Source: Patescibacteria group bacterium (GTDB lineage Bacteria > Patescibacteriota > Patescibacteriia > UBA1558 > UBA10009). From it: 64,000 nt of DNA. This document shows, one piece after another, positions 1 through 64,000 of this stretch (the stretch's first letter is position 1; the number at the start of each line of letters is the position of its first letter). A program made the position numbers and the translations under genes. The notes beneath the pieces are model-generated. The model did no database searches. It saw only the letters and a program-made list of their open reading frames with translations, and was not told where the DNA came from. The stretch covers positions 525 through 64,524 of the forward strand of contig JAHISB010000026.1 in NCBI GenBank assembly GCA_018818425.1. The letters run 5' to 3'.

Positions 1-170
1 ATTACTTTCTCAGGACAAGCAGTTACGCTTGCAGAATGGATAGCTATGTCTCCTATTCCCATTGTTCAGCCCTCCTCATTTTTGAATCATTTTTATATCA
101 CAAGAACCCCCTTATCCTTTCATAAATTCTATAAATTGTCAATTGTTTTGAATCGTCTTGGCCTTTGATG

Positions 171-204
171 AAAAAAATAAAGCCCCATTCGTGTAGAACG
201 GGGC
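171..204 (-). terminator. Rho-independent terminator downstream of CDS 255..1655(-)
   Basis: GCCCC(182-186)/GGGGC(200-204) hairpin; A-run 171-179 on the plus strand gives a T-tract on the minus strand immediately after the hairpin. Confidence 0.55.
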
Positions 205-254
205 CGCCCATAATTGGACTTCGGTCTGATGACCGCGTTATGTTTTCACCCTAT

Positions 255-1655
255 CTACCACAAGGCATTGCAGACCGTTTGGTAGATATCTCCTAACTTA
301 AGCCTTGTCGGATCAACTATTGGGTTGGTTAGCGAGCCGTTCAGGCCGGCGCCAAAGTCAGGAATGTACCAATTGGCGACAAGTGTATTCTCGGCTTCCA
401 TTTCAGCAGGTAAAATATTCAATCTGCGAATGGCTGCTTCTTTTTTCCGAAGTTCAACAATTGCTTGTTTTAACCTCGGCACCAGATGCACCTGCGGCCG
501 ACAGGTAATCTGCACATGTCCGCTACTGGGCCGTCTGACGATAGTAACGTCGCGCCTATAAGGATTTTCTGTACAGGTATGGCGCGAAGCCGGCCCAATG
601 CGGCTGCTGTCCGATTCAATTGCCGCAACCTCCCAACCCTTGATTTTGCTGGCGTATTTGATTCCGCCATTTCGTAAATCGCCCAAAGCCTTCAGCCAGT
701 CCGCTTGATAGGCAATCAGGTTCAACCAGCAATCCGTTAAAATGGCCGGCTTAAGCGACTGGGAGATTTGGTTTTCGACAATTAACTGTTGGGCAATGCC
801 TAGCAAGGTCAAGCTTTCAGCTAACCAGATGGTTTCGGGTTCATTGATCCTACTGTTATCGCCGCTCAGAATAATCAGCTTTAGCGACGGTGCGCTCATC
901 ATCTTGATGAGATCACTAAAACTCGGGTCTTCCTGGCAACGGTAGCCGCTCTCGTTCCATTTCCTGGCATTGAGTCTGTTGATGAAATTTAGGGTTGACT
1001 CAAAGTTGTCTAAATACCCCGGTTGTCCTGGTTCGAGTTCTAATGAGCTGACGATTGCCTTTGTTAATGAATGCTGAAGCAGTGTTTTGGCCTCGTTGGA
1101 AAAGCTGGCACCTTTGTCGGCCGAACCAACCCGCTTGATAATCAGCCGACACAGTCCGGTTAGTCGTTGGTAGGACTTTCCTTGCTCTTGCAAACTAACA
1201 TTGGGATCAAACGGACTAAACCGGACATTGCTAGCGCCTCTGATGATGTTGTTAATCACCAGATCGTTGGCTGGCAAGGTGCCGCCGTTGTTCTGAATGG
1301 AGAACCGAAAATTGGTTCCTTTTTGGTCATTGCCATCGATAAATCTCAACAGTCCAACAAATGGCTGTTGATCCAGTCCGACCTCTCTGGCAACGATTCT
1401 GGCTGCTGAGATTTTTTCCTGGCCGCCGTGATGATCGCGGCCAGTATGTTGCCCGCCAACATCAAAGAAAACAACTCCTTGTTCTTCCTCGTATCCCCGT
1501 ACTTGTTCTTTGGTCAGATCCCCAGCCGGCAGAAAAATTGTCGACAGAGAAATCAACTGTGGGTAGCGAGTTTCTGCAAATGCTCGAGACATACATCCAT
1601 CAAGGTCCGAAGCATGGTGCGTGGAAACGATTCTGGCTTTCCATAAGGGTAGCAT
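255..1655 (-). CDS. hypothetical protein; weak resemblance to calcineurin-like metallophosphoesterase motifs
   Basis: 466-aa ORF, GC-richer than its neighbours. N-terminal segments STHHASDLDG, PAGDLTKEQ and FFDVGGQHTGRDHHGG loosely resemble phosphoesterase motifs I-III. No confident family assignment from sequence alone. Confidence 0.45.
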   Translation of the reverse strand: MLPLWKARIVSTHHASDLDGCMSRAFAETRYPQLISLSTIFLPAGDLTKEQVRGYEEEQGVVFFDVGGQHTGRDHHGGQEKISAARIVAREVGLDQQPFVGLLRFIDGNDQKGTNFRFSIQNNGGTLPANDLVINNIIRGASNVRFSPFDPNVSLQEQGKSYQRLTGLCRLIIKRVGSADKGASFSNEAKTLLQHSLTKAIVSSLELEPGQPGYLDNFESTLNFINRLNARKWNESGYRCQEDPSFSDLIKMMSAPSLKLIILSGDNSRINEPETIWLAESLTLLGIAQQLIVENQISQSLKPAILTDCWLNLIAYQADWLKALGDLRNGGIKYASKIKGWEVAAIESDSSRIGPASRHTCTENPYRRDVTIVRRPSSGHVQITCRPQVHLVPRLKQAIVELRKKEAAIRRLNILPAEMEAENTLVANWYIPDFGAGLNGSLTNPIVDPTRLKLGDIYQTVCNALW

Positions 1656-1817
1656 TTCAACCTCCTATAAAAGGACTTGGTTTATACCCTTTATTTCAAG
1701 GGTTGGATTTGATTTTTTTATCTAGTTGTTATGGTACTAACCCAAAACAATAGCATATTTCCTAGAAAATGTCAATGTTTGGCTAATTTCAGAGATTTTG
1801 TTATATTTATCAATAAT

Positions 1818-3479
1818 ATGATTGACCTAAAAAAATTACCATCTCAACCAGGCATTTACCCCGCACCAGTTTATAAGAATAAAATAAAAACCTCCTTAAA
1901 CTTCATGCCTAACTGGTGCGGGGTGTACAAATTCCTTGACCAGCAAGGCAAACTTTTATACATTGGCAAAGCTAAGAATTTGAAAAATAGAATTAAATCA
2001 TATTTTACAAAATCGGCTGATTTGACGCCGGCTAAAAAGTTGATGATTGAGAGAATTAAAAAGATTGAATTTACTGTTGTTTCTAACGAGACCGAAGCTT
2101 TGCTGTTGGAATCAACGTTGATTAAAAAACATCAGCCGCCTTTTAATGTTGAACTTAAAGACGATAAACATTGGCAGTATATAAAAGTTACGCTCAACGA
2201 AGCGTTTCCGAAAGTGGAAATTGTAAGGAAAATAACTAAAAACTTAAAACTGAAAACTAATAAAAAACCGAGATACTTTGGTCCTTATACTTCAGGCCTG
2301 GCTGTTAGACAAACCATTCGATTGATAAAAAAAGTTTTTCCTTACAGAACTTGTAATCGCGACCTTTCTAAACTACCGAAGGGGAGGGTCTGTCTGCAAT
2401 ACCATTTAGGCAGATGTTTGGGGCCGTGCGAAAAACTTTGTACCAAAAAAGGGTATGATGAAGTCATTAAACAAGCGGTTGATTTTCTTGCCGGAAAAAC
2501 TGGCGACATAATTAAAGACTTAAAACTGAAGATGCAAAATTCATCAGATAAAAAAGAGTATGAAAAAGCCAAAGTTTATCGCGACCAGATTCAAGCTATA
2601 GAAAAACTGACCGTTAAACAAAAAGTTGTTTCAACAAAACATGAAAATCAGGATTACCTTAACATTTTTAAAGAAAGAAACTTGGCCGCCGCCGCTTTAT
2701 TCAAAGTCAGGGACGGAAAATTATTAGACCAGTTGAATTTTACTTTAAAAAATGCCGAAATCTTTTCCGAAGCAGAGCTTTTAGAACAGTTCGTCAATCA
2801 ATATTATTCGCAGACGACTGATTTTCCCAAAGAAATGATTTTGCCGGTAAAAATTGACGTTCAGCTTAAAATTATTGTTCCGCAAAAAGGCGCTAAGAAA
2901 AAATTGTTGAATTTAGCCAAGGTCAACGCTAAAGAATATTTTTTGACTCAGCTGGCTTCGTGGGAGAAAAAAACCAAAGAAACTGATAAAAAATTAGAAG
3001 AACTTAAAAAAGTTTTAAATCTGACTAAAATTCCTCAAAGGATTGAGGGCTATGATATTTCCAATCTCGGCGGAAGTTTAGCTGTCGGCTCTATGGCGGT
3101 GATGACCAACGGACAGCCCGATAAAAACGAGTATCGCAAATTTAAAATTAAGACGATTAAAGGCGCCAACGACCCGGCCATGATTGGCGAGATTATTAAA
3201 AGACGGTTGAACAACAATTGGCCCAAGCCCGATTTAATGCTGATTGACGGCGGCCCGGCACAGCTCAACGCCGCTTTGAAACAAATTGATGAAAATAATA
3301 TTCCCATTGTCAGCTTAGCCAAAAAACAGGAAAAAATTTACAAACCTGACGGAAAACTGCCGCTTAAACTGCCAAAATTCTCCCCGGCTCTCCAGCTTTT
3401 GCAGCAACTCCGCGACGAAGCCCATAGGTTTGCTGTTTCTTATCATCGAAAGTTGAGGAAAAAACGATTGGTCGGGTAG
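1818..3479 (+). CDS. uvrC: excinuclease ABC subunit C (UvrC); likely start at the ATG at 1818 inside the 1731 ORF; C-terminal (HhH)2 region appears absent
   Basis: GIY-YIG motif GVYKFLDQQGKLLYIGKAKNLKNRIKSYF, UvrBC-interaction region and the RNase H-like endonuclease domain (RIEGYDISNLGGSLAVGSMAV, IDGGPAQLNAA). The protein ends right after FAVSYHRKLRKK. Confidence 0.85.
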   Translation: MIDLKKLPSQPGIYPAPVYKNKIKTSLNFMPNWCGVYKFLDQQGKLLYIGKAKNLKNRIKSYFTKSADLTPAKKLMIERIKKIEFTVVSNETEALLLESTLIKKHQPPFNVELKDDKHWQYIKVTLNEAFPKVEIVRKITKNLKLKTNKKPRYFGPYTSGLAVRQTIRLIKKVFPYRTCNRDLSKLPKGRVCLQYHLGRCLGPCEKLCTKKGYDEVIKQAVDFLAGKTGDIIKDLKLKMQNSSDKKEYEKAKVYRDQIQAIEKLTVKQKVVSTKHENQDYLNIFKERNLAAAALFKVRDGKLLDQLNFTLKNAEIFSEAELLEQFVNQYYSQTTDFPKEMILPVKIDVQLKIIVPQKGAKKKLLNLAKVNAKEYFLTQLASWEKKTKETDKKLEELKKVLNLTKIPQRIEGYDISNLGGSLAVGSMAVMTNGQPDKNEYRKFKIKTIKGANDPAMIGEIIKRRLNNNWPKPDLMLIDGGPAQLNAALKQIDENNIPIVSLAKKQEKIYKPDGKLPLKLPKFSPALQLLQQLRDEAHRFAVSYHRKLRKKRLVG

Positions 3480-3591
3480 CGGCGCAAAATGTTGCGCCGC
3501 GAAAAAAGATTGATCGGGTAGGCCTTGCATTATTATACACGAACCGTACGTACGCGCCGCGGCGCGTACGTACAATAATGTAATTATTCAA

Positions 3592-3629
3592 ATAAAAAAC
3601 CCCGACATCCTTTTCAGAACATCGGGGGG
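3592..3629 (-). terminator. Rho-independent terminator downstream of CDS 3656..5779(-)
   Basis: Minus-strand hairpin CCCCGA(3622-3627 rc)/TCGGGG(3600-3605 rc) followed by a T-run (plus-strand A-run 3594-3599). Confidence 0.6.
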
Positions 3630-3655
3630 TGCTCACTGATCACTGATCATTGAAC

Positions 3656-5779
3656 CTACTTCACCAGCATCATTTTTCCGACTTTGGTGAAATCGCCGGA
3701 AGCGAGGTGATAGAAGTAAATTCCTGAAGCCAGATGTGAACCGTCGAAAGTGACTTCGTGAATTCCTGATTCGCGGTATCCGTTGACCAGTTGAGTTACC
3801 TGCCGTCCGTTGATATCGCAGACGGTCAAAGTAACATGGCTGGCTTCGGGCAGGGTGAACGAAAGCGTAGTGGTGGGATTGAAGGGGTTGGGATAACTGC
3901 CGATGGAGTATTCCATTAGAACTTCGGCAATCTGACCCTGTACATCTTTATCCGCGCCTCCGTTCAGCACTCGCAGAACGTCCAGAGTTTTAATTTTATA
4001 CCCGTTGAACCAATCCAAGCTTGATGACCCGCCATAGTACGACGACTGGGCATGATTGTAATTGCCATAAGTTCCAGTGGCATCGGACCACACCATGCTG
4101 GCAACAGACTCCTCGCCCTCTAAGTTGAACGGATCATCATCCAGAATCGCTCCCCAAGCATTTGGAGTTTCTGGGTTGAAATCTGCAGCCAACGGCGGGA
4201 GATAACCAGTATCGCCATCGTACATATAGGTACTGATGGCGTCGTTGCTGCAGGCGCCGGTGTTCACATTAGAGGCAGTAGCTCTAAGGATATAGAACTT
4301 GGAACTTCCCGGCGCAATTTCTCTTTCGTCATAAAACGTCAGAGTTACGGTATAAGTCCAGTCATCAGCATAAAGATGGCCGGTGGGACTGGACAGATTC
4401 TCGCCGTTCTCGCCCCAGACCCGATAAGCGTCGGTGCCGCTTAATCCCGGGGTTAACTCCACAGCAGTCTCATACGAACTACCCTCTAAAACCCTTAGGT
4501 AGGTAAGGTTCAGTATTCCTGCCGTAGGCACACTATCGTACAGATGTATTTTGAACGTCTTCTGCCCAAGAGTTAAAGGCGTACCGCCTTCTTGAGCCGG
4601 AACTTCCCAGCGGTACAACTCCACTGTTCCGTTGGTCAAGATGGTGTTGGTGGTAACATCAGGGATGATTGTTGGAAAGTTGCCATGAACGATCATTTGA
4701 TTTCCGACAATATCCTCTCCGTTGCTGGTTTCGGTAAGCGTTGTGCCGCTCGAGCCGACTGCTTCAAAGTTGCTATCGCAATCAAACCCGGCGCTAATCA
4801 AATCGCCGGTATAAGCTCCATAGGTTTGGTTGATTGGCGCCAGATTGAAGCAAACATCAACTACAACATAAGGCCCCATTGGCGCATAAAGCGGTTCTGC
4901 CGTAATGTTAAAGTCGGCATTGCCGCTGACCATTGTTTGAGTGGCTTCCACCATCTGTCCGGCTTCGTTGGGGTAGCTGATAGTTACGCTCTCAACTGAC
5001 CGATCATAGATCGACAGTTCGGCCTGCTTGATTCTTAGTTTCCAAACGCTGAAGTTCTCGTTCACAGCCAGAAATCTCAACTGCTCCATTTCAACTCCGT
5101 CAGCGCCAGCCACCACATTGGCAGTTTGAGGATTAACGCCGGCGGTTACATACAGCTCGCCGGGTTCAGATTCCACATACACTTGCGAACACCACAGCAC
5201 TGAGTCTTCCGGCCAGACAAACGGAGTTCCCGGACGCATATTAATGTCGTGATGCGCCAAGTAGAACTGCCCTTCGCTGGGTTGCTGGTTCCAATCCGAA
5301 GTAAGCAGAACCTGCAAACGCAATAAGTTAGCGCCTCTATTGAGAATGTAGGCAACATGCCCTTCAAAGAAACTGACTTTTGACAGCTCGGTTCCTAAGG
5401 AATCAAAGTTAACGTAGGGCGTTAACATTTGATAGTTCTCATCACAAAGCGCCGCGGCGCTGACGTGATCGGCCAAGCTGCCGGTTACGTAGAAATCCCA
5501 GCCATGGGTTAACCTACGCCAGTCAGAATAAACAGTGATTGAGTCTGCCGGGTAGATTACGTACGATGTCGCTTCAAACGACCCCGAGCCGTTAAAGTAG
5601 AAACCAACAGCATTGTCGGTTTGTCCTGATTCGGGGGGTTTGATATCTAAGTCGCCCCATTCGCCTTCCGCTAATTTAAGGACTCGGGGGTGGCGAGGGT
5701 ACTCGTTTGCCTCAGAGGCAAACAAAAAAGTGGCCAGCATTAAGCTGATCGCGATTGTCCAGATAATGATTGTCTTCAT
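3656..5779 (-). CDS. secreted protein with N-terminal signal peptide and C-terminal T9SS (Por) sorting domain
   Basis: N-term MKTIIIWTIAISLMLATFLFASEA. C-term SYPNPFNPTTTLSFTLPEASHVTLTVCDINGRQVTQLVNGYRESGIHEVTFDGSHLASGIYFYHLASGDFTKVGKMMLVK closely matches the Por_Secre_tail (T9SS CTD) consensus. The gene is GC-richer than its surroundings. Confidence 0.8.
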   Translation of the reverse strand: MKTIIIWTIAISLMLATFLFASEANEYPRHPRVLKLAEGEWGDLDIKPPESGQTDNAVGFYFNGSGSFEATSYVIYPADSITVYSDWRRLTHGWDFYVTGSLADHVSAAALCDENYQMLTPYVNFDSLGTELSKVSFFEGHVAYILNRGANLLRLQVLLTSDWNQQPSEGQFYLAHHDINMRPGTPFVWPEDSVLWCSQVYVESEPGELYVTAGVNPQTANVVAGADGVEMEQLRFLAVNENFSVWKLRIKQAELSIYDRSVESVTISYPNEAGQMVEATQTMVSGNADFNITAEPLYAPMGPYVVVDVCFNLAPINQTYGAYTGDLISAGFDCDSNFEAVGSSGTTLTETSNGEDIVGNQMIVHGNFPTIIPDVTTNTILTNGTVELYRWEVPAQEGGTPLTLGQKTFKIHLYDSVPTAGILNLTYLRVLEGSSYETAVELTPGLSGTDAYRVWGENGENLSSPTGHLYADDWTYTVTLTFYDEREIAPGSSKFYILRATASNVNTGACSNDAISTYMYDGDTGYLPPLAADFNPETPNAWGAILDDDPFNLEGEESVASMVWSDATGTYGNYNHAQSSYYGGSSSLDWFNGYKIKTLDVLRVLNGGADKDVQGQIAEVLMEYSIGSYPNPFNPTTTLSFTLPEASHVTLTVCDINGRQVTQLVNGYRESGIHEVTFDGSHLASGIYFYHLASGDFTKVGKMMLVK

Positions 5780-6055
5780 TACTTACTCCATTCTTTCTTT
5801 AATTTTTTTGATTTTTTTGAATCTTCTTCTGATTATCTACATTTTAGGCAAAATTTACCCCTATTTCCCTTTTTTTCTCCTTTCTTTTATATTCAATTTT
5901 TAGTGTGCTGTGTATATATAACACGCGAATCTGATATTTATTTCATCGTGTATCGCTGTTCATGTATCGTTAATATTAGATATATGATTCGTGGTTCGCG
6001 ATACACGATACCTGCCTGCCGGCAGGCGCGGCACGATATACGATACACGACAAGT

Positions 6056-6084
6056 TTGACAAAACTTTCTCTTTCTGCTATGCT
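6056..6084 (+). promoter_or_regulatory. sigma70-type promoter upstream of secG (TTGACA-17-TATGCT)
   Basis: TTGACA at 6056-6061, 17-nt spacer, TATGCT at 6079-6084. An array of CGATACACG direct/inverted repeats lies upstream at 5990-6050. Confidence 0.45.
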
Positions 6085-6100
6085 TTTTCTAACGTTTTTT

Positions 6101-6322
6101 ATGGAACAAATTCTACAAATATCTCAAATAGTTATTGCCGTTCTGTTGATAATCTTTATTCTGATTCAGCAGCGCGGGGCCGGTTTAGGCGGTATTTTTG
6201 GCGGCGAGGGCGGCGTCTACCGCACCAAACGAGGCATTGAAAAAACCTTATTTATTCTCACTATAATCTCGGCTGTTTTATTTATGGCTACTTCTTTAGC
6301 CATTGTTTTCTTAAACCAATAA
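6101..6322 (+). CDS. secG: preprotein translocase subunit SecG
   Basis: 73-aa MEQILQISQIVIAVLLIIFILIQQRGAGLGGIFGGEGG..., two TM helices, typical SecG LIQQxxGxGLGGxFGG signature. The upstream part of ORF 5903.. overlaps the promoter and is unlikely to be coding. Confidence 0.75.
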   Translation: MEQILQISQIVIAVLLIIFILIQQRGAGLGGIFGGEGGVYRTKRGIEKTLFILTIISAVLFMATSLAIVFLNQ

Positions 6323-6336
6323 CCATCTCTCACCAA

Positions 6337-8211
6337 GTGAAGCTTTCTTCTTTTTTGAAGCAACTGCCCGGAGTTCCGGGCCAAGTTGTTTCAGTTGTAA
6401 AAAAAATAATTCCAGCTAAGCTGGCAAATAAAAACTGCGGTCCCGCTGACCAGCCGACCCTCTCTAAAAAAATGGATCAGCGCTTAGTTTTTAATCTTTC
6501 CAAAAAAAATAAAAAAATACCCAGCTTCGCCCAATTAAGAGCCCTGCCGAAATTTTTAAGCAGTGCGGAAAAGAAAACCATCAACTGGCTGACATTGGTG
6601 ATTGTCATCTGCTTTGTTTTACTGATTGGCAATTTCTATCATTCTCATACTACCCTGCTGCCGGCGCCGGGCGGCTCTTACACCGAAGGGCTGGTCGGCA
6701 CGCCCCAATTTATTAATCCCTTGCTGGCTTCTTACAATGATGTGGACAGAGACTTAGCTTCTTTGATTTTTAACGGACTGCTTAAATATAATAACGAAGG
6801 TATTTTAGTGCCGGATTTGGCCGAACAGCTCCAAATCAGCCCCGACGGCTTAATCTACAACTTTAAGCTCCGCCAAGATGTTTTATGGCACGACAACAAG
6901 CCCTTTACGGCCGATGATGTTGTGTTTACCGTAGCCAATATCCAGGACCCGTCATGGCAAAGCCAGCTGAAGAGCGCCTTGGGCAATGTGCAAATAGAAA
7001 AAATTGACGAATTCACTCTGCGCTTTATTCTTAAAGACCCTTTGCCTAATTTTTTAAACAGCTTAACCTTTGGCATTCTGCCGGAACATTTATGGCTGGC
7101 CATACCTTCCAGCAACGCCACCTTGGCAGAGCTGAATAAAAAACCTGTCGGCACCGGCCCTTTTAAATTCAAATCCTTAACCAAAGATAAAAACGGCAAT
7201 ATCCGCACCTATATCATGGCTCGCAACGAAAATTACTACATGGCTAAACCCTATCTTGAAGAAATCAGCTTTAAATTCTATGGCGACTTCGAAACCGCCG
7301 CCAAAGCTTTAGCTAACAATAATATACAGGGTTTGGGCTTATTGCCTAAGGAATATCTGGCTACGGCTGAAGAAAATAAAAATATCAAATTTTACTCTTT
7401 ATCGCTGCCTCAATATACAGCCGTCTTCTTCAACCCTACAAAAAATGAACTGCTCAAAACTATAAAAGTCCGCCAGGCTCTGGCCTATGCTATCAACCGC
7501 CAGGCGATTTTAGAGCAGTCTTTAGACCAAAAAGGAGTGATTATCAACGGGCCGATTCTGCCCGGCTTTACCGGCTACCACCCGGATATTAAAAAATACT
7601 CATACGACCCCCTGGCCGCTAAAACTCTTTTAGACGAAAGCGGCTGGAAAATGGGCGAAGACGGCCTGCGCCGAAAGGGCGAAGAAGCTCTGCAAATCAC
7701 CTTAACTACCGTAGAAAAAATTGAATACACTAAAGCCGTAGAAATTATCAAGCAGAACTGGGAAGCTATCGGGGTCGGCGTCACTTTAGAAATTATTGCC
7801 AAAGACAGAATTAGAACCGACATTATTGAACCGCGCAATTACCAGGCTCTGTTATTCGGTGAAATAATAAAATCCGACCCTTATCCTTTTTGGCACTCGT
7901 CGCAAACAGAAAGCCCGGGGGCTAATCTGGCTGTTTGGGCCAACCACGAAGTAGATAAGGTTTTGGAAGAAGCCCGGCTTTTAAATGACGCCGAAGAAAT
8001 TAATAAAAAGTATGTCCATTTCCAAAACATCCTGGCCGATAATGTGCCTGCCATCTTTCTCTATAATCCTATTCATATCTATCCGGTTGATAAAAAAATT
8101 AAAGGGATCACCACTCGCCGCATCTCTGCTCCTTCTGACCGCTTTACCAGAATTACTGATTGGTATGTTAAGACTAAACGACAATTTTCATGGTCCCTAG
8201 AAGAAAAATAA
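6337..8211 (+). CDS. ABC transporter substrate-binding protein, family 5 (oligopeptide/dipeptide/nickel type)
   Basis: SBP_bac_5-like signature region PAPGGSYTEGLVGTPQFINPLLASYNDVDRDLASLIFNGLLKY... N-terminal TM anchor. GTG start at 6337; an alternative ATG is at 6473. Confidence 0.7.
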   Translation: MKLSSFLKQLPGVPGQVVSVVKKIIPAKLANKNCGPADQPTLSKKMDQRLVFNLSKKNKKIPSFAQLRALPKFLSSAEKKTINWLTLVIVICFVLLIGNFYHSHTTLLPAPGGSYTEGLVGTPQFINPLLASYNDVDRDLASLIFNGLLKYNNEGILVPDLAEQLQISPDGLIYNFKLRQDVLWHDNKPFTADDVVFTVANIQDPSWQSQLKSALGNVQIEKIDEFTLRFILKDPLPNFLNSLTFGILPEHLWLAIPSSNATLAELNKKPVGTGPFKFKSLTKDKNGNIRTYIMARNENYYMAKPYLEEISFKFYGDFETAAKALANNNIQGLGLLPKEYLATAEENKNIKFYSLSLPQYTAVFFNPTKNELLKTIKVRQALAYAINRQAILEQSLDQKGVIINGPILPGFTGYHPDIKKYSYDPLAAKTLLDESGWKMGEDGLRRKGEEALQITLTTVEKIEYTKAVEIIKQNWEAIGVGVTLEIIAKDRIRTDIIEPRNYQALLFGEIIKSDPYPFWHSSQTESPGANLAVWANHEVDKVLEEARLLNDAEEINKKYVHFQNILADNVPAIFLYNPIHIYPVDKKIKGITTRRISAPSDRFTRITDWYVKTKRQFSWSLEEK

Positions 8212-8486
8212 TCCTTATTTCTCTTATACTCAATTGCTTAAATAATTCCGTATAATGCCCCGAAGCTTTACTTTGAAAAATCCTTTGATATTAAAGTAAA
8301 AAATTCACTTTAATAAATTAGATAAATTAGGAGTTATAAAAGCGAAGGGGTATAAAATAACTAATAATGTCGCGGTGGTGGAATTCCCGCCATGAGCCAT
8401 AGGCCATCTAGGCCAAGGGCCCATATCAGCCTATGGCTTGAGGCCCTTTGGCCGAAAGGCGGACAAGGGCAGATTTAAAATTTTTT

Positions 8487-8574
8487 GCCAAAGTGGTGAA
8501 ATTGGTATACACGCTAGCTTCAGGAGCTAGTTCCCTTAAAGGGAGTGTGGGTTCGAGTCCCACCTTTGGCACCA
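8487..8574 (+). tRNA. tRNA-Leu (anticodon CAG)
   Basis: Cloverleaf GCCAAAG...CTTTGGC acceptor, anticodon loop TTCAGGA, long variable arm TTCCCTTAAAGGGAGT, T-arm GTGGGTTCGAGTCCCAC, 3' ACCA encoded. Confidence 0.85.
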
Positions 8575-8612
8575 TCAAGTCTGACTCAAACATTATTTAT
8601 AATTAACAATTT

Positions 8613-10391
8613 ATGCACAAAACAAAACAAACAAAAAGAACCATTCAATTTAAAAGAAGAAGATCTGGAGTGAGAACCAGAGCCGTTGCCGAAAAAAAAC
8701 GGCCTGTTGACTATGGCAAAGCCCGGGGAGACGACAAGTTAAAAATAATCGTTTTAGGCGGCAACGAAGAAGTCGGCAGAAATATGACTGTTTTAGAATA
8801 TGGCCGCGACTTAATAATTATTGATCTAGGCCTGCAGTTTCCCGAAGAAGATATGCCGGGCATTGACTATATTATCCCTAACATCAGCTGCCTTAAAGGC
8901 AAACAGCAAAAAATCAGAGGCATTTTTATAACTCACGGACACTACGACCATATCGGCGCCATTCCTCATTTAATGGCCGACTTGGGCAATCCGACTATTT
9001 ATAGTTCCGATCTAACGCTGGCTATGATTGCCAAAAGGCAGGAGGATTATAAAAATGGAACTAACTTAAAACTTCAATCAGTCAAGACCAGCGATGTTAT
9101 CAAAGCCGGCTGTTTTACCGTCCGCTTTTTTGGCGTCAGCCATAATATTCCCACTTCCATGGGGCTGATTATTGATACGCCTGTCGGTAAAATTGTCCAC
9201 ACCGGCGACTTTAAACTGGATTTAAACGAAACCGGCGACTCGCCCACGGAAATTGATAAAATCGCCGCTCTGGGCAAACAAAACGTTTTAGCCCTGCTTT
9301 CCGACTCCACCAACGCGCCCCAGCCGGGCCACCAGATGAGCGAGTCGGAAATTCAGCACAACCTTGATGATATTATTAAAAACGCATCAGGCAGAGTAAT
9401 TATGGGAACTTTTGCTTCTCTTTTAGGCAGAGTTCAACAAATAATTTTAGCGGCTGAAAAATTTCATAAAAAAGTGGTTATTGACGGTTACTCAATGAAA
9501 ACTAACGTTGAAATTGCCAGAGCTTTAGGTTATTTAAAAATTAAAAAAGATACTTTAATTTCTATTAAAGATACTCATCGTTATCCTAAAAATAAAATTT
9601 TGATTATGTGCACCGGCGCCCAGGGCGAAGACCGGGCCGTTTTAATGAGAATCGCCAATAAAGAGCATAAAGACCTTAAAGTTGAACCGGGCGACACCAT
9701 TGTCTTTTCCTCCTCGGTGGTGCCCGGCAACGAACGCTCCGTTCAAAGATTAAAAGATTCGCTTTACCGCGAAGGCGCCGAGGTAATTCACTACCAGATG
9801 ATGGACGTTCATGCCGGCGGCCATGCTAAAGGCGAGGATTTAAAATTCTTAATTAACTTAATCAAACCCAGATATTTTATCCCGGTTGAAGGCAATCATT
9901 CTTTTTTAAGAATACATGCCAAAATCGCTGCCAGCGCCGGCATTAATCCCAAAAATATTTTAGTGGCCGACAACGGCCAGATTATGGAATTCACCAATCA
10001 CAGCGGCGTTCTGACGGATAAAAAAGTTGTTTCTGATTATGTTTTTGTTGACGGGCTGGGCGTCGGCGATGTTTCTAACATAGTTCTGCGAGACAGGCAG
10101 ATGATGGCCGCCGACGGCATGATTGTGGTTATTGCCACCATCAGAACCAGAACCGGGCAATTGGTCCAAAATCCTGATTTAATCTCCAGGGGCTTTATTT
10201 ATATGAAGGAAAATAAAAAACTGGTGGAAGAAACCCGCAATAAAGTCAAATCTATATTAAAAGATTATAACCCCAAAACTTCAGCTAATGACGCTTACAT
10301 CAAAGACAAAATCAGAAACGAAATCGGCAGATTCCTTTTCCAAAAAACCGAACGCCGGCCCATGGTTCTGCCGGTGATTATTGAAGTTTGA
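8613..10391 (+). CDS. rnj: ribonuclease J (beta-CASP metallo-beta-lactamase family)
   Basis: LKIIVLGGNEEVGRNMTVLEY, HxHxDH motif ITHGHYDHIGAIPHL, beta-CASP region and C-terminal domain. N-terminal basic extension. Confidence 0.85.
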   Translation: MHKTKQTKRTIQFKRRRSGVRTRAVAEKKRPVDYGKARGDDKLKIIVLGGNEEVGRNMTVLEYGRDLIIIDLGLQFPEEDMPGIDYIIPNISCLKGKQQKIRGIFITHGHYDHIGAIPHLMADLGNPTIYSSDLTLAMIAKRQEDYKNGTNLKLQSVKTSDVIKAGCFTVRFFGVSHNIPTSMGLIIDTPVGKIVHTGDFKLDLNETGDSPTEIDKIAALGKQNVLALLSDSTNAPQPGHQMSESEIQHNLDDIIKNASGRVIMGTFASLLGRVQQIILAAEKFHKKVVIDGYSMKTNVEIARALGYLKIKKDTLISIKDTHRYPKNKILIMCTGAQGEDRAVLMRIANKEHKDLKVEPGDTIVFSSSVVPGNERSVQRLKDSLYREGAEVIHYQMMDVHAGGHAKGEDLKFLINLIKPRYFIPVEGNHSFLRIHAKIAASAGINPKNILVADNGQIMEFTNHSGVLTDKKVVSDYVFVDGLGVGDVSNIVLRDRQMMAADGMIVVIATIRTRTGQLVQNPDLISRGFIYMKENKKLVEETRNKVKSILKDYNPKTSANDAYIKDKIRNEIGRFLFQKTERRPMVLPVIIEV

Positions 10392-10424
10392 TAAAATATC
10401 AAATAATTAAAAAAGGGCGACTTT

Positions 10425-11186
10425 TCAATCGTCCTTTTGATTTTCACTGAATAAATGCCCCCTAACGGTTATTGCCGGCAACAAAAGAAAGCTTGTTACA
10501 GTTTCTACCTCAACTGGAACTAAGTCTTTCTCCCTTGCCCAAAGCGTAATCTCCCCTCCAGGAAAAAGGTTGTCTTTGGGGTCTAAAGTTATTCTAATCT
10601 TCCAGCATTTTATTTTTTCTTCCTGAACTTTTTTTTCCGCTTTTTTCTTAACCTCTATCCGCACCGGCTTCCAGGCGCTTTTTATCCCGTCCGAATCATG
10701 GCCGATGATATAAAAGGTATCAACCTTGCCAACTTCCGGACTATAATTCCCTTTAAGTAAAAAAATGGAACTAAGCGCATCGTTGGGTTGATGATCTCCT
10801 ATTCTTAAAGTGTCCAGCAGACTATCGCCGGAAAAATGGTAGATAAGCTGGCAGCCATAATCTATCTGCCATATTTCCTCATTAACATCAGTCAACTTGT
10901 GGTAAATTCTTTGAACACAACCATTACTATCAATTTGTACTTGGGCAAAATTATTTACCTTTTTGCCTAAAGCAGAACCCCAGCCATGAAAAGTCAGGAT
11001 AAGATTGTTGTTTTCCGCTTTTTTACAGACTAAACTAGCTTCACCGGCCTGACTTCTAGGAAAGCCAACATACCGCACATTCCAAAACAGTTGGTATTGA
11101 TACTCCTCCACAATGATTTTTTGTTGAGCGACGGCCGCGGGGCGTACGCTCAACATCAAGATTATGATGATTGCTAAGCGTTTCAT
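10425..11186 (-). CDS. hypothetical secreted protein
   Basis: Signal peptide MKRLAIIIILMLSVRPAAVAQQ if started at the internal ATG 11186 (the ORF extends to 11228). No recognisable family. Confidence 0.45.
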   Translation of the reverse strand: MKRLAIIIILMLSVRPAAVAQQKIIVEEYQYQLFWNVRYVGFPRSQAGEASLVCKKAENNNLILTFHGWGSALGKKVNNFAQVQIDSNGCVQRIYHKLTDVNEEIWQIDYGCQLIYHFSGDSLLDTLRIGDHQPNDALSSIFLLKGNYSPEVGKVDTFYIIGHDSDGIKSAWKPVRIEVKKKAEKKVQEEKIKCWKIRITLDPKDNLFPGGEITLWAREKDLVPVEVETVTSFLLLPAITVRGHLFSENQKDD

Positions 11187-11277
11187 CGCTCGTTCTCCTT
11201 TTGTTAAATCAACGAACGTTTCCACCATCTAACTAAATTTAACAGTCCTTGTCAAGCGCATAAATTACTGATAAAAT

Positions 11278-12267
11278 GTGGTTATGACCAATCAAAAAAT
11301 ACTTTTCTCCGGTATTCAACCAACCGGTGAGATACATCTTGGCAACTATTTAGGCGCCTTAAAAAACTGGGTTGATTTGCAGAATAAGTATAGTTGCTAT
11401 TATTCCATAGTTGACCTTCATGCGATTACCATTGATTATGAACCGAAAAACTATCAGGAAAAAATTCTTGATACGGCCATGGATTTGTTGGCTATTGGCC
11501 TTAACCCCAAAAAATCAGTTCTTTTTGTCCAGTCGCGCGTTCCCGAGCACACCGAACTGTGCTGGCTGTTTAATACTTTAATTCCCATCGCCGAACTGGA
11601 GCGCATGACCCAGTTTAAAGATAAGTCCCAGGAACATAAAAAGAATATCAACGCCGGACTTTTTGATTATCCTGTTCTGCAGGCCGCTGATATTCTTTTG
11701 TATCACGGCCAAGTTGTGCCGGTGGGCGAAGACCAGCTGCAGCATTTAGAACTGGCCAATAAAATCGTCAGAAAATTCAATAACAAGTTCGGAGAATATT
11801 TTAAAGAAGTTGAGCCGGTCATCAGTTCCGGCGCCAGAATTATGTCGCTAGCTGACCCGGCAAAAAAAATGAGCAAGTCCTTAGGACCGGCCCATTATAT
11901 TTCTATTAATGATACGCCTGATGTCATTAAGAAAAAGGTGATGAAAGCTGTTACCGATACGGGCGAGGCAAAAGAAATGTCGCCGGGAGTAAAAAATCTA
12001 CTTAGACTTCTTGAGCTTTTAACCGATTCCAAAACTTTCCAAAAATACCAAAAAGTTTACGATAATAAATCAATAAGATATTCTGATTTAAAAACAGAAC
12101 TGGCTGACGCTATCATCAAACATTTAAAGCCAATTCAAGAAAAAAAGAAAGAATTGATGAAAGATAAAAACAAAGTTCAAAAAATTCTTGATACCGGCGC
12201 CAAAAAAGCGCGAAGGGTTGCGCAAAAGAATATTGTGGAGATAAAAAAGAGGATGGGGTTAATGTAA
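11278..12267 (+). CDS. trpS: tryptophan--tRNA ligase
   Basis: HIGH-type motif TGEIHLGNYLG, KMSKS motif KKMSKSL, class I aaRS TrpRS layout, about 329 aa. Confidence 0.9.
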   Translation: MVMTNQKILFSGIQPTGEIHLGNYLGALKNWVDLQNKYSCYYSIVDLHAITIDYEPKNYQEKILDTAMDLLAIGLNPKKSVLFVQSRVPEHTELCWLFNTLIPIAELERMTQFKDKSQEHKKNINAGLFDYPVLQAADILLYHGQVVPVGEDQLQHLELANKIVRKFNNKFGEYFKEVEPVISSGARIMSLADPAKKMSKSLGPAHYISINDTPDVIKKKVMKAVTDTGEAKEMSPGVKNLLRLLELLTDSKTFQKYQKVYDNKSIRYSDLKTELADAIIKHLKPIQEKKKELMKDKNKVQKILDTGAKKARRVAQKNIVEIKKRMGLM

Positions 12268-12284
12268 AATAATCGTTGCAAAAC

Positions 12285-12345
12285 GCAGCGGCGCATTGTC
12301 ATCCTGAGCTGAGCCGAAGGATTGCGTCGCTATATTTTATTTGAC
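12285..12345 (+). terminator. REP-like compound hairpin / terminator after trpS (family F copy 1)
   Basis: CGCAGCGGCGCA...TGCGTCGCTAT with inner ATCCT/AGGAT stem, followed by a T-rich run TATATTTTATTT. Confidence 0.5.
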
Positions 12346-12401
12346 AAAGTCTAAACTTCCGATTAAAATACAAAAAAAGTTCATTCACAAAATACGAGGG
12401 C

Positions 12402-13079
12402 TTGGCCATGATCACCTACTTTCTACTCATTCTTGGCGGCATGGCCACCAAGATCTTTGTTTTTCTCTTCATTAAACTGGAGGTAAATGGAAGAAAAAAC
12501 ATTCCCAAAAATGTAACCAATCTCATTTTCTCATCCAACCATGAAGCTTATATTGATTCTTGGTTGGTTATGACTTACATGAGACCGCTCTGGTATTTTA
12601 TTTTTCACCCAGCTGCTATTCCATGGAACACGCCCGAAAAAAAGAATTTTTTTAACACCTGGTGGAAAAAAATCATCTTTTCACATCTTAGATGCCTGCC
12701 TGTAACAAGGGGCGGGATGGGACCAAGAGAAACTGAATTTTTCTCTGAACAAGTTAAAAAAAAATTAAAAAAGCACAGTATCTTATGGTACTTCGAACAA
12801 ACAAGGGCGCGGAATAATGAAATTGGTGAACCCAAACAAGGCGTCGGTTGGGTTATCCGCGAAAACCTGTCCAGAGTAATTCCCATAAGAATCAGAGGTA
12901 TGGATAATGTTTGGCCAGTAGATTCAAAACTCCCAAAGGTTTCCCTCTTTAAAAAAATAAGGGTCCATATCAACTATGGCAGTCCTTTAAACATTGATGA
13001 TTTGTTGATTGAACAAAATAATAAACCAACCCACATGGCTATCGGCCAGCGGATCAAGGAGGCCGTTGAGGCATTGTAA
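12402..13079 (+). CDS. lysophospholipid acyltransferase (PlsC-like) family protein
   Basis: N-terminal TM; acyltransferase H-x4-D motif SSNHEAYIDSW; later FEQTRARN and PIRIRG blocks resemble PlsC motifs III-IV. Confidence 0.5.
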   Translation: MAMITYFLLILGGMATKIFVFLFIKLEVNGRKNIPKNVTNLIFSSNHEAYIDSWLVMTYMRPLWYFIFHPAAIPWNTPEKKNFFNTWWKKIIFSHLRCLPVTRGGMGPRETEFFSEQVKKKLKKHSILWYFEQTRARNNEIGEPKQGVGWVIRENLSRVIPIRIRGMDNVWPVDSKLPKVSLFKKIRVHINYGSPLNIDDLLIEQNNKPTHMAIGQRIKEAVEAL

Positions 13080-13138
13080 AACCACCCTGAACAAAAGTTG
13101 AAGGGTGGTAATTTTTTTTTATTGTAAATATCATGAAA

Positions 13139-13189
13139 CGTAGCGACGTATTGTCATCCTGAGCTGAGTCGAAGGATTGCGTCGCTACG
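13139..13189. terminator. REP-like perfect hairpin between convergent genes (family F copy 2); probable bidirectional terminator
   Basis: CGTAGCGACG...CGTCGCTACG 10-bp perfect inverted repeat around the same core TTGTCATCCTGAGCTGAGYCGAAGGATTG as 12285-12332, followed by TTTTAT. Confidence 0.55.
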
Positions 13190-13191
13190 TT

Positions 13192-14025
13192 TTATAACTC
13201 AACCTTTTCGCCTTTAATTTTACTTCCAATAAATTTACTGCCTAGAGTTTCAAACTTTTCCGAACTGTCGGTAGTTAAATACCTGACAGCCTGCCCGCCG
13301 TGGTCTTGACGAAGGTGGGTTTTATTTTTTTCAATTTTTGACTCAATTTCCGGATGGCGATTCAAATAATCAACTAATTTTTCTGCAACCACCTTGGGCG
13401 CATCTAAAACCTTAACTCTCTTGCCAATAATTCTTTCAAACTCTTTCATTAACAGTGGATAATGAGTACAGCCCAAAATTAATGTGTCAATTTCTCTTTC
13501 TTTTAAAGACCGTAAACATTTTTTAATAGTCATCCTGGTTTCTGGTTTTTTTATCATGCCTTCCTCAACTAAAGGAACCAACAACGGACAGGAGTTTTGA
13601 AAAATTTGCAGTTTTGAGTTTTCAGTTTTTAATTCTCTGATATATGCTTTCGAATCAATGGTCGACTTAGTGCCAACCACTCCAATTCGGCCAAATCGAG
13701 ATATCTTTGCAGCTTCTTCAACCACAGGTCTGATGACTCCTAAGATGCGGCAGTCAGGGTAATTCTTGGGCAGCCACTCCTGCTGCAGCTTTCTTAAAGC
13801 TTCGGCCGAAGCCGTATTGCAAGCGATAATAACCAGCCGGCAGCCCTGCTTAAATAAAAAATCAACAGCTTTTTCGGTAAATTGATAAACTGCCTCTTGG
13901 CTTCTGCCGCCGTAAGGGGCTCTTAAATTATCACCCAGATAAATATAAGAATAATCAGGCAAAGCCCTTTTTATTTCTTTGAAGACTGTTAACCCCCCGA
14001 AGCCGGAGTCAAAGATTCCTATCAT
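13192..14025 (-). CDS. murI: glutamate racemase
   Basis: MIGIFDSGFGGLTVFKEI and IIACNTASA motifs typical of MurI. Confidence 0.85.
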   Translation of the reverse strand: MIGIFDSGFGGLTVFKEIKRALPDYSYIYLGDNLRAPYGGRSQEAVYQFTEKAVDFLFKQGCRLVIIACNTASAEALRKLQQEWLPKNYPDCRILGVIRPVVEEAAKISRFGRIGVVGTKSTIDSKAYIRELKTENSKLQIFQNSCPLLVPLVEEGMIKKPETRMTIKKCLRSLKEREIDTLILGCTHYPLLMKEFERIIGKRVKVLDAPKVVAEKLVDYLNRHPEIESKIEKNKTHLRQDHGGQAVRYLTTDSSEKFETLGSKFIGSKIKGEKVEL

Positions 14026-14285
14026 AGTATTTTATCTGATTTTAATCCGCCACTTGCCCGCCGAAGCTTTAGCGTAGGCGGGAAGCCGGAGTCGAAGATT
14101 CCTATCATATATATAAAATTCCAAAATACAAGAAACAAGATACAAACAAATCCCAAATTCCAAAATTCCAAATAACAAATAATATTCTAAATCCTAATTA
14201 CCGAAACTGTTGATTGTTTGGTTTATTATGTTTTGAAATTTGATGATTGAAATTTGTTTGTTACTTGGAATTTGTATCTTATTGC

Positions 14286-15773
14286 TTAATTGTTTATTAC
14301 TTTTAAAACCTCCTCCTGCCTTTTCTTTAATTCTTTTTGATTTTTTGCTTCAACAGTGATCCTTAAAAGCGGCTCGGTATTTGATGGACGCACATTAAAC
14401 CAATAATCCTCAAACTCCGCCGTAATGCCGTCTATTTCATCTTTAATATTTTTTTGATAGTGACTTCTGATTTTTTCTAGTTTTGACGAAATGTCATCAA
14501 CTTTAATGTTTATTTCATCGCCTCGGGCGTATAAACTGTAATCTTTGATGATTTCTGATAATTTGCGGCCGTCTTCGGAAATTGTCTGCAATGATAAAGC
14601 CAAAGCGATAAAACCGTTATCGGCATAATAATTTTTCTTAAAAGCAAAATGGCCGGAAACTTCGCCGCTCATTACTCCGCCTTCGTTCCGCATATGATTG
14701 GCTAGATTAAGGTAGCCAACCTCGCTTCTGATCGGCCGTCCGCCCCATTTACTAACCAGTTCCGGCACCGCATGGGAGCAGATTAAATTATAAACAATGC
14801 CGGCGCCCGGATTCTTTTCCAGCATAACTTTAGCCATCAACAGCAAAGTTATATCGCCGGTGATAAAATGCCCCTGTTCATCAATTAAGAACATTCTGTC
14901 GCCGTCCGCATCAAACATTATTCCCAGATCGGCTTTTTCTTTTAAAATTTTCTGGCTGGCTTTTTCCGAAGCTCCTTCTGTTAAAGGATTGGGGTGGCGG
15001 TTGGCAAACTTATTATCAAGTTCAGGGAATAATGATATTAATTGGCAAGGCAATTTTTCAAAAAGTTTGGGCATCAATAAGCCCGCCATGCCGTTGCCGG
15101 TGTCTACTACAACTTTAAGTGGCTTGATTTTATTGACTTCCACAAAAGATAAAATATGATTTAGATGATCTTGAAAGATGTCTTTTTTCTCTATCCGGCC
15201 TTTGATTTTTTCATCCTCAAGGGGAAGGTCCAGCTTGATCAATTCCTCGTATAAAACTTTACCGCTGATAAATTCAATGCTGTCCGGAAAATCCTGATTC
15301 ATTTTGACCATTTTAAAACCGCCGTATTCCGGAGGGTTGTGAGAAGCGGTGGCCATGATGCCCCCATTATATTTATAATAACCAACGGCAAAATAAAAAT
15401 CGTTAATGGAAATTAAACCAAGATCATCAACTTTGACGCCATATTCTAAAAAAATGTTGATGACTGATTTAATCAACGGCTCTGACGCTTCTCTAATATC
15501 TCGGCCGACCGCTAACTTTAACTCTTTAATCGGCTTGTTAAATTTTTGAGTCATGATCTTTAAAAAGGCTTGAGCAACCAGCTTAGCGGTTTCTTGATTT
15601 AATTGTTGAGGATAGATTCCCCTGATGTCGTAGGATTTAAAAATTTCAGCCAGAGGCTGACCAGTCTTTGACTGGGATTGATTGATATTCATATTTTTGA
15701 TTTTAGCTGATTTTGCTGGATAAATCAATAAGGCGCTGACCCAATGCCAACGCCCTATTATCCAAATAGTCAA
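14286..15773 (-). CDS. phosphoglucomutase/phosphomannomutase family protein
   Basis: Active-site loop GIMATASHNPPEYGGFK (TASHNP), Mg-binding FDADGDR, four-domain PGM/PMM length. Alternative start MNINQ at 15692. Confidence 0.8.
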   Translation of the reverse strand: MTIWIIGRWHWVSALLIYPAKSAKIKNMNINQSQSKTGQPLAEIFKSYDIRGIYPQQLNQETAKLVAQAFLKIMTQKFNKPIKELKLAVGRDIREASEPLIKSVINIFLEYGVKVDDLGLISINDFYFAVGYYKYNGGIMATASHNPPEYGGFKMVKMNQDFPDSIEFISGKVLYEELIKLDLPLEDEKIKGRIEKKDIFQDHLNHILSFVEVNKIKPLKVVVDTGNGMAGLLMPKLFEKLPCQLISLFPELDNKFANRHPNPLTEGASEKASQKILKEKADLGIMFDADGDRMFLIDEQGHFITGDITLLLMAKVMLEKNPGAGIVYNLICSHAVPELVSKWGGRPIRSEVGYLNLANHMRNEGGVMSGEVSGHFAFKKNYYADNGFIALALSLQTISEDGRKLSEIIKDYSLYARGDEINIKVDDISSKLEKIRSHYQKNIKDEIDGITAEFEDYWFNVRPSNTEPLLRITVEAKNQKELKKRQEEVLKVINN

Positions 15774-15802
15774 ATATTCAAATAATCTAATAGTCTAATA
15801 CT

Positions 15803-16957
15803 TTATTCTTTCATCTCTTTCCAAGCCCTCTTTTTCATTTCCACAATGGCCCCAAGGCCCCACCAAATCGCCACCAAACAAATTAACCAGCCAACGATAG
15901 GTATGCTCTTAATAATAACAAAAGCAATCACTCCGATAACCATTTTGAGTATTAAGCTGAATTTTTCCCAGCCAAAACCCTTGGCCAATAAAATGCCTAA
16001 AGCAATAGCGGCAAAAACTTTGCTAAGATACAGCACAACAGCATAGCTGACCCCTATAATCAAAGCTAAGGGTATGCCAATGACCGTTATCAGTAAAATT
16101 ACGCAGGCAATAGGAGTTAAGAAAAACCAAACCGCGCCCCGGCCGATCTGCGCGCCCGGTTTTTCAATCATCAAATTGGTCATCTCCTTGATCTTTTTAC
16201 CGCCCAAATAAATTATTACCAAACCGACAATAAACAAACTAAACAGTTGAACTAATTTTCCAAAAAAGTAGCCGACGGCAATAAAGCCCAGAATAGCCGC
16301 CTTCTTTGGTTTCTTAATTAAGGCATTATAAACTGTTTCTCCTGCAACAAGCTCTGTTTCCTCCGCGCTGATTTCCTCCATCGCTTTATAATTAAGATCG
16401 CCCTGCAAACTGGCTTGTGGCAATAGCTTCAATTGGCCGTCGATTTTTACATAGGTGTCGCCGCCCACTTCGGTGGCAATGTTTGCCGTATTGCCGGCGA
16501 TTTCTAAATTGCCTCCGACTTTACCCCGAACATCGACCACAGCGCCGGCCAAAGTAACGTGCCTGCCGACTTCAGCAGTTTCGCTGATTATTAAAGTACT
16601 GCCTCCGGCCATAATATTCCTGCTGACTTTGCCGTCAAAAGAAACATTAGAGCCGGCCGCTCTAACGCTGCCGTCAACATCGCCGCTGACCCTGATGTTG
16701 GAACCGGCCGCAAACACATCGCCGTTGACTGTGCCGGAAATAGTGATGGAATTGCCGGCCGCAAACACATCGCCGTTGACTGTGCCGGCAATCTCTACGG
16801 CGTTGCCCCCGGCATAAAAATTGCCTTCATGAACTTCGCTTGATGGCAAATAAACATTTTCGCCGGCTTTTTTAACTCCGGCCTGGACTGCCAGCGGCAA
16901 TACTAAAAGCAAGGCCAGCCCAAAAATCAAAATTAATCGATTAGTTTTTTTAGTCAT
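15803..16957 (-). CDS. bactofilin-like (polymer-forming cytoskeletal repeat) protein with C-terminal multi-TM domain
   Basis: Signal/TM N-term, then repeated beta-helical units GNSITISGTVNGDVFAAGSNIRVSGDVDGSVRAAGSNVSFDG (internal DNA repeats at 16650-16800), then about 5 TM helices. Confidence 0.55.
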   Translation of the reverse strand: MTKKTNRLILIFGLALLLVLPLAVQAGVKKAGENVYLPSSEVHEGNFYAGGNAVEIAGTVNGDVFAAGNSITISGTVNGDVFAAGSNIRVSGDVDGSVRAAGSNVSFDGKVSRNIMAGGSTLIISETAEVGRHVTLAGAVVDVRGKVGGNLEIAGNTANIATEVGGDTYVKIDGQLKLLPQASLQGDLNYKAMEEISAEETELVAGETVYNALIKKPKKAAILGFIAVGYFFGKLVQLFSLFIVGLVIIYLGGKKIKEMTNLMIEKPGAQIGRGAVWFFLTPIACVILLITVIGIPLALIIGVSYAVVLYLSKVFAAIALGILLAKGFGWEKFSLILKMVIGVIAFVIIKSIPIVGWLICLVAIWWGLGAIVEMKKRAWKEMKE

Positions 16958-17143
16958 AAGTATTATGTTAAATGATAAATGAATATCTTATCCGCGAACC
17001 ATCTGTGAGTTATCAGTGAACTGTCAGTGATTATCCGTGCCTTAATTATACCAAAAATATCTGAATCTTGATACTTTAAAAGCTCCATTGGCTCTTTTTT
17101 ATAGCTAATATTAGCCAAAAATATATTCATTATAATTTCACTA

Positions 17144-17172
17144 TTGACTTTTTTTTACCAATGTGCTATATT
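17144..17172 (+). promoter_or_regulatory. sigma70-type promoter (TTGACT-17-TATATT) upstream of CDS 17333..17764
   Basis: TTGACT at 17144-17149, 17-nt spacer, TATATT at 17167-17172. Confidence 0.4.
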
Positions 17173-17332
17173 AATATATTATTTTTCGTTAAGGTTGCCC
17201 TTTTTATCTTATCTGGTTTATTTGCCCTCAAACCTTAGCACTTAGCTGCGATTAACTAAAAGTTGATTGCTGTGGTTTGCTTGGACATTTACTAAAGACA
17301 AAAAAATAAACAAAAACCAAAATGAGGAAAAA

Positions 17333-17764
17333 ATGAAAAGCATTATCATTAGTGTCTTGGTGGTAGGAATCCTAACGGCATTTTACATGTTCATGTTTGG
17401 CCACCAGATACCTACAACGACAAGGGGGGAGGACAGTTTAGCATGCTGTCTGATGATAGCGGTAGAAACGATTGATAGTTTAAATGTCATAAACTCGTGG
17501 CAAGAGTTTGGTGACATCATCACCGAATACCATATTGGTACCGTTGCCGCTGGAGACAGTTCCAGCAACGTTATGTTAAGCATCAGGAAAGGGCGAGGGG
17601 TAGTCCTACTCCATGTATATAATGGAGGTAGGGGGATATTAAGTTGCTATTATAGCAGTTTGGAGCCGCCACCAATCGTGACGGTTCTAACCTCTTATGG
17701 GGCGAGTTGGTTAAATGATGCTGGACAGCATCTTTACCAGCTAGCCCAAAATCTCAACAACTAA
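17333..17764 (+). CDS. hypothetical small secreted/membrane-anchored protein
   Basis: MKSIIISVLVVGILTAFYMFMF signal/TM segment; no family recognised. Upstream part of ORF 17267.. is probably non-coding. Confidence 0.4.
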   Translation: MKSIIISVLVVGILTAFYMFMFGHQIPTTTRGEDSLACCLMIAVETIDSLNVINSWQEFGDIITEYHIGTVAAGDSSSNVMLSIRKGRGVVLLHVYNGGRGILSCYYSSLEPPPIVTVLTSYGASWLNDAGQHLYQLAQNLNN

Positions 17765-17837
17765 AAAAACAAAAGGAGATAGTTGTGAAAAAATTCATCG
17801 CCTTCAGCTCACTCTTCGTGTTCATCATGATTGTGAG

Positions 17838-17990
17838 CTAGGCACTCTCACTACAGAAGAAAAATTAGAGCTTCAAGGATTGTATGCGTTCAAAGACAAT
17901 CCGCGTGGTGCCAAACTTGTACAAAAAGAAGCTCTAGGCACTCTCACTACAGAAGAAAAATTAGAGCTTCAAGGATTGTATGCAAAAAAA
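17838..17990 (+). repeat. tandem direct repeat, 96-bp period, about 1.6 copies (core CTAGGCACTCTCACTACAGAAGAAAAATTAGAGCTTCAAGGATTGTATGC)
   Basis: An identical 50-nt core at 17838-17887 and 17934-17983 separated by 46 nt. In one frame it encodes a (G)TLTTEEKLELQGLYA.. repeat. Confidence 0.7.
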
Positions 17991-18063
17991 AATAATTAAC
18001 AAAAGCCATTTCACTAAGTACGAGCGGGACCCTCACAGGCCCCGCTTTTTTTATTTTAAAAAT

Positions 18064-18795
18064 TTATTGCTTCTTCCCAATCGCCACCACATTTACTCTT
18101 CTTTCAGGTATTTTACTTTGAGGATTCTTATTGATAAAAACTTTTTCAACCAATAATCCCGATTTTTTTATAAAGCCTTTCAATTCTCTTTTAGTAAAAG
18201 CATAAATATAACGCTGGCCTAAAATTTGGCCGTTGGGCAGTTTCCAGGGTTTGAAAAAATCTTTCCAAGAAATTTTCTGACTAAATTGATTAAAAAAATA
18301 TTTAAGATACGGCTTATGCCACAAGTGCCAGTTGGTCATTAATAAGTATCCGCCCGGTTTTAAGACCCTTCGTATTTCGCTTAACGTTTTAAGACGCAAT
18401 ACTTTTGTCGGCAAATGATGAAAAGTAGCAATACAAAAAATCAAATCAAAATAATTATCTTTATATGGCAATGTTGTCATTTCGCCGGTTTGGAATTTGG
18501 GATTTGGATATTGTTTGTTACTTGTTTCTTGTATCTTGGGGTTTTTATTTTTAGCAATTTCAATCAATTTCTCACTATTATCTAATCCATAATATTCAAC
18601 CTTGAAATCTTTAAGATACGAGAAAAAAAGCCGTCCATTGCCGCATCCCAGGTCTAGAATTTTTTGCCCTTCTTTGATATACTTGCTAAACAGCTCAAAC
18701 TCTGCCCACGGCGCATAGCGGGTTTGAGAAAAATGTTCGGCGATTTTGTTGTAGTTATTCTTGGTGTCCTTGATTATTTTTTCTGATTTATTCAT
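18064..18795 (-). CDS. class I SAM-dependent methyltransferase
   Basis: Motif I ILDLGCGNGRL, motif post-I YGLDNS, motif II IFCIATFHHL. Probable start MNKSEK at 18795 (the ORF extends to 18852). Contains a low-complexity insert KNPKIQETSNKQYPNPKFQ. Confidence 0.7.
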   Translation of the reverse strand: MNKSEKIIKDTKNNYNKIAEHFSQTRYAPWAEFELFSKYIKEGQKILDLGCGNGRLFFSYLKDFKVEYYGLDNSEKLIEIAKNKNPKIQETSNKQYPNPKFQTGEMTTLPYKDNYFDLIFCIATFHHLPTKVLRLKTLSEIRRVLKPGGYLLMTNWHLWHKPYLKYFFNQFSQKISWKDFFKPWKLPNGQILGQRYIYAFTKRELKGFIKKSGLLVEKVFINKNPQSKIPERRVNVVAIGKKQ

Positions 18796-18814
18796 ATAGT
18801 AATAATTCTCTGAA

Positions 18815-18960
18815 AGGTCTTGCCTGTCATTGCGAGGACACTGAGCGAGCATAGCGAGTCGAAGTGGACGAAGCCAATCCCATTATTGAATGAACGTTCG
18901 TAATACAAGGGGATTGCTTCACCCCTTCGGGGTTCGCAATGACGGAAAGAGGCAAGGCCT
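18815..18960. repeat. MITE-like element, family A copy 1 (TIR TGTCATTGCGAGG / CCTCGCAATGACA, outer AGGTCTTGCC/GGCAAGGCCT)
   Basis: About 146-bp element with terminal inverted repeats and an internal AATCCC/GGGATT hairpin. Near-identical copies at 24201-24344 (inverted core) and 32445-32589. Confidence 0.75.
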
Positions 18961-18980
18961 GACCGAATCTTAAAAAATTC

Positions 18981-20585
18981 ATGAAAAATCCAGCAAAGCA
19001 AATCCTTCTAGACATCCTCAAAGCTCGTCCTAAATCTTACGATGATTTTTTAAATTTAAAAAAGAAATTCTCCGGCGAGCACGGCCTGCCGCCTGTAACC
19101 AATGCTACTTTAATCAAAGCGTGGAGTCAACTTCCTGCATCCATGCGCAATAGGCAGCCGGGCTGTCGGCTGCTGGGCTGGTTAACCAAACGCAAAACCA
19201 GAACGCTCTCCGGCGTCACCCCGATTACTGTTTTAACCAAGCCCTTTGCCTGCCCGGGCCAATGCCTTTACTGCCCCGCTGAACCGGGCATGCCCAAAAG
19301 CTATTTATCCAACGAACCGGCGGCCCAGCGCGCTAAAATAAACAAGTTTGACCCGGCCAGACAGGTGACAATGAGAATTCGGGCTTTGGAAGCCAATGGA
19401 CACGTGGTTGATAAAATTGAGCTGTTGATACTTGGCGGCTGTTACAATGCTTACACAAAAAAATATCAGGAACAGTTTATAAAAAAATGTTTTGATGTTT
19501 GTAATCAAAGAACTTCAAAAAATCTTGATGATGCTTTCAAAAAAAACGAAACTGCCAAATACAGAATAATCGGCGTAACCATAGAAACCCGGCCGGATTT
19601 GATTGATGAAGAACAAGTTAAATGGTTCAGAGAGCTGGGAGTAACTAGGGTCCAGCTGGGCGTCCAGCACTTAGATGACAAAATTTTAAAACTGGTTAAG
19701 CGCGGGCACGCCACAAAGCAGACAATTGAGGCGACAAAATTTTTAAAACAGGCCGGCTTCAAGATTGACTATCACATTATGCCCGATCTACCGAGTTCAA
19801 CGCCTCAAAAAGATTTAAAGATGTTCAAACAACTTTTTTCTGATAAAAATTTTCAGCCCGATCAGCTTAAAATTTATCCGACCGTTGTTAATGAGTTCGC
19901 GCCTTTGCACCGCTGGCTGACTTCGGGAAAATACAAGCCCTATTCAGAAAAAAAACTTTGGCATTTATTATTAAAGATGAAGTTGGCTGTCCCCTGTTAC
20001 GTCCGCATCAACAGATTGATAAGGGATATTCCTAAAGAGAGTATTATGGCCGGCAACAAGATTACCAACCTGCGTGAATTTTTACAGGCCGAGCTCCGGA
20101 AAAAAAATACGAAATGCAAATGCATCAGATGCCGCGAGGCCCGCGAAAATCTTGATGATTTAAAGAAAGCCAAACTTTTTACGGAAAAATACCGAGCGTC
20201 TGATGGCTTAGAATATTTTATCAGCTACGAAAGTAAAAATCGCGATAAGCTTTATTCTTTCATCAGATTAAGAATTAATGATGATGCCGATAATTTTCTG
20301 CCCGAACTCAAAGGCGCTGCCATTGTCAGGGAACTCCATACTTATGGACAGTTGATGCCAACGAACCCGCGCAGCCGACAGCCAAGCTGTCGGCTACCGA
20401 AAACCGCGGCCCAACACACCGGCCTGGGCAAACGTTTAATGAAAACTGCCGAAGAACTGGCTAAAAAACATGGATTGGTTAAAATTGCCGTAATCGCCGG
20501 CATCGGCGTTAGGCCGTATTATAAAAAACTGGGTTATGGATTGCAGGGAACATATATGGTAAAGCCCCTCACCACTATTAAATAA
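18981..20585 (+). CDS. elp3: Elp3-family radical SAM / GNAT protein (tRNA uridine-34 acetyltransferase-like)
   Basis: Radical-SAM CxxxCxYC in FACPGQCLYCPAEPG, ELP3 blocks GVTRVQLGVQHLDD, IRDIP and RELHTYG, C-terminal GNAT (QHTGLGKRLM). Confidence 0.8.
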   Translation: MKNPAKQILLDILKARPKSYDDFLNLKKKFSGEHGLPPVTNATLIKAWSQLPASMRNRQPGCRLLGWLTKRKTRTLSGVTPITVLTKPFACPGQCLYCPAEPGMPKSYLSNEPAAQRAKINKFDPARQVTMRIRALEANGHVVDKIELLILGGCYNAYTKKYQEQFIKKCFDVCNQRTSKNLDDAFKKNETAKYRIIGVTIETRPDLIDEEQVKWFRELGVTRVQLGVQHLDDKILKLVKRGHATKQTIEATKFLKQAGFKIDYHIMPDLPSSTPQKDLKMFKQLFSDKNFQPDQLKIYPTVVNEFAPLHRWLTSGKYKPYSEKKLWHLLLKMKLAVPCYVRINRLIRDIPKESIMAGNKITNLREFLQAELRKKNTKCKCIRCREARENLDDLKKAKLFTEKYRASDGLEYFISYESKNRDKLYSFIRLRINDDADNFLPELKGAAIVRELHTYGQLMPTNPRSRQPSCRLPKTAAQHTGLGKRLMKTAEELAKKHGLVKIAVIAGIGVRPYYKKLGYGLQGTYMVKPLTTIK

Positions 20586-20645
20586 ATAAGCTCTTGATTT
20601 ATAAAGTGGTGAGGGGTAAAATATTTACACTGATCCCTAAACACT

Positions 20646-21062
20646 ATGACTATGATACTGCCACCAAATTCCATTATTGCTGCCGGCCCGGTGATTATTG
20701 AAAAAATTGACGGCCGACTTTGCACTCTCCTAAACAAACGCAAAAAAACCGTTAACAAATCTGATCCCCGGTGGCAGTTTTGCGGCGGTGAAATGGAAGA
20801 TTTTGACGCTTCGCTCGAGGAAACTGTCAAACGCGAAGTTAAAGAAGAAATGGGTATTGATATTGAAATAGAACGTTTGCTAGATGTGATAGTTCAACGG
20901 CGTGATGACGGTTCTATAGCCGTACTGGTTCATTATTTAGCCAAACGAATTGGTGAAATAAAACCCGGCGATGATATTGAAGATTGGCGTTGGTTTCCGA
21001 TTGATGATTTGCCAAAGGATGTTGCGCCCAATGTAGAGCCGGTTATTAAAAAATTGAAATAA
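20646..21062 (+). CDS. NUDIX hydrolase
   Basis: Nudix box GGEMEDFDASLEETVKREVKEEMGI (GX5EX7REUXEEXGU). Confidence 0.7.
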   Translation: MTMILPPNSIIAAGPVIIEKIDGRLCTLLNKRKKTVNKSDPRWQFCGGEMEDFDASLEETVKREVKEEMGIDIEIERLLDVIVQRRDDGSIAVLVHYLAKRIGEIKPGDDIEDWRWFPIDDLPKDVAPNVEPVIKKLK

Positions 21063-21093
21063 ACTTACTAACTTAGCAATTTATTAACTTTTT

Positions 21094-22380
21094 ATGAAAC
21101 TTTCACAAACAGACAACAAACTCGCTCAACTTTTACAAGCCGAGTTAAACCGTCAGGAACACGGCTTGGAAATGATTCCTTCGGAAAATTTTGTTTCGCC
21201 GGCCGTGCTGGAAGCCCTGGGTTCCATCGGCACCAACAAATATTCCGAGGGCTACCCGGGCCGCAGATATTACGGCGGCTGCCAGTTTGTCGATCAAATA
21301 GAAAATTTAGCCATCGCAAGGGCTAAAAAAATATTTAATGTGGACCATGCCAATGTTCAGCCCTACTCCGGCTCGCCGGCCAACCTGGCTGTTTATTTTG
21401 CTTTGCTTGATGTCGGCGATACTGTTTTAGGTGCCAACCTTTCTTTTGGCGGGCATATGACCCATGGCTTAAAAGTGAATTTTTCCGGAACTTTATATAA
21501 AGCTGTAAATTACACAGCTGATAAAAACGGCTACTTGGATTTTGACGAAATCAGGAACTTGGCCAAAGAGCATGGGCCCAAAATGATTATTGCCGGCTAC
21601 ACCGCTTACCCCCGGATTATTGACTGGCAAAAATTCAGGGAAATTGCTGATGAGGTTGGCGCTTTTTTTATGGCCGACATTGCCCATATTGCCGGCCTGA
21701 TTATTGGCGGCCAGCATCCTTCGCCGACCAGAATTGCTGACGTAACTACAACTACGACTCATAAAACTTTAAGAGGACCAAGAGGGGCTATGATTCTTTC
21801 TAATGGCACAGTCTCTAATCCAGCCAAAAAAGTGGAACGAATCAAAGAAAATATTCCGACCCTTATTGACAGGGCAATTATCCCTGGTTTGCAGGGCGGG
21901 CCTCACAATCACACGACCGCCGCCATAGCCGTTGCCCTGCACGAGGCCTCTAAACCAGAGTTTAAAGACTATGCCAAGCAAATTGTTTTAAATGCCAAAG
22001 CTCTGGCCGAATCTTTAATGAATGAAGGAATAAAACTGGTTACTGACGGAACTGACAATCATTTGATGGTTGCCGATTTAAGCAGTCTTGGAGTCAGCGG
22101 CAAAGAGGCAGAGACAGCGCTTGATGAAGTTGGCATTACCGTTAATAAAAATACGGTGCCTTTTGATAAACGAAAACCTTTTGATCCTTCAGGCATCCGG
22201 CTGGGCACGCCGGCCTTAACTTCCCGCGGCTTTAAAGAAAATGACCTGAAAATTGTCGGCCAGCTGATCGCCAAACTTCTGAAGAATATTAATGATGCTT
22301 CAATAAAAGAAGGAATCAAAAAAACAGTCAAAGAACTGACTGATAAACATCCGCTTTATCCTGATTTAAAGTATAATTAG
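21094..22380 (+). CDS. glyA: serine hydroxymethyltransferase
   Basis: SENFVSPAVLEALGS..NKYSEGYPGRRYYGG and PLP-lysine region TTTTHKTLRGPRG. Confidence 0.9.
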   Translation: MKLSQTDNKLAQLLQAELNRQEHGLEMIPSENFVSPAVLEALGSIGTNKYSEGYPGRRYYGGCQFVDQIENLAIARAKKIFNVDHANVQPYSGSPANLAVYFALLDVGDTVLGANLSFGGHMTHGLKVNFSGTLYKAVNYTADKNGYLDFDEIRNLAKEHGPKMIIAGYTAYPRIIDWQKFREIADEVGAFFMADIAHIAGLIIGGQHPSPTRIADVTTTTTHKTLRGPRGAMILSNGTVSNPAKKVERIKENIPTLIDRAIIPGLQGGPHNHTTAAIAVALHEASKPEFKDYAKQIVLNAKALAESLMNEGIKLVTDGTDNHLMVADLSSLGVSGKEAETALDEVGITVNKNTVPFDKRKPFDPSGIRLGTPALTSRGFKENDLKIVGQLIAKLLKNINDASIKEGIKKTVKELTDKHPLYPDLKYN

Positions 22381-22515
22381 AAGATACAAGAAACAACCCA
22401 TGAGTAACAAACAAACCTTAAATTACAATCCCCGATTTAATCGGGGACAAATCTCAAACGTTTGAATTTTGAAAGTTGTAATTTGTTTGTATCTTGTTGG
22501 TTGTTTTTTGTTTCT
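22381..22515. terminator. bidirectional terminator/repeat between convergent glyA and cutA (hairpin CCCCGATTTAATCGGGG inside a longer palindrome)
   Basis: Hairpin at 22422-22440 flanked by inverted AGATACAAGAAACAA / TTTGTATCTTGTT arms. A similar element is at 33541-33650 (CCTCGATTTAATCGAGG). Confidence 0.5.
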
Positions 22516-22827
22516 TTAAACAATCCTCGTCTCCTGAACCAACCAATCTTTATATTTCTTTTCCACCTGATCAACTGACAATTTGATAATACACGGCATT
22601 TCGTAGCTGTGTATTTTTTTAATGACTGATTCTATTTTTTTATAATAATTTTTTCTGGTTTTTAAAATCATAGCTGCTTCTTTATCATCAACTACTTTGT
22701 CTTTCCAGCGGTAGATTGATTCAATTGGCCACCAATTGGCGCAGGCAATCAGTTTTAACTTTAAAAGCATGGCCGCAATTTTTTTGGCTTCTGTTTTGTT
22801 TTTACAAACGGTATAGATTAATATCAT
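22516..22827 (-). CDS. cutA: divalent-cation tolerance protein CutA
   Basis: 103 aa, MILIYTVCKNKTEAKKIAAMLLKLKLIACANWWPIESIYRWKDKV, CutA1 fold signature. Confidence 0.7.
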   Translation of the reverse strand: MILIYTVCKNKTEAKKIAAMLLKLKLIACANWWPIESIYRWKDKVVDDKEAAMILKTRKNYYKKIESVIKKIHSYEMPCIIKLSVDQVEKKYKDWLVQETRIV

Positions 22828-22943
22828 AATGAATATAGAATTTCGAATTTCGAATTCTGAATTTCGATTAAATTTCGAATAATCTAATTTCGAAATTCAA
22901 TATTTAATCGAAATTAGGTCAATTCAAAATTCAGAATTATCAT

Positions 22944-23360
22944 CTATTGATTCATCAACGGCGAATAAAACTTTATCAATTGCCCTTCGGTATTAAACTC
23001 AATAAAATTCCGGGCCCGGCCTTCGCGGTAAGCTGAACATTGGTTCTCCGGCAAGTCATCAACTTCTTCCCGGGGATAATGGGCAATATCCAAAACCCAC
23101 ATGGTTTCGGAATAATCGGGGTTGCCGTGCAGATCGTTGGCTAAGCAGGGACCGGCTGATAAATCCACGCCATCGGCCACGGCCCGCTGATAAATCTCAA
23201 CCGCTTTTTGCAAAGCAATCTGATACTCCAAAGCCATATTTAAATTAGAAACATTCAGCGGCTTTTTCTCCGCTTCCTGCTGATTGGCACAACCCGCAGC
23301 CAAAACCCCAACGATAATCAATAATATAAGGATTCGTGAATATTCGCGAATTCGTGACAT
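22944..23360 (-). CDS. hypothetical lipoprotein
   Basis: Lipobox-like LAAGCANQQ after an N-terminal hydrophobic segment; no family recognised. Confidence 0.4.
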   Translation of the reverse strand: MSRIREYSRILILLIIVGVLAAGCANQQEAEKKPLNVSNLNMALEYQIALQKAVEIYQRAVADGVDLSAGPCLANDLHGNPDYSETMWVLDIAHYPREEVDDLPENQCSAYREGRARNFIEFNTEGQLIKFYSPLMNQ

Positions 23361-23402
23361 ATTAGTGAGTATATTAGTGAATTATTAGAGATATATTAGT
23401 GT

Positions 23403-24179
23403 TTAAAATAACTTGGTTTGCCAATTATTCTGCCGGCCAATAGTATTTATCTTAAGAATCTTATCAATATTAAAAAATCTGATTCCCTGCTTTAAATGAC
23501 AATAGGCCTGAATTTGTTCGTTTTTAATTAGTTTAACATCAATTCTTCTTAAGCCGCGCTCCTCGGTTTCGGTTCTTAAATAATCAATTTCAATCTGTTC
23601 GCCGTTGCGGTAAGCCATGGCCAGCCGCTCTTTAACGGTTGCGCCGTTGCCCCAGCGCACCGGGATAGTTTCCCTCCGGCCCATGTTTTCGTACCATAAG
23701 TGGCCGTGCTGGCGCCCGTATTCATAAATTTCCCGCGTGACCCTGACATCGTCTAAGCAGTACTTTTCCAGCTTGTCCCACTGGTTATTTTTATAATACC
23801 ATAAAGCGTCCAGTCCTGTCCCGGACTTGCCTTCACCCAAAGTGGTTCTGGCGATTGAATCTAACTTCAAACGATGGCCTAAAGCATGGTAAACTTCTTC
23901 TAAAATATCTAAATGGGGCAGCTTACTTAATTTAAATTTAAAATATGGCTGAAGAACTGTAAAATCAAAACTCTTGCTGTTAAAGCCGATGATTAGCGAG
24001 GCCGATTTAAGAAGCTGGCCCAGTTCCTTGAATTCCTCTTCCTTATAAGCCCTGAATTCATCTTTATCATAAGAATAAACCCCGCACAGCGAAACTTCCA
24101 GATCCTTGGCCTTATGCTGTCCGCCCACTTCTTCAAATGATTTTTTGGTCTCAAGGTCTAAGACAATTTTATCGCTCAT
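23403..24179 (-). CDS. RNase H-like fold 3'-5' exonuclease family protein (YprB / polB-exonuclease-like)
   Basis: Exo I-like VLDLETKK and Exo II-like IIGFNSKSFDFTVL motifs; remaining assignment inferred. Confidence 0.45.
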   Translation of the reverse strand: MSDKIVLDLETKKSFEEVGGQHKAKDLEVSLCGVYSYDKDEFRAYKEEEFKELGQLLKSASLIIGFNSKSFDFTVLQPYFKFKLSKLPHLDILEEVYHALGHRLKLDSIARTTLGEGKSGTGLDALWYYKNNQWDKLEKYCLDDVRVTREIYEYGRQHGHLWYENMGRRETIPVRWGNGATVKERLAMAYRNGEQIEIDYLRTETEERGLRRIDVKLIKNEQIQAYCHLKQGIRFFNIDKILKINTIGRQNNWQTKLF

Positions 24180-24200
24180 AATTTTTTATTGATTGATAGA

Positions 24201-24344
24201 AGGTCTTACCCTCCTTTGTTATTGTGAGGAGCGGAGCGACGAAGCAATCCCCTTACAAAACGAACGTTCTTGGGCAATGGGATTGCTTCGTCCACTTCGA
24301 CTCGCTATGCTCGCTCAGTGTCCTCGCAATGACAAGTAAGGCCT
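24201..24344. repeat. MITE-like element, family A copy 2
   Basis: AGGTCTTACC..TGTTATTGTGAGG ... CCTCGCAATGACAAGTAAGGCCT. The internal sequence is the reverse complement of the copy at 18815-18960. Confidence 0.7.
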
Positions 24345-24678
24345 ATTCTGAATTATTAAAATACTCCTTCGCTCTTTCCACATCTTCCTGAATTTTTTTC
24401 AACAAATCTTCTTTTTTTTCATACTTAACCAAATCTCTCATTTTATCCAAAACTTCAACTTCCAAGGTTTGGTTATACAAATCTCCGTCAAAGTCTAAAA
24501 GATAAATTTCTATATCTTGGCGAATGCCCATAATTGCCATGGCCGAATATTCTTTATTTTGATAAATAACTTTTGCCAAATAAACGCCGTCTGCTAAATC
24601 AAACCGCTGATCAACTTTCAAATTGGCGGTTTTATAGCCCAGGCCAGCTCCTTTGATGACTTTTCCCCTGATTTTCAT
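24343..24678 (-). CDS. riboflavin kinase (monofunctional RibF C-terminal-domain type)
   Basis: MKIRGKVIKGAGLGYKTANLKV...GVYLAKV...MAIMGIRQDIEIYLLDFDGDLYNQTLEVEVLDKMRD matches the flavokinase domain pattern. Confidence 0.7.
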   Translation of the reverse strand: MKIRGKVIKGAGLGYKTANLKVDQRFDLADGVYLAKVIYQNKEYSAMAIMGIRQDIEIYLLDFDGDLYNQTLEVEVLDKMRDLVKYEKKEDLLKKIQEDVERAKEYFNNSE

Positions 24679-24777
24679 AAAAAAGAAAGTCTAAATTATT
24701 AGACCCAAGATGTTGGTATTGTAACATATTTTGATAAAATAATGAATATTCCTAAAAAATTTTCCACAACCCACCTT

Positions 24778-24806
24778 TTGACAAACTTAAGTTAATTGGT
24801 TAATAT
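24778..24806 (+). promoter_or_regulatory. consensus sigma70 promoter TTGACA-17-TAATAT driving the candidate sRNA
   Basis: TTGACA at 24778-24783, 17-nt spacer, TAATAT at 24801-24806. No plus-strand protein gene lies downstream before the terminator. Confidence 0.55.
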
Positions 24807-24812
24807 AAAATA

Positions 24813-25060
24813 GCATTGCCTCACTATCTCACTGTGAGGGCAACGGCGTTCATCATCTTCAATCATCCAAGGAGGAGGAATGAAGACCATCCCATGTGTT
24901 GTGCACAGCCCTCCGGACACGAGTCCGTTTCCATGGTTGACGTTTGGATCACGACGCGCGGCGCTGCCGCACCCTTCGGACACAGCGCACTGATGTTGCG
25001 CTGATACCCACACACCGCGGATAACGGGGTCGCTAAAGGAGGCGACCCCAATTTTTATTT
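24813..25060 (+). ncRNA. candidate GC-rich small RNA (about 250 nt) with an embedded 37-aa sORF; identity unknown
   Basis: Bounded by a consensus promoter and the intrinsic terminator GGGGTCGCtaaaggagGCGACCCC + T-run (25026-25060). Strongly GC-rich relative to context. Contains a 5' hairpin GCCTCAC..GTGAGGGC, and the sORF 24880-24993 (MKTIPCVVHSPPDTSPFPWLTFGSRRAALPHPSDTAH) is preceded by AAGGAGGAGG. Confidence 0.4.
25026..25060 (+). terminator. Rho-independent terminator
   Basis: GGGGTCGC / GCGACCCC 8-bp stem, loop TAAAGGAG, then AATTTTTATTTT. Confidence 0.7.
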
Positions 25061-25071
25061 TAAAAATCTTA

Positions 25072-27111
25072 TTACACTTCCGGCAGATACTGCACCTCGC
25101 CGTCATTCAAATCTTCCAAATCAGAATCATTATGATTATCAACGAGATTGACTTCTTCCAGCAAGCTCTTTTTTATTTCCCGCAAAAACTGCGAAGGCGT
25201 ATTCAAATACATTGAGGAGTAATCGCTGGTTAGGGGATAAGAAAAAAATAACTGTTTTTGAGCTCTAGTAATAGCCACGTAGAACAGACGGCGTTCCTCT
25301 TCCAGGCCTCCTTCTTCGGCCAAGGCCCGACGGTTCGGGAAAGCTGTATCAATTAAATTGATGACAAAAACCACTTCCCATTCCAAACCCTTGGCTTGAT
25401 GAATGGTGGTAAGTATCAAACGCTCATCTTCCGCTGTATCGGGCTTGGCTCTTTCTACGGCAAACGATTCCTGCAAGGTCACTTCGGCTAAAAAAGAGTT
25501 AAGGTCTTTATAGCTTTCAGCGAACTTGGCCAGTTGTTCAAGATCCTCCAAACGCTCTTTCCAGTTTGGAAACTGTGATTCTAAATAGTTTTGATAATCT
25601 GACTTAGCAATTATTCGGATAAACTCCGACGGACCATTATCCTTAATCCTTAATCCTAAATCCTTAAAGATTCCAACCAACGCCTCCCAGCCAACCTTTG
25701 CCTTAGGAGTTAAAACATCGGAGAGGTCGGCTTCAATACATTTGATGATGCAATCCAGACCTTTGATTCGCTGAAAAATCTTTGAGCCGGTGATATCGCC
25801 AATGCCCACCTGCAAATTCAAAACCCGTAGCCACGAAACTTCTTCTTTGGGGTTGTTGATGATTTTAAGAAAAGCGATGATATCTTTGATGTGCGCCCGT
25901 TCAAAAAACCTGACTCCGCCGCGATAATCGTAAGGAATGTCGCGCTTGGTCAGTTCAAACTCCAATTCCTGCGAATGATGAGCCGCTCTGAACATTACCG
26001 CCATTTTATTCATTGCTATGCCTTCGTCCCTTAATTGCAAAATCATCTGGCTGATGAATTCTGCTTCCTGCCTGGCCGAGGTGGAAGGTACCAAATTCGG
26101 CTTGACGAATTTTTTGAGTTTAGGAATTAAAACTTTGGGATACTGCTGAATATTTTTTTTGATGACCTCGTTGGCCACGTCCAGAATTTCCGGGGTGGAA
26201 CGATAATTGGTCTGCAGTTTAAAAATCGCGGCCTCTTTGAAAATCTTGGGAAAGTTTAAAATGTTGCCGATGTCGGCGGCTCTAAACGAATAAATGCTCT
26301 GCGCATCATCGCCCACCACCAAAACATTATTATGGACCGAAGCCAGCTGATTGATGATTTCGGCCTGAAGGTAATTGGTGTCCTGATACTCATCAACCAG
26401 AATATAATGAAACTGGGCCGCTAGGCGGTCTTTGATGTTTTGATTTTCTCGCAGAAGCTTTAGCCAGTTAATCAGCAAATCATCAAAATCCATGGCATTA
26501 GCCACTTTCTTTTTATGGCGGTATCTTTCGGCGATTAACTTGATCTGCTCTTCTATTTCCAGCCACTTGGGATGTTTAAGCTCAATAACTTCTGTTAAAG
26601 ATGTTTGGGAATTTTTGCTGTAACTTATTAAATCCTTAAGCACCGCCGCCGAGGGAAAACGCCTGGCTTTGGGGTCTATGCCCTCCTCTTTAATACAAAC
26701 CTTGATTAAATCTCTGCTGTCTTCTTCATCAAGAATAGAAAAGTTTGACTGATAGCCGAGTTGCTTGGCGTATTTTCTCAGTATTCGATTACCAATGTGA
26801 TGAAAAGTGCCGCCCCAAAGTTTTTCCGGATATCTGCCTAATAGTGAAGCAACCCGAGTCAGCATTTCTTTAGCCGCCTTGTTGGTAAAGGTGACCAGCA
26901 GAATATTTTCTGGTTTGACTCCCCGTTCGATTAAATAGGCCACGCGATAAACAATGGTCCGGGTTTTGCCGCTGCCTGCTCCGGCCAAGACTAAACAAGG
27001 CCCCTCGGCTTGAGTTACGACCTTGTATTGCTCATCATTTAATTCTGATTGATAGTCTACTTTGAGCTTCTTAATATCTATTGGTTTTTTTAAAACTATG
27101 GTTTTGGTCAT
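25072..27111 (-). CDS. uvrD: ATP-dependent DNA helicase, UvrD/PcrA/Rep (SF1A) family
   Basis: Walker A AGAGSGKTRT, motif Ia FTNKAAKEM, DExx VDEYQDTN, motifs V/VI (TIHQAKGLEW, VAITRAQ). Confidence 0.85.
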   Translation of the reverse strand: MTKTIVLKKPIDIKKLKVDYQSELNDEQYKVVTQAEGPCLVLAGAGSGKTRTIVYRVAYLIERGVKPENILLVTFTNKAAKEMLTRVASLLGRYPEKLWGGTFHHIGNRILRKYAKQLGYQSNFSILDEEDSRDLIKVCIKEEGIDPKARRFPSAAVLKDLISYSKNSQTSLTEVIELKHPKWLEIEEQIKLIAERYRHKKKVANAMDFDDLLINWLKLLRENQNIKDRLAAQFHYILVDEYQDTNYLQAEIINQLASVHNNVLVVGDDAQSIYSFRAADIGNILNFPKIFKEAAIFKLQTNYRSTPEILDVANEVIKKNIQQYPKVLIPKLKKFVKPNLVPSTSARQEAEFISQMILQLRDEGIAMNKMAVMFRAAHHSQELEFELTKRDIPYDYRGGVRFFERAHIKDIIAFLKIINNPKEEVSWLRVLNLQVGIGDITGSKIFQRIKGLDCIIKCIEADLSDVLTPKAKVGWEALVGIFKDLGLRIKDNGPSEFIRIIAKSDYQNYLESQFPNWKERLEDLEQLAKFAESYKDLNSFLAEVTLQESFAVERAKPDTAEDERLILTTIHQAKGLEWEVVFVINLIDTAFPNRRALAEEGGLEEERRLFYVAITRAQKQLFFSYPLTSDYSSMYLNTPSQFLREIKKSLLEEVNLVDNHNDSDLEDLNDGEVQYLPEV

Positions 27112-27245
27112 TGGCTGAAAAATTTAGCAGATAATTCCTTAAGCTTCTGCTCAACTTCTTCGGGATTAGAAAAAGCCCGGCGAATTTTGGCCTTTTCGCG
27201 CCTAATATACTTTCTGACTGATTTTGGCAGTTTGCTTTTGGTCAT
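27108..27245 (-). CDS. small basic protein (45 aa), stop overlaps the helicase start codon (ATGA)
   Basis: MTKSKLPKSVRKYIRREKAKIRRAFSNPEEVEQKLKELSAKFFSQ. Translationally coupled geometry with the downstream helicase; below the ORF-track length cutoff. Confidence 0.3.
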   Translation of the reverse strand: MTKSKLPKSVRKYIRREKAKIRRAFSNPEEVEQKLKELSAKFFSQ

Positions 27246-27353
27246 AAATAAAATTTTCATTTACTCCGTGCTTAACAACAAGTTACAACAAGTAACTATA
27301 AGTAACTTGTTGTAACTTGTAGTAACTTATCGTTGCTTCAAAATAACACCATT

Positions 27354-27929
27354 CTACTTGTTTCTCACCTGTACCTCGTAGATAATCTGCTCCAAACGTT
27401 TAAGGTTTCTCTTGGCATCATCAAACTTCTGGCGGCATTGCCCTGATAAATACAAAGTTAAAAGATAACCGACGATTTCTTCGGTAAAAATTTTATACTT
27501 CTTTAAAACCTGGTAGTTGCCCCTGGTGGCCTGCAGAACCGCCTGGCGGACCAGTTCGCCGGTTAAATCGGCCAGACCGTTGATGTATTCTTCCGGCCCG
27601 ATGGTTTCTATCCCCAGCTTGTCCAAAGCTTTGCCCGAAAGAACCTGATGAAACGTTTTGGCTTCTACATATTCTTCCATCGCCGCTTTGTAACTGCCTT
27701 CAAACCTTAAACGATTGTTTTTATTATAGGTTCTGTTTAATTTTTTTAATAAAGATTCTGCCTCTTTGATATTCTCCTTGGCCTGCTTTTCGTCCAGCCG
27801 GTGCAAAGCAAAAATAGCAGTTTTAGATTTTTGAAGAATCCGGCGGGATTCGCCGATAATTTCGTTGCGCTCTTTTTGGTAAAGTTCCAGATCTTTTTTA
27901 ATTTTGGAAAGAAATGATTTTTTAATCAT
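27354..27929 (-). CDS. hypothetical helical protein (possibly DUF47/PhoU-like)
   Basis: 191 aa, predicted all-alpha, charged coiled-coil-like sequence; no diagnostic motif. Confidence 0.4.
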   Translation of the reverse strand: MIKKSFLSKIKKDLELYQKERNEIIGESRRILQKSKTAIFALHRLDEKQAKENIKEAESLLKKLNRTYNKNNRLRFEGSYKAAMEEYVEAKTFHQVLSGKALDKLGIETIGPEEYINGLADLTGELVRQAVLQATRGNYQVLKKYKIFTEEIVGYLLTLYLSGQCRQKFDDAKRNLKRLEQIIYEVQVRNK

Positions 27930-27961
27930 AATAAGTTGAATAAGTTGTTAAGTTAATATCC

Positions 27962-28045
27962 AGTCTTAAGTTTTCAATTTTCAGTTTTTAATTTTCAATC
28001 TTCAGTCTTCTAATCCTTCAATCCTCAATCCTCAGTCCTCAGTCC
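27962..28045. repeat. tandem 7-mer microsatellite (CAATCCT/CAGTCCT units)
   Basis: ...tcaatcctcaatcctcagtcctcagtcctcaatcctcaatctt..., about 10 degenerate units immediately downstream of fxsA. Confidence 0.6.
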
Positions 28046-28489
28046 TCAATCCTCAATCTTCTCAACAACCTTCACCTCCGCCTGTTTTCTCTGGCTTTGA
28101 TGATAAACGTAACCCACGCCCCTCATTCTCCTTTCAAACTTCTTTTTCAAATAATTTCTGTATAGCGGGCGGGTAAAAGGCAAAAGCAAAGTAAAGCCGA
28201 TAAAATCGGTGATGATGCCCGGAGTTAAAAGAAGAAGGCCGCCGATTAAAATTAAAACGCCGTCAATCAGCTGATTAGCGGGCATCTTTTGCTGAATTAA
28301 TTCTGCCTGAAGCTTGGCCCAGATTCGTAGGCCTTCCACCTGAACCAAAAAAGCTCCTAAGATTCCGGTGACAATGCACAGGCCGATTGTTTCCCAAACT
28401 CCCAGCCACTTGCCGATCTGGATTAACAAAGCCAGTTCCACCAAAGGAACAATAATGAATAAAGGAACAAGTTTTGCTAAAATTGTCAT
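28046..28489 (-). CDS. fxsA: FxsA family cytoplasmic membrane protein
   Basis: MTILAKLVPLFIIVPLVELALLIQIGKWLG...LLLLTPGIITDFIGFTLLLPFTR matches FxsA (UPF0716). Confidence 0.7.
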   Translation of the reverse strand: MTILAKLVPLFIIVPLVELALLIQIGKWLGVWETIGLCIVTGILGAFLVQVEGLRIWAKLQAELIQQKMPANQLIDGVLILIGGLLLLTPGIITDFIGFTLLLPFTRPLYRNYLKKKFERRMRGVGYVYHQSQRKQAEVKVVEKIED

Positions 28490-28560
28490 GTTTTAGTATT
28501 ATAGCTACTTAAAACATAAATAGCAAATTATAAAAAGGCGCGAACAGCAATCAGTCGCGC

Positions 28561-29049
28561 CTAAATTTTCCCTCCAAAATAATAACCTCCTATAACTACC
28601 AGAATTGTTCTGATGGCATTGGCCAACAGCAAGAACCAGTAGCCCCTTGGCATTTTAACAAAGCGCGCCGCCATGATGGCGGTATATTCAAGGCCGGGTA
28701 CTGGGATAACTGCGGCGCAGAAAATCACAATTCTCGGCGATTTGTGATTAACCATCCATTGAACTGCCTTGTCTCTGAATGTTGGCCGATGATTACCGCG
28801 CCGAACTGCTGTTTTTACCGCTTCTTTCCATTTAAAAAGTTTCTTCAACCATTTCACCAAAGCGCACCCAGCCAGCCAAAACAACCTAAGAACATCAAAG
28901 GACAAGTATGCTAAAGTAAAGCCGGTGGTTGAACCGATTAAAACAACGGTTAAAGTCTGTTCAATTGGGTGATTCTGGTAAACCAGTCCGGCCACGGCAA
29001 GATGGATCTGCCAGACCGAAGTCAAAAGGCCCAGCAGATTCTGCAACAT
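28561..29049 (-). CDS. hypothetical integral membrane protein (about 4 TM)
   Basis: Hydrophobic segments throughout; no family-specific motif recognised. Confidence 0.4.
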   Translation of the reverse strand: MLQNLLGLLTSVWQIHLAVAGLVYQNHPIEQTLTVVLIGSTTGFTLAYLSFDVLRLFWLAGCALVKWLKKLFKWKEAVKTAVRRGNHRPTFRDKAVQWMVNHKSPRIVIFCAAVIPVPGLEYTAIMAARFVKMPRGYWFLLLANAIRTILVVIGGYYFGGKI

Positions 29050-29203
29050 TTTCGTTTCTCCTGCGGTTTTTAAAAGTTCATTTGCTTGAGTTTATAACAG
29101 TTGCGGGCTGCTGGTCAAGCTAACCATGGTCATTGACAAAAAATCACCGATATGATACAGTGCTTTAATTGTTCAATTAAAACTAAAATGGGAGTGAGGC
29201 AAC

Positions 29204-29428
29204 ATGAAATACATAGCCTTAACCGTCGTCTGTTACCTCCTCTTTAATTTTGCCGTCATTTTATCAGATGGCAGCCTGCTTGCTCTGGCCGGAGCAAACT
29301 TTTTAGGAGGTATCGCCACCGGCATTTACTTTCGCCGGGAAATAATAATACAAAGTAAAAAACCCTACTGCTTAATCTCAATAACAGGAGCAATTGACCA
29401 CTCTAAACAACGCTACCAAAAAAAATAA
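29204..29428 (+). CDS. hypothetical small membrane protein
   Basis: 74 aa, two hydrophobic helices, GGAG-type RBS (gggagtgagg) upstream. Confidence 0.3.
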   Translation: MKYIALTVVCYLLFNFAVILSDGSLLALAGANFLGGIATGIYFRREIIIQSKKPYCLISITGAIDHSKQRYQKK

Positions 29429-29471
29429 GGTGTTCGGAATCGCTCTGAACACCTTTTTATTTATAAATTAT

Positions 29472-30230
29472 TTAATTTCGTTTTTTATACGCTTCCCAGC
29501 CCGCTTCCCGATATTTCTTAGCTTCTGCTTGCGGATCTTCCGCTTTATAAATTCCCCGGCCCACGATTATCACATCCGAACCGCCGCTAATTACTTTTTC
29601 CGGGGTATTGTATTGCTGTTTGAGGTTATCGGTTCCTGCCGCAAGCTTTACGCCCGGAGTCATAACAATGAACTTTGGATTATCAATCAGTTTTTTCATG
29701 CCAATAAAGCCGATGACAAAATCGTCATATTTTTGCGCCCACTCTATGGCTTTTTGCGTGTAATCGCCGACAGCTAAATTTTCCGCACTGCTCATTTCTG
29801 CAAGCAGCAATAGCCCTCTGCCCTTGGGCAATCCAACTTCTTTAAGCCCTTCAATAACTCCCTGGCCCGGTACAATGTGAGCGTTAGTTATATCTGCCCA
29901 TTCAACGATATGATAGATGCCATCGCGGTATTGATATTGAACGGTATTGCCTATATCAGCGAACTTCCGGTCTTCAAAAATCAAAAAGTTATGCTTATCT
30001 GCCAGCTCCCTTAATTCTTTGGTCAGCTCCTGATCAAAATCCACAATAATATCAATGTGGGTTTTTAAAACGCAAATTTCCGAACCAAGCTCTTGGGCGA
30101 TTTTTAAAATCTCGGCTTTAGTGGTTACGTCGGCGGCAATCGCCAGATTGGTCTGTTTAGAATCCATCAGTTCAAACAATTTTTTAGCTGTTGGATTATT
30201 GGTAAAGGTTGAACGTTGCTGGTAAGTCAT
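29472..30230 (-). CDS. pyrF: orotidine-5'-phosphate decarboxylase
   Basis: LAIAADV...LKTHIDII (K-x-D-x-D catalytic region), about 250 aa ODCase. Confidence 0.8.
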   Translation of the reverse strand: MTYQQRSTFTNNPTAKKLFELMDSKQTNLAIAADVTTKAEILKIAQELGSEICVLKTHIDIIVDFDQELTKELRELADKHNFLIFEDRKFADIGNTVQYQYRDGIYHIVEWADITNAHIVPGQGVIEGLKEVGLPKGRGLLLLAEMSSAENLAVGDYTQKAIEWAQKYDDFVIGFIGMKKLIDNPKFIVMTPGVKLAAGTDNLKQQYNTPEKVISGGSDVIIVGRGIYKAEDPQAEAKKYREAGWEAYKKRN

Positions 30231-30275
30231 GTTGTTAATTTATGATTATTAATTTACTGATAAGATTTTTTTAGA

Positions 30276-30881
30276 TTATTTTTTTATTTGATTTTCATCA
30301 ATAAATTTCGTTACTTTTTGATGGGTCTTTTGGTCAATCTTGCCGCCGTCTAATAAATTATCCAGCAGTTCAGCCATATTAAACACGGCGTGCAAATTAT
30401 AATTTTTGCCGGCTAAATTTTCCTTGCCGCCTTGCTGGCGGTCTAATAAAACAACGATGTTTTTGACTTTTAATCCTTCGAGCTCTAATGGTTCAATGGT
30501 CTCAAAAACACTGGAACCGCTGGTTACCAAATCTTCTACTACTAAAACGGTTTGGCCCGAAATAAAGGCGCCTTCAATGGCCTTTCTTGTTCCATATTCT
30601 TTAACTTCTTTCCGTCGCATTACCATTGGTTTATTATGCTCGATGGACATAACCGTGGCAATGGGCAAGGCAGTATAAGGAACGCCGCAAATCAGGTCAA
30701 AGGATAAATTTTTTGCTTTTTCCCATAAAGCTTCGGCCACCATTCGTAAAACTTTGGGATAAGAAATAATAACGCGCAGATCAATATAAATCGGCGACAT
30801 TATCCCGCTTTTTAGTTTAAATTCTCCAAATTTTATGCCGTCTATTTCGTAAAGTTGGGCAATGAGTTCTTTTGTGTCCAT
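30276..30881 (-). CDS. pyrE: orotate phosphoribosyltransferase
   Basis: FGEFKLKSGIMSPIYIDLR and PRPP-binding VLVVEDLVTSGSSV. Confidence 0.85.
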   Translation of the reverse strand: MDTKELIAQLYEIDGIKFGEFKLKSGIMSPIYIDLRVIISYPKVLRMVAEALWEKAKNLSFDLICGVPYTALPIATVMSIEHNKPMVMRRKEVKEYGTRKAIEGAFISGQTVLVVEDLVTSGSSVFETIEPLELEGLKVKNIVVLLDRQQGGKENLAGKNYNLHAVFNMAELLDNLLDGGKIDQKTHQKVTKFIDENQIKK

Positions 30882-31024
30882 AATTTGTAAAATTAATTAT
30901 TAATAATTGTATAATTGTGTAACTGTTTAATTGACTAATTGCTTAATAGGTTAATTGTTGCTTCTTTTCTATAATTCAATTACCCTATGAACCTATTAAT
31001 CTATTAGATAATTATTCAATTACT

Positions 31025-31072
31025 CTAATAGTCTAATAGTCTAATAGTCTAATAGTCTAATAGTCTAATAGT
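31025..31072. repeat. tandem 8-mer microsatellite (CTAATAGT)x6
   Basis: Perfect six-fold tandem repeat between pyrK and pyrE; a 2-copy relative is at 15785-15800. Confidence 0.8.
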
Positions 31073-31102
31073 CTATCATTCTGCGCCAAAAGCGCATCCG
31101 CC

Positions 31103-31912
31103 TCAGGCGGAAAATAAAATTTTGTCCCCGGCCGGACCGCGGTGATATTTGCCGAACTCTGAAATCTTTAAGGCCAGCTCTTTGTTTATAACCGGACCTT
31201 CGGTGCACATTCTAATGCCCAAAGGGTCGACTACGCACTGGCCGCAAATGCCGCAGGAGCATTTCATATAACGTTCTAAGCTGATTTGGCAGTCAGTCTT
31301 ATATTTTTCTGCCAGCTCTATTATTTTAAACTGCATCAGCTCCGGACCGCAAGTGGCAATATAATCTATTTTATTTTCTGACAATAGTTTTTCCAAAACA
31401 TCAGTGACTCTGCCTTTGGTACCCACAGAACCGTCATCAGTTGTAAAATAAAACTTTATTTTCTGATTAAAATCTTCGGGTTTGATGAAAAGGAGATTTT
31501 TGGTTTGGGCGCCAATGATAAAACTGATGTTAACATCAGGATTATTTTTGACGGTCTTGGCGGCCAAAAACGAAAGCGGCGCACTGCCATAGCCCCCGCC
31601 GACCAGAGCGATATTTTTTGATTTGCCGATTTCATAATAAGTGCCATACGGCCCTTTGATGCCCACTTTATCGCCAATTTTGAGCTCAAAAATCTTTTTA
31701 GTTACATTGCCTACCTGGCAGATGGTCAGGCCGAATTCGTTATTTGATTGATAGCCGACGCTAAAGGGTTTTTCCGAAATGCCCGGCAGCCACAGCCAGA
31801 CAAACTGGCCCGGTCTGGCCTCTAATTGATGTTCAAAATAAAAGGTCTTGATGAAAGCATTATTCTCAACAATTTTTTTAATGGGTAGAATGTTGATTTT
31901 TTCGTATTTCAT
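31103..31912 (-). CDS. pyrK: dihydroorotate dehydrogenase electron-transfer subunit
   Basis: FAD/NAD-binding fold (RPGQFVWLWLPG, GGGYGSAPL) and C-terminal 2Fe-2S cysteines CSCGICGQC...C. Confidence 0.8.
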   Translation of the reverse strand: MKYEKINILPIKKIVENNAFIKTFYFEHQLEARPGQFVWLWLPGISEKPFSVGYQSNNEFGLTICQVGNVTKKIFELKIGDKVGIKGPYGTYYEIGKSKNIALVGGGYGSAPLSFLAAKTVKNNPDVNISFIIGAQTKNLLFIKPEDFNQKIKFYFTTDDGSVGTKGRVTDVLEKLLSENKIDYIATCGPELMQFKIIELAEKYKTDCQISLERYMKCSCGICGQCVVDPLGIRMCTEGPVINKELALKISEFGKYHRGPAGDKILFSA

Positions 31913-32128
31913 AAAATTTACTAATGCTCAAAAAAATCATCAACGAGTCATCTGTGTGCCATCGGTCGACAGACCCCGAGCGAGCCCCGAACGAGCGTAG
32001 CGAGTTTAGAGGCGAGTCGAGGGGTGAACTATCAGCGCTCCTCCGCGTTATCTTGACAAAAATTCAACTTTCCTTTAAGGTTACCTAAATTGCACTAAAA
32101 TAAAGTAGATTAGTATTGAAAGGGGGTC

Positions 32129-32365
32129 GTGATGACCACTGGTGTAGTAAAATGGTTCAATTCAAGAAAGGGTTATGGTTTTATTAAAACCGAAGACGAG
32201 CACGATGTCTTTGTTCACTTCTCCTCTATTGTGGGCAAAGGCCACCGGTCTTTGGAGGAGGGTGACAAGGTCTTCTTTGATCTTGAACAAACACCCAGAG
32301 GACCTCAAGCGTTCAATGTCCGGAAATGTCTTTCCCCTCTCCGTCAAGACCATTTCCCCTACTAA
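32129..32365 (+). CDS. cspA: cold-shock protein (CspA family)
   Basis: [33 protein letters not shown] with RNP1/RNP2 motifs. Confidence 0.85.
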
Positions 32366-32444
32366 GCCCACAACCCACAATTTCCAATAAAGCCGGGGTC
32401 AGCAACACATCGCTCCGGTTTTTTATTTTCTCTAAATGTTCGTC

Positions 32445-32589
32445 AGGCCTTGCCAATTATGTCATTGCGAGCGAAGTATGAGCAAAGCAATCCCATTATA
32501 GAACGAACGTCTGTTATGTAAAGGGATTGCGGAGTCTGTCCCGAATAGAGTGAGGGATCGCTTCACTCCTCGCAATGACGGCAAGGCTT
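32445..32589. repeat. MITE-like element, family A copy 3
   Basis: AGGCCTTGCC..ATGTCATTGCGAG ... CTCGCAATGACGGCAAGGCTT; perfect 12-bp TIR TGTCATTGCGAG. Confidence 0.7.
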
Positions 32590-32596
32590 TTTATAT

Positions 32597-33544
32597 TTAG
32601 TGTTTATGTACCAATCCAATCACTTCTTTAATATCTTTATAATCATGTTTTTCCAACCACTCCGACATTTCTTCAGTGATTTTCTTAAAGACCTCCGGGC
32701 CGCCATAATACACGGCCGTGCCAATACCCAAAGCCGTGGCTCCGGCCATCAGCATTTCTATGGCATCTTCTGCTGTGGTGATGCCACCGGTGCCGATTAT
32801 AGGAATTTTGACTGCTTCGTATAAATCGTAGACGCACCTGATTGCTATAGGCTTTAAAGCTGGTCCTGATAAACCGCCGATTTTAAAACCTAAAACCGGT
32901 CTGGCCGATTCAATATCAATTTGCATACCCGGCCCGGCCGTGTTAACGGCGCAGATGGCCGCGGCTCCGGCCGCTTCTGCCGCTTTAGCCACATCAATCA
33001 TATTGGGATTGTTCGGTGAAACTTTAACGATAATTGGCAAGCCAGAAATTTCTCTAAGCAGCTTGGTGATGTTCTCGGACATTTCCGGCGTGTGCTGGCC
33101 GCCCATGGTGCCAAAGCCCGGCGTGTGCGGGCAGGACAAAGGAACTTCTATAGCTACAAAACCACAGCCGGCCAGATGCTCCCAAACCTGTTTAAAGTCA
33201 TCATCCTTTTGGCCGATAATGCTGGCAATAACCGGCGCTCCTAATTCATTGAGGTTGCTGAACTCTTGAGCCGCTTCTTTGGCTCCGGGATTAGAATAAC
33301 CGACCGCATTAAGCATGCCTGCTTCAAAAGTGGTGATAATGGGCGTTTCGTGACCCTTGCGAACTTCCAAACTGATTGATTTGATGGTCACGGCGCCGGC
33401 GCCGCTTTCGATAACTTTATTTAAAGATGATTTAGAAACGCCTAAAATACCCGAAGCCAAAATGGTCGGATTGTTTAAATCTATACCAGCAAAATTTGTT
33501 TTTAAATTAACGGACATTAAATTATTCTTAAATATAATTACCAA
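32597..33544 (-). CDS. pyrD: dihydroorotate dehydrogenase catalytic subunit (class 1B)
   Basis: FMN-binding TIM-barrel blocks (NAVGYSNPG, GTGGITTAEDA). Probable start at MSVNLK (33514). Confidence 0.85.
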   Translation of the reverse strand: MVIIFKNNLMSVNLKTNFAGIDLNNPTILASGILGVSKSSLNKVIESGAGAVTIKSISLEVRKGHETPIITTFEAGMLNAVGYSNPGAKEAAQEFSNLNELGAPVIASIIGQKDDDFKQVWEHLAGCGFVAIEVPLSCPHTPGFGTMGGQHTPEMSENITKLLREISGLPIIVKVSPNNPNMIDVAKAAEAAGAAAICAVNTAGPGMQIDIESARPVLGFKIGGLSGPALKPIAIRCVYDLYEAVKIPIIGTGGITTAEDAIEMLMAGATALGIGTAVYYGGPEVFKKITEEMSEWLEKHDYKDIKEVIGLVHKH

Positions 33545-33666
33545 GAACCAAACCTCGATTTAATCGAGGGAAAAGAACCAAACAAATTAAAAGAATCGAG
33601 ATAAAAAGATTTTTAATTTCTAACTTTGGTTCTTGTTTGGTTCTTTGATTCTTTTGATTTGAATAT

Positions 33667-34974
33667 TTATAAAGGTTTATCTATTTTATAACTTGACAAA
33701 GAAAGATTGCCCGGTCCGCCTAATGATTTTATTTCGGCAATGGCTTTGGCCGGGTCGGGCACTTTCAGCTTATCCAGATTTTCTTTGACCTGCTGATAAG
33801 CGTCCCTAAAAGGCAGGCCCTTCATCACCAGCTTGTTGGCTTCGTTATTGGCAAACAACTCCGGGCTTAACGATTTCATCAAGACTTTCTTATTAGGTTT
33901 AATGCCAGACATCACCAAAGAGCAGACTTCTAAACTTCTTCTGGTGATGCCCAGCCCCTTGATTAACGGCTCTTTAGTCAGCTGGGTATCTCTATTATAA
34001 CCGGAAATTAAATTTTTACAAATGTCTTTTATTCCTGTCTGCAGGCCCACGATAACGTTAACATTGCTCCTGATCAATTCAAAAACATCGGGATTTCTTT
34101 TTTGCGGCATGATGGAGGAGCCGGTAGTAAACTTCCAGGGCAGGTCAAAGTAGTTGAATTCGGGCGTGGTAAACCAGATCATCTCGTTAGCCAGCCGGCC
34201 CAGAGTCATCATTATATGAGTGCAGACCGAAAGAACAAAGCTTTCTGTTTTGCCGCGCGAGTTAACGGCGTATAAAGAATTTATCTGCGTTTTTTTAAAC
34301 TTTAATATTTTAGTGGTCAGGTTCCGGTCCAGTTTTAAATTTACGCCAAAGCCGGCGGCCGCGCCCAAAGGATTCTGGTCATTTAAATCGTAAGCGCATT
34401 CTAACTGCTTATGATCATCAATTAATTCTTCTACATAAGCTGCTGCCCAGTGGCCGACAGAAGAGGGCATGGCCCGGCGGGTGTGGGTATAACCGGGCAT
34501 GGGCATGTCCTGATACTTTTTAGCCATGTTCAAAAAAACTTTTTCCAGTTTAATTAATTCTTCGGATATCTGCTTGAGTTTTTTGCGGGTGTAAAGGCGC
34601 GTGGCTACTAAAACCTGATCGTTGCGCGAGCGGCCGGTGTGAATTTTTTTACCCAGCAGGCCGTATTTTTTAATTAAATAGTTCTCTATGGCCGTGTGGC
34701 AGTCTTCGTCTTCCAGCTTGATTTTAAATTTTCCTTGTTTGAATAATCTTAAAATTTCGTTAAGGCCCGTAATTAACTTTTTGTGCTCTGCTGGAGTGAT
34801 AATTTTCAATTTTAACAACGCCTGGGCGTGAGCTTTGGAAGCTTCGATGTCGTAAGGCAGAATTTTTTTATCCAGCTTGTAATCGTTGCCCACAGTATAC
34901 CTTTCCACCATAGGATGAAGCTTGGTCGATTTTGATTGCCAAATTTTGGTCATATGATTAAGGATTTCGGCCAT
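33667..34974 (-). CDS. argH: argininosuccinate lyase
   Basis: HTGRSRNDQV and fumarate-lyase signature GSSIMPQKRNPD. Confidence 0.75.
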   Translation of the reverse strand: MAEILNHMTKIWQSKSTKLHPMVERYTVGNDYKLDKKILPYDIEASKAHAQALLKLKIITPAEHKKLITGLNEILRLFKQGKFKIKLEDEDCHTAIENYLIKKYGLLGKKIHTGRSRNDQVLVATRLYTRKKLKQISEELIKLEKVFLNMAKKYQDMPMPGYTHTRRAMPSSVGHWAAAYVEELIDDHKQLECAYDLNDQNPLGAAAGFGVNLKLDRNLTTKILKFKKTQINSLYAVNSRGKTESFVLSVCTHIMMTLGRLANEMIWFTTPEFNYFDLPWKFTTGSSIMPQKRNPDVFELIRSNVNVIVGLQTGIKDICKNLISGYNRDTQLTKEPLIKGLGITRRSLEVCSLVMSGIKPNKKVLMKSLSPELFANNEANKLVMKGLPFRDAYQQVKENLDKLKVPDPAKAIAEIKSLGGPGNLSLSSYKIDKPL

Positions 34975-35033
34975 TGGCCAAAAGGCTGACCTAGGCCAAA
35001 AGACCTATCAGCCTATGGCTTGAAGCCTTTGGC
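34969..35033. repeat. palindromic repeat, family E copy 2
   Basis: GGCCATTGGCCAAAAGGCTGACCTAGGCCAAAAGACCTATCAGCCTATGGCTTGAAGCCTTTGGC; the related copy at 8403-8465 lies upstream of tRNA-Leu. Confidence 0.6.
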
Positions 35034-35084
35034 TGGAAGGAGTTATGATGAATAAATTTATGCTAAATTTGTGATGAATATCGA

Positions 35085-36713
35085 CTATCCTGACTTATTA
35101 GTAATCGTTTCCTTGAGTTGCCTAACAATGTGTTTGGCCACGTCCATGTTGGTGATAATGGGTATGTTATGCTCTATGGCCAGCTGGCGGATTTTTTCTC
35201 CGTCGGTGTCGGCGATAAAATTCCTTTCAGCCGAAGAAATATTAATAATTAAGTCAAATCTGCGTTCACGCATTAAAGTGATGATGTTGGGACGGCGACT
35301 ATCGGAAATTTTATAAACCAGCCTGCTTTTTATATTATGCTGCTCCATAAACTCGCTGGTATGTTCTGTGGCATAAAGGATACAGCCCAGCTGGTCAAGG
35401 ACTTTGATTTCCGATAGAAGTTTTTCTTTATTCTCCCGGCCGCCAATAGTAAGTAAAATACTTTTTTTGGTTTGTTTAGCCATCTTCATCTGCAAAGTCC
35501 ACAATTCTATAAAGCCCGGGGAAGCGTTCTGGTTGAACAAATCATCTTTCATAAAAGTGGCCAATTTTTTGTCAAATAAAGCATCGGGGGCTTTTAGCGC
35601 AATTACTTCGCAATTGCCTTTAAAAAAACGCAGAGTAACCTTGCCATTCACCTTTTCGTTAAGAACATCGATAAAACCCGACAAATCTTTCATTAAGGGA
35701 TCATACCATAAGCCGGAATAACACATATAGGCCCATTCCTGGTCGACCAGCGCCTTGAATTTATTTTCATGGCGGGTGCAGACATATTTTTCCAGTTCCT
35801 GATGAGCTTTGATTATTGCCCGGGCCGCCGGCTGCTCGTAAATGCCCCTGACCTTTAAGCCCACTACCCTGTCTTCGATATGATGGACAATGCCGACCCC
35901 GTGTTGGCCGGCTATTTTATTAAGCTGGATAATAAGCTCGCTCAATTTTAAATCGTTATTGTTTAAAGCCACCGGCACGCCTTTAATAAACTCTATTTCA
36001 ACAATCTCCGGCTCATCGGGCGCGTCTTGAGGGTGGGCGCAAACCTGCAGTATTTTCCTTAAAGGGGGAATTTCTTCCGGCGTTTCAATTTCGCCGCCTT
36101 CGCTGGTTACGCCCCACATATTGTCATCGGCCGAATAAGGCCTTTCGATATCGCAGGGTATTTCGATATTATGTTTTTTGGCATACTCAATCTCCTCATC
36201 GCGCCCCATGCCCCATTCACGCACCGGAGCAATAATTTTAATATCAGGATTTAAAGTAATGGCCGTACCCTCAAGCCGCACCTGATCGTTGCCTTTGCCG
36301 GTACAGCCATGGGCAATGGTATCGGCTTTTTCATCAAAAGCGACCTTAACCGCAATCTTGGCTAATAAGGGCCTGCCGATGGGAGTGCTTAAATGATAAT
36401 TTCCTTGATAACAAGCATTGGCTTTTATGCCCCGCGAAATATATTTTTCGGCAAATTCATCTTTGGCATCTATGACGATTGATTTTAGAGCGCCTAACTT
36501 AATGGCTTTCTGCCGGATTTTTTCCAAATCATCTGTTTGCTGGCCAATATCAACGCACAAAGCAATTACCTCGGCCTGATAAACATCCTGAATCCACTTT
36601 AACATCACCGAAGTGTCTAAACCGCCTGAATAAAGTAGAACTACTCTATTAACTTCATCAATACTTTTTGGCTCATACGAAGCGATGTGGACATAAGAAT
36701 GACTGTGGTTCAT
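35085..36713 (-). CDS. argG: argininosuccinate synthase with C-terminal MGS-like domain
   Basis: ASS signature VLLYSGGLDTSVMLKWI, full ArgG core, then a roughly 140-aa extension (LLTIGGRENKEKL...LGCILYATEHTSEFM...) resembling methylglyoxal-synthase-like regulatory domains. Confidence 0.75.
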   Translation of the reverse strand: MNHSHSYVHIASYEPKSIDEVNRVVLLYSGGLDTSVMLKWIQDVYQAEVIALCVDIGQQTDDLEKIRQKAIKLGALKSIVIDAKDEFAEKYISRGIKANACYQGNYHLSTPIGRPLLAKIAVKVAFDEKADTIAHGCTGKGNDQVRLEGTAITLNPDIKIIAPVREWGMGRDEEIEYAKKHNIEIPCDIERPYSADDNMWGVTSEGGEIETPEEIPPLRKILQVCAHPQDAPDEPEIVEIEFIKGVPVALNNNDLKLSELIIQLNKIAGQHGVGIVHHIEDRVVGLKVRGIYEQPAARAIIKAHQELEKYVCTRHENKFKALVDQEWAYMCYSGLWYDPLMKDLSGFIDVLNEKVNGKVTLRFFKGNCEVIALKAPDALFDKKLATFMKDDLFNQNASPGFIELWTLQMKMAKQTKKSILLTIGGRENKEKLLSEIKVLDQLGCILYATEHTSEFMEQHNIKSRLVYKISDSRRPNIITLMRERRFDLIINISSAERNFIADTDGEKIRQLAIEHNIPIITNMDVAKHIVRQLKETITNKSG

Positions 36714-36774
36714 ATTTTTTAAATTTTATTAATAAGATACGAATTATGCTAGTTAAATCGGTATTTAAATTTAA

Positions 36775-36878
36775 TTTCACTGATAGTTCACCGATATCCA
36801 CTGAAAGCACTGGCAGTTCACTGATTTACACGGATATTACACTTAGTTCAGTGAGTTATCCGTGAACTGTCAGTGTGT
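36775..36878. repeat. CACTGA/TCAGTGA-rich repeat, family G copy (shared 14-mer GTGAACTGTCAGTG)
   Basis: Shares GTGAACTGTCAGTG and TTATCCGTG with 16986-17040; a shorter relative is at 3633-3650. Confidence 0.5.
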
Positions 36879-36890
36879 CTCGGTATTTTA

Positions 36891-37862
36891 TTATTCAAGA
36901 ATTTTTTTACCATTAGTAGTAGCTATTTCAACTAATTGATCAAAATCATAATAGCGGCAGGCCTCCTGCAGCATTCTCATTTCTACCCACATATCGGCAT
37001 CCACAAACGGCTGGTAAAAGTCGTAGACATTATCGATTCCTAAGCCAACCGTAACGCCCGCGGCCAGCATTTCCGGAACGTTGCCAATGGAATTATGAAC
37101 CGGCGACTGATATTCATCCAATTGCCTCATAGCCAAGGCTGCCGACGGGCAGATAACTACGCTCATTCCTATTTCTGCCATTTCTTTATAAATTTTTTCA
37201 CGATATTTTTTAGGCTGGGCTGAAACCGAAAGTGCATGCACTGCCACAGTTTTATCACCATAGCTATGTTTTTTGGCGTATTTAATTAAAATTTCGGTAT
37301 CTTTTTCATTAGGATTATTTTCCTGATCAATATGAACATGAATTTTTTTATTTAAATTTTTGGCGATAGAAAACATAATCTCGTAATTTTCTTTATCACG
37401 TGGCCTATCTTTTGAGGGAAGGCCGCCGGCCAAATCCGACTTGGCAGTAATTTCTTCATAAAGTTTTCGCGCTTCTTTATCAATCAAACCGCCTAAGGGC
37501 TGGGTGATAGTTAATAATTTGATTTTATCTTTATACTCTTCCTTAACTTTATTAGCCGCGTCAATGGCTTTATGGCCAACGGCATCGTAAGCATCCACAA
37601 AAGTGGCCGTCAGCCTGCAGCCTTGTTCAATTAAAACATCTAAAGCTGTTTTGATTCTTTCTTTGATCTGTTCTTGGGTGGAGCTTTTTTTAATGTCGTC
37701 TGACATCAGCCATTTTTGTTCCATATCCACCATGCTTTTATCTAAGCCCTCTTTAGTAATATAATAGGACTTGTCAAAATGAGCATGGCAGTTTACAAAA
37801 CCGCCTTTCTGCTTAATGGCTTCCAGCATTTGTTGTTTAAGATTCCATGGTTGAAAATTCAT
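36891..37862 (-). CDS. amidohydrolase-superfamily metal-dependent hydrolase (cytosine-deaminase-like)
   Basis: HxH metal motif NCHAHFD near the N-terminus and later VHIDQ / VAVHAL blocks consistent with a TIM-barrel amidohydrolase. Confidence 0.45.
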   Translation of the reverse strand: MNFQPWNLKQQMLEAIKQKGGFVNCHAHFDKSYYITKEGLDKSMVDMEQKWLMSDDIKKSSTQEQIKERIKTALDVLIEQGCRLTATFVDAYDAVGHKAIDAANKVKEEYKDKIKLLTITQPLGGLIDKEARKLYEEITAKSDLAGGLPSKDRPRDKENYEIMFSIAKNLNKKIHVHIDQENNPNEKDTEILIKYAKKHSYGDKTVAVHALSVSAQPKKYREKIYKEMAEIGMSVVICPSAALAMRQLDEYQSPVHNSIGNVPEMLAAGVTVGLGIDNVYDFYQPFVDADMWVEMRMLQEACRYYDFDQLVEIATTNGKKILE

Positions 37863-38126
37863 ATGATTAAATTTAATGATTACAGATTCGCATTATTCGT
37901 GAATTCGTGTGATATTAGCGATGCTTATTAGTGAATTATTAGAAATATATATTAGCGATGTATAAAAAAGAACCCCTCTTCGGGGCTAATTTTGAAAAAA
38001 CTTTATAACTGACCCATGGCGGGTTTCTGGAAAAATAAGCTTTTTTGTCCACAATAATCTATGCATCTTTAATAGTATATACCTATTTTAATTGGTGGTC
38101 AAATATAGTGCCAGCCAGAGACTTAT

Positions 38127-38187
38127 CCCTGCCCGCTCATTCGAGTCTGAGAGTTTATCCTTCAGAGTCGAAGACCAGCAGGCGCGG
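38127..38187. repeat. palindromic REP/MITE-like element, family D copy 1 (CCTGC..CATTCGAGTCTGA...TCAGAGTCGAAGACC.GCAGG)
   Basis: Copies at 41996-42056 and 44790-44850 (inverted); core-less 'footprint' palindromes CCTGCCTGCCGGCAGG at 6011-6031 and 51489-51505. Confidence 0.7.
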
Positions 38188-38212
38188 CGCCTTTGGCGGA
38201 AAAATTGCTTGA

Positions 38213-38902
38213 TCACCACCCCTTGGCTTCCAAACCATTCTCGGCCGCTTTCATCTGCGCTTCCTGCTTGGAAGTGCCCTCGCCTTCGGCTACTAGTTCA
38301 TCATTTAAATAAATTCCCACCCTAAAATACCTATTATGGTCGGGCCCCGATTCATCCAATACTTTATAAATCGGCGTAACGCTGTAAAGCTCCTGGGCTT
38401 TTTCCTGAAACTTGCTTTTAGGGTCTGTATACAAATGATTTTCCAAAATATGGGGCAGCTTGACCAGAATATTATTGGTAATAAACTCTTTGGTCTGTTC
38501 CAGGCCGCTGTCTAAATAAATAGCGCCGATTACCGCTTCTAAAGCATTGGCCAAAATATAATTTCGGGCTTTGGGATTGCTGTCCTGCTTTTCGCCCTTG
38601 CTCATTTTTAAACAGGATTCGATATCCAAGCTGCGAGCAATATCAGCCAGCATTTTTGAATTAACCAAACTGGCCCGCCAGTTGGTCAGCTCGCCTTCCG
38701 GATTAGGGTAGTTCCGATATAAATATTCGGTGGTAATTATTTCTAAAACGGCATCGCCTAAAAACTCCAGCCGTTCGTTATGGTCAAGAGGAAAGTCTTT
38801 ATGTTCATTTAAATAAGAACGGTGAACCACCGCTGATTTTAATAGATCTAAATTTTTAAATTTTACTCCTAGTTTTTTTTGCAGATCGTTGTAATCTTCC
38901 AT
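38213..38902 (-). CDS. rnc: ribonuclease III
   Basis: RNase III signature ERLEFLGDAVLE, C-terminal dsRBD. Confidence 0.85.
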   Translation of the reverse strand: MEDYNDLQKKLGVKFKNLDLLKSAVVHRSYLNEHKDFPLDHNERLEFLGDAVLEIITTEYLYRNYPNPEGELTNWRASLVNSKMLADIARSLDIESCLKMSKGEKQDSNPKARNYILANALEAVIGAIYLDSGLEQTKEFITNNILVKLPHILENHLYTDPKSKFQEKAQELYSVTPIYKVLDESGPDHNRYFRVGIYLNDELVAEGEGTSKQEAQMKAAENGLEAKGW

Positions 38903-38988
38903 AAAGTTGGTAAGTTGGATAAGTTTAATAAGTTAATATGTCTTCAATAAATAACTTATCCGACTTATTAACTTAAAACTTATTCAAC

Positions 38989-39852
38989 TTAATTAATATT
39001 TAATTTCTTAAGCGCTGCTTGAAAAATCTCTTTAGCGTTCTCGTAGTCAATCATTTCTAAGGCCCGGTCTTTAGTTACCCATTGGGCGTCTTTAATTTCC
39101 GGTTCGTCGGTTATGGTTAAATCGGCATCGGTTGTTTCGATTAAATAATAATGAACGGTTTTAGGCACCGGGCGCTTATTGGGTTCATTAACCTTAATAT
39201 CGATACTGCCTAAATAACCTTTATTTTGAGTATTGGTTATGCCCACCTCTTCGCAAATTTCACGCTGGGCCGCTTTTTCTTTATCCTCGTTATCTTCGAT
39301 ATGGCCTTTGGGGAAAGTCCATTTATCATAAGCGTCCAAGACTAAAACAAATTTGACCTTATCGCCTTCTATCCGATAAACCACTCCGCCGGCCGAATAT
39401 TCCCGAGGCGGTTCTGTTTCAAACTCCTTTTTTTCGCCGCCTTCCTGCATCTCTTTAAAAACACTGCCCAAAACTCCATTAACAAACTTGCCCGACGACT
39501 CTCCGCCATAAGTTTTAGCCAGTTCAATAGCTTCGTTAATGGCTACTTTGGGCGGAATATCATCAGCTATTTTTAATTCATAAATACCCGTTCTTAAAAC
39601 ATTTCTGTCGACAATGGTAATTTGTTCAATGGGCCATTCGGGAGCATATTTTTTTATTAAGCCATCTATCTCTTTAATATTTTCGGTTACTTTAGTTAAA
39701 AGATGTTCGGAAAATCCCTGGTCATCAAAATCAGGAGCAAATTCCTTTCTGTTATTCTCCAAAATTTTATGGATATTTTCAGATTGCTGGTTAAAATCCC
39801 ATTGAAATAAGCTTTGAAGAACTAAAGTTCTGGCTAAATGTCTGTTAGACAT
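38989..39852 (-). CDS. nusB: NusB antitermination factor fused to a C-terminal NUDIX hydrolase domain
   Basis: N-terminal roughly 135 aa NusB (ARTLVLQSLFQWDF...AINEAIELAKTYGGESSGKFVNGVLG), then a Nudix domain with box GHIEDNEDKEKAAQREICEEVGI. Confidence 0.75.
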   Translation of the reverse strand: MSNRHLARTLVLQSLFQWDFNQQSENIHKILENNRKEFAPDFDDQGFSEHLLTKVTENIKEIDGLIKKYAPEWPIEQITIVDRNVLRTGIYELKIADDIPPKVAINEAIELAKTYGGESSGKFVNGVLGSVFKEMQEGGEKKEFETEPPREYSAGGVVYRIEGDKVKFVLVLDAYDKWTFPKGHIEDNEDKEKAAQREICEEVGITNTQNKGYLGSIDIKVNEPNKRPVPKTVHYYLIETTDADLTITDEPEIKDAQWVTKDRALEMIDYENAKEIFQAALKKLNIN

Positions 39853-39967
39853 AAATTTTGAATTTCTAATTTTGAATTTCGATTTAATTTTTACTTATTT
39901 AATTTTGAAGCTGTTTCGAAATTCGGTTTTCAAAATTTATTCGAAATTCAAAATTCAAAATTAATTC

Positions 39968-40186
39968 CTATTTTTCTTTTTTTTCTTTCTTTGCTTTTTT
40001 ATCTAAACTGGACTTTATCTTTATCACCTCGCGCCCCTTGTAATAACCGCAAAACCGGCAGGCTCTGTGAGCCAGGATCGGCTTTTGGCATTTAGGGCAT
40101 TTGTTTAGGCTAGATTTTTTTAAAGCAAAATGCGAAGCTCTCCTTTTTTTAGAAGATTTTGTTCTTTTTTGCGAAGGAAGTCCCAT
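39968..40186 (-). CDS. rpmF: 50S ribosomal protein L32
   Basis: MGLPSQKRTKSSKKRRASH...CPKCQKPILAHRACRFCGYYKGREV, bL32 zinc-ribbon pattern. Confidence 0.8.
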   Translation of the reverse strand: MGLPSQKRTKSSKKRRASHFALKKSSLNKCPKCQKPILAHRACRFCGYYKGREVIKIKSSLDKKAKKEKKEK

Positions 40187-40458
40187 ATAATTAGGAGGTT
40201 AGAATGTTAGGAGATTAGGAGCGTAGGAGATTTGAAGTTCACTAATAATATTGAATATCGTTTCTCCTATCCTCCTGAACTCCTAATATCCGGCTTTATA
40301 AAATTTAATGGTAGTTTAATTGATTTTAATAATTCTGTCAATGAATCCTGTTGCTTTATTTATTAAAATTTGGCTAATATTAGCTAAAATATATCTATTA
40401 AGGTTTAAAAAACTTGACAATCCCCTATTTTTTGCTATACTAACTTGTTCTGGGTGAA

Positions 40459-41525
40459 CCTACATTTTACCCTTTACCCTCAAGCGCAACACTTGGTAAT
40501 TTAGTTGATTTAGTATAAAGCTCATTAAAAACTTCTTTTGGCGTTTTATACCCAAGTTTTTTTCTAGGCGTATTATTCATCATTTCAATAATAGCAGAAA
40601 TTTGTTCCTGTGAGTAATTAGCGAGCGAAGCTCGCTTGGGAATAAAGCGCCGCAGGCGGCCAAAAGTATTTTCAATAATCGGTTTTTCCCATGAGGAATA
40701 CGGATGGCAGAAAAAGGTTTCAACATTTAGTTTTTCATACTTAGCGTTTTCCACGCCATTATCAAGTGTCATTGATTTAACTATTTTCTGATGCGGACTC
40801 AAAACATCTTTCAGTCCGTCCATAGAATATTTCAATCTGGCTGCCTTGAGCCCCGGTAGAAAAAGGGATTTCCGCTCTACTGCTCCAACGAATGTCTCCT
40901 GCTCGTATTTCGGTCGTCCCAGAGTATCGCCTTCAAAATCGCCAAAACGTTTCTGCTCGGCGACTATATCAGGGCGAAAATCAATAAATACGCGGTTAGG
41001 AATGATAGTTTTAGCAATTTTGATTGTTTGTCTCTTCTTTGGATGATAACGTTGATGCGGCAGATATTTACATAAATACTGACCACGGCTGGAATAGCAG
41101 AATTTATAAACGCTTTTAGCCGAGATAACAGCTTGGCCGTTATTAAGATAAGCGATGCGGCCGGCAACTTCCTCCGGCGACCAATTAGCCATCAATCCGA
41201 CAGCCACTTTAATTTCCAGGTTCGGATTATCGACAATTTTCATTCCCTGGTATTTTGACATTCTGCGTTTCAATCGAGCCTTGGTTTGCGCTTTGCGCGG
41301 GTCATAGGCGTCCCTCGCGCTATTAGTCTTGATTTCTCTGCTTACCGAAGAGTGGTTCTTCCCAATAGCTCTTGCTATATCCCGATGGGAATAACCTTTC
41401 TTCAGTAGGATGGAGATTTCATCTCGATCCGACTGTTTGAAGTGTTGATAACTCATAGTATTTTATTAATTGGTTTTGCCAATTATACTATACCTGAGTG
41501 TTGCACTTCAAAGGTAAATTTACGG
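40459..41525 (-). mobile_element. IS30-family insertion sequence (about 1.07 kb) with imperfect roughly 30-bp terminal inverted repeats
   Basis: Left end ...CCTACATTTTACCCTTTACCCTCAAGCGCAACACT (40459-40493) is inverted relative to the right end AGTGTTGCACTTCAAAGGTAAATTTACGG (41497-41525). Single transposase ORF inside. Confidence 0.65.
40467..41456 (-). CDS. IS30 family transposase
   Basis: N-terminal HTH (SHRDIARAIGKNHSSVSREI), DDE catalytic region typical of IS30 (DFEGDT..., ...LDNGVENA...), 329 aa. Confidence 0.8.
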   Translation of the reverse strand: MSYQHFKQSDRDEISILLKKGYSHRDIARAIGKNHSSVSREIKTNSARDAYDPRKAQTKARLKRRMSKYQGMKIVDNPNLEIKVAVGLMANWSPEEVAGRIAYLNNGQAVISAKSVYKFCYSSRGQYLCKYLPHQRYHPKKRQTIKIAKTIIPNRVFIDFRPDIVAEQKRFGDFEGDTLGRPKYEQETFVGAVERKSLFLPGLKAARLKYSMDGLKDVLSPHQKIVKSMTLDNGVENAKYEKLNVETFFCHPYSSWEKPIIENTFGRLRRFIPKRASLANYSQEQISAIIEMMNNTPRKKLGYKTPKEVFNELYTKSTKLPSVALEGKG

Positions 41526-42083
41526 AATCCAGCATTTTTATAAAAGATATTAGACCCGGCGCCATAAACTGGCGCTAAATAAAGATGCTATTTTGGTTCT
41601 GCGTCCACGACAAGCATGGGGATTATTACCAGCGCTTTTTATCCGGCTAGACAGCTCGTCTGACTTGCTCGATACGTGCTAGTAATAATTTTCTTGGACG
41701 CAGTACCAGCATAGTGTCTTTTTAAATTTCCAAATGTTTGATATTTGTTTATTTCGCTGATAATCGCCGAGATGCGCTGAGGTACGCGGATATTCGCTCG
41801 CCTCGAGCGAAGTCGAGAGGCGAAGCGGGCTGATAATCGCTGAAAAGTTGAATAATCCATTCATCAGCGTATATCCGCGCGTATCCGCCAATGGTCAGCG
41901 CTTCTCCGCGTCTATCTGCGATTTTTTATTTTGGAATTTGTAATTTATTTGTTATTTGGAATTTGGAATTTGTTTGTAACTTGTGGGTTGCCGTGCCTGC
42001 TCATTCGAGTCTGAACCTGAGGGCTCATCCCTCAGAGTCGAAGACCGGCAGGCAGGTATCTTGTATCTTATTTTATTGATATT

Positions 42084-43928
42084 TTACTCCTCAATAACCT
42101 CTCCGGTAGAAGTGGCCGTCTCCGGTTCTTTGCCGACAAGACATCTGGCCGGCCAGGGCACATAATGGCTGGTGAATCTTTCTTCTTTTATCTCGCCGCC
42201 GGGATAAGTAACCTTATAATCAAAATAGGCATCGGCGCCGGCATGGGCCGATTCAATGCAGTTTTTTTCGCCGGGCTCAAGCTCGGTGGTTTCGATATAT
42301 TGCGTTGGTCCGGAACCGGTAATGTTATAGATGACCGAATCGGACTGCTCAATAAGGCGGCCGTCTTTGGTGCCCCAAAAATCAAAATATAAATCATTGC
42401 CCTCAATTCTGGATTGAATTAAAATATGGTAAGGCGTATCGTTAACAAATTTTAAATCCGGCCTGGGGTCGTAAATAGTGGCATCTTTGCCGGCCGGCTC
42501 ATAATAACTAACGCGATAAGAATGGGGGCGGCGTTCGGTAATGGGCAGGCCGGCAGCCAGAGCGGTTCTAAAAATAGTGGTGCCGATCTGGCATAAGCCG
42601 CCGCCGTATTCCGGAACGGTCCTGTCGCCCTTAATTACCAGTTCCGGCTTGTAGCCGGTAGCCGCGTTAATTGCTCCCAGGGCCTTAATTAAAGAAAATT
42701 CTTCGTTGGGCTTAATTAAAATTCCATTTAAACTATCGGCGCCTATGGTGATATTGTGCTTCCTGTTTGAGGGACTGCCGCCAAAATCCGAATAACCTGT
42801 GCCGAGTATTTCGGCGATGCCTACATCGTTAATACTGCCTGTGGCCACCGCGGCCTTGATCTCGTTGACCACTAATTCAATCTCTAAATTATCATTTTTA
42901 AAAAGCTCTTCCTCTGTTTTAATTATGGATTTTTCGATGTCTAATTCTAAGCCATCATGGCTGCCCTGAAATTCAGTCACTCGGCCATTTTTAATCTCGA
43001 ACTTAGCGTCCGCCACCGGCTGATTAATAGCCAAAGCAATCTCTTGAGTTAAATACTTGGCCGTAGTTGAAGGCTCCAGCCCTAAAATAACCTGCCCGTT
43101 TTCCTTTTTAAGCATTAACCAGTCTTTAAAAACCTGCCGGCCGACCTGCCAATTTTTATCTTGATAAACAAAAGTGATGGCAGGATTAGTTACAAAGTCT
43201 TGTATCTCTGTTGACAAGGATTCGGTAATATCTGCCTGTTTGATGGCCGGCTCATCGAGGATTAAATCTATAACCAGAGGCTGCTTAATAAGCTGGCTGA
43301 TTTGCTCTAAAGTTTTAGTTAAAATTAACTGGTAGTTAAAACTGGTGCCCGAATTTTCCGGCAGAATTTCTAAATTAAAATCTTCATCAAAGCGCAAGCT
43401 GGCTTCGGCCTTGGGAGCGATATATTCCGCTAATTTATCCTGAAGAATCTCTAAAAATTCCTCCTGGTAAAATTCATACTTTAAAGGAAGGCTGATGCCG
43501 AAAATCAGGGCTTTCATCTGTTCTAAAAAATTTTCATAATAGCCCTGGCCCCGGCCTAAATTATAAGCATGGACAACCGCTTCCGCTACTTTAAAATCAA
43601 TCAGGCGGATAGACAAATCGGGATCGGCCGCAGCCGGTAAAATTAAAGGGATGTTGATCTCCTCGTCATGAAATTTATAAGTAATGCCTTTCTGTAAAAA
43701 ATCATCTACCGCCTGCTGAAATTTATTAATAGATTGATGGGTGTTGAGATTTTTTAAAGAATAGTTGATAACTTTTACACCCGGGAAAAAGCGATCTTCA
43801 AAAAAATTATTATAGGCCGCAACAAAAAGTCCTAAAATAGTCAGAAAAAATAAAAAAATGGTTACCATAATTAGCAACCACTTCATGGTTTTGGGCGCAT
43901 AATTACTCTGGCTGGTCTTTAGAAACAT
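42084..43928 (-). CDS. VanW-domain membrane-anchored protein
   Basis: N-terminal TM anchor; C-terminal VanW block GGGLCQIGTTIFRTALAAGLPITERRPHSYRVSYYEPAGKDATIY. Confidence 0.7.
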   Translation of the reverse strand: MFLKTSQSNYAPKTMKWLLIMVTIFLFFLTILGLFVAAYNNFFEDRFFPGVKVINYSLKNLNTHQSINKFQQAVDDFLQKGITYKFHDEEINIPLILPAAADPDLSIRLIDFKVAEAVVHAYNLGRGQGYYENFLEQMKALIFGISLPLKYEFYQEEFLEILQDKLAEYIAPKAEASLRFDEDFNLEILPENSGTSFNYQLILTKTLEQISQLIKQPLVIDLILDEPAIKQADITESLSTEIQDFVTNPAITFVYQDKNWQVGRQVFKDWLMLKKENGQVILGLEPSTTAKYLTQEIALAINQPVADAKFEIKNGRVTEFQGSHDGLELDIEKSIIKTEEELFKNDNLEIELVVNEIKAAVATGSINDVGIAEILGTGYSDFGGSPSNRKHNITIGADSLNGILIKPNEEFSLIKALGAINAATGYKPELVIKGDRTVPEYGGGLCQIGTTIFRTALAAGLPITERRPHSYRVSYYEPAGKDATIYDPRPDLKFVNDTPYHILIQSRIEGNDLYFDFWGTKDGRLIEQSDSVIYNITGSGPTQYIETTELEPGEKNCIESAHAGADAYFDYKVTYPGGEIKEERFTSHYVPWPARCLVGKEPETATSTGEVIEE

Positions 43929-44148
43929 TTAAAATATCATTTAACATGGCGGTGGCTGGCTGGTCAGTTTTCTGCTCTGCCTCTTCGGCCAAATCAAGAG
44001 AAACGGTAAATTGAACTTTAACGCCTTTAGCTGCCTTTGGAGTTAAATTTTTAGCGGGCCAAAGAACTTCGGTATTATCATCGAGCCTAATAACAGCCAC
44101 TTCCCCCTCTATCCTCTCCACTCTGCCTTTATAAATCTCCGGCTTCAT
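43903..44148 (-). CDS. hypothetical small protein
   Basis: 81-aa ORF immediately upstream of the VanW gene; no family recognised. Overlaps the annotated VanW start unless VanW starts at an internal Met. Confidence 0.3.
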   Translation of the reverse strand: MKPEIYKGRVERIEGEVAVIRLDDNTEVLWPAKNLTPKAAKGVKVQFTVSLDLAEEAEQKTDQPATAMLNDILNVSKDQPE

Positions 44149-44167
44149 AAATAATTTTTAAAAATAA

Positions 44168-44686
44168 CTATTTATTTTCATCTTTAACTTTAATGGAAAC
44201 TGATTTAGATTTTTTGGCTTTAGGCAGGCGGATAGTAAGGACGCCGTTTTTTAAGTTAGCTTCCACTTTATCGGCTATAATTTCTGTAGGCAGGATAATA
44301 GACCTGGAAAAACCGCCCCAGTAGCATTCCTGGTAAAAATAATCATCCTCTAAAACTTCTTCTTCCACCTGTCTTTTGCCGCGGACGGTTACCATATCGT
44401 TATTAATGGAAATATCAATATCCTCGGGCTTAACGCCGGCAATGGTTGATTTAATAACAATAGCGTCTTTAGTCTGGAAAACATCAACCGAAAGCTGTCC
44501 TTCTTCGTAATCTTCGTCCAGCCACTCTTCGTCGAGCTTGGCTTCGTTATCCTGCGATTCACCGACCTGGGCAGCCACTTTTTTTTCTTGAGAACTTTCA
44601 TCATCTAGAAAAAAGTCCTCGTTATTATCAGCTTCGCTGTTTTGAGAATCCGCGTCTTTGCTTTTTTTTCTAAAAATTTTCATCAT
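44168..44686 (-). CDS. Hsp20/alpha-crystallin family small heat-shock protein
   Basis: ACD core VDVFQTKDAIVIKSTIAGVKPEDIDISINNDMVTVRGKRQ...GVLTIRLPK; acidic N-terminal tail. Confidence 0.85.
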   Translation of the reverse strand: MMKIFRKKSKDADSQNSEADNNEDFFLDDESSQEKKVAAQVGESQDNEAKLDEEWLDEDYEEGQLSVDVFQTKDAIVIKSTIAGVKPEDIDISINNDMVTVRGKRQVEEEVLEDDYFYQECYWGGFSRSIILPTEIIADKVEANLKNGVLTIRLPKAKKSKSVSIKVKDENK

Positions 44687-44971
44687 ATAATTTAAAGTTA
44701 TTACTTGCTTAAGTGTTTGTTATTATACTAAATTTTTCCTGTTTTTACAAGTTAATTTGTTGATAAGTGAAAAATGATGATCTGCGACCCCTGCCTGCCG
44801 GTCTTCGACTCTGTGGTATGAGCCCTTAGGTTCAGACGGATGAGTAGCAGATATAATCCATTTCTATAACACAAAAACAGCTCCTTTTTACAGAAGATGT
44901 TTTGGATATTAAAAAATTAGTTAGTATTTGGAAATTAGAAATTGAGATTTGGAAATTCCCCCGAAGGGACG

Positions 44972-44983
44972 TGGGGTGGCTAT
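44972..44983. repeat. 12-bp direct repeat of the tRNA-His 3' end (TGGGGTGGCTAT vs TGGGGTGGCTAC at 50842-50853): putative attL of the island
   Basis: 11/12 identical nt to the 3' terminus of tRNA-His located 5.9 kb away, in the same orientation, bracketing the helicase-nuclease island. Confidence 0.5.
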
Positions 44984-45047
44984 TCGAAATGGTTGGGAAA
45001 CTATAGCTACTATACTTATTTTACTTAAAATGCAAATAAATTATTAT

Positions 45048-45833
45048 TTAGTCCAAATTATTAGTGCCTTCTCTTTGTTTTATTAAATGATCAATTTCTC
45101 TTTCTTGCTCATTTATATTATCGATAAAATTTCCGTTATCACTTCTTTTATACTTGAAGAGATTTTTGGCAATTTTTATTAAACTTAAAGCGTTTTTTAA
45201 ATCTTCTATTGTATCTTTATCTCTAAGTAGTAAGGCTGTTGTATAAAGATTGATCCATCCTTGACCTAAAATTTTATCGGAATATTCTTTAATAACATCT
45301 TTTGCATAAATGTACATTGGTAAATCAGCTGTCATTTTATCTTCTAATTTTAAAAAGTCCCTTGGCTCTATAATAGTAGCTGACCCTTTTATATACTGGC
45401 ATCTGACATAATCTATTATTAAATCTCTAAAAAAATCATACCTGTACCAAGGTTTATATCTCTCTGAAAGATGTTTTTTTTCGTTGTGAAGCTGAGGTGT
45501 GTATCTTTTATACTTCAATTCACTTAAATCCTCTAAATGAATTGGCTTATCTTTAAGCCAAAAAAGATATACTGGAATTGGAGATCCTTCCCAATATTTT
45601 ATTGTACTCTTTTTAAGATGAGGTTCGTTTTGTGTATATTTTACCTGGACATAAAAAAGTAAATTTGTAGGATACTGATCTCTTATAAGTTCACAAATAA
45701 AATCATTTCCTATATCCATACTTCCATCTATTTTATGTACCAAACAAAATTCCGATAAAAGATATTGGACAAAAGATTCGCCAATATTTCCTTTTCTTTT
45801 TGAATCAATATATTTAGGAAGGTCTTTTTTCAT
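45048..45833 (-). CDS. DUF4365-like protein with predicted PD-(D/E)xK restriction-endonuclease-like N-terminal domain
   Basis: N-terminal GNIGESFVQYLLSEF..VHKIDGSMDIGNDFICELIRD..LLFYVQVKYT pattern (E19, D40/D44, E48, K65) fits DUF4365/PD-(D/E)xK; C-terminal half helical. AT-rich codon usage like the adjacent helicase gene. Confidence 0.5.
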   Translation of the reverse strand: MKKDLPKYIDSKRKGNIGESFVQYLLSEFCLVHKIDGSMDIGNDFICELIRDQYPTNLLFYVQVKYTQNEPHLKKSTIKYWEGSPIPVYLFWLKDKPIHLEDLSELKYKRYTPQLHNEKKHLSERYKPWYRYDFFRDLIIDYVRCQYIKGSATIIEPRDFLKLEDKMTADLPMYIYAKDVIKEYSDKILGQGWINLYTTALLLRDKDTIEDLKNALSLIKIAKNLFKYKRSDNGNFIDNINEQEREIDHLIKQREGTNNLD

Positions 45834-45894
45834 AAACTTATTTAGAGTCGGGCAGAGTGTATTTATATACCTAATCTGTGCTTATAGATATTTA

Positions 45895-48800
45895 TTATTC
45901 AAGATAAAGAGTATAGCCACTTTCTCGTAACTTTCCATCCTTAATCAGTTTTTCAATAGTTGTACTTATAATTTTAGTGTCCTCTGACCAATTCCTGTTT
46001 AAACTGAATAATCCCATAACAGCTTTAGGCAGGTGTTCTTTAGCAAAACCAAATTGGTCTTCTACGAGATATAATACCGAATTAGCAATCTCATAAGGTG
46101 AGATTTGCTCAAGGCTTCTTTGGACTTCATCCGTGGGCAATCGAAAGTCATCGGCTTCAAGACCATTAGCATATAGAAACCCTTTTTGTGTGTATATTTT
46201 ACGACCTCGCGATAACAGTTGGACTGCATTTTTTACATTACTTTTAATGTTTGAACCTGCTTTCATTACTCCACATATTTCCTTGAGGCGATTTATTAAA
46301 AGTGACTCATAAATTGGAGACTCGATCTGGACAATTTTAAAAATTAAATTAGCGAGATTTAGCTGTTGAGATTTATTTAATAGATATTTTGTGTTTGATT
46401 TTCTTGATTGTTCATACTTAATATATGGTTTACCCGAGGAGTATTGTTTATTTGGTGATAGTTCTTTTGAGTTGATTGAATCGAACGAATTATTTATATT
46501 ATCTTGCTCTTTTCGTTGAGAGGTCTTTAAGGGGGGTGCCTGAATTGATTCTATACTGGGTGATTTAAGGGCGTTATTTGCACTTTTAATTATGTTATTC
46601 AGCGTATCTTCTCTATTACGAAACCAATCGGTTGACCATACCCTATGTATTTTCCAGCCCTGGTTTTTAAGTACCTGCTCCCGTATTATATCCCTGTCTC
46701 TAGCCGTTCTAGCGCTATGATAGGTGGCTCCGTCACATTCAATACCTAATAAATAACGATCTTTGTCTCGTGTATCTCTAATTGCTAAATCGATACGATA
46801 ACCACTCGATCCAATCTGCTCATCTACAATGTATCCTCTATCTTTTAAAGCTACGGCTACTCCATCCTCAAAGTCATTTGTTTCGTAGTCTGATAATGTA
46901 ACTGGTTCGGCAGGAATGTTCGCATCACGCTCCGAATACTCTATATAGTTTTTTAACATTATGGCGCCCTTATTTCCCGGGTTGACTCCAGCCAGTTCAC
47001 GACTTTGCATACTTGTAACTAATATCGTTTGCCATTTAGCTCTAGTGACTAGAACATTTAATCTGCGCCAACCACCCTCTTTGTTTAAAGGGCCAAAATT
47101 GAAGCTTAGAGCGCCTTCCGGTGTTTTCGCGTATCCAATACTAATAATTATAGTATCTCGTTCATCACCTTGAACATTTTCAAGCGACTTTACAAAGAAA
47201 GGTTCTGCTTTATTTTTATCAAATAGTGGCGTAAGTGTAGGTTTTGCCGAAAGTAAGTCGTCTAAAGCATATTCGATAGCCTCTTTTTGCGAAGCATTCA
47301 TTGCAGCTATGCCAATTGATCTGTCAGGGAATTCATCTAATTGTTGAATAACAGTCTCTGCCACTTTTTTTGCCTCAACTTTATTTGTACGACTTTTACC
47401 TCTATCCCAAGTACCTTCTGGTGTATATATCAAATGAATACCACGACCCTTGCTTGAAGTTGTTGCAGAAGGAAAGGTAATTAAGTGGTTATCATAGAAA
47501 TAGTGATTAGAAAACTTAATTAAACGTTCATCTTTACTTCGATAGTGCCATACAATTTTTGACTCTTCAAAAATGGGTCTGACCGCGACACAATTATCGA
47601 GCAGTGATTCAAGAGGTTCATAATCATCGTAATCATCACTTTCCTCTTCTTCAAGAAAAATTGAGGAAGCCTTAAAAAACGATGTCGGAGGTAATTGTTT
47701 TTCGTCTCCTGCTACCACTACCTGTTTCGCTCGTAATATTGATGGTATTGCCTCCGCGGTCGGTAATTGTGATGCTTCATCGAAGACAACCAAGTCAAAA
47801 TTAATTGATCCCGGTTTAAGAAATGTTGAAACAGATAGTGGACTCATAAGCATACAGGGTTTTAACGCCTGTAACACTCTTGGAATTTCTGCAAATAGTT
47901 TGCGAAGAGGCTTAAAACTTTTCTTTTTTTGTAGTTCTTTTTGAAGTATTCCAATTTCGCTGTGGTTTCCAGTCGTTGAACGCGCAGTTACAACTCCGCT
48001 CGCGGGGTCAGCAGCACCAGATTGTATATTCCTTAATCTTGATTTACCAATCTCTTCTTGAAGATCTTTAAATCTAGCTATTTGTTCTTCTCGTAAGCTC
48101 CCAGCAAACTCTTTTAAGCCAGGATTTTGATCCATAATTACTTCTACCCATCGCGAATAAAACTTTTTTTCAAAGATTATTGAAGCATTTGACGAACTCA
48201 CAGAGTTGAGTGAATTTAACAGTTCACCTAAATCAGAATCTTTACATTTTGAAATTGTCGCCTGTAAGACTTCCCACTCGTGTAATTTATTAAATGAGGA
48301 GAGTATTTCTTTAATTCTAGTAATTACCTTGATTATCGTGGTATTGAATAACGGTTGCTTATTATCAGTGAAACCATCTGGCCAATGTTTTTCTATATCT
48401 TTTATAATTGAAATTAATTCTACGTCTTGAATCATTTGAGATAAGAAAAACAGCGACTTTCTTATATTGTCATCAAGTATTTGATTTTCCTTGGGTTCGT
48501 TTATGATATTTTGTAGTATGGCCTCTTTAAGTTTGATGGCGGCCTTGTATTCAATTATTTGTAGCTTTAGATCCGTTGGCTCTATTGATCTTGTAGAATA
48601 GGTATGTAAATTATTATTGTTGTTCACTAACCATTTGTCTATTCCGATAATATCTTCACAAATTTTACTATAGTTTAATAATGATGAGTAAGTTATTTTG
48701 ATTCCCGGTTTTAGACTTGTTCGAAGCGAAGAGTGCCAACGCCAATAGCTAGGTTTAAAAAACCTTGTCCATAATGAGAATTCTGATTTTAAAGATTCAA

Positions 48801-50670
48801 GTAATTTTTGTAATTCTATGGGTTCAATTTTTGCAATATTCTGGTATTCTTTTTGTAAGTTCTGTTTTTTTATTTGCTTGTTTAATGCTTCCTCAAGTAA
48901 AGACACTGCCTTATTTAATTCTTGGATATTTAGTGCGCGCCATTCTGGAGGAAGTTCCTCGGTTTGCGATAAATACGAAAATACATCTCCTAATTTTGAT
49001 AAGTTTTCAAATGTAAAACCTGGCCATTGGGATATTACCAAGTCAGCTAGTTGGTTCAATTTTAAATTAATTTCTATATATTTTTCAAGGATATTTTTAA
49101 GTCCTCGTTTCAATATATCTACAGAAAGTTGAGTTTTAGAATCCCGCATAAATCCTCTCCAAGGATGTTTTTTTCGGGAATCAAAAACTGTCGATTGTGA
49201 CTCAAGACTCCTTAGTAGTTCTAGCTTTTTCTCAAGTTGCTCCTTGCTTACTCGTGTGACATCTGCCCAAGGTAGATCAAAATCAAGATCTCTATAACTA
49301 TGGTATTTTTCGATTAAACCTATAGCATTATAAATTGTTTTACCTAGAGGGTCTTTTTTGGAATGAATTTCTTTGACGTAATTATTAAGATTATTTCTAA
49401 TTTTTATAAGCTCCTCCAACTCGTCATTAAACGTATCACTGGTTCTTGTCACAGGTGATTCAATTGTTTTTTTTAATTCATCAATAATTTTTGTTTTTCC
49501 AGCCTTTGTACTATGTGCCTCTAGGCAAAAGCGACCCAGCCCAAGTTTTACTAATCTATCATAGACTACATCTAATGCAGCCATTTTTGCGCTGACAAAT
49601 AATACCTTTTTGCCTTTTCCTAAAGTATCAGCAATCAAATTAGAAATAGTTTGACTTTTTCCCGTACCAGGAGGGCCGTGAACTACTAAGTTTCTTTCTG
49701 CTGTAGCAATTGTTAATGCGTGTAATTGACTTGCGTCTGCGGGTAGAACTGGAATGGGCACGGTTTCTGGAGTTTCCATTTCGTCTAAATCCTCCCCTAA
49801 AGCTTCTGATGTTTCAGATTCTTTGTTTGCGTTCGCAAAGGCTGCAACAATTTTATTATTATAAGCTTCTTCAATCATATTTCCTAAATCAGTGTAGATA
49901 ACAAGTGATTCAAATGAGAATGTGCTTAGCCAAGTATTGTCTACTACTCGCCAGTTTTGCTCTGATGTCTTTTTTTGTACGGCGTCTAAAAATTGTTTAA
50001 GTGATTCTTGATTGGGCTCATCTATAAATTCAGGATCTATAAATTCAGGTAGGTTTACGTGATGTCTCTCTCGTAAATAAAGTTTTAATGCTGGATTAAC
50101 TTGTAGTTCCTCGTCAGACATTTTTAAAAGCATATGTGAATTGGAGCCTCGATTTTCCAATTGACAGGGAACTAATAGTAATGGTGAGGATGATTCGCCT
50201 AAAATTGGATCATCCCATTCTAAAAGGCCAAACGTTAAGTGTAATGTAGTTACACCCCTTTCTTCTAGTGTTGTTCTGCCATTATCATAAATTCGTCTCA
50301 TTATTCTGAATAAGTCTTTGGGTTCGGATTTAAATTCAATATCACCCGGCTTAACAATGTATTCGGGTTCCTCATCTTCTTCTAAGAGTTTATTTTGGTT
50401 TAACTCTTCATCCTTTCTTTTTCTTTTATTCTTTCTTTTTACAATTGGCATTTTGAGCGAGTGGGCATCTATAGCTATTGAGCTAAACAATTCTCCCGTT
50501 TCGGGCTTAATGGTAAGTAGTTTACTGACTCTGGATCGGTTTATTCCAAGCAATGGATTGCCCTTACTCAAATCTAATAAACGTTCGCGCCATTTTTTTA
50601 TCTGGGCATCTATACGTTCTATGTTTATTGTAGATTTATTTGTTGTATCCACTTTTTTTGTATATATCAT
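45895..50670 (-). CDS. 1591-aa multidomain helicase-nuclease: DUF4011 N-domain, SF1B Upf1/Dna2-like helicase (AAA_11/AAA_12), Vsr/DUF559-like PD-(D/E)xK endonuclease domain, DUF3320 C-domain
   Basis: Walker A VHGPPGTGKSQTISN, motif II VVFDEASQLP, motif V/VI QGDERDTIIIS and VLVTRAK. Nuclease block YRIDLAIRD...LLGIECDGATYHSARTARDRDIIREQVLKNQGWKIHRVWSTDWFRN (DUF559/Vsr-like). AT-rich relative to flanking genes. Confidence 0.85.
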   Translation of the reverse strand: MIYTKKVDTTNKSTINIERIDAQIKKWRERLLDLSKGNPLLGINRSRVSKLLTIKPETGELFSSIAIDAHSLKMPIVKRKNKRKRKDEELNQNKLLEEDEEPEYIVKPGDIEFKSEPKDLFRIMRRIYDNGRTTLEERGVTTLHLTFGLLEWDDPILGESSSPLLLVPCQLENRGSNSHMLLKMSDEELQVNPALKLYLRERHHVNLPEFIDPEFIDEPNQESLKQFLDAVQKKTSEQNWRVVDNTWLSTFSFESLVIYTDLGNMIEEAYNNKIVAAFANANKESETSEALGEDLDEMETPETVPIPVLPADASQLHALTIATAERNLVVHGPPGTGKSQTISNLIADTLGKGKKVLFVSAKMAALDVVYDRLVKLGLGRFCLEAHSTKAGKTKIIDELKKTIESPVTRTSDTFNDELEELIKIRNNLNNYVKEIHSKKDPLGKTIYNAIGLIEKYHSYRDLDFDLPWADVTRVSKEQLEKKLELLRSLESQSTVFDSRKKHPWRGFMRDSKTQLSVDILKRGLKNILEKYIEINLKLNQLADLVISQWPGFTFENLSKLGDVFSYLSQTEELPPEWRALNIQELNKAVSLLEEALNKQIKKQNLQKEYQNIAKIEPIELQKLLESLKSEFSLWTRFFKPSYWRWHSSLRTSLKPGIKITYSSLLNYSKICEDIIGIDKWLVNNNNNLHTYSTRSIEPTDLKLQIIEYKAAIKLKEAILQNIINEPKENQILDDNIRKSLFFLSQMIQDVELISIIKDIEKHWPDGFTDNKQPLFNTTIIKVITRIKEILSSFNKLHEWEVLQATISKCKDSDLGELLNSLNSVSSSNASIIFEKKFYSRWVEVIMDQNPGLKEFAGSLREEQIARFKDLQEEIGKSRLRNIQSGAADPASGVVTARSTTGNHSEIGILQKELQKKKSFKPLRKLFAEIPRVLQALKPCMLMSPLSVSTFLKPGSINFDLVVFDEASQLPTAEAIPSILRAKQVVVAGDEKQLPPTSFFKASSIFLEEEESDDYDDYEPLESLLDNCVAVRPIFEESKIVWHYRSKDERLIKFSNHYFYDNHLITFPSATTSSKGRGIHLIYTPEGTWDRGKSRTNKVEAKKVAETVIQQLDEFPDRSIGIAAMNASQKEAIEYALDDLLSAKPTLTPLFDKNKAEPFFVKSLENVQGDERDTIIISIGYAKTPEGALSFNFGPLNKEGGWRRLNVLVTRAKWQTILVTSMQSRELAGVNPGNKGAIMLKNYIEYSERDANIPAEPVTLSDYETNDFEDGVAVALKDRGYIVDEQIGSSGYRIDLAIRDTRDKDRYLLGIECDGATYHSARTARDRDIIREQVLKNQGWKIHRVWSTDWFRNREDTLNNIIKSANNALKSPSIESIQAPPLKTSQRKEQDNINNSFDSINSKELSPNKQYSSGKPYIKYEQSRKSNTKYLLNKSQQLNLANLIFKIVQIESPIYESLLINRLKEICGVMKAGSNIKSNVKNAVQLLSRGRKIYTQKGFLYANGLEADDFRLPTDEVQRSLEQISPYEIANSVLYLVEDQFGFAKEHLPKAVMGLFSLNRNWSEDTKIISTTIEKLIKDGKLRESGYTLYLE

Positions 50671-50841
50671 GAAATCTCACTAATTTTTATTTAATTGTTT
50701 CATTCCTTAATCTTACACAAAAACCACAAAGTTTGCCAACATTCCCTATATTCCCTACCTAGTACAAACTAGGATAGTGAAAACTCCAATTCTTCCCTAA
50801 CCCAAAAGCAAAAACAGACTTTTCGCCTATTCTTTGCCATA

Positions 50842-50917
50842 TGGGGTGGCTACTGGGAATCGAACCCAGGTTTCCGGGACCACAACCCGGTGCACTAACC
50901 GTTATGCTATAGCCACC
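50842..50917 (-). tRNA. tRNA-His (anticodon GTG), with encoded G-1
   Basis: rc: G-GTGGCTA..CCGGG-TTGTGGT-CCCGG..CTGGG-TTCGATT-CCCAG-TAGCCAC-C-CCA; the extra 5' G pairing with C73 is diagnostic for tRNA-His. Confidence 0.85.
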
Positions 50918-51007
50918 ACGATTAAAAAGTTACAAGATACAAATTCCAATTTCCAAACAAATTACAAATCTCAAATTTTAAATTCCAAATAACTTATTTC
51001 TGGGAAT

Positions 51008-51062
51008 TTGGTGATTTTCCGCCAAGGGGATTTGAATCCCTCGGCACGGCTCGGGACAGGCC
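51008..51062 (-). pseudogene. tRNA-like fragment (T-arm-like TTCAAAT loop and ..CACCA end) without a complete cloverleaf
   Basis: rc ...CCGAGGGATTCAAATCCCCTTGGCGGAAAATCACCA; no matching 5' acceptor strand, A53 instead of G53. Confidence 0.3.
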
Positions 51063-51084
51063 TACACATAAAAATAAAGGGATT

Positions 51085-51161
51085 TGGTGCGCCTGAGAGG
51101 AATCGAACCTCTGGCCTCAAGCTCCGGAAGCTTGCGCTCTATCCAGTTGAGCTACAGGCGC
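51085..51161 (-). tRNA. tRNA-Arg (anticodon CCG)
   Basis: rc GCGCCTG-TA-GCTC-AACTGGAT-AGAGC..CAAGC-TTCCGGA-GCTTG..AGAGG-TTCGATT-CCTCT-CAGGCGC-A-CCA. Confidence 0.85.
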
Positions 51162-51320
51162 GGGTAGGTCGAACCCCTTATAAATATTTAAACTATTAAA
51201 TCTTTATAAAAATAGATGGTTTACCATCCGTAGCGTCAACCTAGTTAAACGCCACTTGGTATATTAACGATTTTGTCCTACCTCGCCAAAACTACAAATA
51301 TTAGACACTGACGCGAAGGA

Positions 51321-51395
51321 TGGTGACCCCACGGGGAATCGAACCCCGGTTGCCAGGATGAAAACCTGGTGTCCTAACCACTAGACGATAGGGCC
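51321..51395 (-). tRNA. tRNA-Glu (anticodon TTC)
   Basis: rc GGCCCTA..GTCTAGTGGTTAGGAC..CCAGG-TTTTCAT-CCTGG..CGGGG-TTCGATT-CCCCG-TGGGGTC-A-CCA. Confidence 0.85.
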
Positions 51396-51462
51396 AAGAT
51401 TAATTTTGAATTTTGAAAATAGAATTTTGAATATGTTAATTTGCGTCAACCAGGATGCCTGC

Positions 51463-51545
51463 CCGCCTCTGGCGGGAAAACCTGGTGTCCCTGCCTGCCG
51501 GCAGGCTAACCCCTCGCCTCTGGCGGAATTAGACGATAGGGCCAT
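51463..51545 (-). pseudogene. scrambled partial copy of tRNA-Glu 5' half interrupted by a family-D palindrome footprint
   Basis: AAAACCTGGTGTCC (tRNA-Glu internal) + CCTGCCTGCCGGCAGG + ...AATTAGACGATAGGGCC (tRNA 5' end); a further 5'-end fragment AGACGATAGGGCT lies at 51645-51657 with the same upstream flank. Confidence 0.5.
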
Positions 51546-51947
51546 TTAAAATTTCCAATTACTAATTTTCAATAAATTCTCAATGTTTAAATTTTCAAAC
51601 AATTTCCAATAATCATTATTTGTGTTTGCGTCAGAGCAGAATTAGACGATAGGGCTATGATTAATTTTGAATTTTGAATTTCGATTGAGTTTTGAATGAT
51701 AAATTTTTAAATTTCCAATAACCAGTTACCAGTTACTGATTACTGGTAATAAAAAACTATAGCCAATACTAACAGAATTTTAACAAAAAGTCAACCCTTG
51801 CTCCCTACATTCTGCTCCCAAGCTTAATTAATTCAAAAGGACAACTAAGTTGAGGTAAAATAATTAAGCTTTGGATTAGAATTCGCGTTTTGACAAAATA
51901 TAATTATAGTATATACTTAGTATATAAATAGTATAACTATTAAATAT

Positions 51948-52223
51948 ATGAATTCAACTATTATTAACATCAAAACTAACCCTAAAGTTAAAAGTGAGGC
52001 CAAAAAAACAGCAGCTGATCTAGGGCTATCTTTAAGCGGAGTTTTAAACGCCTATCTTCGGCAGTTTATCAGAACCAAGTCTGTTTATTTTAGTTTGAAT
52101 GAAGAAAATCCCTCCCCTTATTTATTAGAAGCTTTAAAGGAATCGGAAAAACAGAGAAAAAAGAAGGGGGTTCACTCTTTTGATAATCCTGAAGAGGCAA
52201 TTCATTTCTTAAAAAATACATAG
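51948..52223 (+). CDS. type II antitoxin, RelB/DinJ family
   Basis: Ribbon-helix-helix N-term and DinJ-like KSEAKKTAADLGLSLSGVLNAYLRQFIRTKSV; 4 nt upstream of the toxin gene. Confidence 0.65.
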   Translation: MNSTIINIKTNPKVKSEAKKTAADLGLSLSGVLNAYLRQFIRTKSVYFSLNEENPSPYLLEALKESEKQRKKKGVHSFDNPEEAIHFLKNT

Positions 52224-52226
52224 GGC

Positions 52227-52490
52227 ATGAAGATTGAATACTCCAAACGTTTTGTTAAAGAATTCAAAAAATGTTCTCCTAAAGTTAAGCAGACTTTTAT
52301 TAAAAAACTGGAACTTTTTAGTACAGACAAAAATCATCCGCTTCTAAATAACCATAAATTATCAGGCAAGCTTAAGGATTACAGAAGTATAAATGTTGAT
52401 GGTGATTTTAGAGCTATTTTTCAAGAGTTTAATAATGGACAAACAATTTATTTTGTAATGATAGGCAGTCATAGTCAATTGTATTCATAA
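52227..52490 (+). CDS. type II toxin, RelE/ParE superfamily (YafQ-like mRNA interferase)
   Basis: 87 aa; YafQ-like blocks FKKCSPKVKQTFIKKLELF, DYRSINVDGDFRAIFQ, IYFVMIGSHSQLY. Confidence 0.65.
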   Translation: MKIEYSKRFVKEFKKCSPKVKQTFIKKLELFSTDKNHPLLNNHKLSGKLKDYRSINVDGDFRAIFQEFNNGQTIYFVMIGSHSQLYS

Positions 52491-52696
52491 CGGTTAGAAA
52501 AACCTCTCTCAATATATATTACTTAGAAAATTTAACAAAAATAAAAAGCCACTGAGCAAACCATACGGCTTATTTTTATCTCTTGAATTCTATTCCGAAG
52601 TGAAACATTGGGCGATCCTGTATTCTACTCTGTTTTTTATTTCTCAAAAAAATGCTAAAATACAGATGCTACATCTAAACGAAAGGGGGTGATTAT

Positions 52697-52888
52697 ATGA
52701 TAAATGGCAAAGTATTATTTGGCATTATAGTATTGATTGTGGGTATTTGGATACTGTTTTCTATGGACAATCCCACGGCCCGGTATTTGGGCGGCGGCAT
52801 TGTAACCGTAGTAGGTCTGGCCATGCTGATTAACGGATTTTTAAAGAAACCTCAACCGCCCCAAAATCAGCAAGGCGGGCAACAATAA
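52697..52888 (+). CDS. hypothetical small membrane protein
   Basis: 63 aa, two TM helices, RBS AAAGGGGGTG upstream, Gln/Pro-rich tail. Confidence 0.4.
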   Translation: MINGKVLFGIIVLIVGIWILFSMDNPTARYLGGGIVTVVGLAMLINGFLKKPQPPQNQQGGQQ

Positions 52889-52909
52889 TAATATTTAAAA
52901 TTTTAATAT

Positions 52910-53077
52910 ATGACTAAAAAAACCTATCCCCGGATACTCCCTTTAATGCTCGGGATCATCTGGGTGATTTTTGCCATCTGGTATTTTATAAAAGATGACC
53001 AAGTCGGCGGCTTTATCTGGCTTATAACATCTTTGGCCTGGTTTATTAACGCTCTTAGGCCGGTAAAAAATAACTGA
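52910..53077 (+). CDS. hypothetical small membrane protein (55 aa)
   Basis: MTKKTYPRILPLMLGIIWVIFAIWYF...ITSLAWFINALRPVKNN; two hydrophobic helices; below the ORF-track cutoff. Confidence 0.3.
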   Translation: MTKKTYPRILPLMLGIIWVIFAIWYFIKDDQVGGFIWLITSLAWFINALRPVKNN

Positions 53078-53210
53078 AATAAAACCTTGTAATTAATTGT
53101 ATTATCATATAACCTTATTAAGGACTCATTATTAATACTAATCAAATAAAATTAATTAAGATCTCTGATTAAATTTAGCTTTAATTAGAGCCATAAAAAG
53201 GAGTAAGATT

Positions 53211-54572
53211 ATGAAATCAAAACTTTTTTTAAAAAGTTTGTTTGCCGTATTGATTTTTTCTTTGCTGATGCCGGTCCAGCTAAGCTGGGCGGCGGCCAGT
53301 TTAGCGGGGGAAGTTTTAACTGTTGAGGATCCTGTTCTTGATGTCAGCTCCGAGGTTACGGCCGCTGATATCGGGGAAAGCGAAAGCGCCATTAACAACG
53401 CCTCTGCCGAAGCCACCGAATCAACCACCACCACCGGCACTTTGATTGAAATCGGCAATACCACGGCCGAAAACACCACCATCATCATCAGAACCGAAGA
53501 TGAAAATGGCGCAACCGAAGACCAAACAGTGGAAGTTGGAACCGCCACTTTAGTGCAGAACGATTCTTTTGGCGCTTCCAGTTTAAGCGACTGGATTGCC
53601 GGCGACCAGATCACCTTTACCGCCACCGAATACACCAACAGCGGCGCCGTTGTGGCAGGCAGTTTAAGAAACCGCGCTCATCATGCCTATGATATCGGCA
53701 AAAACGGCTGGGTCGCCGCCATTAGGCCGGAGCAGAACCAAATGGATATTACCTGGGATAATCAAACCTACACCCTTAATACCAGCGATGCCAGAATGGT
53801 GGCCGGTTTAAAAAATCCGGCAGCTTTAACCGACTTTCAGATCGGCGACCGGATTAGAGCCCGGGTAGTGGACGATAACGACAACAGCCCCTATACTTTT
53901 AACGCTCATATTGTGGTGGTTTTAAGAAGAGGCGATACCTTGTTTATGCGCGTTACCCGCTGGGTAGTTTCCGGCACAGTTTACACCCTGCCGGAAGACC
54001 TGACTAAACCGCTGACTATGGATGTAAAAATTCTCAACTCCCCTTTCTTTGAAGCAGGCGATGTTAATAATCTGGTCGGCGCTCCCGGCGATATTATTAA
54101 AGTTGATATTGACGAAAATACCAAGCTGATCAGAAAATATTTTGGCAAGGCCTTTCTTAAAGAATTTTCTGAAGGCGATGATGTTAGAATTATTGGCCGA
54201 CGCGACGAAAACACCGGCCATATAGTGGCTAAATTCATTAAAAATAATTCTGTCCAAAAATTAGGCAAGGTTTACCGCTTAGGCAAAGTAGATGCCGTTG
54301 ATACCGCCGCCAACACCATTGATATTACCCTGGTTAGAACCAGAATGGCTGTAAAAAACTGGACAATCGAGGTTGTGCCCAGCGCCAAAATTTATCAAGC
54401 CGGAGAAGAAATCGCTATCAGCGATATTCAGCCAAACGACAAGCTAAGAATTATTGGCGGTTCTGCAGATTGGACCGATCATACCATTATGGCCCAGAGG
54501 ATAAATGTATTAATCAAACAAACCAAGCCCACAGCCGCTGAAACAGAAACGCCAGATACTGCGACTCAATAA
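53211..54572 (+). CDS. hypothetical secreted protein (signal peptide), GC-richer than context
   Basis: MKSKLFLKSLFAVLIFSLLMPVQLSWAAAS; Thr/acidic-rich N-region then a beta-rich body; no family recognised. Confidence 0.5.
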   Translation: MKSKLFLKSLFAVLIFSLLMPVQLSWAAASLAGEVLTVEDPVLDVSSEVTAADIGESESAINNASAEATESTTTTGTLIEIGNTTAENTTIIIRTEDENGATEDQTVEVGTATLVQNDSFGASSLSDWIAGDQITFTATEYTNSGAVVAGSLRNRAHHAYDIGKNGWVAAIRPEQNQMDITWDNQTYTLNTSDARMVAGLKNPAALTDFQIGDRIRARVVDDNDNSPYTFNAHIVVVLRRGDTLFMRVTRWVVSGTVYTLPEDLTKPLTMDVKILNSPFFEAGDVNNLVGAPGDIIKVDIDENTKLIRKYFGKAFLKEFSEGDDVRIIGRRDENTGHIVAKFIKNNSVQKLGKVYRLGKVDAVDTAANTIDITLVRTRMAVKNWTIEVVPSAKIYQAGEEIAISDIQPNDKLRIIGGSADWTDHTIMAQRINVLIKQTKPTAAETETPDTATQ

Positions 54573-54595
54573 CTCAAGATATTTTTGCCAACCCA

Positions 54596-54625
54596 GCGCC
54601 CTGCCGTTATGCGGCAGGGCGTTTT
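54596..54625 (+). terminator. Rho-independent terminator after CDS 53211..54572
   Basis: GCGCCCTGCCG ttat CGGCAGGGCG + TTTT. Confidence 0.7.
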
Positions 54626-54645
54626 AAATAAAATAAGACCGGCAT

Positions 54646-54678
54646 AGAAACGCGCCGGTCTTGGTTTTATGTCCTAAG
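54646..54678. terminator. bidirectional terminator between convergent genes
   Basis: AAGACCGGC atagaaacgc GCCGGTCTT flanked by A/T runs on both sides. Confidence 0.6.
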
Positions 54679-54686
54679 GACGAATT

Positions 54687-55370
54687 CTAAACATCATCAA
54701 GCGGATTTTCGTCAAGATATTTGATGCACGCATCATACTCTGCCTGCGTAATCAAATCTTCCTCCAATCCCAGTGAGAGAACTTGACGGATGTACAGTAT
54801 CACATGAATGTTGTAAGAAGCTTGCTGCAAGGTCTCCCACTTGACTTGTTGGCGGTATAAAATAACCACCAAATCATTGACTACCACGCCCGCTTTCCTC
54901 AAAAAGGCGACGAAACGTTCCTTTGTATCGCCCGTGGTTATCACATCGCCGATCAGCAAGCAAACCTTTCCTTGATAAAGAGCTAATTGGCTGGCATCGG
55001 TGGTTTGCGGATTCCATCTGTCTTTTGTTTCCGGCAGCTCTACAAAAGGAATTCCAAAGGAATTGGCCAAAGCCCTGGCGATTTCCTTTGCTCCTGCAGA
55101 AACAGAGACGATTAAATCTGCGGTGATTTTTTTTTCATGTATTCTTTCTTTAATTGCATTAACGGCCAAAGCTTTTGCTGTAGGGGAAGTGCCGATTACT
55201 TCCTCGCTCACAAAAAAAGGAGATGGGGTTAAAGAAGTTTTGCCTAACCTCACTCTTTCTTTACTGGCCTTTAGCGGAAAGCCCTTTTCAAGATCAAACT
55301 TTAAAGCTCCTGTAAAATGAGCTATGGCCAACGCCTTTTCCACTGGAGTCATTGTAATTTTTTCACTCAT
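54687..55370 (-). CDS. type I phosphoribosyltransferase family protein (orotate/purine PRTase-like)
   Basis: PRPP-binding motif VCLLIGDVITTGDT; N-terminal region loosely PyrE-like (GALKFDLEKGFPLKAS). Confidence 0.5.
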   Translation of the reverse strand: MSEKITMTPVEKALAIAHFTGALKFDLEKGFPLKASKERVRLGKTSLTPSPFFVSEEVIGTSPTAKALAVNAIKERIHEKKITADLIVSVSAGAKEIARALANSFGIPFVELPETKDRWNPQTTDASQLALYQGKVCLLIGDVITTGDTKERFVAFLRKAGVVVNDLVVILYRQQVKWETLQQASYNIHVILYIRQVLSLGLEEDLITQAEYDACIKYLDENPLDDV

Positions 55371-55689
55371 TGACTATCTCCTCTCATTCATTATTGATGA
55401 TTTCTGAAATTTTGATTGTACAATTTCACCAAAATTACCTTATTCTATTGGTTTTGTCAATAAAATAGGAGTGCTCCAATGCCAAGCATCGGAGTTTGTT
55501 TATTATTTAAAAAGTGGGTAGAACCACGTCTCGCACGCCGTAGCAACGCTTTATTTATTTTAATGTTCATGCTGGCTCCGCTGTCCTTCCACGATTGCCT
55601 TGTCATTGGGGCTTGACGCGGAGGCGTGTCGATCCCTCGACTCATTAAACCTTTTTATAATGCCGTCAAACATCTTTTAATTTTTTATT

Positions 55690-55730
55690 AAAAAAACTCG
55701 CCCATTTCTGGACGAGCTGTCTTTTTAATT
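55690..55730. terminator. bidirectional terminator downstream of CDS 55735..56556(-)
   Basis: ACTCG cccatttctgga CGAGCT hairpin flanked by AAAAAAA (upstream) and TTTTT (downstream). Confidence 0.55.
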
Positions 55731-55734
55731 TTGC

Positions 55735-56556
55735 TTACTCCAAGCATTTAAATACCGCTGGCTTTTTTTGGCAATCACAGTTCCATGATGGCTGGCCTCC
55801 CTCAAGTTGACCCATAGCGGTAAGTATTGCTTTTACCACTTGTACCTGGGCGTGTTTTACGGCTCGTTCAACTCCCTCTCCATCAACAGAAGAATCTTCC
55901 AACGGCAGGTCTGCGACAATGCCAATGGGCAGGTAATGGGCAGCCATTTCCCTGGCTAAACGAGCTTCGCCGGCCACTGTCATTCCCAGCAATGATAATC
56001 CCGGGATAGAATTACAATAGAATGCCAATTCTGCCGGAGTTTCATAGCCAGGGCCTATAATGCAGGTTAAAACTCCACCGCGGAGAACTGCTTCGTCAGT
56101 TATCAGCGACTGCATTTGCGGACAAAGCAAGCCCTTGGCTGACCGGTAGAAAGCCGTGGGGTGGACAAAACCTTCGTCCGCGAAAGTGTAAACCCCGGCC
56201 GTTAAGTCTACTAAATCATCCGGCATGACCAGCGAGCCAACCTTCTTCCCTTGAAAAGCTCCCCAATTGACTCCGCCAACAGCAGTGGTGGCAAAAATAT
56301 GCTCGACACCACTTTTATACAGCATATACATGTAGGCCCGATGATCAATCATATGCGGGAAGCGGTATGGCACAGTACAATAATGACGGTCGACCAAAAT
56401 AAATGATCTCGAACCAGTACTGACTATATGGTATCGTATAGAACCATAAGGAGTTGTGGTATTCTTTGGTTCTGAGTTAAAGATAGGCAAGCCCATTGTC
56501 TGACTGGCCGTAAATACCCCAGACATGCCGGTGCCTGTGATAATAGCAGTTTTCAT
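55735..56556 (-). CDS. purine nucleoside / 5'-methylthioadenosine phosphorylase family (PNP family 2)
   Basis: MKTAIITGTGMSG, LVDRHYCTVPYRFPHMIDHRAYMYMLYKSGVEHIFATTAVGG resembling MTAP blocks; GC-rich gene. Confidence 0.65.
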   Translation of the reverse strand: MKTAIITGTGMSGVFTASQTMGLPIFNSEPKNTTTPYGSIRYHIVSTGSRSFILVDRHYCTVPYRFPHMIDHRAYMYMLYKSGVEHIFATTAVGGVNWGAFQGKKVGSLVMPDDLVDLTAGVYTFADEGFVHPTAFYRSAKGLLCPQMQSLITDEAVLRGGVLTCIIGPGYETPAELAFYCNSIPGLSLLGMTVAGEARLAREMAAHYLPIGIVADLPLEDSSVDGEGVERAVKHAQVQVVKAILTAMGQLEGGQPSWNCDCQKKPAVFKCLE

Positions 56557-56682
56557 GATGATTCTCCTAATTTTTTTTGAACTTTGTGCTACTGATATTT
56601 ATATCTATCACTATTTTGATATCTAAGTCAAGTTAAATATACAAATCTCTTATGGTTTGGGTATTTTAAAAAAATAAAAAAA

Positions 56683-57002
56683 CGGCCAGTTTAATAAACC
56701 GGCCGCTTACATTGGCGCCCCGCGCCGCGAGCCTGCTGCTATTATTAAGATAAACCGAACAGAACGGCCCATGGTTGACGCGGGGCAAAATGATGTCCCC
56801 TCCCAAATTGGTTTGGCAGGGGCAAACAGATTCAGAAGATGTTTTAGATGCGCTATCTGTTTAAACCCCTGCCACGAGTTAAGAGGGCCCAGGGGGTGAC
56901 TACAGGTTATTAGTAGCAGTATCTTAATAGTAAAAAACTTGTAGTCTACCACTGTAACTAAGGTATAGGCCCTTAAAAATAGTGTTAAAACACAACTTTT
57001 TG
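56683..57002 (-). ncRNA. terminator-ended structured RNA of unknown identity immediately downstream of tRNA-Trp (about 300 nt)
   Basis: Long hairpin GGCAGGGGTTTAAACAGAT...ATCTGTTTGCCCCTGCC; GC-rich helices GGCTCGCGGCGCGGGGCGCC; ends with the intrinsic terminator CGGCCggtttattaaactGGCCG + TTTTTTT (plus 56683-56707). No convincing ORF. Confidence 0.3.
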
Positions 57003-57075
57003 CGAGGCAGGGGGGGCTCGAACCCCCAACCCCCGGTTTTGGGGACCGGTGCACTACCGTTTGCGCTACTGCCTC
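57003..57075 (-). tRNA. tRNA-Trp (anticodon CCA); atypical C33, 3' CCA not encoded
   Basis: rc GAGGCAG-TA-GCGC-AAACGGTA-GTGC-A-CCGGT-CCCCAAA-ACCGG-GGGTT-GGGGG-TTCGAGC-CCCCC-CTGCCTC-G; discriminator G73 as in bacterial tRNA-Trp. Confidence 0.65.
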
Positions 57076-57183
57076 TAAAAAGAACGTTTAGCCCATTTTA
57101 ATAGATATCAAAAAAATGTCAAGCCCGTCAAAAAATTACAAAGGATTTTGATTTTTCAGTCCTTATTATGCTATTATTGATAT

Positions 57184-57933
57184 ATGCTACAAATCTGGCT
57201 ATATTCTTTAATCAGCGTGATGGTTGTTAGTTTGATTTCATTGATTGGTGCTCTGACTTTAGTCATTAAAATTGATAAACTAAAAAAGGTTTTGATTCTG
57301 TTCGTCAGCTTTTCGGCCGGCGCGCTTTTGGGCGGCGCTTTTTTTCATTTGCTGCCGGAGGTTGTGGGGCAAATAGGTTTTGGGGCCAAAACCGGAACCT
57401 TGCTGATTGGCGGCATTTTTATCTTTTTTGTTTTAGAAAAATATATTCACTGGCGCCACTGCCACGAACCGGACTGCGAAGAACATCCTCACCATTTAGG
57501 CAAGATGAATTTAGTCGGTGATGGACTGCATAACTTTATTGACGGATTGATAATCGCCGCCAGTTACCTAATTTCGATACCTTTAGGCATTGCTGCGACT
57601 CTGGCTATTATCTTCCATGAAATTCCCCAGGAGATTGCTGATTTTGGCGTACTGCTGCATAGCGGCTTTAGTAAAGCCAAAGCAATTATTTACAATTTAC
57701 TTTCAGCTTCGATAGCCCTTTTAGGAGTAATAATTGGAATTCTGCTTGGAAAAAATAATGAGCTTTTAACTTTATATATTCTGCCAATTGCTGCCGCCGG
57801 CTTCATCTATATTGCCACGGCCGACCTGATTCCCGAACTTCATAAAGAAACTAAAATGTCCAAGTCGCTGCTGCAACTGGTGAGTTTTATCATCGGAGCA
57901 TTTATAATGTATTTATTGACTTTAATGGAATAA
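57184..57933 (+). CDS. zupT: ZIP family metal (zinc) transporter
   Basis: Eight predicted TM segments; signature HEIPQEIADFGVLLHSG and His-rich loop HCHEPDCEEHPHH. Confidence 0.75.
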   Translation: MLQIWLYSLISVMVVSLISLIGALTLVIKIDKLKKVLILFVSFSAGALLGGAFFHLLPEVVGQIGFGAKTGTLLIGGIFIFFVLEKYIHWRHCHEPDCEEHPHHLGKMNLVGDGLHNFIDGLIIAASYLISIPLGIAATLAIIFHEIPQEIADFGVLLHSGFSKAKAIIYNLLSASIALLGVIIGILLGKNNELLTLYILPIAAAGFIYIATADLIPELHKETKMSKSLLQLVSFIIGAFIMYLLTLME

Positions 57934-57935
57934 AA

Positions 57936-58406
57936 ATGTTTCTAATAAAATCGCCGGCCAGCAAAAATTATCAAAAGAGCAACTCCATTACCTCGGTGGA
58001 TTTTTTTGTTTCTCCCAAGGCCAAAAAGGCGGCTGATGATATTATGAATTCAAAAAAAACAGCTGACAGGCAGATGTTGGCTAACATTTTAATTGACGAA
58101 CTCGATAATAACGCCGGCCTAGAAAAAGCCAAAGTAAAAATTTCCGACACTAGGCAGTATCACAAAAAATACAACGGCCGGGTTGTTGCCAAGCGGTATG
58201 GCTATTACCGGCCAAAATCCAACTACATCTATATTCAAAATCTGACGGCCGTCAGGGGCCAGATCTTGGCGCCTAAAACTTTTTTAAACACCCTGCTTCA
58301 CGAGTGGCTGCACCATTATGATTATCGGAAACTAAAATTAAACTCTATTCACACTAAAGGGTTTTATTTACGATTGAGGTCTTTAAAAGATGAATTATGT
58401 GTCTAA
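57936..58406 (+). CDS. hypothetical protein with HExxH zinc-metallopeptidase-like motif (SprT/DUF45-like)
   Basis: LLHEWLHHYDY contains HEWLH; the start is 3 nt after the ZIP stop. Confidence 0.35.
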   Translation: MFLIKSPASKNYQKSNSITSVDFFVSPKAKKAADDIMNSKKTADRQMLANILIDELDNNAGLEKAKVKISDTRQYHKKYNGRVVAKRYGYYRPKSNYIYIQNLTAVRGQILAPKTFLNTLLHEWLHHYDYRKLKLNSIHTKGFYLRLRSLKDELCV

Positions 58407-58492
58407 AACCAAACCCAGCTCCTTGCGGGGCTGGGTTGGAACTTATTTTCTTAAGGAAAATAATTTTAGTTTAATTTGGACAGCTCCCTGCT

Positions 58493-58666
58493 TTAGAATC
58501 GCCTTTTAGGACGGCTGCTTTTTCTTTGCTGATGACAATCCCTGCAGTAGAGAGGCCTGTCACCGTCTGGCTCAAAAGGCAATTCTTTAATTTCTGCCCC
58601 GCAACCGGAGCAGGTCCAACTGCCTTGATACATCTGGCGCTGACCAAAGTCGTTTCCTTGATTCAT
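58493..58666 (-). CDS. small zinc-ribbon protein (57 aa, CxxC...CxxC)
   Basis: MNQGNDFGQRQMYQGSWTCSGCGAEIKELPFEPDGDRPLYCRDCHQQRKSSRPKRRF; below the ORF-track cutoff. Confidence 0.4.
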   Translation of the reverse strand: MNQGNDFGQRQMYQGSWTCSGCGAEIKELPFEPDGDRPLYCRDCHQQRKSSRPKRRF

Positions 58667-58873
58667 GTTGAATGACTTTTTTGTATTTTGCCTGCCAACT
58701 TTTCAAAACGACTTTGATCGAGCCAAGCTCGATTTTGATTGAGTCAAGCCAGACTTTAGTCAAATCAGACTTGATTCTGGTCAAAAAGCTCTTTTGAATA
58801 ATTAAGCTAAACAAAACACTTAATAATTAGTAGGATAAGTTTAGCAGTAAATGAATTTTTTGTCAATTGCCCC

Positions 58874-60166
58874 CTAATTTTCACGCAAATAGCCCCAGCT
58901 ATGCAGTTTATCGCTGTCTTCGTACCACCTCTCGCCGATATCATCGCGGTAATACATATTGGGTATTAAAATATTCTGAATTCTGTTGTAAACCTGCTGC
59001 TGGGCCTGCTTCATGGTTAAACCGGCGCCCACCACAATCAGGGCCACGCCGGCCGAACCGGTAACTGTCCACTGGTCATTGACCAATTTTACGTCTTCAA
59101 TATGAATGCCGTCCAGATTGGATTTTTTGAATACAATGGTGGCGTCTTTGGAATAGGAATCAAAAGTTTTTTTATCCCTAAACGGATACGGCGGCACCAC
59201 TACCCTGATGCCGATCTGAAAGCCCTTTTTAACTTTTAAATTAGGATCTTTATTGAGGGCTAATTCGTATAAAAATTCGCCGATCGGAGTGATCATGGCT
59301 TCCTGCTGGATGCTGATGGTGGGGTAGCCAAAACGGGAAGTAAATTCCAAAGGATAAATGCCGTTATTATTAACAATGCAATTAATGTCTATATAGCCCA
59401 CATAACCCTCTTCGGCCAGCTTGGCTTCCATTTTTAACAAAGTCTGGTTAAATAGTTTGTTGGGGCCGCTCCAGAACATACTGGTGCCCATTTCGCCGGT
59501 GGCCGGACCAATGTTACCCGGAAATAATTTTTTATGTTCAAAATTAATATTGATAGGATAAATAAATTTATGGCCGTTAAAAAACGCTCCCACCGCCACC
59601 TCAACTCCGTTAACCTGTTTTTGCAGCTGAAAAACCTTTATTTTATTAGACCAGACTCTTTTATAGGCCTCCAGCACCCGCACAACATCGCTGCCGTCTT
59701 CTTCCATGCCGACAAATAATAACCGTTTAATATTTTGAGCTTCTCCGCTGGGCTTAATAACATATCGGTCAGGATTTTGTTTAACGTAATTAACTGCTTC
59801 ATCAAAGTTAGTAAATGTTTGATAAGATAAAATGTTTATCCCGGCTTTTTTAAGCTCTTCTTGACCAAAAGAACGGTCTTCTTCCAATCTTTCAGTATAA
59901 GGAGTGCCGCCAATGACCTTTTTACCCTGTCTTTTTAACTTAGCTGCCTTTAGACCTTGGCCAATTGAATCGTCAAAAACAATAACTTCAGCCCAGTCTA
60001 TCCAAGATTGCCAATCATCCGCCTTGGGTACCAGGCCGTCGGCTGAATCTTTAAACTCTTTATCCTCGATGTACATTTTTACCTCATGACCTTCTTTTAT
60101 TACTTGCCAGGCAATATCGCTGATTAAGCCGTAGTTAGAATAAAATAAAAATTTTTTCTTTTCCAT
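58874..60166 (-). CDS. purD: PurD-like ATP-grasp ligase (phosphoribosylamine--glycine ligase family, divergent N-domain)
   Basis: Blocks VEVAVGAFFNG, PGNIGPATGEMGTSMFW (cf. GPNTGGMGAYSP), NGIYPLEFTSRFGYPT (cf. EFNCRFGDPE); N-terminal domain lacks the canonical GSGGREHA. Confidence 0.5.
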   Translation of the reverse strand: MEKKKFLFYSNYGLISDIAWQVIKEGHEVKMYIEDKEFKDSADGLVPKADDWQSWIDWAEVIVFDDSIGQGLKAAKLKRQGKKVIGGTPYTERLEEDRSFGQEELKKAGINILSYQTFTNFDEAVNYVKQNPDRYVIKPSGEAQNIKRLLFVGMEEDGSDVVRVLEAYKRVWSNKIKVFQLQKQVNGVEVAVGAFFNGHKFIYPININFEHKKLFPGNIGPATGEMGTSMFWSGPNKLFNQTLLKMEAKLAEEGYVGYIDINCIVNNNGIYPLEFTSRFGYPTISIQQEAMITPIGEFLYELALNKDPNLKVKKGFQIGIRVVVPPYPFRDKKTFDSYSKDATIVFKKSNLDGIHIEDVKLVNDQWTVTGSAGVALIVVGAGLTMKQAQQQVYNRIQNILIPNMYYRDDIGERWYEDSDKLHSWGYLREN

Positions 60167-60173
60167 AAATTTA

Positions 60174-62570
60174 TTAAATCATAGTTTTTCTTTTATAACG
60201 ATTGATAGCTAAAGAAATAATCTCCTCTAACAGCTCCGGGTATTGCAGATTAATTAATTTAGCGGCTCGGGGCAAAAAAGCTTTCTCCGCCAAAGAAGGG
60301 TTGGGATTAAGTTCTAAAACATAGGGATTGTTATCCTTATCTACCCTAATTTCCACCTGGCCGTAGTCCTGGCAGTCCATAATATTATAAGTATCCAGAG
60401 CGATTTCCGTAATTAAAGTTTCCAGCTTTTTGCTGATATTTTTAGCCGGCTGCTGCAGCTTTATTTTATGATACACCGGTTTGCTGGAAAATTTAGCTTC
60501 CAGAGTATAAATCCGCCAGTATCTTTTAGGCAGGTCTTTAAAGATAGAACGGATTAACGGCAAGACTTCTAAATCCTCGAATTCGCTGCCCAAAATGGAA
60601 ACATCATATTCATCGCCTTCAATGTATTCTTCCACCAGGGCCGGGGACTGGTATTCCACAATTATTCTTTTTAACATTTTATCCAAATCCTTTTTGTTGG
60701 TAACTATCGACTCATTGGAAATACCGAAAGTTTTATCGGCGTTGCCGGGCTTGATAATAAGCGGGTACTCCAGCTCCGGATCGATCTCGTCTTCTAAATC
60801 GAAAGCGTAATCCCATTTAGGAGTGGGTATGTTATGAAAGCTCAATAGTTTCTTAGCCCTTATTTTATCTTTAGCCAAATGCAAAGTAAAGGCCGAGGAG
60901 CCGGTATAAGGTATTTGCAGAGCGTCTAAAATAGCCGGTATATTAGCCATCTGCCGGTCATCAAAATTTATCTGTTCGGCCAGATTAAAAAACAGGTCGA
61001 TCTCGCCCTTTTTAAGCTCGTTAAAAGCTTTAATAAAATTATTAAAATCTATCAGGCTGGCTTGATAGCCCTTTGCCTTAAGCGCTTGTTCTATGGCTAA
61101 GGCGGTTGTAGTCAGCTCTCTTTGAATTTCCTGCGCCCCTTCGCTGTATAAATTATAGCCTATGCCGATTCGCAGATTTTTTAAATCCTGCTTGGCCGTC
61201 CTGTTGATCTGTTCAATTTTAGCGGCTTTTAAAACTAAATTTTTTCTTAAAACCGCCGAAGAAAAGCGGTTCTTTCTGGAGGTTTTGCCAAAGGCCGATT
61301 CGGTATCAAATTTAGCCACAGAATAATTGATGAATTTTAAGGCCTCTTTTAAATTATCCTCGGCATCCAGCAGATTATCGCCCGCCACGGTTATCCAGCC
61401 CAAGTACTCATAGCCCTCGGGAGGCGCCAGCACCGGATCGCCAATCTGTTTATAAAAATGGAGCTCTTCTAAATATTTCTGCTGTTTTAATTTTTCATCA
61501 ATATCCAATGTAACCAAAATGCCTGAATCCTCGGTTAAAAAATCCTGGCCGGTGAAATATTTTCTGGGCACCTCCGGTTTTTTTACCTTAATAAAAACGC
61601 CCAAAGCAATCTTGGCGGCCAGGTCTATCATATCTACGTTCCAGGCGCCTTTCATAAAGGAATAAACCTCATCGCCGCCCATGCGCAGATTAATTTCAAT
61701 AGGCACCGGCCCGTTTTTAGCGGCCTTGGCTTCAAAATGAATGCAGCCGTTTTGCACGCCCAGCTTTTCCAAAACATCTTCGGCCATTACAAACAACTCT
61801 GTCTGGCTCTTTAAAGGCAGGCTGGAAGGAATAGAAAAGCCCGTTTCAATAAAAAAGGGCTCGTTGGTTCTGTAATTATCGGTGATGGAATAAAATTTAA
61901 TTTTGCCGTTCTGCAGCAGAATATCAATATCCACTTCATCGCCGTCGATATATTCTTCCACCAGCACCTCCAGGCCTTCGGTCAAGGCCGACTCAACGGT
62001 CGTGGAAATATTATTTTTTATATACTGATAAGTATTAAATAGTTCATCCTCGTTCTCCACTTTAACCACATAAGCGCTACTGGAGCCGTAAACCGGCTTA
62101 ATGACCATGGGGAATTTAAAAGTTTGGCTTATTTTCTTTAAATCTTCCTGCTTTTTTATTAATTTATATTGCGGAGCCGGTAAACCGTTAGTCCGGCAAA
62201 ACTCCCTGAACAAAAATTTATTTCTGACGGTCTTGGCCAGATTAAACGGTATGCCAATCAGATTAAACTTGTCGATTATCTTAGAAACCAGCAAAACATC
62301 ATCTTCCCAAAAGGTGATGGCGCCGCCGATTTTAACCCCGGGATTGGCCGCCATAAACAATTTAATATTTTGAATAACCTCCTGATGATTAAAGGTATCG
62401 GCTAAAATCCAATGGTCAACATAGGGCTCTGCCCAATTCTTTTCTTTATTCAAGACTACTAACTTAAAATTGAGAGCTTTTAATCTTTGAATGATAAATT
62501 TTTTTTTGATTAAACCGGTATTAACCAGCAGTAAATATTTCTCGCCCGGCTTGCTATTATTGTTGTTCAT
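60174..62570 (-). CDS. protein with two tandem ATP-grasp domains (carboxylate-amine / D-Ala-D-Ala-ligase-like)
   Basis: First ATP-grasp roughly aa 100-400 (FPMVIKPVYGSSSAYVVKV, IEINLRMGGDEV); second roughly aa 530-790 (YPLIIKPGNADKTFGIS, EEYIEGDEYDVSIL, VLELNPNPSL). Confidence 0.6.
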   Translation of the reverse strand: MNNNNSKPGEKYLLLVNTGLIKKKFIIQRLKALNFKLVVLNKEKNWAEPYVDHWILADTFNHQEVIQNIKLFMAANPGVKIGGAITFWEDDVLLVSKIIDKFNLIGIPFNLAKTVRNKFLFREFCRTNGLPAPQYKLIKKQEDLKKISQTFKFPMVIKPVYGSSSAYVVKVENEDELFNTYQYIKNNISTTVESALTEGLEVLVEEYIDGDEVDIDILLQNGKIKFYSITDNYRTNEPFFIETGFSIPSSLPLKSQTELFVMAEDVLEKLGVQNGCIHFEAKAAKNGPVPIEINLRMGGDEVYSFMKGAWNVDMIDLAAKIALGVFIKVKKPEVPRKYFTGQDFLTEDSGILVTLDIDEKLKQQKYLEELHFYKQIGDPVLAPPEGYEYLGWITVAGDNLLDAEDNLKEALKFINYSVAKFDTESAFGKTSRKNRFSSAVLRKNLVLKAAKIEQINRTAKQDLKNLRIGIGYNLYSEGAQEIQRELTTTALAIEQALKAKGYQASLIDFNNFIKAFNELKKGEIDLFFNLAEQINFDDRQMANIPAILDALQIPYTGSSAFTLHLAKDKIRAKKLLSFHNIPTPKWDYAFDLEDEIDPELEYPLIIKPGNADKTFGISNESIVTNKKDLDKMLKRIIVEYQSPALVEEYIEGDEYDVSILGSEFEDLEVLPLIRSIFKDLPKRYWRIYTLEAKFSSKPVYHKIKLQQPAKNISKKLETLITEIALDTYNIMDCQDYGQVEIRVDKDNNPYVLELNPNPSLAEKAFLPRAAKLINLQYPELLEEIISLAINRYKRKTMI

Positions 62571-62884
62571 AAAGTAATATTATTATACCTCCCTTATACG
62601 AGTAATGTAAATCCCTTTTGACCACAGGATGTTATGCCGCATAGCCAGCTCCGGCGGAAGCTAAGGAACTCTCCTGGGATGTAAGTAATTTGCCATAATT
62701 TTCTAAAGTGGTAAAATAATGATTACTATACCCTTTCGCTTTTATAATTCCAAAGTGGCGGAGTTTAGCATGAGAACATGGAAGCATGTGAGCATGAGAG
62801 CATTTAATCACATGTTCTAATACTCTAATTACTCCAATGTTCCAATGCTCTAATGTTCCAATAATAATTAACCACACCAACTCA

Positions 62885-63100
62885 ATGAAAATCAATATCC
62901 TTAAAGACATCTGCATCGGCTGCGGCACCTGCGTGGCCTTAGCTGACGGCGCTTTCGAAATGGGCGCCGACAATAAACCTCTGGTTAAAGAACGGCCCAA
63001 CAACACCGACGAGGAAATTATTAACGCCGCCAGGGCCTGCCCGGTTTCGGCTATCGAAATTCATAGTGGCAGCGGCAATAAACTTTGGCCGGAGAATTAA
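62885..63100 (+). CDS. 4Fe-4S ferredoxin (single-cluster type)
   Basis: MKINILKDICIGCGTCVALADGAFEM...ARACPVSAIEI; start at the internal ATG 62885 of ORF 62837. Confidence 0.7.
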   Translation: MKINILKDICIGCGTCVALADGAFEMGADNKPLVKERPNNTDEEIINAARACPVSAIEIHSGSGNKLWPEN

Positions 63101-63105
63101 AATTT

Positions 63106-64000
63106 ATGACTTTAGGAATTAACTGGAAAATTTGCGGACCCGCCGGTTTTGGGATAATGTCCGTTGGCCGCATGTTTGCCAAAACCTGTTTAAGGCACGG
63201 CTGGCAGGTTTTTTGTTATACCGAATATCCTTCGCTGATCAGGGGCGGACATAACACATACCAAGTGCATGCTAACCCTAAGGATGTAAAAAGCCAAAAG
63301 AAAAATATAGAAATTTTAATTGCTCTTAATGAGAATACCATTGTCCAAAATCAGGGCGAACTGACTGATGGCGGAGCGGTAATTTACGATCCGGAAAAAA
63401 TTCCCAATATCCCCGATAAAAAACCAAGTTTAAAATATCTTGAAGTTCCCTTGAATAAAATTTCCAAAGAAATCTGCGGCACCGATTTAATGAAGAATAC
63501 GGTGGCCATGGGAGCCAGCTTAGGAATTTACCAAGGCGAGTTAGAAATATTAAATGATTTGATTAAAGAAGAATTTGCAAGCAAAAAGGGAAAAATTATT
63601 CAGCAGAATATAGAGGCGGCTAAAAAGGGTTATGAATTTGTGGGTCAAAATTCTGAATTAATAACCGGCAAACCCAAACTAACCAAGATTAAAGCTCCGG
63701 AACGAATCTTAATTACCGGCAACGAAGCAGTGAGCTTAGGCGCTCTGGCTGCCGGCTGTAAATTCTATGCGGCTTATCCCATGACGCCGGCAACTTCTAT
63801 CCTCCACTTTTTAGCCAAGCAGGAACGTAATTATGATATGGTCGTTAAGCAGGCGGAAGATGAAATTGCGGTGATTAACATGGCCATTGGCGCTTCGTTT
63901 GCCGGCGCGCGCTCGCTGTGCGCCACTTCGGGCGGCGGCTTTGCCTTAATGAACGAAAGCTTGGGCTTTGCCGCCATTGCCGAAATACCTTTAGTGGTTA
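63106..64000 (+). CDS. 2-oxoacid (pyruvate/2-oxoglutarate):ferredoxin oxidoreductase, fused gamma-alpha subunit (partial, runs off the window end)
   Basis: N-terminal gamma-subunit fold (ICGPAGFGIMSVGRMFAKTC...YPSLIRGGHNTYQV) followed by alpha-subunit domain I (ITGNEAVSLGALAAGCKFYAAYPMTPATSI). Confidence 0.8.
   Translation, partial: MTLGINWKICGPAGFGIMSVGRMFAKTCLRHGWQVFCYTEYPSLIRGGHNTYQVHANPKDVKSQKKNIEILIALNENTIVQNQGELTDGGAVIYDPEKIPNIPDKKPSLKYLEVPLNKISKEICGTDLMKNTVAMGASLGIYQGELEILNDLIKEEFASKKGKIIQQNIEAAKKGYEFVGQNSELITGKPKLTKIKAPERILITGNEAVSLGALAAGCKFYAAYPMTPATSILHFLAKQERNYDMVVKQAEDEIAVINMAIGASFAGARSLCATSGGGFALMNESLGFAAIAEIPLVV

What the first reader, a model, noticed from the sequence alone, without database searches (positions are those of the whole stretch)
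1859..1923. 69-bp in-frame palindromic insertion with 13-bp terminal inverted repeats inside the GIY-YIG region of uvrC
CCCCGCACCAGTT (1859-1871) and AACTGGTGCGGGG (1911-1923) are perfect inverted repeats around a 39-nt AT-rich loop. Removing 69 nt restores a canonical PSQPG-VYKF... GIY-YIG N-terminus, so the element adds 23 codons (IYPAPVYKNKIKTSLNFMPNWCG) without breaking the frame and duplicates the G(I/V)Y context in a TSD-like way (GGCATTTAC / GGGGTGTAC). It looks like a miniature in-frame MITE-like insertion in an essential repair gene.
Basis: seen in the sequence. Interest (0 to 1): 0.6.

Follow-up and report, generated by a model that had tools for sequence, protein, structure and literature searches.

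The report
In-frame palindromic hairpin element in uvrC
A 69-base hairpin-forming DNA element, belonging to a previously undescribed family found in several bacterial phyla, sits in frame inside the DNA-repair gene uvrC of a Patescibacteria genome and is tolerated because its own sequence re-creates the protein motif it interrupts.

Summary
A perfect 14-nt inverted repeat (1858-1871 / 1911-1924) with a 39-nt AT-rich loop lies in uvrC (1818-3479, +). It adds exactly 69 nt (23 codons) after the GIY motif. Of 112 UvrC homologues with a readable motif, 109 lack it.

Only three lineages carry an insert at this site. The window and a 74%-identical relative have an intact hairpin. A third, in another UvrC clade, keeps the 23 codons but its hairpin has decayed.

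The core CCCGCACCAGTT...AACTGGTGCGGG is not private to this gene. It defines hairpins with 13-14-nt arms and mostly 37-43-nt loops. They are multi-copy in Chthoniobacterales MAGs, and also occur in Williamsia, in other phyla, and at the apex of helix 44 of a CPR-like 16S rRNA. So this is an RPE/REP-like palindromic element inserted in frame.

It is almost certainly translated. The insert-encoded ...MPNWCG-VY stands in for the canonical ...PxxPG-VY strand in an AlphaFold model and in a PDB alignment.

Between the two hairpin-bearing lineages, stem and flanks are nucleotide-identical although synonymous sites elsewhere are near saturation (p about 3e-5). This is unexplained. No target-site duplication, transposase or second copy in the 64 kb was found, so "MITE" in the strict sense is not shown.

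The parts
1818..3479 (+). uvrC coding sequence (553 aa plus stop) hosting the element
   Evidence: ORF and translation. Identical to MBU1131008.1; Pfam GIY-YIG, UVR, UvrC_M and UvrC_RNaseH domains precomputed. AlphaFold mean pLDDT 90.
1857..1925 (+). 69-nt insertion relative to orthologues. The register is ambiguous by 3 nt: 1857-1925 through 1860-1928 are equivalent because TAC occurs at both junctions.
   Evidence: N-terminal sequences and DNA of homologues with and without the insert.
1858..1871 (.). Left arm ACCCCGCACCAGTT; family-conserved core CCCGCACCAGTT at 1860-1871
1872..1910 (.). 39-nt AT-rich loop, encoding YKNKIKTSLNFMP in the uvrC frame
   Evidence: All differences from L001 (5 substitutions and a 3-nt indel) lie here.
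1911..1924 (.). Right arm AACTGGTGCGGGGT; conserved core AACTGGTGCGGG at 1911-1922. It encodes N-W-C-G, which with the following V-Y replaces the canonical PG-VY strand.
1848..1937 (+). Block of excess nucleotide conservation with the 74%-identical orthologue in L001. Arms plus 12 nt upstream and 17 nt downstream of exon sequence are 100% identical. Flanks AGGCAUU / AAUUCCU can extend the helix.
   Evidence: 24 of 26 same-amino-acid codons identical against 54% elsewhere, p = 3e-5.
1779..1807 (+). Promoter-like site TTGGCT-17-TATATT with TG before the -10 hexamer, 10 nt upstream of the ATG. The -10 region is conserved in orthologous loci, which implies a very short leader and places the hairpin about 45 nt from the mRNA 5' end.
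   Evidence: The short leader is an inference from a consensus match only.

Best explanation
A small non-autonomous palindromic DNA element of about 67-69 nt was inserted into uvrC directly after the GIY codons. It has 13-14-bp GC-rich arms around a roughly 40-nt variable centre. It belongs to an apparently undescribed cross-phylum family defined by the stem CCCGCACCAGTT / AACTGGTGCGGG.

The insert is a multiple of three and stop-free in the uvrC frame, so it is translated and adds 23 residues. It is tolerated because its 3' half happens to encode ...(hydrophobic)-P-N-W-C-G. Followed by V-Y, this reproduces the canonical ...(hydrophobic)-P-x-x-P-G-V-Y that leads into the first strand of the GIY-YIG fold. 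The original N-terminus (residues 1-14) plus the first part of the insert become an N-terminal appendage.

The element itself probably has no repair function. In one lineage (P0070) the hairpin has decayed while the 23 codons persist. In the window and its nearest relative the stem is frozen. I take that as secondary constraint on the hairpin, RNA-level or DNA-level, or as homogenisation with other copies.

Shown: the insertion, family membership by sequence, the open frame, and the structural substitution in silico. Inferred: mobility, how it inserted (unknown; no target duplication is evident, so a hairpin/ssDNA, REP-like route is my guess), and neutrality.
For: (1) Insertion. 109 of 112 UvrC homologues have GIY-12-YIG spacing. 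Only P0001, P0002 and P0070 carry +23/+24 residues at the same point. A profile of the insert peptide shares 5-residue words with only three proteins in the 5.8-billion-sequence database, which I take to be those same three. Empty sites read GGN ATT TAC|AAA and GGC GTC TAC|CGA in the sister lineages.

(2) Family. The pattern CCGCACCAGTT-N25-55-AACTGGTGCGG gives 34 loci in GTDB representative genomes, against roughly 2 expected by my own estimate. At least 12 are in one Verrucomicrobiae MAG and 6-8 each in two Chthoniobacterales MAGs. Others are in Williamsia sterculiae (an isolate, with a second, slightly diverged copy 570 nt away), Methylomirabilis and Gammaproteobacteria MAGs. Arms extend to 13-14 bp in 33 of 43 copies, and 36 of 43 loops are 37-43 nt although 25-55 was allowed. 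The window copy (14-bp arms, 39-nt loop) is typical. All ten copies tested fold as long hairpins, z = -4.3 to -13.

(3) Other tolerated sites. Copies lie just after stop codons or between operon genes. One is nested in a 335-nt MITE. One, with the same 13-nt arms as the window, sits at the apex of helix 44 of a CPR-like 16S rRNA.

(4) Translated. Insert lengths are 69, 72 and 69 nt and all are stop-free, while the other two frames of the loop contain stops. Codons 1-14 upstream show 4 synonymous changes against 1 replacement between the window and L001.

(5) Motif substitution. MAFFT places the invariant G and Y columns on G35/Y37. AlphaFold gives strands 35-40 and 46-52 at pLDDT 93-94, against 62-82 for residues 1-30. 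phmmer aligns residues 20-118 to solved UvrC N-domains 1YCZ/1YD6 starting at their residue 2-3.

(6) Real. Independent assemblies carry it.
Against: No second copy lies in the 64 kb or in the relatives' contigs, so mobility within this genome is not shown. No transposase or recurrent neighbouring gene was found, and no clear target-site duplication.

The same site is occupied in two separate UvrC clades. That requires site-specific re-insertion, lateral transfer of a short segment, or several precise losses. None of these is demonstrated.

Stem and flanks are completely identical between lineages whose synonymous sites are near saturation. A purely neutral passenger would not show this.

The resemblance of the insert peptide to a UvrC N-terminus could also hint at a duplication origin for the loop.
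Confidence: 0.6

Rival explanations
1. Exapted cis-acting hairpin. Whatever its origin, the stem-loop is now maintained by selection at this locus as an RNA (or DNA) structure in the first 110 nt of a near-leaderless uvrC mRNA. It might act as an RNase III or decay determinant, or as a translation-rate element that sets UvrC level. This is compatible with the best explanation as a later step.
For: Window against L001: arms plus 12- and 17-nt flanks show 0 changes in 56 nt, the loop shows 5 changes plus a 3-nt indel in 39 nt, and gene-wide third-position identity is 55%. Same-amino-acid codons are identical in 24 of 26 cases inside the block against 54% outside, p = 3e-5. The block is the most conserved 24-codon window of the gene. 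Its limits (1848-1937) coincide with the predicted extended helix AGGCAUU / AAUUCCU. A promoter-like site lies 10 nt upstream of the ATG.
Against: Only two sequences are available, with no compensatory change to show that pairing rather than sequence is selected. In P0070 the hairpin has decayed (z = -1.7) and the gene is otherwise intact. No U-tract or known regulatory motif is present. Flank conservation may partly reflect the conserved GIY-YIG residues.
Confidence: 0.22
2. Homing-like lateral spread. The insert, with a few flanking bases, moves between related Patescibacteria by homologous recombination into the highly conserved GIY-coding site, as inteins and homing introns do. This would explain the patchy distribution and the identical flanks.
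For: The same site is occupied in two UvrC clades separated by many insert-free lineages, while synteny (uvrC-secG-SBP) shows the loci are orthologous. Identity is confined to about 90 nt. The site is the most conserved motif of the protein.
Against: There is no endonuclease or donor. The loop is more diverged than the stem and flanks within the supposedly co-transferred tract. P0070 shares no flank identity with the window. Precise loss by slippage between TAC...TAC is an equally simple explanation for the patchiness.
Confidence: 0.1
3. The insert is removed or skipped so that mature UvrC is canonical. Either the hairpin is excised from the RNA, like rRNA intervening sequences, or ribosomes hop from the TAC at 1857-1859 to the TAC at 1926-1928. 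Ribosome hopping is known from phage T4 gene 60 and the yeast-mitochondrial 'byp' GC-hairpin inserts; that comparison is from my own knowledge.
For: The same hairpin occupies an rRNA helix tip, where CPR rRNA insertions are reported to be absent from transcripts (PMC9297842, citing Brown et al. 2015). The stem juxtaposes the two junctions. Matching TAC codons flank the insert. Hairpin-plus-flank pairing is conserved.
Against: Three inserts are all multiples of 3 and stop-free in AT-rich sequence, including a frame-preserving 3-nt indel; by my estimate p is about 0.006 without selection for reading through. P0070 keeps the ORF after losing the hairpin. The insert peptide conserves the N-terminal consensus positions. 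There is no canonical bulge-helix-bulge motif by my own inspection, no stop codon after the take-off codon, and no Rfam intron or ribozyme hit.
Confidence: 0.05
4. Not a foreign element. It would be a lineage-specific loop or a tandem duplication of the uvrC 5' end whose palindromic character is incidental, or an assembly artefact.
For: The insert peptide resembles a UvrC N-terminus. In P0070, LPNQCGVY repeats the native LPDQSGVY. There is no other copy in the window.
Against: A 14-bp perfect GC-rich inverted repeat in a 41% GC genome is far beyond chance. Its 12-13-nt arms are identical to a multi-copy family in other phyla. At the DNA level the window's insert end matches the native segment at only 9 of 27 nt, by my own count. 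The P0070 repeats differ at most synonymous positions, which points to convergence rather than duplication. The insert appears in at least 4 independent assemblies.
Confidence: 0.03

Closest known systems
Rickettsia palindromic elements (RPEs; Ogata et al. 2000, 2002, as summarised in PMC10969869)
   Same: Short palindromic repeats inserted in frame into unrelated housekeeping genes. They are translated as extra peptides and are compatible with the fold and function of the host protein. RPEs are also reported in RNA genes (my recollection); here a family member sits in a 16S rRNA helix.
   Different: RPEs are about 100-150 bp, occur in dozens of copies within one genome, and are confined to Rickettsia. 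This element is 67-69 nt and single-copy in the 64 kb examined. Its 12-bp stem is shared across phyla while the centre is hypervariable.
REP / BIME / REPIN elements of Proteobacteria (mobilised by RAYT Y1 transposases)
   Same: Hairpin-forming and multi-copy. Mostly intergenic, just after stop codons or between operon genes. No target-site duplication. Stem conserved, centre variable.
   Different: The arms carry no GTAG-type motif. No RAYT or other transposase was identified. This copy is intragenic. The family spans phyla, whereas REP families are species- or genus-specific (that last point is from my own knowledge).
Prokaryotic MITEs (e.g. Correia, QMITE; PMC10969869, PMC5896051)
   Same: Small, with terminal inverted repeats and stable stem-loop transcripts, occasionally forming in-frame fusions with host ORFs.
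   Different: No consistent TSD and no parent IS. The conserved part is the stem next to the loop, with a defined 37-43-nt centre. At 65-69 nt it is at the very small end of the range.
rRNA intervening sequences at helix tips (e.g. Salmonella 23S helix 25/45; from my own knowledge) and CPR rRNA insertions (PMC9297842)
   Same: An extended hairpin occupying the apex of an rRNA helix, with sporadic distribution. The L044/L040 copy is at the helix 44 apex.
   Different: The window copy is in a protein-coding gene and appears to be translated.
PARCELs, palindromic amphipathic repeat coding elements (PMC2996958)
   Same: Palindromic, protein-coding, horizontally distributed among diverse bacteria.
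   Different: By its title and abstract, a palindromic amphipathic repeat coding sequence among intragenic tandem repeats of Mollicute surface-type repeat proteins; here a single unit in an enzyme.

Membership tests
UvrC (GIY-YIG N-terminal domain) | GIY...YIG motif with conserved Tyr, Gly, Lys and Arg, plus UVR and RNase-H-like/EndoV-like domains | tested here: met
   Pfam domains precomputed for the identical protein. Invariant G35, Y37, Y48, G50, K51 and R58 in a 90-sequence alignment. E = 7e-22 to PDB 1YD6.
CCCGCACCAGTT-hairpin family (defined here) | Inverted 12-nt core CCCGCACCAGTT / AACTGGTGCGGG, arms paired for 13-14 bp, centre of 37-43 nt | tested here: met
   Window copy: 14-bp arms, 39-nt centre. 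Family statistics from 43 copies.
MITE | Terminal inverted repeats and small size | tested here: met
   14-bp perfect arms, 67-69 nt.
MITE | Target-site duplication of fixed length flanking every copy | tested here: inconclusive
   Window ATTTAC/GTGTAC 4/6; P0070 GTTTAT/GTTTAC 5/6. Other copies show no consistent direct repeat; some show inverted flanks instead.
MITE | Multiple copies in the same genome | tested here: not met
   No other copy in the 64-kb window or in L001/L047/L051. Only about 6% of a ~1-Mb genome (an assumed size) was visible. The feature is met in Verrucomicrobial genomes.
MITE | Related autonomous IS with matching terminal repeats | not tested
   No recurrent ORF within 1.5 kb of 40 copies by all-against-all BLASTP. 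No genome-wide search was possible.
Rickettsia palindromic elements | In-frame, translated palindromic insertion in a housekeeping gene | tested here: met
Rickettsia palindromic elements | Sequence membership in RPE-1 to RPE-10, found in Rickettsia genomes | tested here: not met
   Host is Patescibacteria. The size is about half that of an RPE. Literature and Rfam searches gave no match. I made no direct alignment to RPE consensus sequences.
REP/REPIN | Association with a RAYT gene and a conserved 5' tetranucleotide (GTAG) | tested here: inconclusive
   No GTAG in the arms (direct reading). RAYT presence could not be searched genome-wide.
Integron attC | Outer RYYYAAC ... GTTRRRY cores, imperfect stem with extrahelical bases | tested here: not met
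   GTT...AAC here face the loop, the opposite order, and the stems are perfect. The attC consensus is from my own knowledge.
Archaeal-type bulge-helix-bulge intron | Two 3-nt bulges separated by a 4-bp helix at the junctions | tested here: not met
   The best register gives a 1x1 mismatch and a single 4-nt bulge (fold, my own inspection).
Any Rfam family | Covariance-model hit at or near the gathering score | tested here: not met
   Only generic miRNA-hairpin noise, E above 0.004 and far below the gathering scores.

The most novel reading that the evidence does not exclude
The CCCGCACCAGTT hairpin is a new kind of cross-phylum 'helix-tip' selfish element. It colonises sites where an added stem-loop is harmless: rRNA helix apices, terminator-like intergenic spots, the interior of other palindromic elements, and, in frame, conserved protein motifs. 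It would spread between lineages by a homing-like or hairpin-templated route, and it is kept intact at the uvrC locus because the RNA hairpin is processed or otherwise used. At the extreme, it is cut out of, or hopped over in, the uvrC message.
Probability: 0.12. Interest if true: 0.8.

Novelty: new variant of a known kind. Interest (0 to 1): 0.55.

Why it matters
[quoted passage not shown] This shows the same phenomenon in the Candidate Phyla Radiation, at the catalytic motif of a repair nuclease. It comes with a concrete reason for tolerance: the element re-creates the motif it splits.

More broadly, it exposes an apparently undescribed hairpin family. Its 12-bp stem is invariant from Actinobacteria to Verrucomicrobia to Patescibacteria, while its centre drifts to host composition. 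The family also occupies a 16S rRNA helix tip. That links three phenomena usually treated separately: REP-like intergenic repeats, rRNA helix-tip insertions in CPR bacteria, and coding palindromes. It also raises a testable question: what protein or process recognises this stem?

Practically, such inserts can mislead gene callers. Here the gene was annotated as 553 aa in one source and 582 aa in another. They can also mislead motif-spacing-based annotation.

Tried and rejected
- **Other copies in the window.** Search with the 13-mer at up to 2 mismatches, then a fuzzy two-arm search at up to 2 mismatches per arm. None found.
- **Rfam.** Gathering and permissive thresholds on the window, on eight family loci, on the Verrucomicrobial MITE and on the Williamsia copies. 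Only tRNAs, 16S rRNA and noise.
- **Full-text literature search** for the arm sequences. Only unrelated PCR primers.
- **tRNA connection.** The left arm reads like a tRNA 3' end (CCCCGCACCA), and L025 has a T-arm-like GCGGGTTCAAACCCGC next to it. ARAGORN finds no tRNA at any copy. Dropped as coincidence.
- **attC, LexA box, dif/Xer, Chi, BHB intron, intein, internal start codon.** Each was compared by eye with consensus sequences I recalled, and none fits. See the membership table. M30 is not conserved in L001.
- **Insertion into the centre of pre-existing palindromes.** The empty uvrC site GAATTT-AC-AAATTC and loci L016, L010 and L041 suggested this. Outward pairing beyond 14 bp occurs in only 4 of 43 copies (8, 8, 11 and 19 bp), and the P0070 site is not palindromic. 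Left as a weak lead.
- **Loop homology** between the window and other copies. Best z = 3.2 among 84 comparisons, which is not convincing.
- **A common neighbouring protein (transposase/RAYT).** All-against-all BLASTP of 131 ORFs near copies recovered only spurious ORFs across the MITE and unrelated pairs.
- **Extending beyond the window** to find the organism's 16S rRNA or further copies. The contig starts 524 nt before the window, and the downstream look-up returned only a short contig.
- **Profile search with the insert peptide** for other host proteins. Only three candidates shared words with it and none scored.
Full report
**Observation**

The sequence is as described. The perfect inverted repeat is 14 nt, ACCCCGCACCAGTT at 1858-1871 and AACTGGTGCGGGGT at 1911-1924, around a 39-nt loop. 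By my count the loop is 74% A+T.

As RNA it folds at -26.9 kcal/mol, z = -5.1, and none of 200 shuffles folds as well. A first-order Markov model of the window predicts 0.12 perfect repeats of this size. Seven are present, and this is the only one of them inside a long ORF.

The host gene is uvrC, with ATG at 1818 and stop at 3479, on the + strand. It is identical to MBU1131008.1 from a Patescibacteria MAG. A promoter-like TTGGCT-17-TATATT ends 10 nt before the ATG. Its -10 region recurs upstream of the orthologues. The mRNA leader is therefore probably only a few bases long.

**It is an insertion**

Among the 120 best UvrC homologues, 112 have a readable motif. Of these, 109 have exactly 12 residues between GIY and YIG. 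The window protein has 35...PSQPGIY-PAPVYKNKIKTSLNFMPNWCGVY-KF.... The closest insert-free orthologues read GGA ATT TAC|AAA TTC (P0003, 69% identity) and GGT ATT TAT|AGA TTC (P0004).

The extra 69 nt can be placed at 1857-1925 through 1860-1928, because TAC occurs at both junctions. A separate assembly, translating to the same 582-aa ORF product, carries it too.

**Who else has it**

Only two other lineages do.

- **P0002** (74% identical; Logan contig L001) has a 72-nt version. Its arms are base-for-base identical, and its loop differs by five substitutions and one AAT codon.
- **P0070/P0122** (about 55% identical; two assemblies) has 69 nt at the same point, GVY-PAPDKKTQKNKIISRLPNQCG-VYRF. 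Its arms have decayed to CCTGCACCAGAT / AATCAGTGCGGA, and the fold is no better than shuffles (z = -1.7).

A profile of the three insert peptides shared 5-residue words with only three proteins in the 5.8-billion-sequence database, which I take to be these same three.

In a neighbour-joining tree, P0001 and P0002 are sister to the insert-free P0003 and P0004. P0070 groups with the insert-free P0009 (63% identity). The uvrC-secG-SBP synteny shows that these loci are orthologous.

The distribution is therefore patchy. It needs repeated same-site acquisition, lateral transfer of a short segment, or several precise losses. I could not discriminate among these.

**The arms belong to a family**

Scanning one genome per GTDB species for CCGCACCAGTT-N25-55-AACTGGTGCGG returned 34 loci. 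My own estimate of the chance expectation is about two.

- At least 12 hits are in one Verrucomicrobiae MAG.
- Six to eight each are in two Chthoniobacterales MAGs.
- Others are in the isolate Williamsia sterculiae, which also holds a second, slightly diverged copy 570 nt away, and in Methylomirabilis and Gammaproteobacteria MAGs.
- Three hits (L019, L021, L038) show no pairing beyond the searched core and may be chance.

A metagenome scan with the window's 13-nt arms gave six more loci.

Across 43 copies the pairing typically extends to 13-14 bp. The position outside the 12-nt core covaries (T:A, C:G or A:T). Loop length clusters at 37-43 nt in 36 of 43 copies, although 25-55 was allowed.

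Loop sequence follows host composition: GC-rich in Verrucomicrobia and AT-rich here. Inside otherwise 90%-identical copies of a 335-nt Verrucomicrobial MITE, the loop is much more diverged than its surroundings. All ten copies I folded form long hairpins.

Neither Rfam nor a full-text search for the arm sequences recognises the family.

**Where family members sit**

- Immediately after stop codons: leuS in L039, rpoD in L006, an ABC transporter in L035, VOC-family genes in L042 and L007.
- Between nuoG and nuoH in L041/L043.
- 30 nt upstream of pfk in L022, and just upstream of dinB in Williamsia.
- At the apex of helix 44 of a 1704-nt, CPR-like 16S rRNA gene (L044, and the same gene in L040), with the same 13-nt arms as the window.

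CPR 16S rRNAs are reported to have a shortened helix 44 tip and frequent insertions (PMC9297842). The L035 copy carries h44-like flanks, CCGAA / GAAGG. At least that copy therefore shares ancestry with an rRNA-embedded one.

These are all places where an extra stem-loop is harmless. This is the pattern known for REP elements, for rRNA intervening sequences and, in coding regions, for Rickettsia palindromic elements (PMC10969869).

**Why uvrC survives it**

The insert is open in the uvrC frame, and the other two frames of the loop contain stops. All three versions are multiples of three, including a frame-preserving indel. The native N-terminus upstream evolves with 4 synonymous changes against 1 replacement. 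The insert is therefore translated.

The alignment of 90 homologues puts the invariant G and Y on G35 and Y37, the insert-derived copy. AlphaFold (mean pLDDT 90) builds the two canonical strands from residues 35-40 and 46-52 at pLDDT 93-94. Residues 1-30 score 62-82, with a short strand at 12-15 and a helix at 23-27.

phmmer aligns residues 20-118 to the solved UvrC N-terminal domains 1YCZ and 1YD6, starting from their second or third residue. In other words, KNKIKTSLNFMPNWCGVY plays the part of KEKIRKKILLAPEEPGVY.

All three inserts keep a hydrophobic residue at -8 and -5 and Pro at -4 relative to the Gly. The Pro codon CCT and the N-W-C-G codons come from the element. In P0070 the right arm has changed TGG to CAG, which breaks the stem and gives LPNQCGVY, close to its native LPDQSGVY. 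This looks like protein-level domestication.

**The unexplained part**

Between the window and L001, codons for identical amino acids are identical in 54% of cases outside the region but in 24 of 26 cases within alignment columns 10-40 (p = 3e-5). All 17 such codons in the arms and flanks are identical (p = 3e-5).

The identical stretch runs from about 1848 to 1937. This matches the limits of an extended helix, AGGCAUU / AAUUCCU, predicted around the stem. All changes are in the loop.

A neutral passenger would not behave like this. The options are selection on the hairpin at this locus, homogenisation with unseen copies elsewhere in the genome, or recent lateral spread with short co-converted flanks. 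The loop-against-stem contrast mildly favours selection on the stem.

**What I could not show**

- I found no target-site duplication. At most 6 nt could be duplicated, at 4/6 in the window and 5/6 in P0070.
- A symmetric 69-nt element at 1857-1925 with no duplication fits equally well.
- I found no transposase or recurrent neighbouring gene, no second copy in this genome fragment, and no evidence of the insertion mechanism.

**Verdict**

The interpretation as an in-frame palindromic mobile-type element is supported in substance, and "MITE with TSD" is not.

The closest analogue in behaviour is the RPE. In sequence organisation it resembles REP-like hairpins. It is not a sequence member of any described family that I could test.

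Noticed in passing
window 3546-3573: Perfect 28-bp GC-rich palindrome GTACGTACGCGCCG|CGGCGCGTACGTAC with no spacer. It lies between the convergent uvrC (stop 3479) and the 707-aa ORF at 3656-5779 (-), which carries a Por_Secre_tail domain. It could be a bidirectional terminator or another palindromic element.
   Followed up: no
window 22832-22938, 39846-39970, 51402-51720: AT-rich arrays of the heptamer GAATTTY (e.g. AATTTTGAATTTCGA) arranged as inverted repeats in intergenic regions. The third array lies next to a tRNA cluster. This is a second, unrelated palindromic repeat family in this genome.
   Followed up: partly
L044 11030-12733 (16S rRNA): The CPR-like 16S rRNA gene is 1704 nt long. 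Besides the helix 44 hairpin it holds an AT-rich palindromic insertion of about 150 nt (GAAATTCCAAAT...ATTTGGAATTTC). In style it resembles the heptamer arrays in the window.
   Followed up: no
L030 997-1329 (Verrucomicrobiae MAG MFD03346.bin.2.54): A 335-nt MITE with 31-bp perfect terminal inverted repeats CTAGTGCACCGTCTCGCATATAATGGTGATG. It is present in many copies in two or more Chthoniobacterales genomes, with the CCCGCACCAGTT hairpin nested inside another internal palindrome. The hairpin loop is hypervariable between copies.
   Followed up: partly
L007 448-511 and 1020-1081 (Williamsia sterculiae CPCC 203464): Two family hairpins flank a small VOC/glyoxalase-family gene. The second lies directly upstream of dinB (DNA polymerase IV). 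Another copy (L042) also follows a VOC-family gene. This may be coincidence.
   Followed up: no
L047 485-1873 (P0070): This UvrC is 462 aa and lacks the Cys-rich segment (FPYRTCN...CLQYHLGRCLGPC) present in the window protein. The segment is replaced by an unrelated Gly/Ser-rich stretch.
   Followed up: no
window 1731-1817: The ORF is open from an upstream ATG at 1731, and one source annotates a 582-aa product (P0121). Homologue N-termini and the promoter-like site at 1779-1807 indicate that the true start is the ATG at 1818.
   Followed up: yes
window 11639-11699: A 15-nt, 93%-complementary inverted repeat inside the TrpRS gene (11278-12267). It overlaps canonical conserved TrpRS sequence and is not an insertion, so it is a chance repeat.
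   Followed up: yes

Follow-up and report, generated by a model that had tools for sequence, protein, structure and literature searches.

A promoter- and terminator-delimited GC-rich unit in a hypervariable spacer of a Patescibacteria genome: a candidate lineage-specific small protein gene

What product, if any, is made from a short GC-rich segment that carries its own transcription signals and holds no annotated gene? The window analysed here, a 64,000-nucleotide stretch of a Patescibacteria group genome, contains one such unit in the gap between a riboflavin kinase gene and a helicase gene. A preliminary description proposed a small RNA (sRNA), a 37-codon small open reading frame (sORF), or both. 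The adjoining helicase is a 100% match to the NCBI ATP-dependent helicase of 'Patescibacteria group bacterium'. By this protein, the nearest named relatives are Candidatus Komeilibacteria and Candidatus Uhrbacteria. The spacer is identical in a second, independent assembly (Logan, SRR6514274; locus L088), and no gene is called there, in agreement with the earlier statement that the gap is free of annotated genes.

Anatomy of the unit

The features of the locus are listed below in order of position.

24343–24678, minus strand: riboflavin kinase (flavokinase) gene, 111 aa (PF01687, E 7e-25).
24679–25071: gap between the flanking genes, 393 nt, holding the unit under study.
24718–24726, minus strand: extended −10 element TGTTACAAT, putatively of the riboflavin kinase gene, back to back with the promoter of the unit.
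24746–25071: lineage-specific insertion, 326 nt, from the riboflavin kinase promoter block to the helicase stop codon.
24778–24806, plus strand: sigma-70-type promoter; TTGACA at 24778–24783, 17-nt spacer, TAATAT at 24801–24806.
24813–24847, plus strand: 5′-terminal hairpin UUGCCUCAC / GUGAGGGCAA with a 9-nt loop; −13.6 kcal/mol, z −3.04.
24856–24886, plus strand: imperfect hairpin (inverted repeat) UCUUCAAUCAUCC / GGAGGAAUGAAGA; −10.8 kcal/mol, z −1.79.
24869–24878, plus strand: Shine–Dalgarno (SD)-like sequence AAGGAGGAGG, first GGAGG 4 nt upstream of ATG.
24880–24993, plus strand: sORF of 37 codons and a stop, ORF translation MKTIPCVVHSPPDTSPFPWLTFGSRRAALPHPSDTAH.
24909–24920 and 24972–24983, plus strand: two copies of CCCTYCGGACAC, 63 nt apart, from an internal repeat search.
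25026–25061, plus strand: intrinsic terminator; stem-loop at 25026–25049 (GGGGTCGC-TAAAGGAG-GCGACCCC), then AATTTTTATTTT.
25072–27111, minus strand: PcrA/UvrD-type helicase gene, 679 aa (PF00580 and PF13361), convergent with the unit.

The promoter had been called perfect. It lies at 24778–24806 as described and its −35 hexamer is perfect; the −10 hexamer matches the consensus at four of six positions. With a score of 10/12 it is the top promoter-like site between 23.5 and 26.5 kb in a consensus scan. Sites scoring at least 10/12 are common, numbering 37 in the window versus 29.7 ± 5.8 in shuffled sequence, and perfect −35 sites are enriched (10 versus 3.8). Transcription would start near position 24813 and yield an RNA of about 250 nt. 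The TGTTACAAT block upstream is presumably the promoter of the riboflavin kinase gene, and a block of the form ATATG(G/T)TAAAAT is conserved at the matching place in three related loci (L081, L083 and L086).

The hairpin at the predicted 5′ end, whose sequence reads GCCTCAC...GTGAGGGC, is likely to stabilize that end of the transcript, judging from general knowledge of 5′-end-dependent RNA decay. Of the hairpins previously described as stable, this one bears out the description (z −3.0), and the imperfect hairpin at 24856–24886 is not significant by itself. The 3′ arm of the latter contains the AUG and part of the SD sequence, so that the ribosome-binding site may be partly hidden.

The strong terminator proposed for 25026–25060 is confirmed: a 9-bp stem with seven G–C pairs has a folding energy of −19.0 kcal/mol (z −4.55). 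A second AAGGAGG (25036) is carried in its 6-nt loop. The minus strand has no U-run, so the terminator is one-directional. It lies 22 nt before the stop codon of the convergent helicase gene. A chance origin of the promoter and terminator in this ordered combination is unlikely.

The contrast in composition that drew attention to the unit is equally clear. GC content is 0.58 over 24812–25049 and averages 0.406 (sd 0.062) in the window, and this is the GC-richest 238-nt segment of the 64 kb. The most likely cause of the high GC is recent acquisition from a GC-richer source, or the composition of the peptide, and not a conserved RNA fold. The paired copies of CCCTYCGGACAC are probably due to chance, which they exceed only marginally; we estimate about 0.1 for such a pair arising in 250 nt. 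A scan of metagenomes for the pair gave 77 matches, all of them unrelated GC-rich tandem repeats. With two copies, a TIGR-array or CRISPR-like reading of this 63-nt-spaced repeat was dropped.

The SD sequence singles out the sORF. Over both strands of the window (128 kb) there are six copies of AAGGAGG. Two lie inside the unit, and only the copy before the sORF has an ATG 3–10 nt downstream. Across 25 intergenic gaps of at least 150 nt, this is the only strong-SD ATG sORF of at least 30 codons that lacks an equal or longer open frame opposite. An SD-like motif (GGAG, GAGG or AGGA) precedes the start of just 9 of the 55 predicted genes in the window, most starts following AT-rich sequence. The host genome appears to start translation largely without SD sequences, and the strong SD of the sORF is atypical for it. 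The near-ideal SD ascribed to the 37-aa ORF is upheld, with 4 nt between the first GGAGG of AAGGAGGAGG and the ATG. All the expression signals of a small gene are there, correctly ordered and spaced, from promoter through AAGGAGG, a 4-nt gap, ATG and 37 codons to the terminator.

Codon statistics are less telling. GC content at the three codon positions of the sORF is 0.57, 0.62 and 0.65, a flat profile with no codon-position periodicity, and its own coding evidence remains the ribosome-binding site. From the base composition of the unit, we estimate a chance of about 0.29 that an ATG in such GC-rich sequence would open a 37-codon frame. The peptide contains seven proline, five serine and four histidine residues and is of low complexity; read from the sequence, it has no hydrophobic run of about 15 residues or more. 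Such a proline/serine-rich peptide would probably be disordered.

On the opposite strand, a 104-codon ORF (24792–25106, minus) spans the whole unit, its codon third positions coinciding with those of the sORF. It was considered as a real gene and judged spurious. It has no SD sequence, family or homologue, is not called by gene finders, overlaps the 3′ end of the helicase gene and crosses the terminator hairpin.

Homologues and the spacer in related genomes

Nucleotide searches returned nothing. No match was found by blastn and nhmmer of the element against 172 fetched loci, by blastn against phage and plasmid collections, by searches of JGI metagenomes and viral contigs with six back-translated 24-nt blocks that together span the element, or by tblastn of its six translated frames against the window and the fetched loci. 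The sORF and the 104-aa antisense ORF have no homologue among 5.8 billion proteins, in databases that under-sample small ORFs. An exhaustive HMMER search of the sORF against 1.84 billion representatives gave four matches, long repetitive proteins matched in 5–12 stretches. Because gene finders seldom call small ORFs, little weight can be placed on the negative protein searches. A pseudogene or a fragment of a known protein was also considered; no Pfam or NCBIfam family matches any of five ORFs taken from four of the six frames, and this candidate was rejected.

The loci of relatives were traced through helicase homologues, at 71–84% identity, to their contigs. The gene order Translin–helicase–flavokinase–RNaseH_2–x–CutA1–SHMT is conserved. 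The spacer between helicase and flavokinase is hypervariable, ranging from 42 to about 1060 nt, with different content in every lineage:

Window: helicase 100%; spacer of 393 nt with the unit under study.
L081: helicase 84%, the closest relative found; spacer of 1059 nt, unrelated sequence.
L089: helicase 81%; contig ends (2297) 24 nt past the helicase stop.
L090: helicase 77%; at least 319 nt of unrelated spacer sequence.
L082: helicase 76%; spacer of 1065 nt with an orphan 224-aa gene.
L092/L093: helicase 76%; spacer with a DUF6922 gene and an AbiEii-type toxin gene.
L091: helicase 76%; contig ends (5084) 32 nt past the helicase stop.
L083–L085: helicase 75%; spacer of 72 nt.
L086/L087: helicase 74%; spacer of 42 nt.
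L171: helicase 74%; spacer of 455 nt.
L172: helicase 71%; 148-aa gene with weak TnsD/HTH similarity; flavokinase gene absent.

Comparison with L081 defines the boundary of the variable part. Just positions 24685–24745, a block that includes the TGTTACAAT element, align (80% over 61 nt) and no match extends into the remaining spacer, which places the unit in a 326-nt lineage-specific insertion within a turnover hotspot. In none of 11 related loci, L081 included, does the syntenic spacer contain the unit. Synteny and peptide conservation had been suggested as checks. Gene order is kept, but the unit has no sequence conservation in L081 and the ten other related loci, and the peptide has no homologue in protein, Pfam or NCBIfam searches. 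At the level of sequence, this is an outcome that the preliminary description had listed as speaking against its proposal.

Several observations concern the surroundings of this spacer. A Translin-family gene (PF01997, E 8e-24; 27354–27929, minus strand) lies immediately upstream of the helicase gene in the window, and the pairing is kept across the clade, in the window and all related loci. Translin is best known from eukaryotes and archaea. The convergent 148-aa gene of L172 (5135–5581, minus strand) occupies the place of the riboflavin kinase gene, and its TnsD and ISL3-type HTH similarities fall below Pfam cut-offs. The ends of the L089 and L091 contigs near the helicase stop may indicate strain-level heterogeneity or repeats that break assemblies there.

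Tandem runs of 5–8 units of about 10–11 bp, of the types CGCGGATAnn, CGCTGATGAcc and CACGGATAA, lie directly after the helicase stop codon in three relatives and in one other spacer of the window. Their positions are 4136–4200 in L081, 2997–3075 in L092 (likewise L093), 3566–3650 in L171 and 41875–41935 (minus strand) in the window. The reverse complement of the units, TTATCCGCG, resembles a DnaA box, TTATCCACA. The unit under study contains a single CCGCGGATAAC at 25015–25025, and CGCGGATW is mildly enriched in the window (8 versus 3.9 expected). A long GC-rich imperfect hairpin, CCTGCCTGCCGG...GAGCAGGCACGG, is found at 41995–42065 (minus strand), where it adjoins CGCGGATA-type repeats; it may be a REP-like intergenic element. 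The string GCAGGCACG also occurs beside the tandem repeats in L081.

Units of matching design at the same slot

Three of the related loci carry units of unrelated sequence and matching design in the same slot and orientation, convergent with the helicase gene. Each consists of a promoter, a 5′ untranslated region (UTR), GGAGG, ATG, an sORF and a terminator:

L081: TTTACA-17-TAAAAT; CCAAGGAGGAATC-ATG; 34 codons; hairpin and U-run.
L171: TTGACC-17-TAAAAT; GGCGGAGGGTTCC-ATG; 37 codons; terminator z −4.55.
L090: TTGCTA-17-TAAAAT with a TG-extended −10; CAGGAGGACTTATC-ATG; 23 codons; terminator z −6.15, with a near-identical second terminator just upstream.

The distance from the −35 element to the ATG is 102, 104, 101 and 85 nt in the window, L081, L171 and L090, respectively. 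All four units are GC-enriched relative to the average of their own locus. The GC content of third codon positions (GC3) is 0.65–0.74 in the four sORFs versus 0.35–0.48 in five host genes; in the L081, L090 and L171 sORFs, this is the highest of the three codon positions (0.65–0.74). MAFFT and local alignment of the window unit with the others were not significant against shuffles (p 0.19–0.83). L081 and L171 align marginally with each other (p 0.047) around GGAGG..ATG.ATCCACGCG, where the peptides read MYPRDGP and MNPRASP. The presence of GGAGG, ATG and an open frame in four of four same-slot units argues for translated small genes.

These slots hold further structures. In L171, an annotated 60-aa gene (3694–3876, plus strand) is antisense to the 37-codon sORF unit and is probably a spurious call on a GC-rich antisense frame. 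In L081, direct repeats of 23–27 nt with the sequence TCATGTATCACATATC(C/A)TGTATC bracket the sORF unit at 4101–4127 and 4554–4576, and a third, inverted copy lies at 4623–4649. They look like recombination sites or cassette boundaries. Read by eye, the two junctions of the window insertion have no counterpart of this repeat. Farther along in L081 (4780–5100, plus strand), two tandem mini-units each combine a flavokinase-type block, ATATG(T/G)TAAAAT, with a terminator that has a 13-bp stem (4893–4924 and 5054–5083). Their ORFs are tiny and rich in lysine (MVKKKGGKK and MGCCGCGSKKKTTKKKKRK).

We give an even chance to the proposal that the unit is a small protein gene with its own transcription, specific to the strain or lineage, and that it forms accessory cargo of a hypervariable slot. 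It was probably acquired recently from a GC-richer source. Its location speaks for accessory cargo and against a housekeeping role. The steps predicted from the signals are as follows. (i) A sigma-70-type promoter would start the RNA of about 250 nt near 24813. (ii) The 5′ hairpin would protect the transcript. (iii) Ribosomes would load at the SD sequence and make the 37-aa peptide. (iv) The hairpin around the SD would moderate translation of the sORF. (v) The one-directional terminator would end the RNA ahead of the convergent helicase stop codon.

The unit could instead be a non-functional remnant, that is, a recent foreign insert or the decayed remains of a cassette, in a spacer prone to recombination, with signals that are leftover or fortuitous. 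We consider this unlikely. The absence of the element from every relative examined, the one with 84% helicase identity included, is what a remnant would lead one to expect, as are the rapid turnover of the spacer, where two related contigs break off 24–32 nt past the helicase stop, and the foreign composition (0.58 versus 0.41). The flat codon profile of the sORF and the abundance by chance of promoter-like sites of at least 10/12 in AT-rich DNA also agree with it. However, a perfect −35 element, a 5′ hairpin, a rare strong SD and a terminator are all intact and in the correct order within 285 nt. Neutral GC-rich DNA would be expected to decay fast under AT-biased mutation, and the design recurs at the slot in three other lineages.

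RNA readings, known systems and meaning

The sRNA reading takes the GC-rich RNA itself to be the product, possibly acting in trans, with the AAGGAGG motifs (in the hairpin near 24869 and the terminator loop at 25036) serving as protein- or ribosome-binding elements rather than marking a translation start. It agrees with the delimited unit in which no gene is called, with its rank as the GC-richest segment of the window and with the place of the motif, two of the six copies in the window lying in the unit, both in or beside hairpin loops. Folding of the whole unit also exceeds that of shuffled sequence (z −2.3). The antisense strand folds equally well (z −2.85), however, and the 5′ hairpin (z −3.0) and the terminator (z −4.55) account for the excess. 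The GC-rich body between them (24890–25025, 136 nt) folds like its dinucleotide shuffles on both strands (plus, z −0.17; minus, z +0.01), and high GC here brings no added structure. This arrangement, with an unremarkable body between a 5′ hairpin and a terminator, is mRNA-like.

Family searches are also unfavourable to an sRNA. At gathering thresholds, Rfam 15 detects in the whole window five tRNAs only, all of them elsewhere. When the cut-off was relaxed to E ≤ 10, the region 24650–25150 gave chance-level snoRNA, RsaB and RUF6 matches only, at 10–19 bits versus gathering thresholds of 40–70. The C/D-box snoRNA matches, on the minus strand, stem from a UGAUGA string (E 1–9) and were rejected as chance. 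There is no homologue on which covariation could rest. A crude duplexfold scan against 58 translation-initiation regions of the 64-kb window did not rise above shuffles, its best value of −50.9 kcal/mol being equal to that of the best shuffled control. The recurrence of GGAGG, ATG and an open frame at the slot also goes against a purely non-coding product, and we judge the sRNA reading unlikely, slightly more so than the remnant. The delimited unit is upheld as far as sequence signals go; of the two products first proposed, a structured sRNA is weakened and the sORF fits the anatomy better.

A divergent housekeeping RNA beyond the reach of Rfam is effectively refuted: size and GC content only speak for it, and housekeeping RNAs of the candidate phyla radiation (CPR) can be divergent, but the models compared (6S RF00013, SRP RF00169/RF01854, RNase P RF00010/11 and tmRNA RF00023) do not match the unit at E ≤ 10, as the preliminary description had anticipated from consensus features, there is no pairing of the 5′ and 3′ ends of the kind that the 6S rod requires, and the element is absent at the locus in close relatives and from the 172 fetched loci, a strain specificity that contradicts such a role.

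Four known classes offer comparisons for the putative small protein gene. The first consists of orphan small protein genes in variable slots or islets. Like the unit, these have their own promoter, SD, short ORF and terminator, are missed by gene callers, are absent from close relatives and have a foreign composition; the slot of the unit holds toxin–antitoxin or transposase-like cargo in relatives. The unit differs in that its peptide has no homologue or codon-position signal and its host is mostly SD-less, and its translation is a prediction. Dual-function sRNAs (SR1/SR1P, SgrS/SgrT, RNAIII/hld) share a length of 200–300 nt, delimitation by promoter and terminator, an SD-led sORF and terminal hairpins. 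They are, however, conserved within clades and have defined pairing regions and targets. For the unit, no conservation was seen in related loci, and the crude scan showed no target complementarity beyond shuffles; it may nevertheless be of this type. Type I toxin mRNAs (hok, tisB, txpA, bsrG) resemble it as short, independently transcribed, strain-variable and intergenic sORF units in which structure in the 5′ UTR keeps part of the SD covered. In contrast, the peptide of the unit is hydrophilic, rich in proline and lacks a transmembrane stretch. A consensus scan of the minus strand over 24400–25870 saw no antisense promoter-like site. Given the hydrophilic peptide and this result, membership of the type I toxins fails. 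Finally, GC-rich islands in AT-rich genomes are a screen for non-coding RNAs such as rRNA, tRNA, RNase P and SRP, and the unit is the GC peak of its window. Unlike those RNAs, it has a body with no excess folding energy and belongs to no Rfam family. The strongest GC peak of this AT-rich genome does not mark a conserved structured RNA, so GC islands by themselves are a misleading guide.

The recurrence of the design invites a broader reading, in which the slot downstream of the pcrA/uvrD-like helicase gene holds a positionally conserved, sequence-hypervariable small gene across the clade, a single fast-evolving sORF/RNA locus. We regard this as distinctly unlikely. The constrained part may then be the design (convergent orientation, about 100 nt from −35 to ATG, 23–37 codons, high GC3, an SD in a mostly SD-less genome), and the sequence itself may vary freely, as a small protein or RNA would under diversifying selection, for instance in conflict with phage or host. 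Alternatively, convergent transcription could itself be the function, insulating the riboflavin kinase gene from helicase read-through.

To our knowledge, the small proteins and RNAs of CPR/Patescibacteria have hardly been explored, and there is no organism for genetic work. If expressed, the candidate small protein gene would add one more unannotated strain-specific small gene to this group, a minor result alone. The wider value lies in the slot. Four lineages carry unrelated units of matching design at one position, and this marks a turnover hotspot for population metagenomics.

Follow-up and report, generated by a model that had tools for sequence, protein, structure and literature searches.

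A 5.86-kb segment in the genome of an uncultured Patescibacteria group bacterium (positions 44983-50841 of the window, i.e. the whole 64,000-nucleotide stretch that was analysed) is horizontally acquired foreign DNA lying directly downstream of the 3' end of tRNA-His. It holds two genes and is bounded at its far side by an 11-bp direct copy of the tRNA terminus. On balance we favour the reading that this is a mini-island in a tRNA-associated flexible hotspot, which would have entered by site-specific recombination at the tRNA-His 3' end and whose cargo is two independent nuclease modules with a likely role in defence. The features of the locus are as follows:

44168-44686, minus strand: hsp20 (Pfam), first gene of the hsp20-DUF3006-VanW block and left-flank marker of the host backbone
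44687-44971, minus strand: interval separating hsp20 from the distal repeat
44972-44982: 11-bp direct repeat, far copy, proposed to be the original tRNA terminus after displacement (attR side)
44983-50841: inserted AT-rich segment of about 5.86 kb with two genes, set apart by GC, GC3 and absence from 82 related loci
45048-45833, minus strand: gene 2, 261 aa, stand-alone DREN (DUF4365) PD-(D/E)xK nuclease
45895-50670, minus strand: gene 1, 1591 aa, DUF4011 / SF1 helicase / Vsr-like nuclease / DUF3320
50671-50841, minus strand: upstream region of the helicase gene
50842-50852: 11-bp direct repeat, copy within the tRNA, TGGGGTGGCTA, reverse-complementary to its terminus TAGCCAC-C-CCA
50842-50916, minus strand: tRNA-His(GTG), intact, with encoded CCA (ARAGORN; 67.3 bits to the Rfam tRNA model), proposed as target of integration (attL side)
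50917: G-1 of tRNA-His
51085-51161, minus strand: tRNA-Arg(CCG) (ARAGORN)
51321-51395, minus strand: tRNA-Glu(UUC) (ARAGORN)

The segment begins one base past the encoded CCA of the intact tRNA-His, which folds as a cloverleaf (minimum free energy -32.7 kcal/mol) with an 8-bp G-1:C73 acceptor stem and completes a Glu-Arg-His trio with tRNA-Glu and tRNA-Arg. As the initial annotation had described, the repeats enclose exactly two co-directional genes (ORFs 45895-50670 and 45048-45833, both on the minus strand), and the tRNA cluster, tRNA fragments and toxin-antitoxin pair that it placed upstream are present as tRNA-Arg, tRNA-Glu, tRNA-Glu fragments and a RelB/YafQ pair. Its statement that no integrase remains was likewise borne out: the two genes leave only 296 bp of the segment non-coding, in stretches of 64, 61 and 171 bp, as room for any remnant, and Pfam found no recombinase domain in either of them or among the called genes within ±10 kb. 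A promoter-like site (TTGGCA-18-TAAGAT, 50739-50710; a consensus match only) lies upstream of the helicase gene, and a second lies at 44750-44722, within the spacer before hsp20. This spacer, which is probably the original tRNA-His-to-hsp20 spacer, contains TTGGAAWTT simple repeats and one arm of a 48-nt inverted repeat (44790-44837). The left flank of the segment at present reads CGTCCCTTCGGGGG...

The foreign character of the segment is evident from both its composition and its distribution. The GC content of 44984-50841 is 34.2% versus 41.3% in the rest of the window, and the GC3 values of the two genes (0.195 and 0.269, versus 0.448±0.046 in the 37 other ORFs) are the two lowest in the window, with z-scores of -5.5 and -3.9; the unusual AT-richness that had been noted earlier is seen in GC and in GC3. 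Neither gene is found near hsp20-VanW in 82 related loci (80 genome loci and 2 close relatives with usable upstream sequence), all of them distant, with VanW identity of 61% or less. The best non-self homologues of the genes are only 55-57% identical and come from different classes of the CPR (Patescibacteria), and both gene families are patchy in distribution and occur in unrelated contexts. The compositional outlier and its absence from the 82 loci agree with the earlier placement of foreign DNA straight after the tRNA-His 3' end. Further low-GC patches occur elsewhere in the window.

On the plus strand, the tRNA-His 3' terminus reads in reverse complement as TGGGGTGGCTAC (50842-50853), and TGGGGTGGCTAT is found at 44972-44983 in the same orientation. 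The initial annotation was right about the direct orientation of this repeat but not about its length of 12 bp: the two copies are identical at 11 of 11 positions and differ at position 12, where base 44983 is T versus C in the tRNA. Extension past 11 nt gives scattered matches only (15/19), and the similarity does not continue into the T arm of tRNA-His. For the 12-mer with one mismatch allowed, 0.29 copies are expected per window, which makes this a weak test; for the exact 11-mer the expectation is 0.01 copies. An empirical null was built from 131 tRNAs of CPR loci, in which a match had to be at least 11 nt long, reach within 3 nt of the tRNA terminus and lie within 10 kb; of 332 control comparisons, which covered direct matches upstream and inverted matches on either side, one gave an equal tRNA-anchored match, and a chance origin of the repeat is unlikely. 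The distal copy lies on the 3' side of the tRNA in direct orientation, the geometry expected of integration at a tRNA 3' end. It is 285 bp from the hsp20 start, inside the usual tRNA-to-hsp20 gap of relatives, where same-strand gaps are mostly below 500 bp. To speak of the classical footprint of a tRNA-targeted island, as had been done, is nevertheless an overstatement: the repeat is 11 bp long, compared with att sites that are "typically around 40 nucleotides" (bioRxiv 10.1101/2020.12.28.424599) and with the copies of 13-33 nt found at other CPR tRNAs.

Among 111 other CPR tRNAs, 13 have a 13-33-nt direct copy of their 3' end downstream, versus the 1/332 of the controls; many of the copies sit 80-320 nt downstream of the tRNA, and one CPR tRNA-His has a 22-nt copy at +164 nt. 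At locus L077, DpnI and AIPR genes lie between a tRNA-Asp and its 21-nt copy at +2.85 kb, without an integrase, and the congeneric locus L048 has different DNA at that tRNA-Asp site. This enrichment suggests that att-type recombination operates in the CPR.

In the mechanism that we propose, site-specific recombination at the tRNA-His 3' end would have brought in the segment, such that the tRNA 3' end was rebuilt from element DNA and the original terminus was pushed to 44972-44982; the recombinase may have been provided in trans, or lost afterwards. Integration by a site-specific recombinase is favoured rather than shown because the repeat is short and a recombinase nearby, an empty site and a circular junction were not found. 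Exact-match searches, which have limited power, gave 0 metagenome matches for the exact empty-site pattern and 0 matches in viral contigs for the predicted circular junction, TTGCCATA-TGGGGTGGCTA-TTCGAAATGG. The data contain no close strain with an empty site and no relative closer than 68% VanW identity; the only other copy of the locus that we found is 100% identical.

A possible, if less probable, alternative is that cargo turns over between the tRNA trio and hsp20 without site-specific recombination, either by homologous recombination in the conserved tRNA genes and hsp20 at its flanks, or through homology-facilitated illegitimate recombination or a microhomology-mediated event; the 11-mer would then be the microhomology used, a chance match, or a scar from some earlier, unrelated element. 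The hsp20-DUF3006-VanW block is conserved in 80 CPR loci, and each of the four closest genomes has a different cargo between a tRNA and hsp20 (3.1 kb in L002, 1.3 kb in L125 and 1.6 kb in L127), in no case recognisably defensive. The tRNA orientation flips among these four genomes. In L127, the closest relative with the same tRNA trio, the trio is homologous but inverted relative to hsp20; rearrangement beyond simple integration has therefore acted at the locus, and the ancestral adjacency of tRNA-His and hsp20 is assumed. Such turnover would also fit the absence of an integrase, the very short repeat, and the unequal GC3 (0.195, 0.269) and independent distributions of the two genes, which are compatible with separate acquisitions; defence hotspots flanked by core genes and without a mobile-element signature are known from Pseudomonas aeruginosa (PMC10250203). 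It accounts less well for a direct repeat that sits exactly at the tRNA terminus and exactly on the compositional boundary (controls gave an equal match in 1 of 332 comparisons), or for the enrichment of direct 3'-end copies downstream of CPR tRNAs (13/111).

We regard as improbable that the left copy is an inverted tRNA-His 5' end with a leader fragment, left by inversion or rearrangement of the trio, the direct repeat being a by-product of acceptor-stem self-complementarity. Because the acceptor stem is self-complementary, GGTGGCTAT (44975-44983) also matches tRNA-His from G-1 to position 8 in inverted orientation. Moreover, the tRNA-His leader (50965-50991), when reverse-complemented, agrees with 44925-44951 at 24 of 27 positions, the trio is inverted in L127, and copies of the tRNA-Glu 5' end and leader are present at 51530-51565 and 51643-51678. 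The 27-nt leader match, however, belongs to the dispersed TTGGAAWTT simple-repeat family, which has 21 sites in the window versus 7 expected, lies in many intergenic regions and recurs in other CPR genomes in both orientations. The 5'-end reading also requires a 2-nt gap, yields 9 contiguous matches versus 11 for the 3'-end reading, and leaves unexplained why the copy coincides exactly with the boundary of the foreign DNA; it is the less likely of the two. Least probable, and largely refuted, is that there is no island, only native genes of atypical composition beside a coincidental 11-mer: the lack of an integrase, of observable presence/absence polymorphism among close strains and the other low-GC patches of the window would permit it, but the genes are GC3 outliers (-3.9 and -5.5 SD) missing from 82 syntenic loci, their patchy families occur in unrelated contexts with the nearest non-self homologues (55-57% identity) in other CPR classes, and the repeat is statistically unlikely.

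Gene 1 encodes DUF4011 (residues 30-199), AAA_11 and AAA_12, MTES_1575 (1267-1362) and DUF3320 (1438-1477) domains (Pfam). The PADLOC model PDC-S37 is covered end to end by residues 18-1586 at 1215 bits; this library has no curated cut-off, and PDC-S37 is a candidate model. Against the NCBIfam profiles, gene 1 scores 1210.7 bits for the anti-phage protein ProA, matched from profile position 348 onward (cut-off 1500), and 796.2 bits for Hhe, matched only over the C-terminal third to half of the profile (cut-off 2000), and thus falls below both cut-offs. The catalytic motifs are intact: GPPGTGKS at 332 (Walker A), DEA at 964-966 (Walker B) and, for the nuclease, ECDG. The SF1 helicase is Upf1/IGHMBP2-like, with PDB sequence matches to IGHMBP2, Upf1 and Dna2. 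Hhe is a single-gene defence that joins a helicase to a Vsr endonuclease; with it, PDC-S37 and ProA, gene 1 shares the order of DUF4011, SF1 helicase and Vsr/MTES_1575-like nuclease and the occurrence as a lone gene. We propose it as a candidate single-gene defence system of the PDC-S37 type, related to Hhe and ProA. Hhe is reported to be active against lambda, T3, T7 and PhiV-1 and to need its nuclease residue (bioRxiv 10.1101/2022.06.16.496414); within the Hhe/ProA/PDC-S37 group, phage-resistance activity has been reported for E. coli Hhe only. By analogy with Hhe, the gene 1 protein may move along foreign or aberrant nucleic acid and cleave it. One DUF4011 gene belongs to the conserved core of P. 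aeruginosa, and therefore some members of the family are not mobile defence genes.

Gene 2 matches Pfam DUF4365 at 31.2 bits (cut-off 24.3). Its AlphaFold2 model (pLDDT 88.8) is aligned by Foldseek over about 118 N-terminal residues to the DREN domains of SPARDA (9qcc, 9jsz; E = 7e-5, probability 1.0), and its helical C-terminal half has no significant Foldseek match. Across 42 homologues, D44, E48 and Q63-V-K65 are invariant and E19 is near-invariant (at least 90%). The PD-(D/E)xK fold in the N-terminal ~118 residues and the D...QxK-type signature are shared with SPARDA DREN, a collateral DNase/RNase effector (PMC10810196, PMC12205087). SPARDA fuses APAZ to DREN, whereas in gene 2 APAZ was not detected and the C-terminal half is a helical domain, which presumably controls or targets the nuclease. 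SPARDA also pairs with a short Argonaute, whereas gene 2 stands alone: no Piwi/Argonaute domain was found among the genes within ±10 kb of it or beside its homologues, which lie in varied defence-type neighbourhoods and adjoin genes for R-M methylases, AAA_13, HEPN-AbiU2, AbiEii and AAA_14/DUF4143. The named members of this stand-alone DREN (DUF4365) family in our searches are all from the CPR, and the family is possibly a simpler relative of the SPARDA effector.

The two-gene system implied by the initial annotation is not upheld: homologues of gene 1 and gene 2 never occur together in 35 + 3 other contexts, and the two genes are therefore independent modules. Its description of the cargo as defence-like fares better, given the domain matches, structure model and catalytic motifs of two unrelated nuclease-type candidates, and both modules most likely act against phages or other invading DNA.

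Overall, the tRNA-His islet is an ordinary tRNA-associated genomic islet, unusual only in its tiny size, missing integrase and 11-bp boundary repeat. Like tRNA-targeted islands, it has foreign cargo right after a tRNA 3' end, an atypical composition and a far boundary marked by a partial tRNA copy, and like the tycheposon-type islands of Prochlorococcus it sits in a small streamlined genome with tRNA-flanked hotspots that gather cargo and partial tRNAs (bioRxiv 10.1101/2020.12.28.424599). It differs from both in having no integrase or other mobility gene, a repeat of 11 bp versus ~40 and two genes only. Like cDHS1 of Pseudomonas aeruginosa, it is a variable segment between conserved markers with differing cargo among relatives; unlike hotspots of that type, it has as one marker a tRNA whose end is directly repeated, and the cargo of its relatives is not recognisably defensive.

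A speculative extension, to which we give little weight, is that Patescibacteria carry a class of very small cassettes that lack an integrase, hold one to a few defence genes between short tRNA 3'-end copies and are moved in trans by the recombinases of other elements (satellite-like "defence islets"). The 13-33-nt copies would then be scars of excision or decay, and the tRNA-His islet and the DpnI and AIPR islet of L077 would be two occupied examples.

Genomes of the CPR/Patescibacteria are tiny and the organisms are thought to be host-dependent, and to our knowledge their gain and retention of anti-phage genes is poorly documented. The locus offers a clean case of a hotspot beside a tRNA in a CPR genome, with two nuclease-type defence candidates and no mobility gene. 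It leaves current concepts unchanged; its value is that of an annotated example and of two testable candidate defence genes.

The 3' end of a tRNA-His gene is repeated in the same orientation on the far side of a segment of about 5.86 kb (44983-50841) that holds two genes. The features concerned are as follows.

44972-44983, distal copy of the tRNA-His 3' end, TGGGGTGGCTAT
45048-45833, cargo gene 2, 261 aa, modest match to Pfam DUF4365
45895-50670, cargo gene 1, 1591 aa, Pfam DUF4011, AAA_11, AAA_12, MTES_1575/DUF559 and DUF3320
50842-50853, 3' end of tRNA-His, plus-strand reading TGGGGTGGCTAC
50842-50916, minus strand, intact tRNA-His(GTG), called by ARAGORN and Rfam

The tRNA folds as a cloverleaf with an encoded CCA and the G-1:C73 extension that is typical of tRNA-His. 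The initial annotation had described a 12-bp repeat of the tRNA terminus; the repeat is present, is direct and brackets the segment, but the two copies are identical over 11 bp (TGGGGTGGCTA), the 12th base being mismatched and the sequence further out showing only scattered matches (15/19). Since the tRNA lies on the minus strand, lower coordinates are downstream of it, and the distal copy is where a tRNA 3' end displaced by integration would sit. The significance of the match varies with the test: the exact G+C-rich 11-mer is expected 0.01 times per window, the 12-mer with one mismatch tolerated 0.29 times, which is unimpressive. An empirical null was built from 131 tRNAs of the window and 90 fetched CPR loci, a match being at least 11 nt long, ending no more than 3 nt from the tRNA terminus and lying inside 10 kb; matches were found in 0/110 upstream-direct, 0/112 downstream-inverted and 1/110 upstream-inverted comparisons, or 1/332 in total. 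We conclude that the 11-bp repeat is real and that its origin by chance is unlikely. It is the shortest and the most distant of the downstream-direct matches found; att sites are "typically around 40 nucleotides" (bioRxiv 10.1101/2020.12.28.424599).

The bracketed DNA is foreign. Its GC content is 34.2%, against 41.3% in the remaining window, and the GC3 values of the cargo genes (0.195 and 0.269) are the two lowest in the window, with z-scores of -5.5 and -3.9 relative to 0.448±0.046 for the other 37 ORFs that reach 150 aa. Gene 2 is usually AT-richer than the genome in which it is found. The unusual composition that had been noted from the sequence is thus a clear deviation from the backbone. 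A scan with a VanW alignment, taking one genome per species, yielded 80 CPR loci across which the hsp20-(DUF3006)-VanW block is kept, and homologues of either island gene were found at none of these 80 loci, the relatives being distant. In 26 of the 60 informative loci a tRNA precedes hsp20 by no more than 600 bp, 19 of these tRNAs having the strand of hsp20; in the window the distal repeat lies 285 bp from the hsp20 start and so fits this spacing. Komeilibacteria are the nearest named relatives by VanW protein comparison, and the top non-self VanW match, on a 3-kb contig, is 68% identical. The window is included in the ENA metagenome contig ERZ27247128 k141_1085570 (87.9 kb), whose proteins are labelled 'Patescibacteria group bacterium' at NCBI. 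Exact-protein look-ups returned this source contig and one Logan contig (SRR6514274) only; the latter, 100% identical across 9.3 kb, is the sole other contig with the island genes, and look-up and VanW search together gave no closer strain beyond it.

Cargo gene 1 combines an SF1, Upf1-like helicase (AAA_11 and AAA_12) with a Vsr-like nuclease (MTES_1575/DUF559); its Walker A (GPPGTGKS), Walker B (DEA) and ECDG nuclease motifs are all intact, and the closest solved structures by sequence are IGHMBP2, Upf1 and Dna2. It spans the PADLOC candidate model PDC-S37 end to end (1215 bits) and aligns to the C-terminal part of the PADLOC Hhe profile. Against NCBIfam it scores 1211 bits for 'anti-phage protein ProA' (cut-off 1500), from profile position 348 onward, and 796 for Hhe (cut-off 2000). 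A literature search gave nothing usable on PDC-S37 or ProA; E. coli Hhe reportedly protects against lambda, T3, T7 and PhiV-1, and its nuclease residue is needed for this (bioRxiv 10.1101/2022.06.16.496414). This is a very large family (over 5,800 matches at E < 1e-30, the top non-self one 55% identical), and since P. aeruginosa has a DUF4011 gene in its conserved core (PMC10250203), membership in the family is by itself no proof of a defence role. In three CPR contexts a homologue stands alone amid housekeeping genes, near tRNAs in two of the three.

For cargo gene 2, an AlphaFold2 model built from 42 homologues is confident (pLDDT 88.8), and the first ~118 residues at its N terminus align with the SPARDA DREN nuclease domain (9qcc and 9jsz; E = 7e-5, probability 1.0); for the helical C-terminal half there is no significant structural match. 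Residues D44, E48 and Q63-V-K65 do not vary, and E19 is nearly invariant (at least 90%), which makes up a PD-(D/E)xK-type signature. In the short-Argonaute system SPARDA, DUF4365/DREN serves as the collateral DNase/RNase effector (PMC10810196, PMC12205087); unlike SPARDA, gene 2 comes with neither an APAZ domain nor an Argonaute. We found 107 homologues, 37-57% identical, and all those with a named organism are from CPR (Daviesbacteria, Collierbacteria, Roizmanbacteria). Their neighbours include DNA methylases, AbiEii, AAA_14/DUF4143, helicases and a type I-like methylase-S-HEPN(AbiU2) fusion with an AAA_13 ATPase, genes of the kind that make up defence islands. In one fetched locus (L105, 644-6915) the DREN homologue directly follows the MTase-S-HEPN(AbiU2) fusion and the AAA_13 ATPase on the same strand with a 3-nt gap, and in another (L106, 1211-5329) it directly follows two DNA methylases on the same strand; in some genomes, therefore, this nuclease may provide the cleavage step of R-M-like systems.

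A conserved two-gene system of helicase and DUF4365 protein was rejected, as the two co-occur at 0 of 35 DUF4365-homologue loci and a DUF4365 gene lies beside the gene 1 homologue in 0 of the 3 CPR contexts; the cargo genes are independent modules. A phage origin was likewise rejected: gene 2 has no phage homologue and the helicase one partial metagenomic match only (34% identity), so that neither gene has meaningful phage homologues.

Geometry, repeat and composition fit an integrase-type island; the shortness of the repeat, the lack of a recombinase and the negative searches for an empty site and a circular junction do not. The reading that we favour, with moderate confidence, is that site-specific recombination at the 11-bp core would have inserted the segment, by means of a recombinase that either acted in trans or was lost since. 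No recombinase domain was found in the two cargo genes or in any called gene within ±10 kb, and non-coding DNA in the segment amounts to 64 + 61 + 171 bp only. The predicted empty site (...GGAAATTCCCCCGAAGGGACG, TGGGGTGGCTAC and TGGGAATCGAACC... in succession), queried as the exact pattern CCCGAAGGGACG+TGGGGTGGCTAC, had 0 matches in JGI metagenome contigs, an exact-match search of low power, and the predicted circle (attP) junction (...CTATTCTTTGCCATA, TGGGGTGGCTA and TTCGAAATGGTTGGG...) had 0 matches in viral contigs. The island-end sequences had no homology to any fetched locus. Of the tRNA-targeted integrative island proposed initially, the core stands, namely foreign, defence-type cargo inserted at the 3' end of tRNA-His without an integrase; recombination at the 11-bp core is a proposed mechanism.

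A serious rival, possible if somewhat doubtful in our estimation, is a flexible hotspot turning over by homologous or microhomology-mediated recombination. Relative L002 has tRNA-Glu (+), a 3.1-kb stretch of three uncharacterised ORFs, and hsp20; L125 has tRNA-Glu (-), 1.3 kb and hsp20; and L127, the closest relative having the Glu-Arg-His trio (125-891; 78-85% DNA identity to window 50842-51395), carries it inverted relative to hsp20, tRNA-Glu being (-), with a 257-aa ORF between. The strand of the tRNA-Glu beside hsp20 thus flips among the three. A PADLOC scan of the cargo of these three loci gave no credible match. The tRNA-hsp20 spot is a hotspot in the closest relatives, and inversions have acted there too; given the differing cargo and the inverted trio, an ancestral His-to-hsp20 adjacency is only plausible.

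The distal copy could also be read as the inverted 5' end of tRNA-His with its leader, to which we give low weight. GGTGGCTAT (44975-44983) equals G-1 to position 8 of the tRNA, inverted, because the acceptor stem is self-complementary, and 44925-44951 agrees with the reverse complement of the leader at 24/27 positions. The leader match, however, belongs to a dispersed simple-repeat family, TTGGAAWTT, and is down-weighted for that reason. This motif occurs at 21 sites in the window against 7 expected, in intergenic clusters especially around tRNA genes (14116-14273, 41931-41971, 44928-44957, 50941-50988 and 51550-51718), and similar tracts are found in either orientation in other CPR genomes (L035, L036, L127). 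One TTGGAA stands at -35-like spacing from TTTAAT upstream of tRNA-His. A transposon with an 11-bp target-site duplication is unlikely, there being no transposase and, by direct inspection with the 25 longest inverted repeats listed, no terminal inverted repeat at the island ends; tandem integration was rejected because an internal att copy is absent between the cargo genes (45834-45894).

Several other elements lie in the flanks. Upstream of tRNA-Glu (51321-51395, minus strand), the interval 51440-51720 holds two extra copies of its 5' end and leader (51382-51417):

51530-51565, 72% identical
51643-51678, 94% identical

The former is part of a pseudo-tRNA-Glu comprising the 5' two-thirds, and G+C-rich hairpins (CCGCCAGAGGCGG twice, GCCTGCCGGCAGGC) interrupt. 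The usual att scar is a 3' fragment, whereas these are 5'-end fragments lying upstream. Between tRNA-His and tRNA-Arg, a T-arm/acceptor fragment (51017-51063) that ARAGORN does not call is probably the degenerate remnant of an old tRNA gene; it is kept in L127 at ~425-495, where it seems more complete (..CTCGGGACAAGCC..). Across the trio from the island, a RelB / YafQ-ParE-type toxin-antitoxin pair (51948-52490), in a low-GC stretch (33.8% for 52001-53000), is probably one more mobile module belonging to this flexible region. On both sides of the hsp20-DUF3006-VanW operon lies a 48-nt inverted repeat (42009-42056 and 44790-44837, 94% complementary), both arms of which include a hairpin and a CCTGCCTGCCGG motif; 14 nt of it are found again at 38163-38176, and the repeat looks like a REP/MITE-like dispersed element. 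Just past VanW, a 329-aa protein (40467-41456) has an N-terminal HTH_38, the DNA-binding domain of IS30-type transposases, as its only domain, with no rve/DDE domain detected; neither the 80 related loci nor L126 have a counterpart there.

Exact direct downstream copies of the tRNA 3' end, 13-33 nt long, accompany 13 of 111 other CPR tRNAs against 1 of 332 controls in the anchored count, a 12% that is not a genome-wide rate, as many are orthologous Ile/Val sites adjoining hsp20. That such copies are common in the clade speaks in favour of an integrase-type island. Most of the 13 lie 80-320 nt downstream; copies at 60-320 nt accompany many CPR tRNAs (loci L004, L005, L006, L009/L011, L010, L015, L016, L056, L064, L071, L082 and L088) and resemble att scars left by tiny or deleted elements. 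One tRNA-His has a 22-nt copy 164 nt downstream, with its own hairpin after each copy. A close parallel to the window's island is found in a Patescibacteria MAG (L077, 13395-16265), where 21 nt of the tRNA-Asp 3' end are repeated 2.85 kb downstream and bound a segment with a DpnI-family restriction endonuclease and an AIPR protein, again without an integrase; in a congeneric locus (L048, 80-85% DNA identity) the same tRNA is followed by unrelated DNA (13336-15394). Together, the island, this parallel and the other copies indicate that small segments without an integrase and with tRNA 3'-end repeats at their borders recur in CPR genomes, and the most interesting possibility is that integrase-less defence islets bounded by tRNA repeats may be a general feature of these genomes.

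Follow-up and report, generated by a model that had tools for sequence, protein, structure and literature searches.

DUF4365/DREN nucleases are the killing module of SPARDA, of Divona and of an eCIS toxin. Mutagenesis has identified D41, Q60 and K62 as the catalytic residues of the DREN domain in NbaSPARDA (PMC12205087), and E37, D41, Q62 and K64 as those in XauSPARDA (bioRxiv 10.1101/2025.04.08.647717). [quoted passage not shown] EAT16, an eCIS-associated toxin of Photorhabdus, carries an N-terminal DUF4365 domain in which D42, D46, Q66 and K68 form a motif written DxGxD...QxK; three of these four residues have been found to abolish toxicity when mutated singly (PMC11297309). Divona, located in a chromosomal integron of V. 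cholerae, is a validated anti-phage system made up of a single DUF4365 gene (bioRxiv 10.1101/2024.07.02.601686). The domain family, its catalytic motif, the standalone DUF4365 defence proteins and the DUF4365 annotation of the gene considered below are all known already. What is new, modestly, is an architecture that is nearly restricted to the CPR and that includes a C-terminal domain otherwise unseen.

The gene lies in a window of 64,000 nucleotides, by which we mean the whole stretch of DNA that was analysed, from a Patescibacteria group bacterium. It starts with ATG and encodes 261 residues. An earlier note on this DNA had placed an ORF here, co-oriented with a gene for a helicase-nuclease, and its coordinates prove exact and the strand the same. 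The identical NCBI entry is annotated as 'DUF4365 domain-containing protein [Patescibacteria group bacterium]'. Among 5.8 billion clustered proteins, a search recovered 107 homologues that share 37–57% sequence identity with it (E-values 1e-36 to 1e-81), so the ORF is a real gene and not a chance occurrence. Nearly all of these homologues are between 250 and 290 residues long, the alignments run end to end, and PF14280 is precomputed for nearly all of them. The family comes almost wholly from Patescibacteria (CPR) assemblies, the named members being from Daviesbacteria, Collierbacteria, Roizmanbacteria, Moranbacteria, Kaiserbacteria and Dojkabacteria, with a few MAGs that carry non-CPR labels. 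No homologue was present among 50,697 phage records and the single plasmid match, from Nostoc, is distant and covers the N-terminal domain only; a phage or plasmid origin was rejected.

The DUF4365 gene begins 61 nt downstream of the helicase-nuclease ORF (Table 1). The spacer contains no terminator-like hairpin, and a scan for promoters and terminators around it was uninformative, its matches being at background level. Co-transcription of the two genes is possible. Together they lie between a cluster of tRNA genes and the host genes HSP20, DUF3006 and VanW, and an Rfam search returned the tRNAs only. The most AT-rich part of the window, at 27.8% GC, is the interval 45–46 kb. In terms of composition both genes look acquired, since their GC and GC3 values fall below those of the flanking host genes, and the difference of 7.6 points in GC between the two suggests separate acquisitions. 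The remark in the earlier note that the codon usage is AT-rich like that of the helicase is correct insofar as both genes are AT-richer than the host genes; of the two, the helicase gene has distinctly higher GC and GC3. Integration targeted to a tRNA gene was considered and rejected, as the 3′ end of tRNA-His is not repeated, there is no att-like duplication and no direct repeats bound the islet. The locus has no evident gene for immunity or modification, a point that was counted against reading the product as an autonomous nuclease.

Table 1. Features of the DUF4365 locus, with positions in the window and base composition.
Feature	Position	Strand	Basis	GC	GC3
DUF4365/DREN-type nuclease gene with family-specific helical C-terminal domain	45048..45833	-	ORF, homologues, Pfam PF14280, AF2 model	27.9%	19.5%
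N-terminal nuclease domain, residues ~1-120	45474..45833	-	profile alignment to 9qbq_A/9jsb_D, Foldseek, invariant columns		
C-terminal helical domain, residues ~122-261	45051..45470	-	AF2 secondary structure, fold and profile searches		
AT-rich spacer of 61 nt, helicase stop codon to DUF4365 start codon	45834..45894	-	sequence		
Neighbouring 1591-aa SF1 helicase-nuclease (DUF4011/AAA_11/AAA_12/MTES_1575 REase/DUF3320), PDC-S37 type	45895..50670	-	Pfam, PADLOC	35.5%	26.9%
tRNA-His, tRNA-Arg, tRNA-Glu cluster bordering the low-GC two-gene islet	50842..51395	-	Rfam/tRNA search		
Flanking host genes				38-43% (~40%)	36-47%

The N-terminal part of the protein resembles the DREN domains of SPARDA in sequence and in predicted structure. 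Pfam DUF4365 (PF14280) matches residues 17–93 with 31.2 bits, above its gathering cut-off of 24.3. A profile built from 35 members of the family matches the solved SPARDA DREN-APAZ chains 9qbq/9qcc, 9jsb and 9qbp, and HMM alignment to 9qbq_A and 9jsb_D brings the conserved residues of the family into line with those of the DREN active site, all motif positions being matched. The AF2 model of the 261-residue protein, built on the alignment of the same 35 members, has a mean pLDDT of 89.2 and a pTM of 0.82. Its N-terminal elements are a helix (residues 10–26), three strands (30–34, 44–51 and 54–67), a second helix (75–81) and a further strand (88–94). When the model is compared with the PDB using Foldseek, the SPARDA DREN domains (9qcc, 9jt2 and 9qbp) are the sole significant matches, with E-values from 6e-5 to 1e-3 and a probability of 1.0 over approximately 120 aligned columns at 18–26% identity. 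PADLOC gives one match only, to the N-terminal REase part (profile positions 4–98 of 429) of the Argonaute-associated Aga_REase.

The active-site residues are distributed over the first helix, which carries Glu19, the second strand with Asp40, Asp44 and Glu48, and the third strand with Gln63-Val-Lys65, and are followed by a conserved YW..S.IP segment. The motif DxGxD...QxK is formed by D40-I-G42-N-D44 together with Q63-V-K65. In the alignment of 35 family members Gly42, Asp44, Glu48, Gln63 and Lys65 are invariant, and Asp40 and Glu19 are at least 90% conserved. Asp40, Asp44, Gln63 and Lys65 correspond to the published catalytic residues of NbaSPARDA, XauSPARDA and EAT16. Sequence and model together thereby identify residues 1–120 as a DUF4365/DREN PD-(D/E)xK nuclease domain, and the DNA-cutting enzyme is apparently intact. 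The fold and family had been proposed in the earlier note, and the Pfam match, the profile alignment to SPARDA DREN, the model with its Foldseek matches and the four conserved catalytic positions bear the proposal out. The residues that it quoted (GES.., HKIDGSMDIGNDFICEL and YVQVK) are indeed present; they do not, however, represent a D/ExK motif, as it had supposed, but the DUF4365-specific DxGxD...QxK, with glutamine preceding the lysine. The nuclease domain also extends over about 120 residues rather than the N-terminal 70.

The remainder of the protein is helical, as had been surmised from the sequence, and the AF2 model places helices at residues 131–148, 182–206, 209–226 and 234–260, with two short ones between the first two of these. 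Conserved positions are Phe134, Asp141, Tyr142, Arg144, Gly150, Tyr184 and Trp193. The C-terminal half has no match in Pfam, NCBIfam, PHROGs or PADLOC, and Foldseek detects no significant similarity in the PDB or BFVD, only the noise typical of helical repeats. A profile made from this half alone gave 18 matches among 1.84 billion representative proteins, 17 of them members or fragments of the ~260-residue family and the last a weak match to a 33-residue stretch of an unrelated 1262-residue protein. At the sensitivity of HMMER the domain is specific to the family, and in the same search it was not convincingly joined to other N-terminal domains. The high pTM suggests that the two halves of the model pack as one unit.

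What might such a protein do? On balance we think it probable that it works on its own, as an accessory nuclease found in mobile and defence islands, under the control of its C-terminal domain and acting against mobile elements, and that it is not a helicase subunit. The N-terminal ~120 residues would provide a complete metal-binding and catalytic site (Asp40, Asp44, Gln63 and Lys65, with the conserved Glu19 and Glu48). Mg2+-dependent DNA cleavage is the most likely activity, by analogy with the SPARDA DREN domains and EAT16. Since isolated DREN domains are inactive monomers until they tetramerise, the helical C-terminal half may stand in place of the APAZ domain and Argonaute of SPARDA, whether in control of assembly, in autoinhibition or in the recognition of a trigger or target. 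The most likely role would be that of a single-gene nuclease directed against mobile elements, either restriction-like or abortive, and this is our best guess because of the patchy distribution, the extreme AT-richness, the contexts that resemble islands and the existence of Divona as a precedent. In the source genome the gene was probably acquired separately and came to lie beside a PDC-S37-type helicase-nuclease, in a low-GC islet by a tRNA cluster. Nuclease activity, control by oligomerisation and a role in defence are all properties that we infer.

The surroundings of the family in other genomes bear on this proposal and on the alternatives to it. Clustering of the neighbouring ORFs reveals no universal partner, and the largest family other than the DUF4365 proteins themselves is present in 5 loci. 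Among 125 neighbours from 37 loci the commonest Pfam family is ResIII, with five occurrences only, and Argonaute is absent among the top neighbour families of these loci. Elsewhere there are AAA_14-DUF4143 proteins, a Schlafen AlbA_2 protein, a PIN-TPR-GreABC protein, an Mrr_cat protein and large serine recombinases. In some loci, L057 for example, the neighbours are housekeeping genes only, such as pheST or serS. In raw tallies the neighbourhoods are heterogeneous and often defence-related or mobile. In several loci the gene follows, at a distance of 1–60 nt, a large NTPase or nuclease gene of defence type (PDC-S06, type III Res or a family designated f6), and this could mean a recurrent add-on role in place of full autonomy.

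A classical restriction endonuclease is one alternative. It might be the R subunit of a type II system, paired with a methyltransferase encoded next to it, or else a type IV enzyme that depends on modification and resembles Mrr. The PD-(D/E)xK fold would suit such an enzyme, and DNA methyltransferases are directly adjacent in several loci, of D12 type in L006, L013 and L043 and of N6_N4 type in L009 and L026. The association with type I restriction-modification genes is also reminiscent of the immigration control region of E. coli, where Mrr sits beside the hsd genes. However, no methyltransferase adjoins the gene in the window or in most loci, and the types vary from one locus to another; with the methyltransferases mostly absent and of differing types, a cognate type II pair is ruled out as an account of the family in general. 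In addition, the C-terminal half gave no match to a known domain that reads modified bases or binds DNA, and the characterised DUF4365 domains cleave non-specifically. We regard this explanation as unlikely.

A second alternative is that the protein is a portable add-on, encoded 3′ of diverse large DNA-tracking or NTPase genes of defence systems (type I and III restriction-modification, PDC-S06, PDC-S37 and f6) and serving as a latent back-up or abortive effector. It would then be set free once the front-line system has been either triggered or inhibited, with the helical domain sensing the state of that system or interference with it. There is an analogy in the E. coli prr locus, in which the anticodon nuclease PrrC is embedded between hsdS and hsdR. 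The DUF4365 gene is likewise embedded between hsdS and hsdR of type I systems in L002 and L006. It follows PDC-S06 ABC ATPase genes at a distance of 2 nt in L003, where the ATPase gene is itself preceded by a fused HsdM-HsdS-AbiU2, and of 1 nt in L058. It is found 59 nt downstream of Res in a type III Mod and Res locus (L009), 16 nt downstream of f6, an 815-residue family with a Zn-ribbon nuclease (L005), and 61 nt behind the helicase in the window. Despite the divergence of f6 itself to 30% identity, f6 and the DUF4365 family are found together in three loci. Against this, a single conserved C-terminal domain would need to accommodate unrelated interaction partners, and in many loci no large gene of a defence system lies next to it (L008, L012, L030 and the housekeeping locus L057). 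Furthermore, the compact genomes of the CPR contain long runs of genes in one direction, and restriction-modification genes are common, so that the base rate of tight adjacency to such genes is high. Taken together these points leave the add-on explanation quite improbable.

The scattered contexts would also fit a selfish, free-standing gene that resembles a homing endonuclease and spreads between intergenic sites with no part in host defence; the lack of flanking repeats or an att-like duplication, the absence of an intron or intein context and the failure to find homologues in the phage records mentioned above or among viral structure predictions make this very unlikely.

There remains the helicase-nuclease. 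The earlier note had suggested that the DUF4365 protein might serve the DUF4011 helicase as sensor or effector, or be a second nuclease, and that the pair might define a new defence subtype. The two genes are on the same strand with a short gap and no terminator-like hairpin between them, and both are AT-rich relative to the host and form one islet next to the tRNA genes. The helicase is, however, well accounted for by itself. It matches PADLOC PDC-S37 from end to end, with 1215.5 bits relating residues 18–1586 to profile positions 4–1542 of 1550. The scores against the NCBIfam models ProA (1210.7, cut-off 1500) and Hhe (796.2, cut-off 2000) fall below the respective cut-offs, and the ProA alignment covers profile positions 348–1903 only, leaving the first ~350 uncovered. 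The Walker A motif and the PD-(D/E)xK nuclease motifs of the helicase itself are intact and conserved with its orthologues. The PDC-S37, Hhe and ProA families have no DUF4365 component, PDC-S37 being a single-gene candidate; a search of the literature on PDC-S37 and on the origin of the name 'ProA' yielded nothing usable.

Do the two genes occur together elsewhere? We assembled 48 loci of the DUF4365 family (12 from genomes, 32 from metagenomes and 4 on further contigs), of which 35 include 1 kb or more upstream of the gene. Using tblastn, the helicase was found in none of the 48, these including the 35 with sufficient upstream sequence to be informative; as a positive control, the last 330 residues of the helicase detect orthologues at E-values from 1e-88 to 1e-108. 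From the opposite side, none of the seven nearest helicase orthologues, which share 53–55% identity and lie on long contigs, has a PF14280 gene nearby, and the HMM of the 261-residue family has no match in six-frame translations of these seven loci. Directly downstream of the orthologues are a DUF3276 gene, unannotated genes encoding 345, 179 or 85 residues, an exonuclease VII gene, or convergent genes. Members of the DUF4365 family were in this way found independently of DUF4011 helicases, the outcome that had been set beforehand as refuting the suggestion of a partnership.

The adjacency appears specific to the source genome, and the two genes are probably no dedicated pair. A partnership is unsupported because there is no co-occurrence from either side and because the nuclease of the helicase is intact; the difference in GC noted above also speaks against it. 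That the DUF4365 protein is the dedicated second nuclease, sensor or effector of the DUF4011 helicase-nuclease, in a two-gene defence subtype, was rejected on the tblastn results and the orthologue contexts, and of all the explanations considered we hold it the least probable. Some functional interplay in the source organism is possible, as the genes are co-oriented and closely spaced and are not separated by a terminator-like hairpin. Annotation of the helicase and DUF4365 genes as a new two-gene system is to be avoided.

An autonomous accessory nuclease under C-terminal control, the reading that we prefer, can now be set against the three described systems. EAT16 is similar in having an N-terminal DUF4365 domain with the motif DxGxD...QxK. 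It differs in being secreted and loaded on a contractile injection system, and an eCIS context is absent here.

The relationship with the SPARDA nucleases (NbaSPARDA 9jsb/9jt2, XauSPARDA 9qcc and EaeSPARDA 9qbp) is one of a common Pfam family and PD-(D/E)xK fold. The D/E-x-G-x-D...Q-x-K catalytic positions and the downstream YW..S.IP segment are present in both. The differences are nevertheless large, with sequence identity at 18–26%. A SPARDA DREN-APAZ chain is approximately 440–460 residues in length, compared to 261 here, and the C-terminal half of the shorter protein is an unrelated helical domain of about 140 residues. Foldseek alignments to DREN-APAZ chains end at about 120 columns. The protein has no APAZ domain and its gene no Argonaute neighbour, and on these grounds membership of SPARDA was rejected.

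Divona, like the protein described here, is a standalone protein in which an N-terminal DUF4365 domain is followed by a different C-terminal domain, and it acts with no dedicated partner. The C-terminal part of Divona is described as crr6-like (PF08847) and, in a comparison made by description only, the 261-residue protein gave no match to PF08847 at E<=1. Should the protein prove active, it would join the very small set of defence candidates from Patescibacteria and, next to SPARDA, would provide a compact example, of 261 residues, of a DREN nuclease controlled without Argonaute.

The window helicase (45895-50670), encoded beside the DUF4365 gene, belongs to a very large family, counting >5,700 members at E<=1e-50. 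The NCBIfam profile ProA aligns to it only from position 348 on, so the protein lacks the ProA N-terminal ~350 residues. It falls under both the ProA and Hhe cut-offs, yet matches the PADLOC family PDC-S37 from end to end.

Tandem AT-rich motifs cluster in the intergenic regions surrounding the low-GC islet formed by these two genes. One pair of motifs, 44925-44957 and 50959-50991, constitutes an inverted repeat (33 nt, 85% complementary) that flanks the helicase and DUF4365 genes on both sides. Because other spacers carry the same motif, the pair is probably a local intergenic repeat and not the termini of an element. A GC-rich element of ~50 nt has three intergenic copies in the window, one of them in the 360-nt spacer directly 3′ of the DUF4365 gene. 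The copies at 42009 and 44790 are 94% complementary over 48 nt, and the element has no family match in Rfam at gathering score.

The repeat-rich spacer 41640-42080 flanks an ORF of 329 residues that looks by eye like an IS30-family transposase; 3.6 kb separate this ORF from the DUF4365 gene. Directly past the tRNA cluster, a 91-residue ORF looks like a RelB/DinJ-type ribbon-helix-helix antitoxin, which suggests a toxin-antitoxin module across the tRNAs from the islet.

Features in the window and at loci (L numbers) carrying DUF4365 homologues
Feature	Position	Strand	Remarks
AT-rich 'ATTTGGAAATT'-type tandem motifs	39846-39970, 41720-41983, 44910-44957, 50927-50991, 51399-51431		intergenic
GC-rich element, copy 1	38147-38183	+	…GTCTGAACCTNAGGGCTCAT…CAGAGTCGAAGACCGGCAGGCAGG…
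GC-rich element, copy 2	42009-42056	+	…GTCTGAACCTNAGGGCTCAT…CAGAGTCGAAGACCGGCAGGCAGG…
GC-rich element, copy 3	44790-44837	-	…GTCTGAACCTNAGGGCTCAT…CAGAGTCGAAGACCGGCAGGCAGG…
Transposase-like ORF, 329 aa	40467-41456	-	translation inspected by eye
Antitoxin-like ORF, 91 aa	51948-52223	+	judged by eye
Large serine recombinase	L001:18594-20264		7-8 kb from homologue
Large serine recombinase	L003:7697-9031		within ~1 kb of homologue
Large serine recombinase	L010:17808-19397		7-8 kb from homologue
Large serine recombinase	L013:1-1151		within ~1 kb of homologue
f6 protein	L005:6666-9113		upstream of homologue
f6 protein	L019:976-3423		upstream of homologue
f6 protein	L040:3844-6279		upstream of homologue
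PDC-S06-type ABC/AAA_13 ATPase, 754 aa	L003:3823-6087		PADLOC
PDC-S06-type ABC/AAA_13 ATPase, 826 aa	L058:3519-5999		PADLOC
Type I RM operon interrupted by DUF4365 gene	L002:2-5296
Type I RM operon interrupted by DUF4365 gene	L006:5063-15421

At four non-redundant loci a large serine recombinase is encoded in the vicinity of the DUF4365 homologue, and these recombinases are homologous to one another. This hints that at least some DUF4365 copies are carried on integrative elements; Resolvase, Recombinase and Zn_ribbon_recom domains were confirmed in the L003 and L013 recombinases. In three loci the homologue is preceded by f6, an unannotated family of ~815-aa proteins whose C-terminus carries both a Zn-ribbon (CPSC…CKGC) and a PD-(D/E)xK-like D…ECK motif. 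The L005 and L019 copies have no Pfam match, and the sole PADLOC match is a weak one to Csx1 (L040 copy, E 4e-4). Sequence identity among the f6 proteins has dropped to 30%, while the DUF4365 proteins linked to them retain 52-58%.

On two unrelated contigs, L003 and L058, only 1-2 nt separate the end of a PDC-S06-type ATPase gene from the DUF4365 homologue; the L003 ATPase is itself preceded by a 1067-residue HsdM-HsdS-HEPN(AbiU2) fusion protein. In the type I RM operons of two CPR contigs, L002 and L006, the DUF4365 gene occupies the hsdS–hsdR interval along with other inserts (184-185-aa unknowns and AAA_14-DUF4143), and L006 additionally encodes a D12 methyltransferase and a 471-residue protein lacking annotation between hsdM and hsdS, 5′ of the latter. 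The layout of both operons is reminiscent of the type I locus prr of E. coli, in which prrC is embedded.
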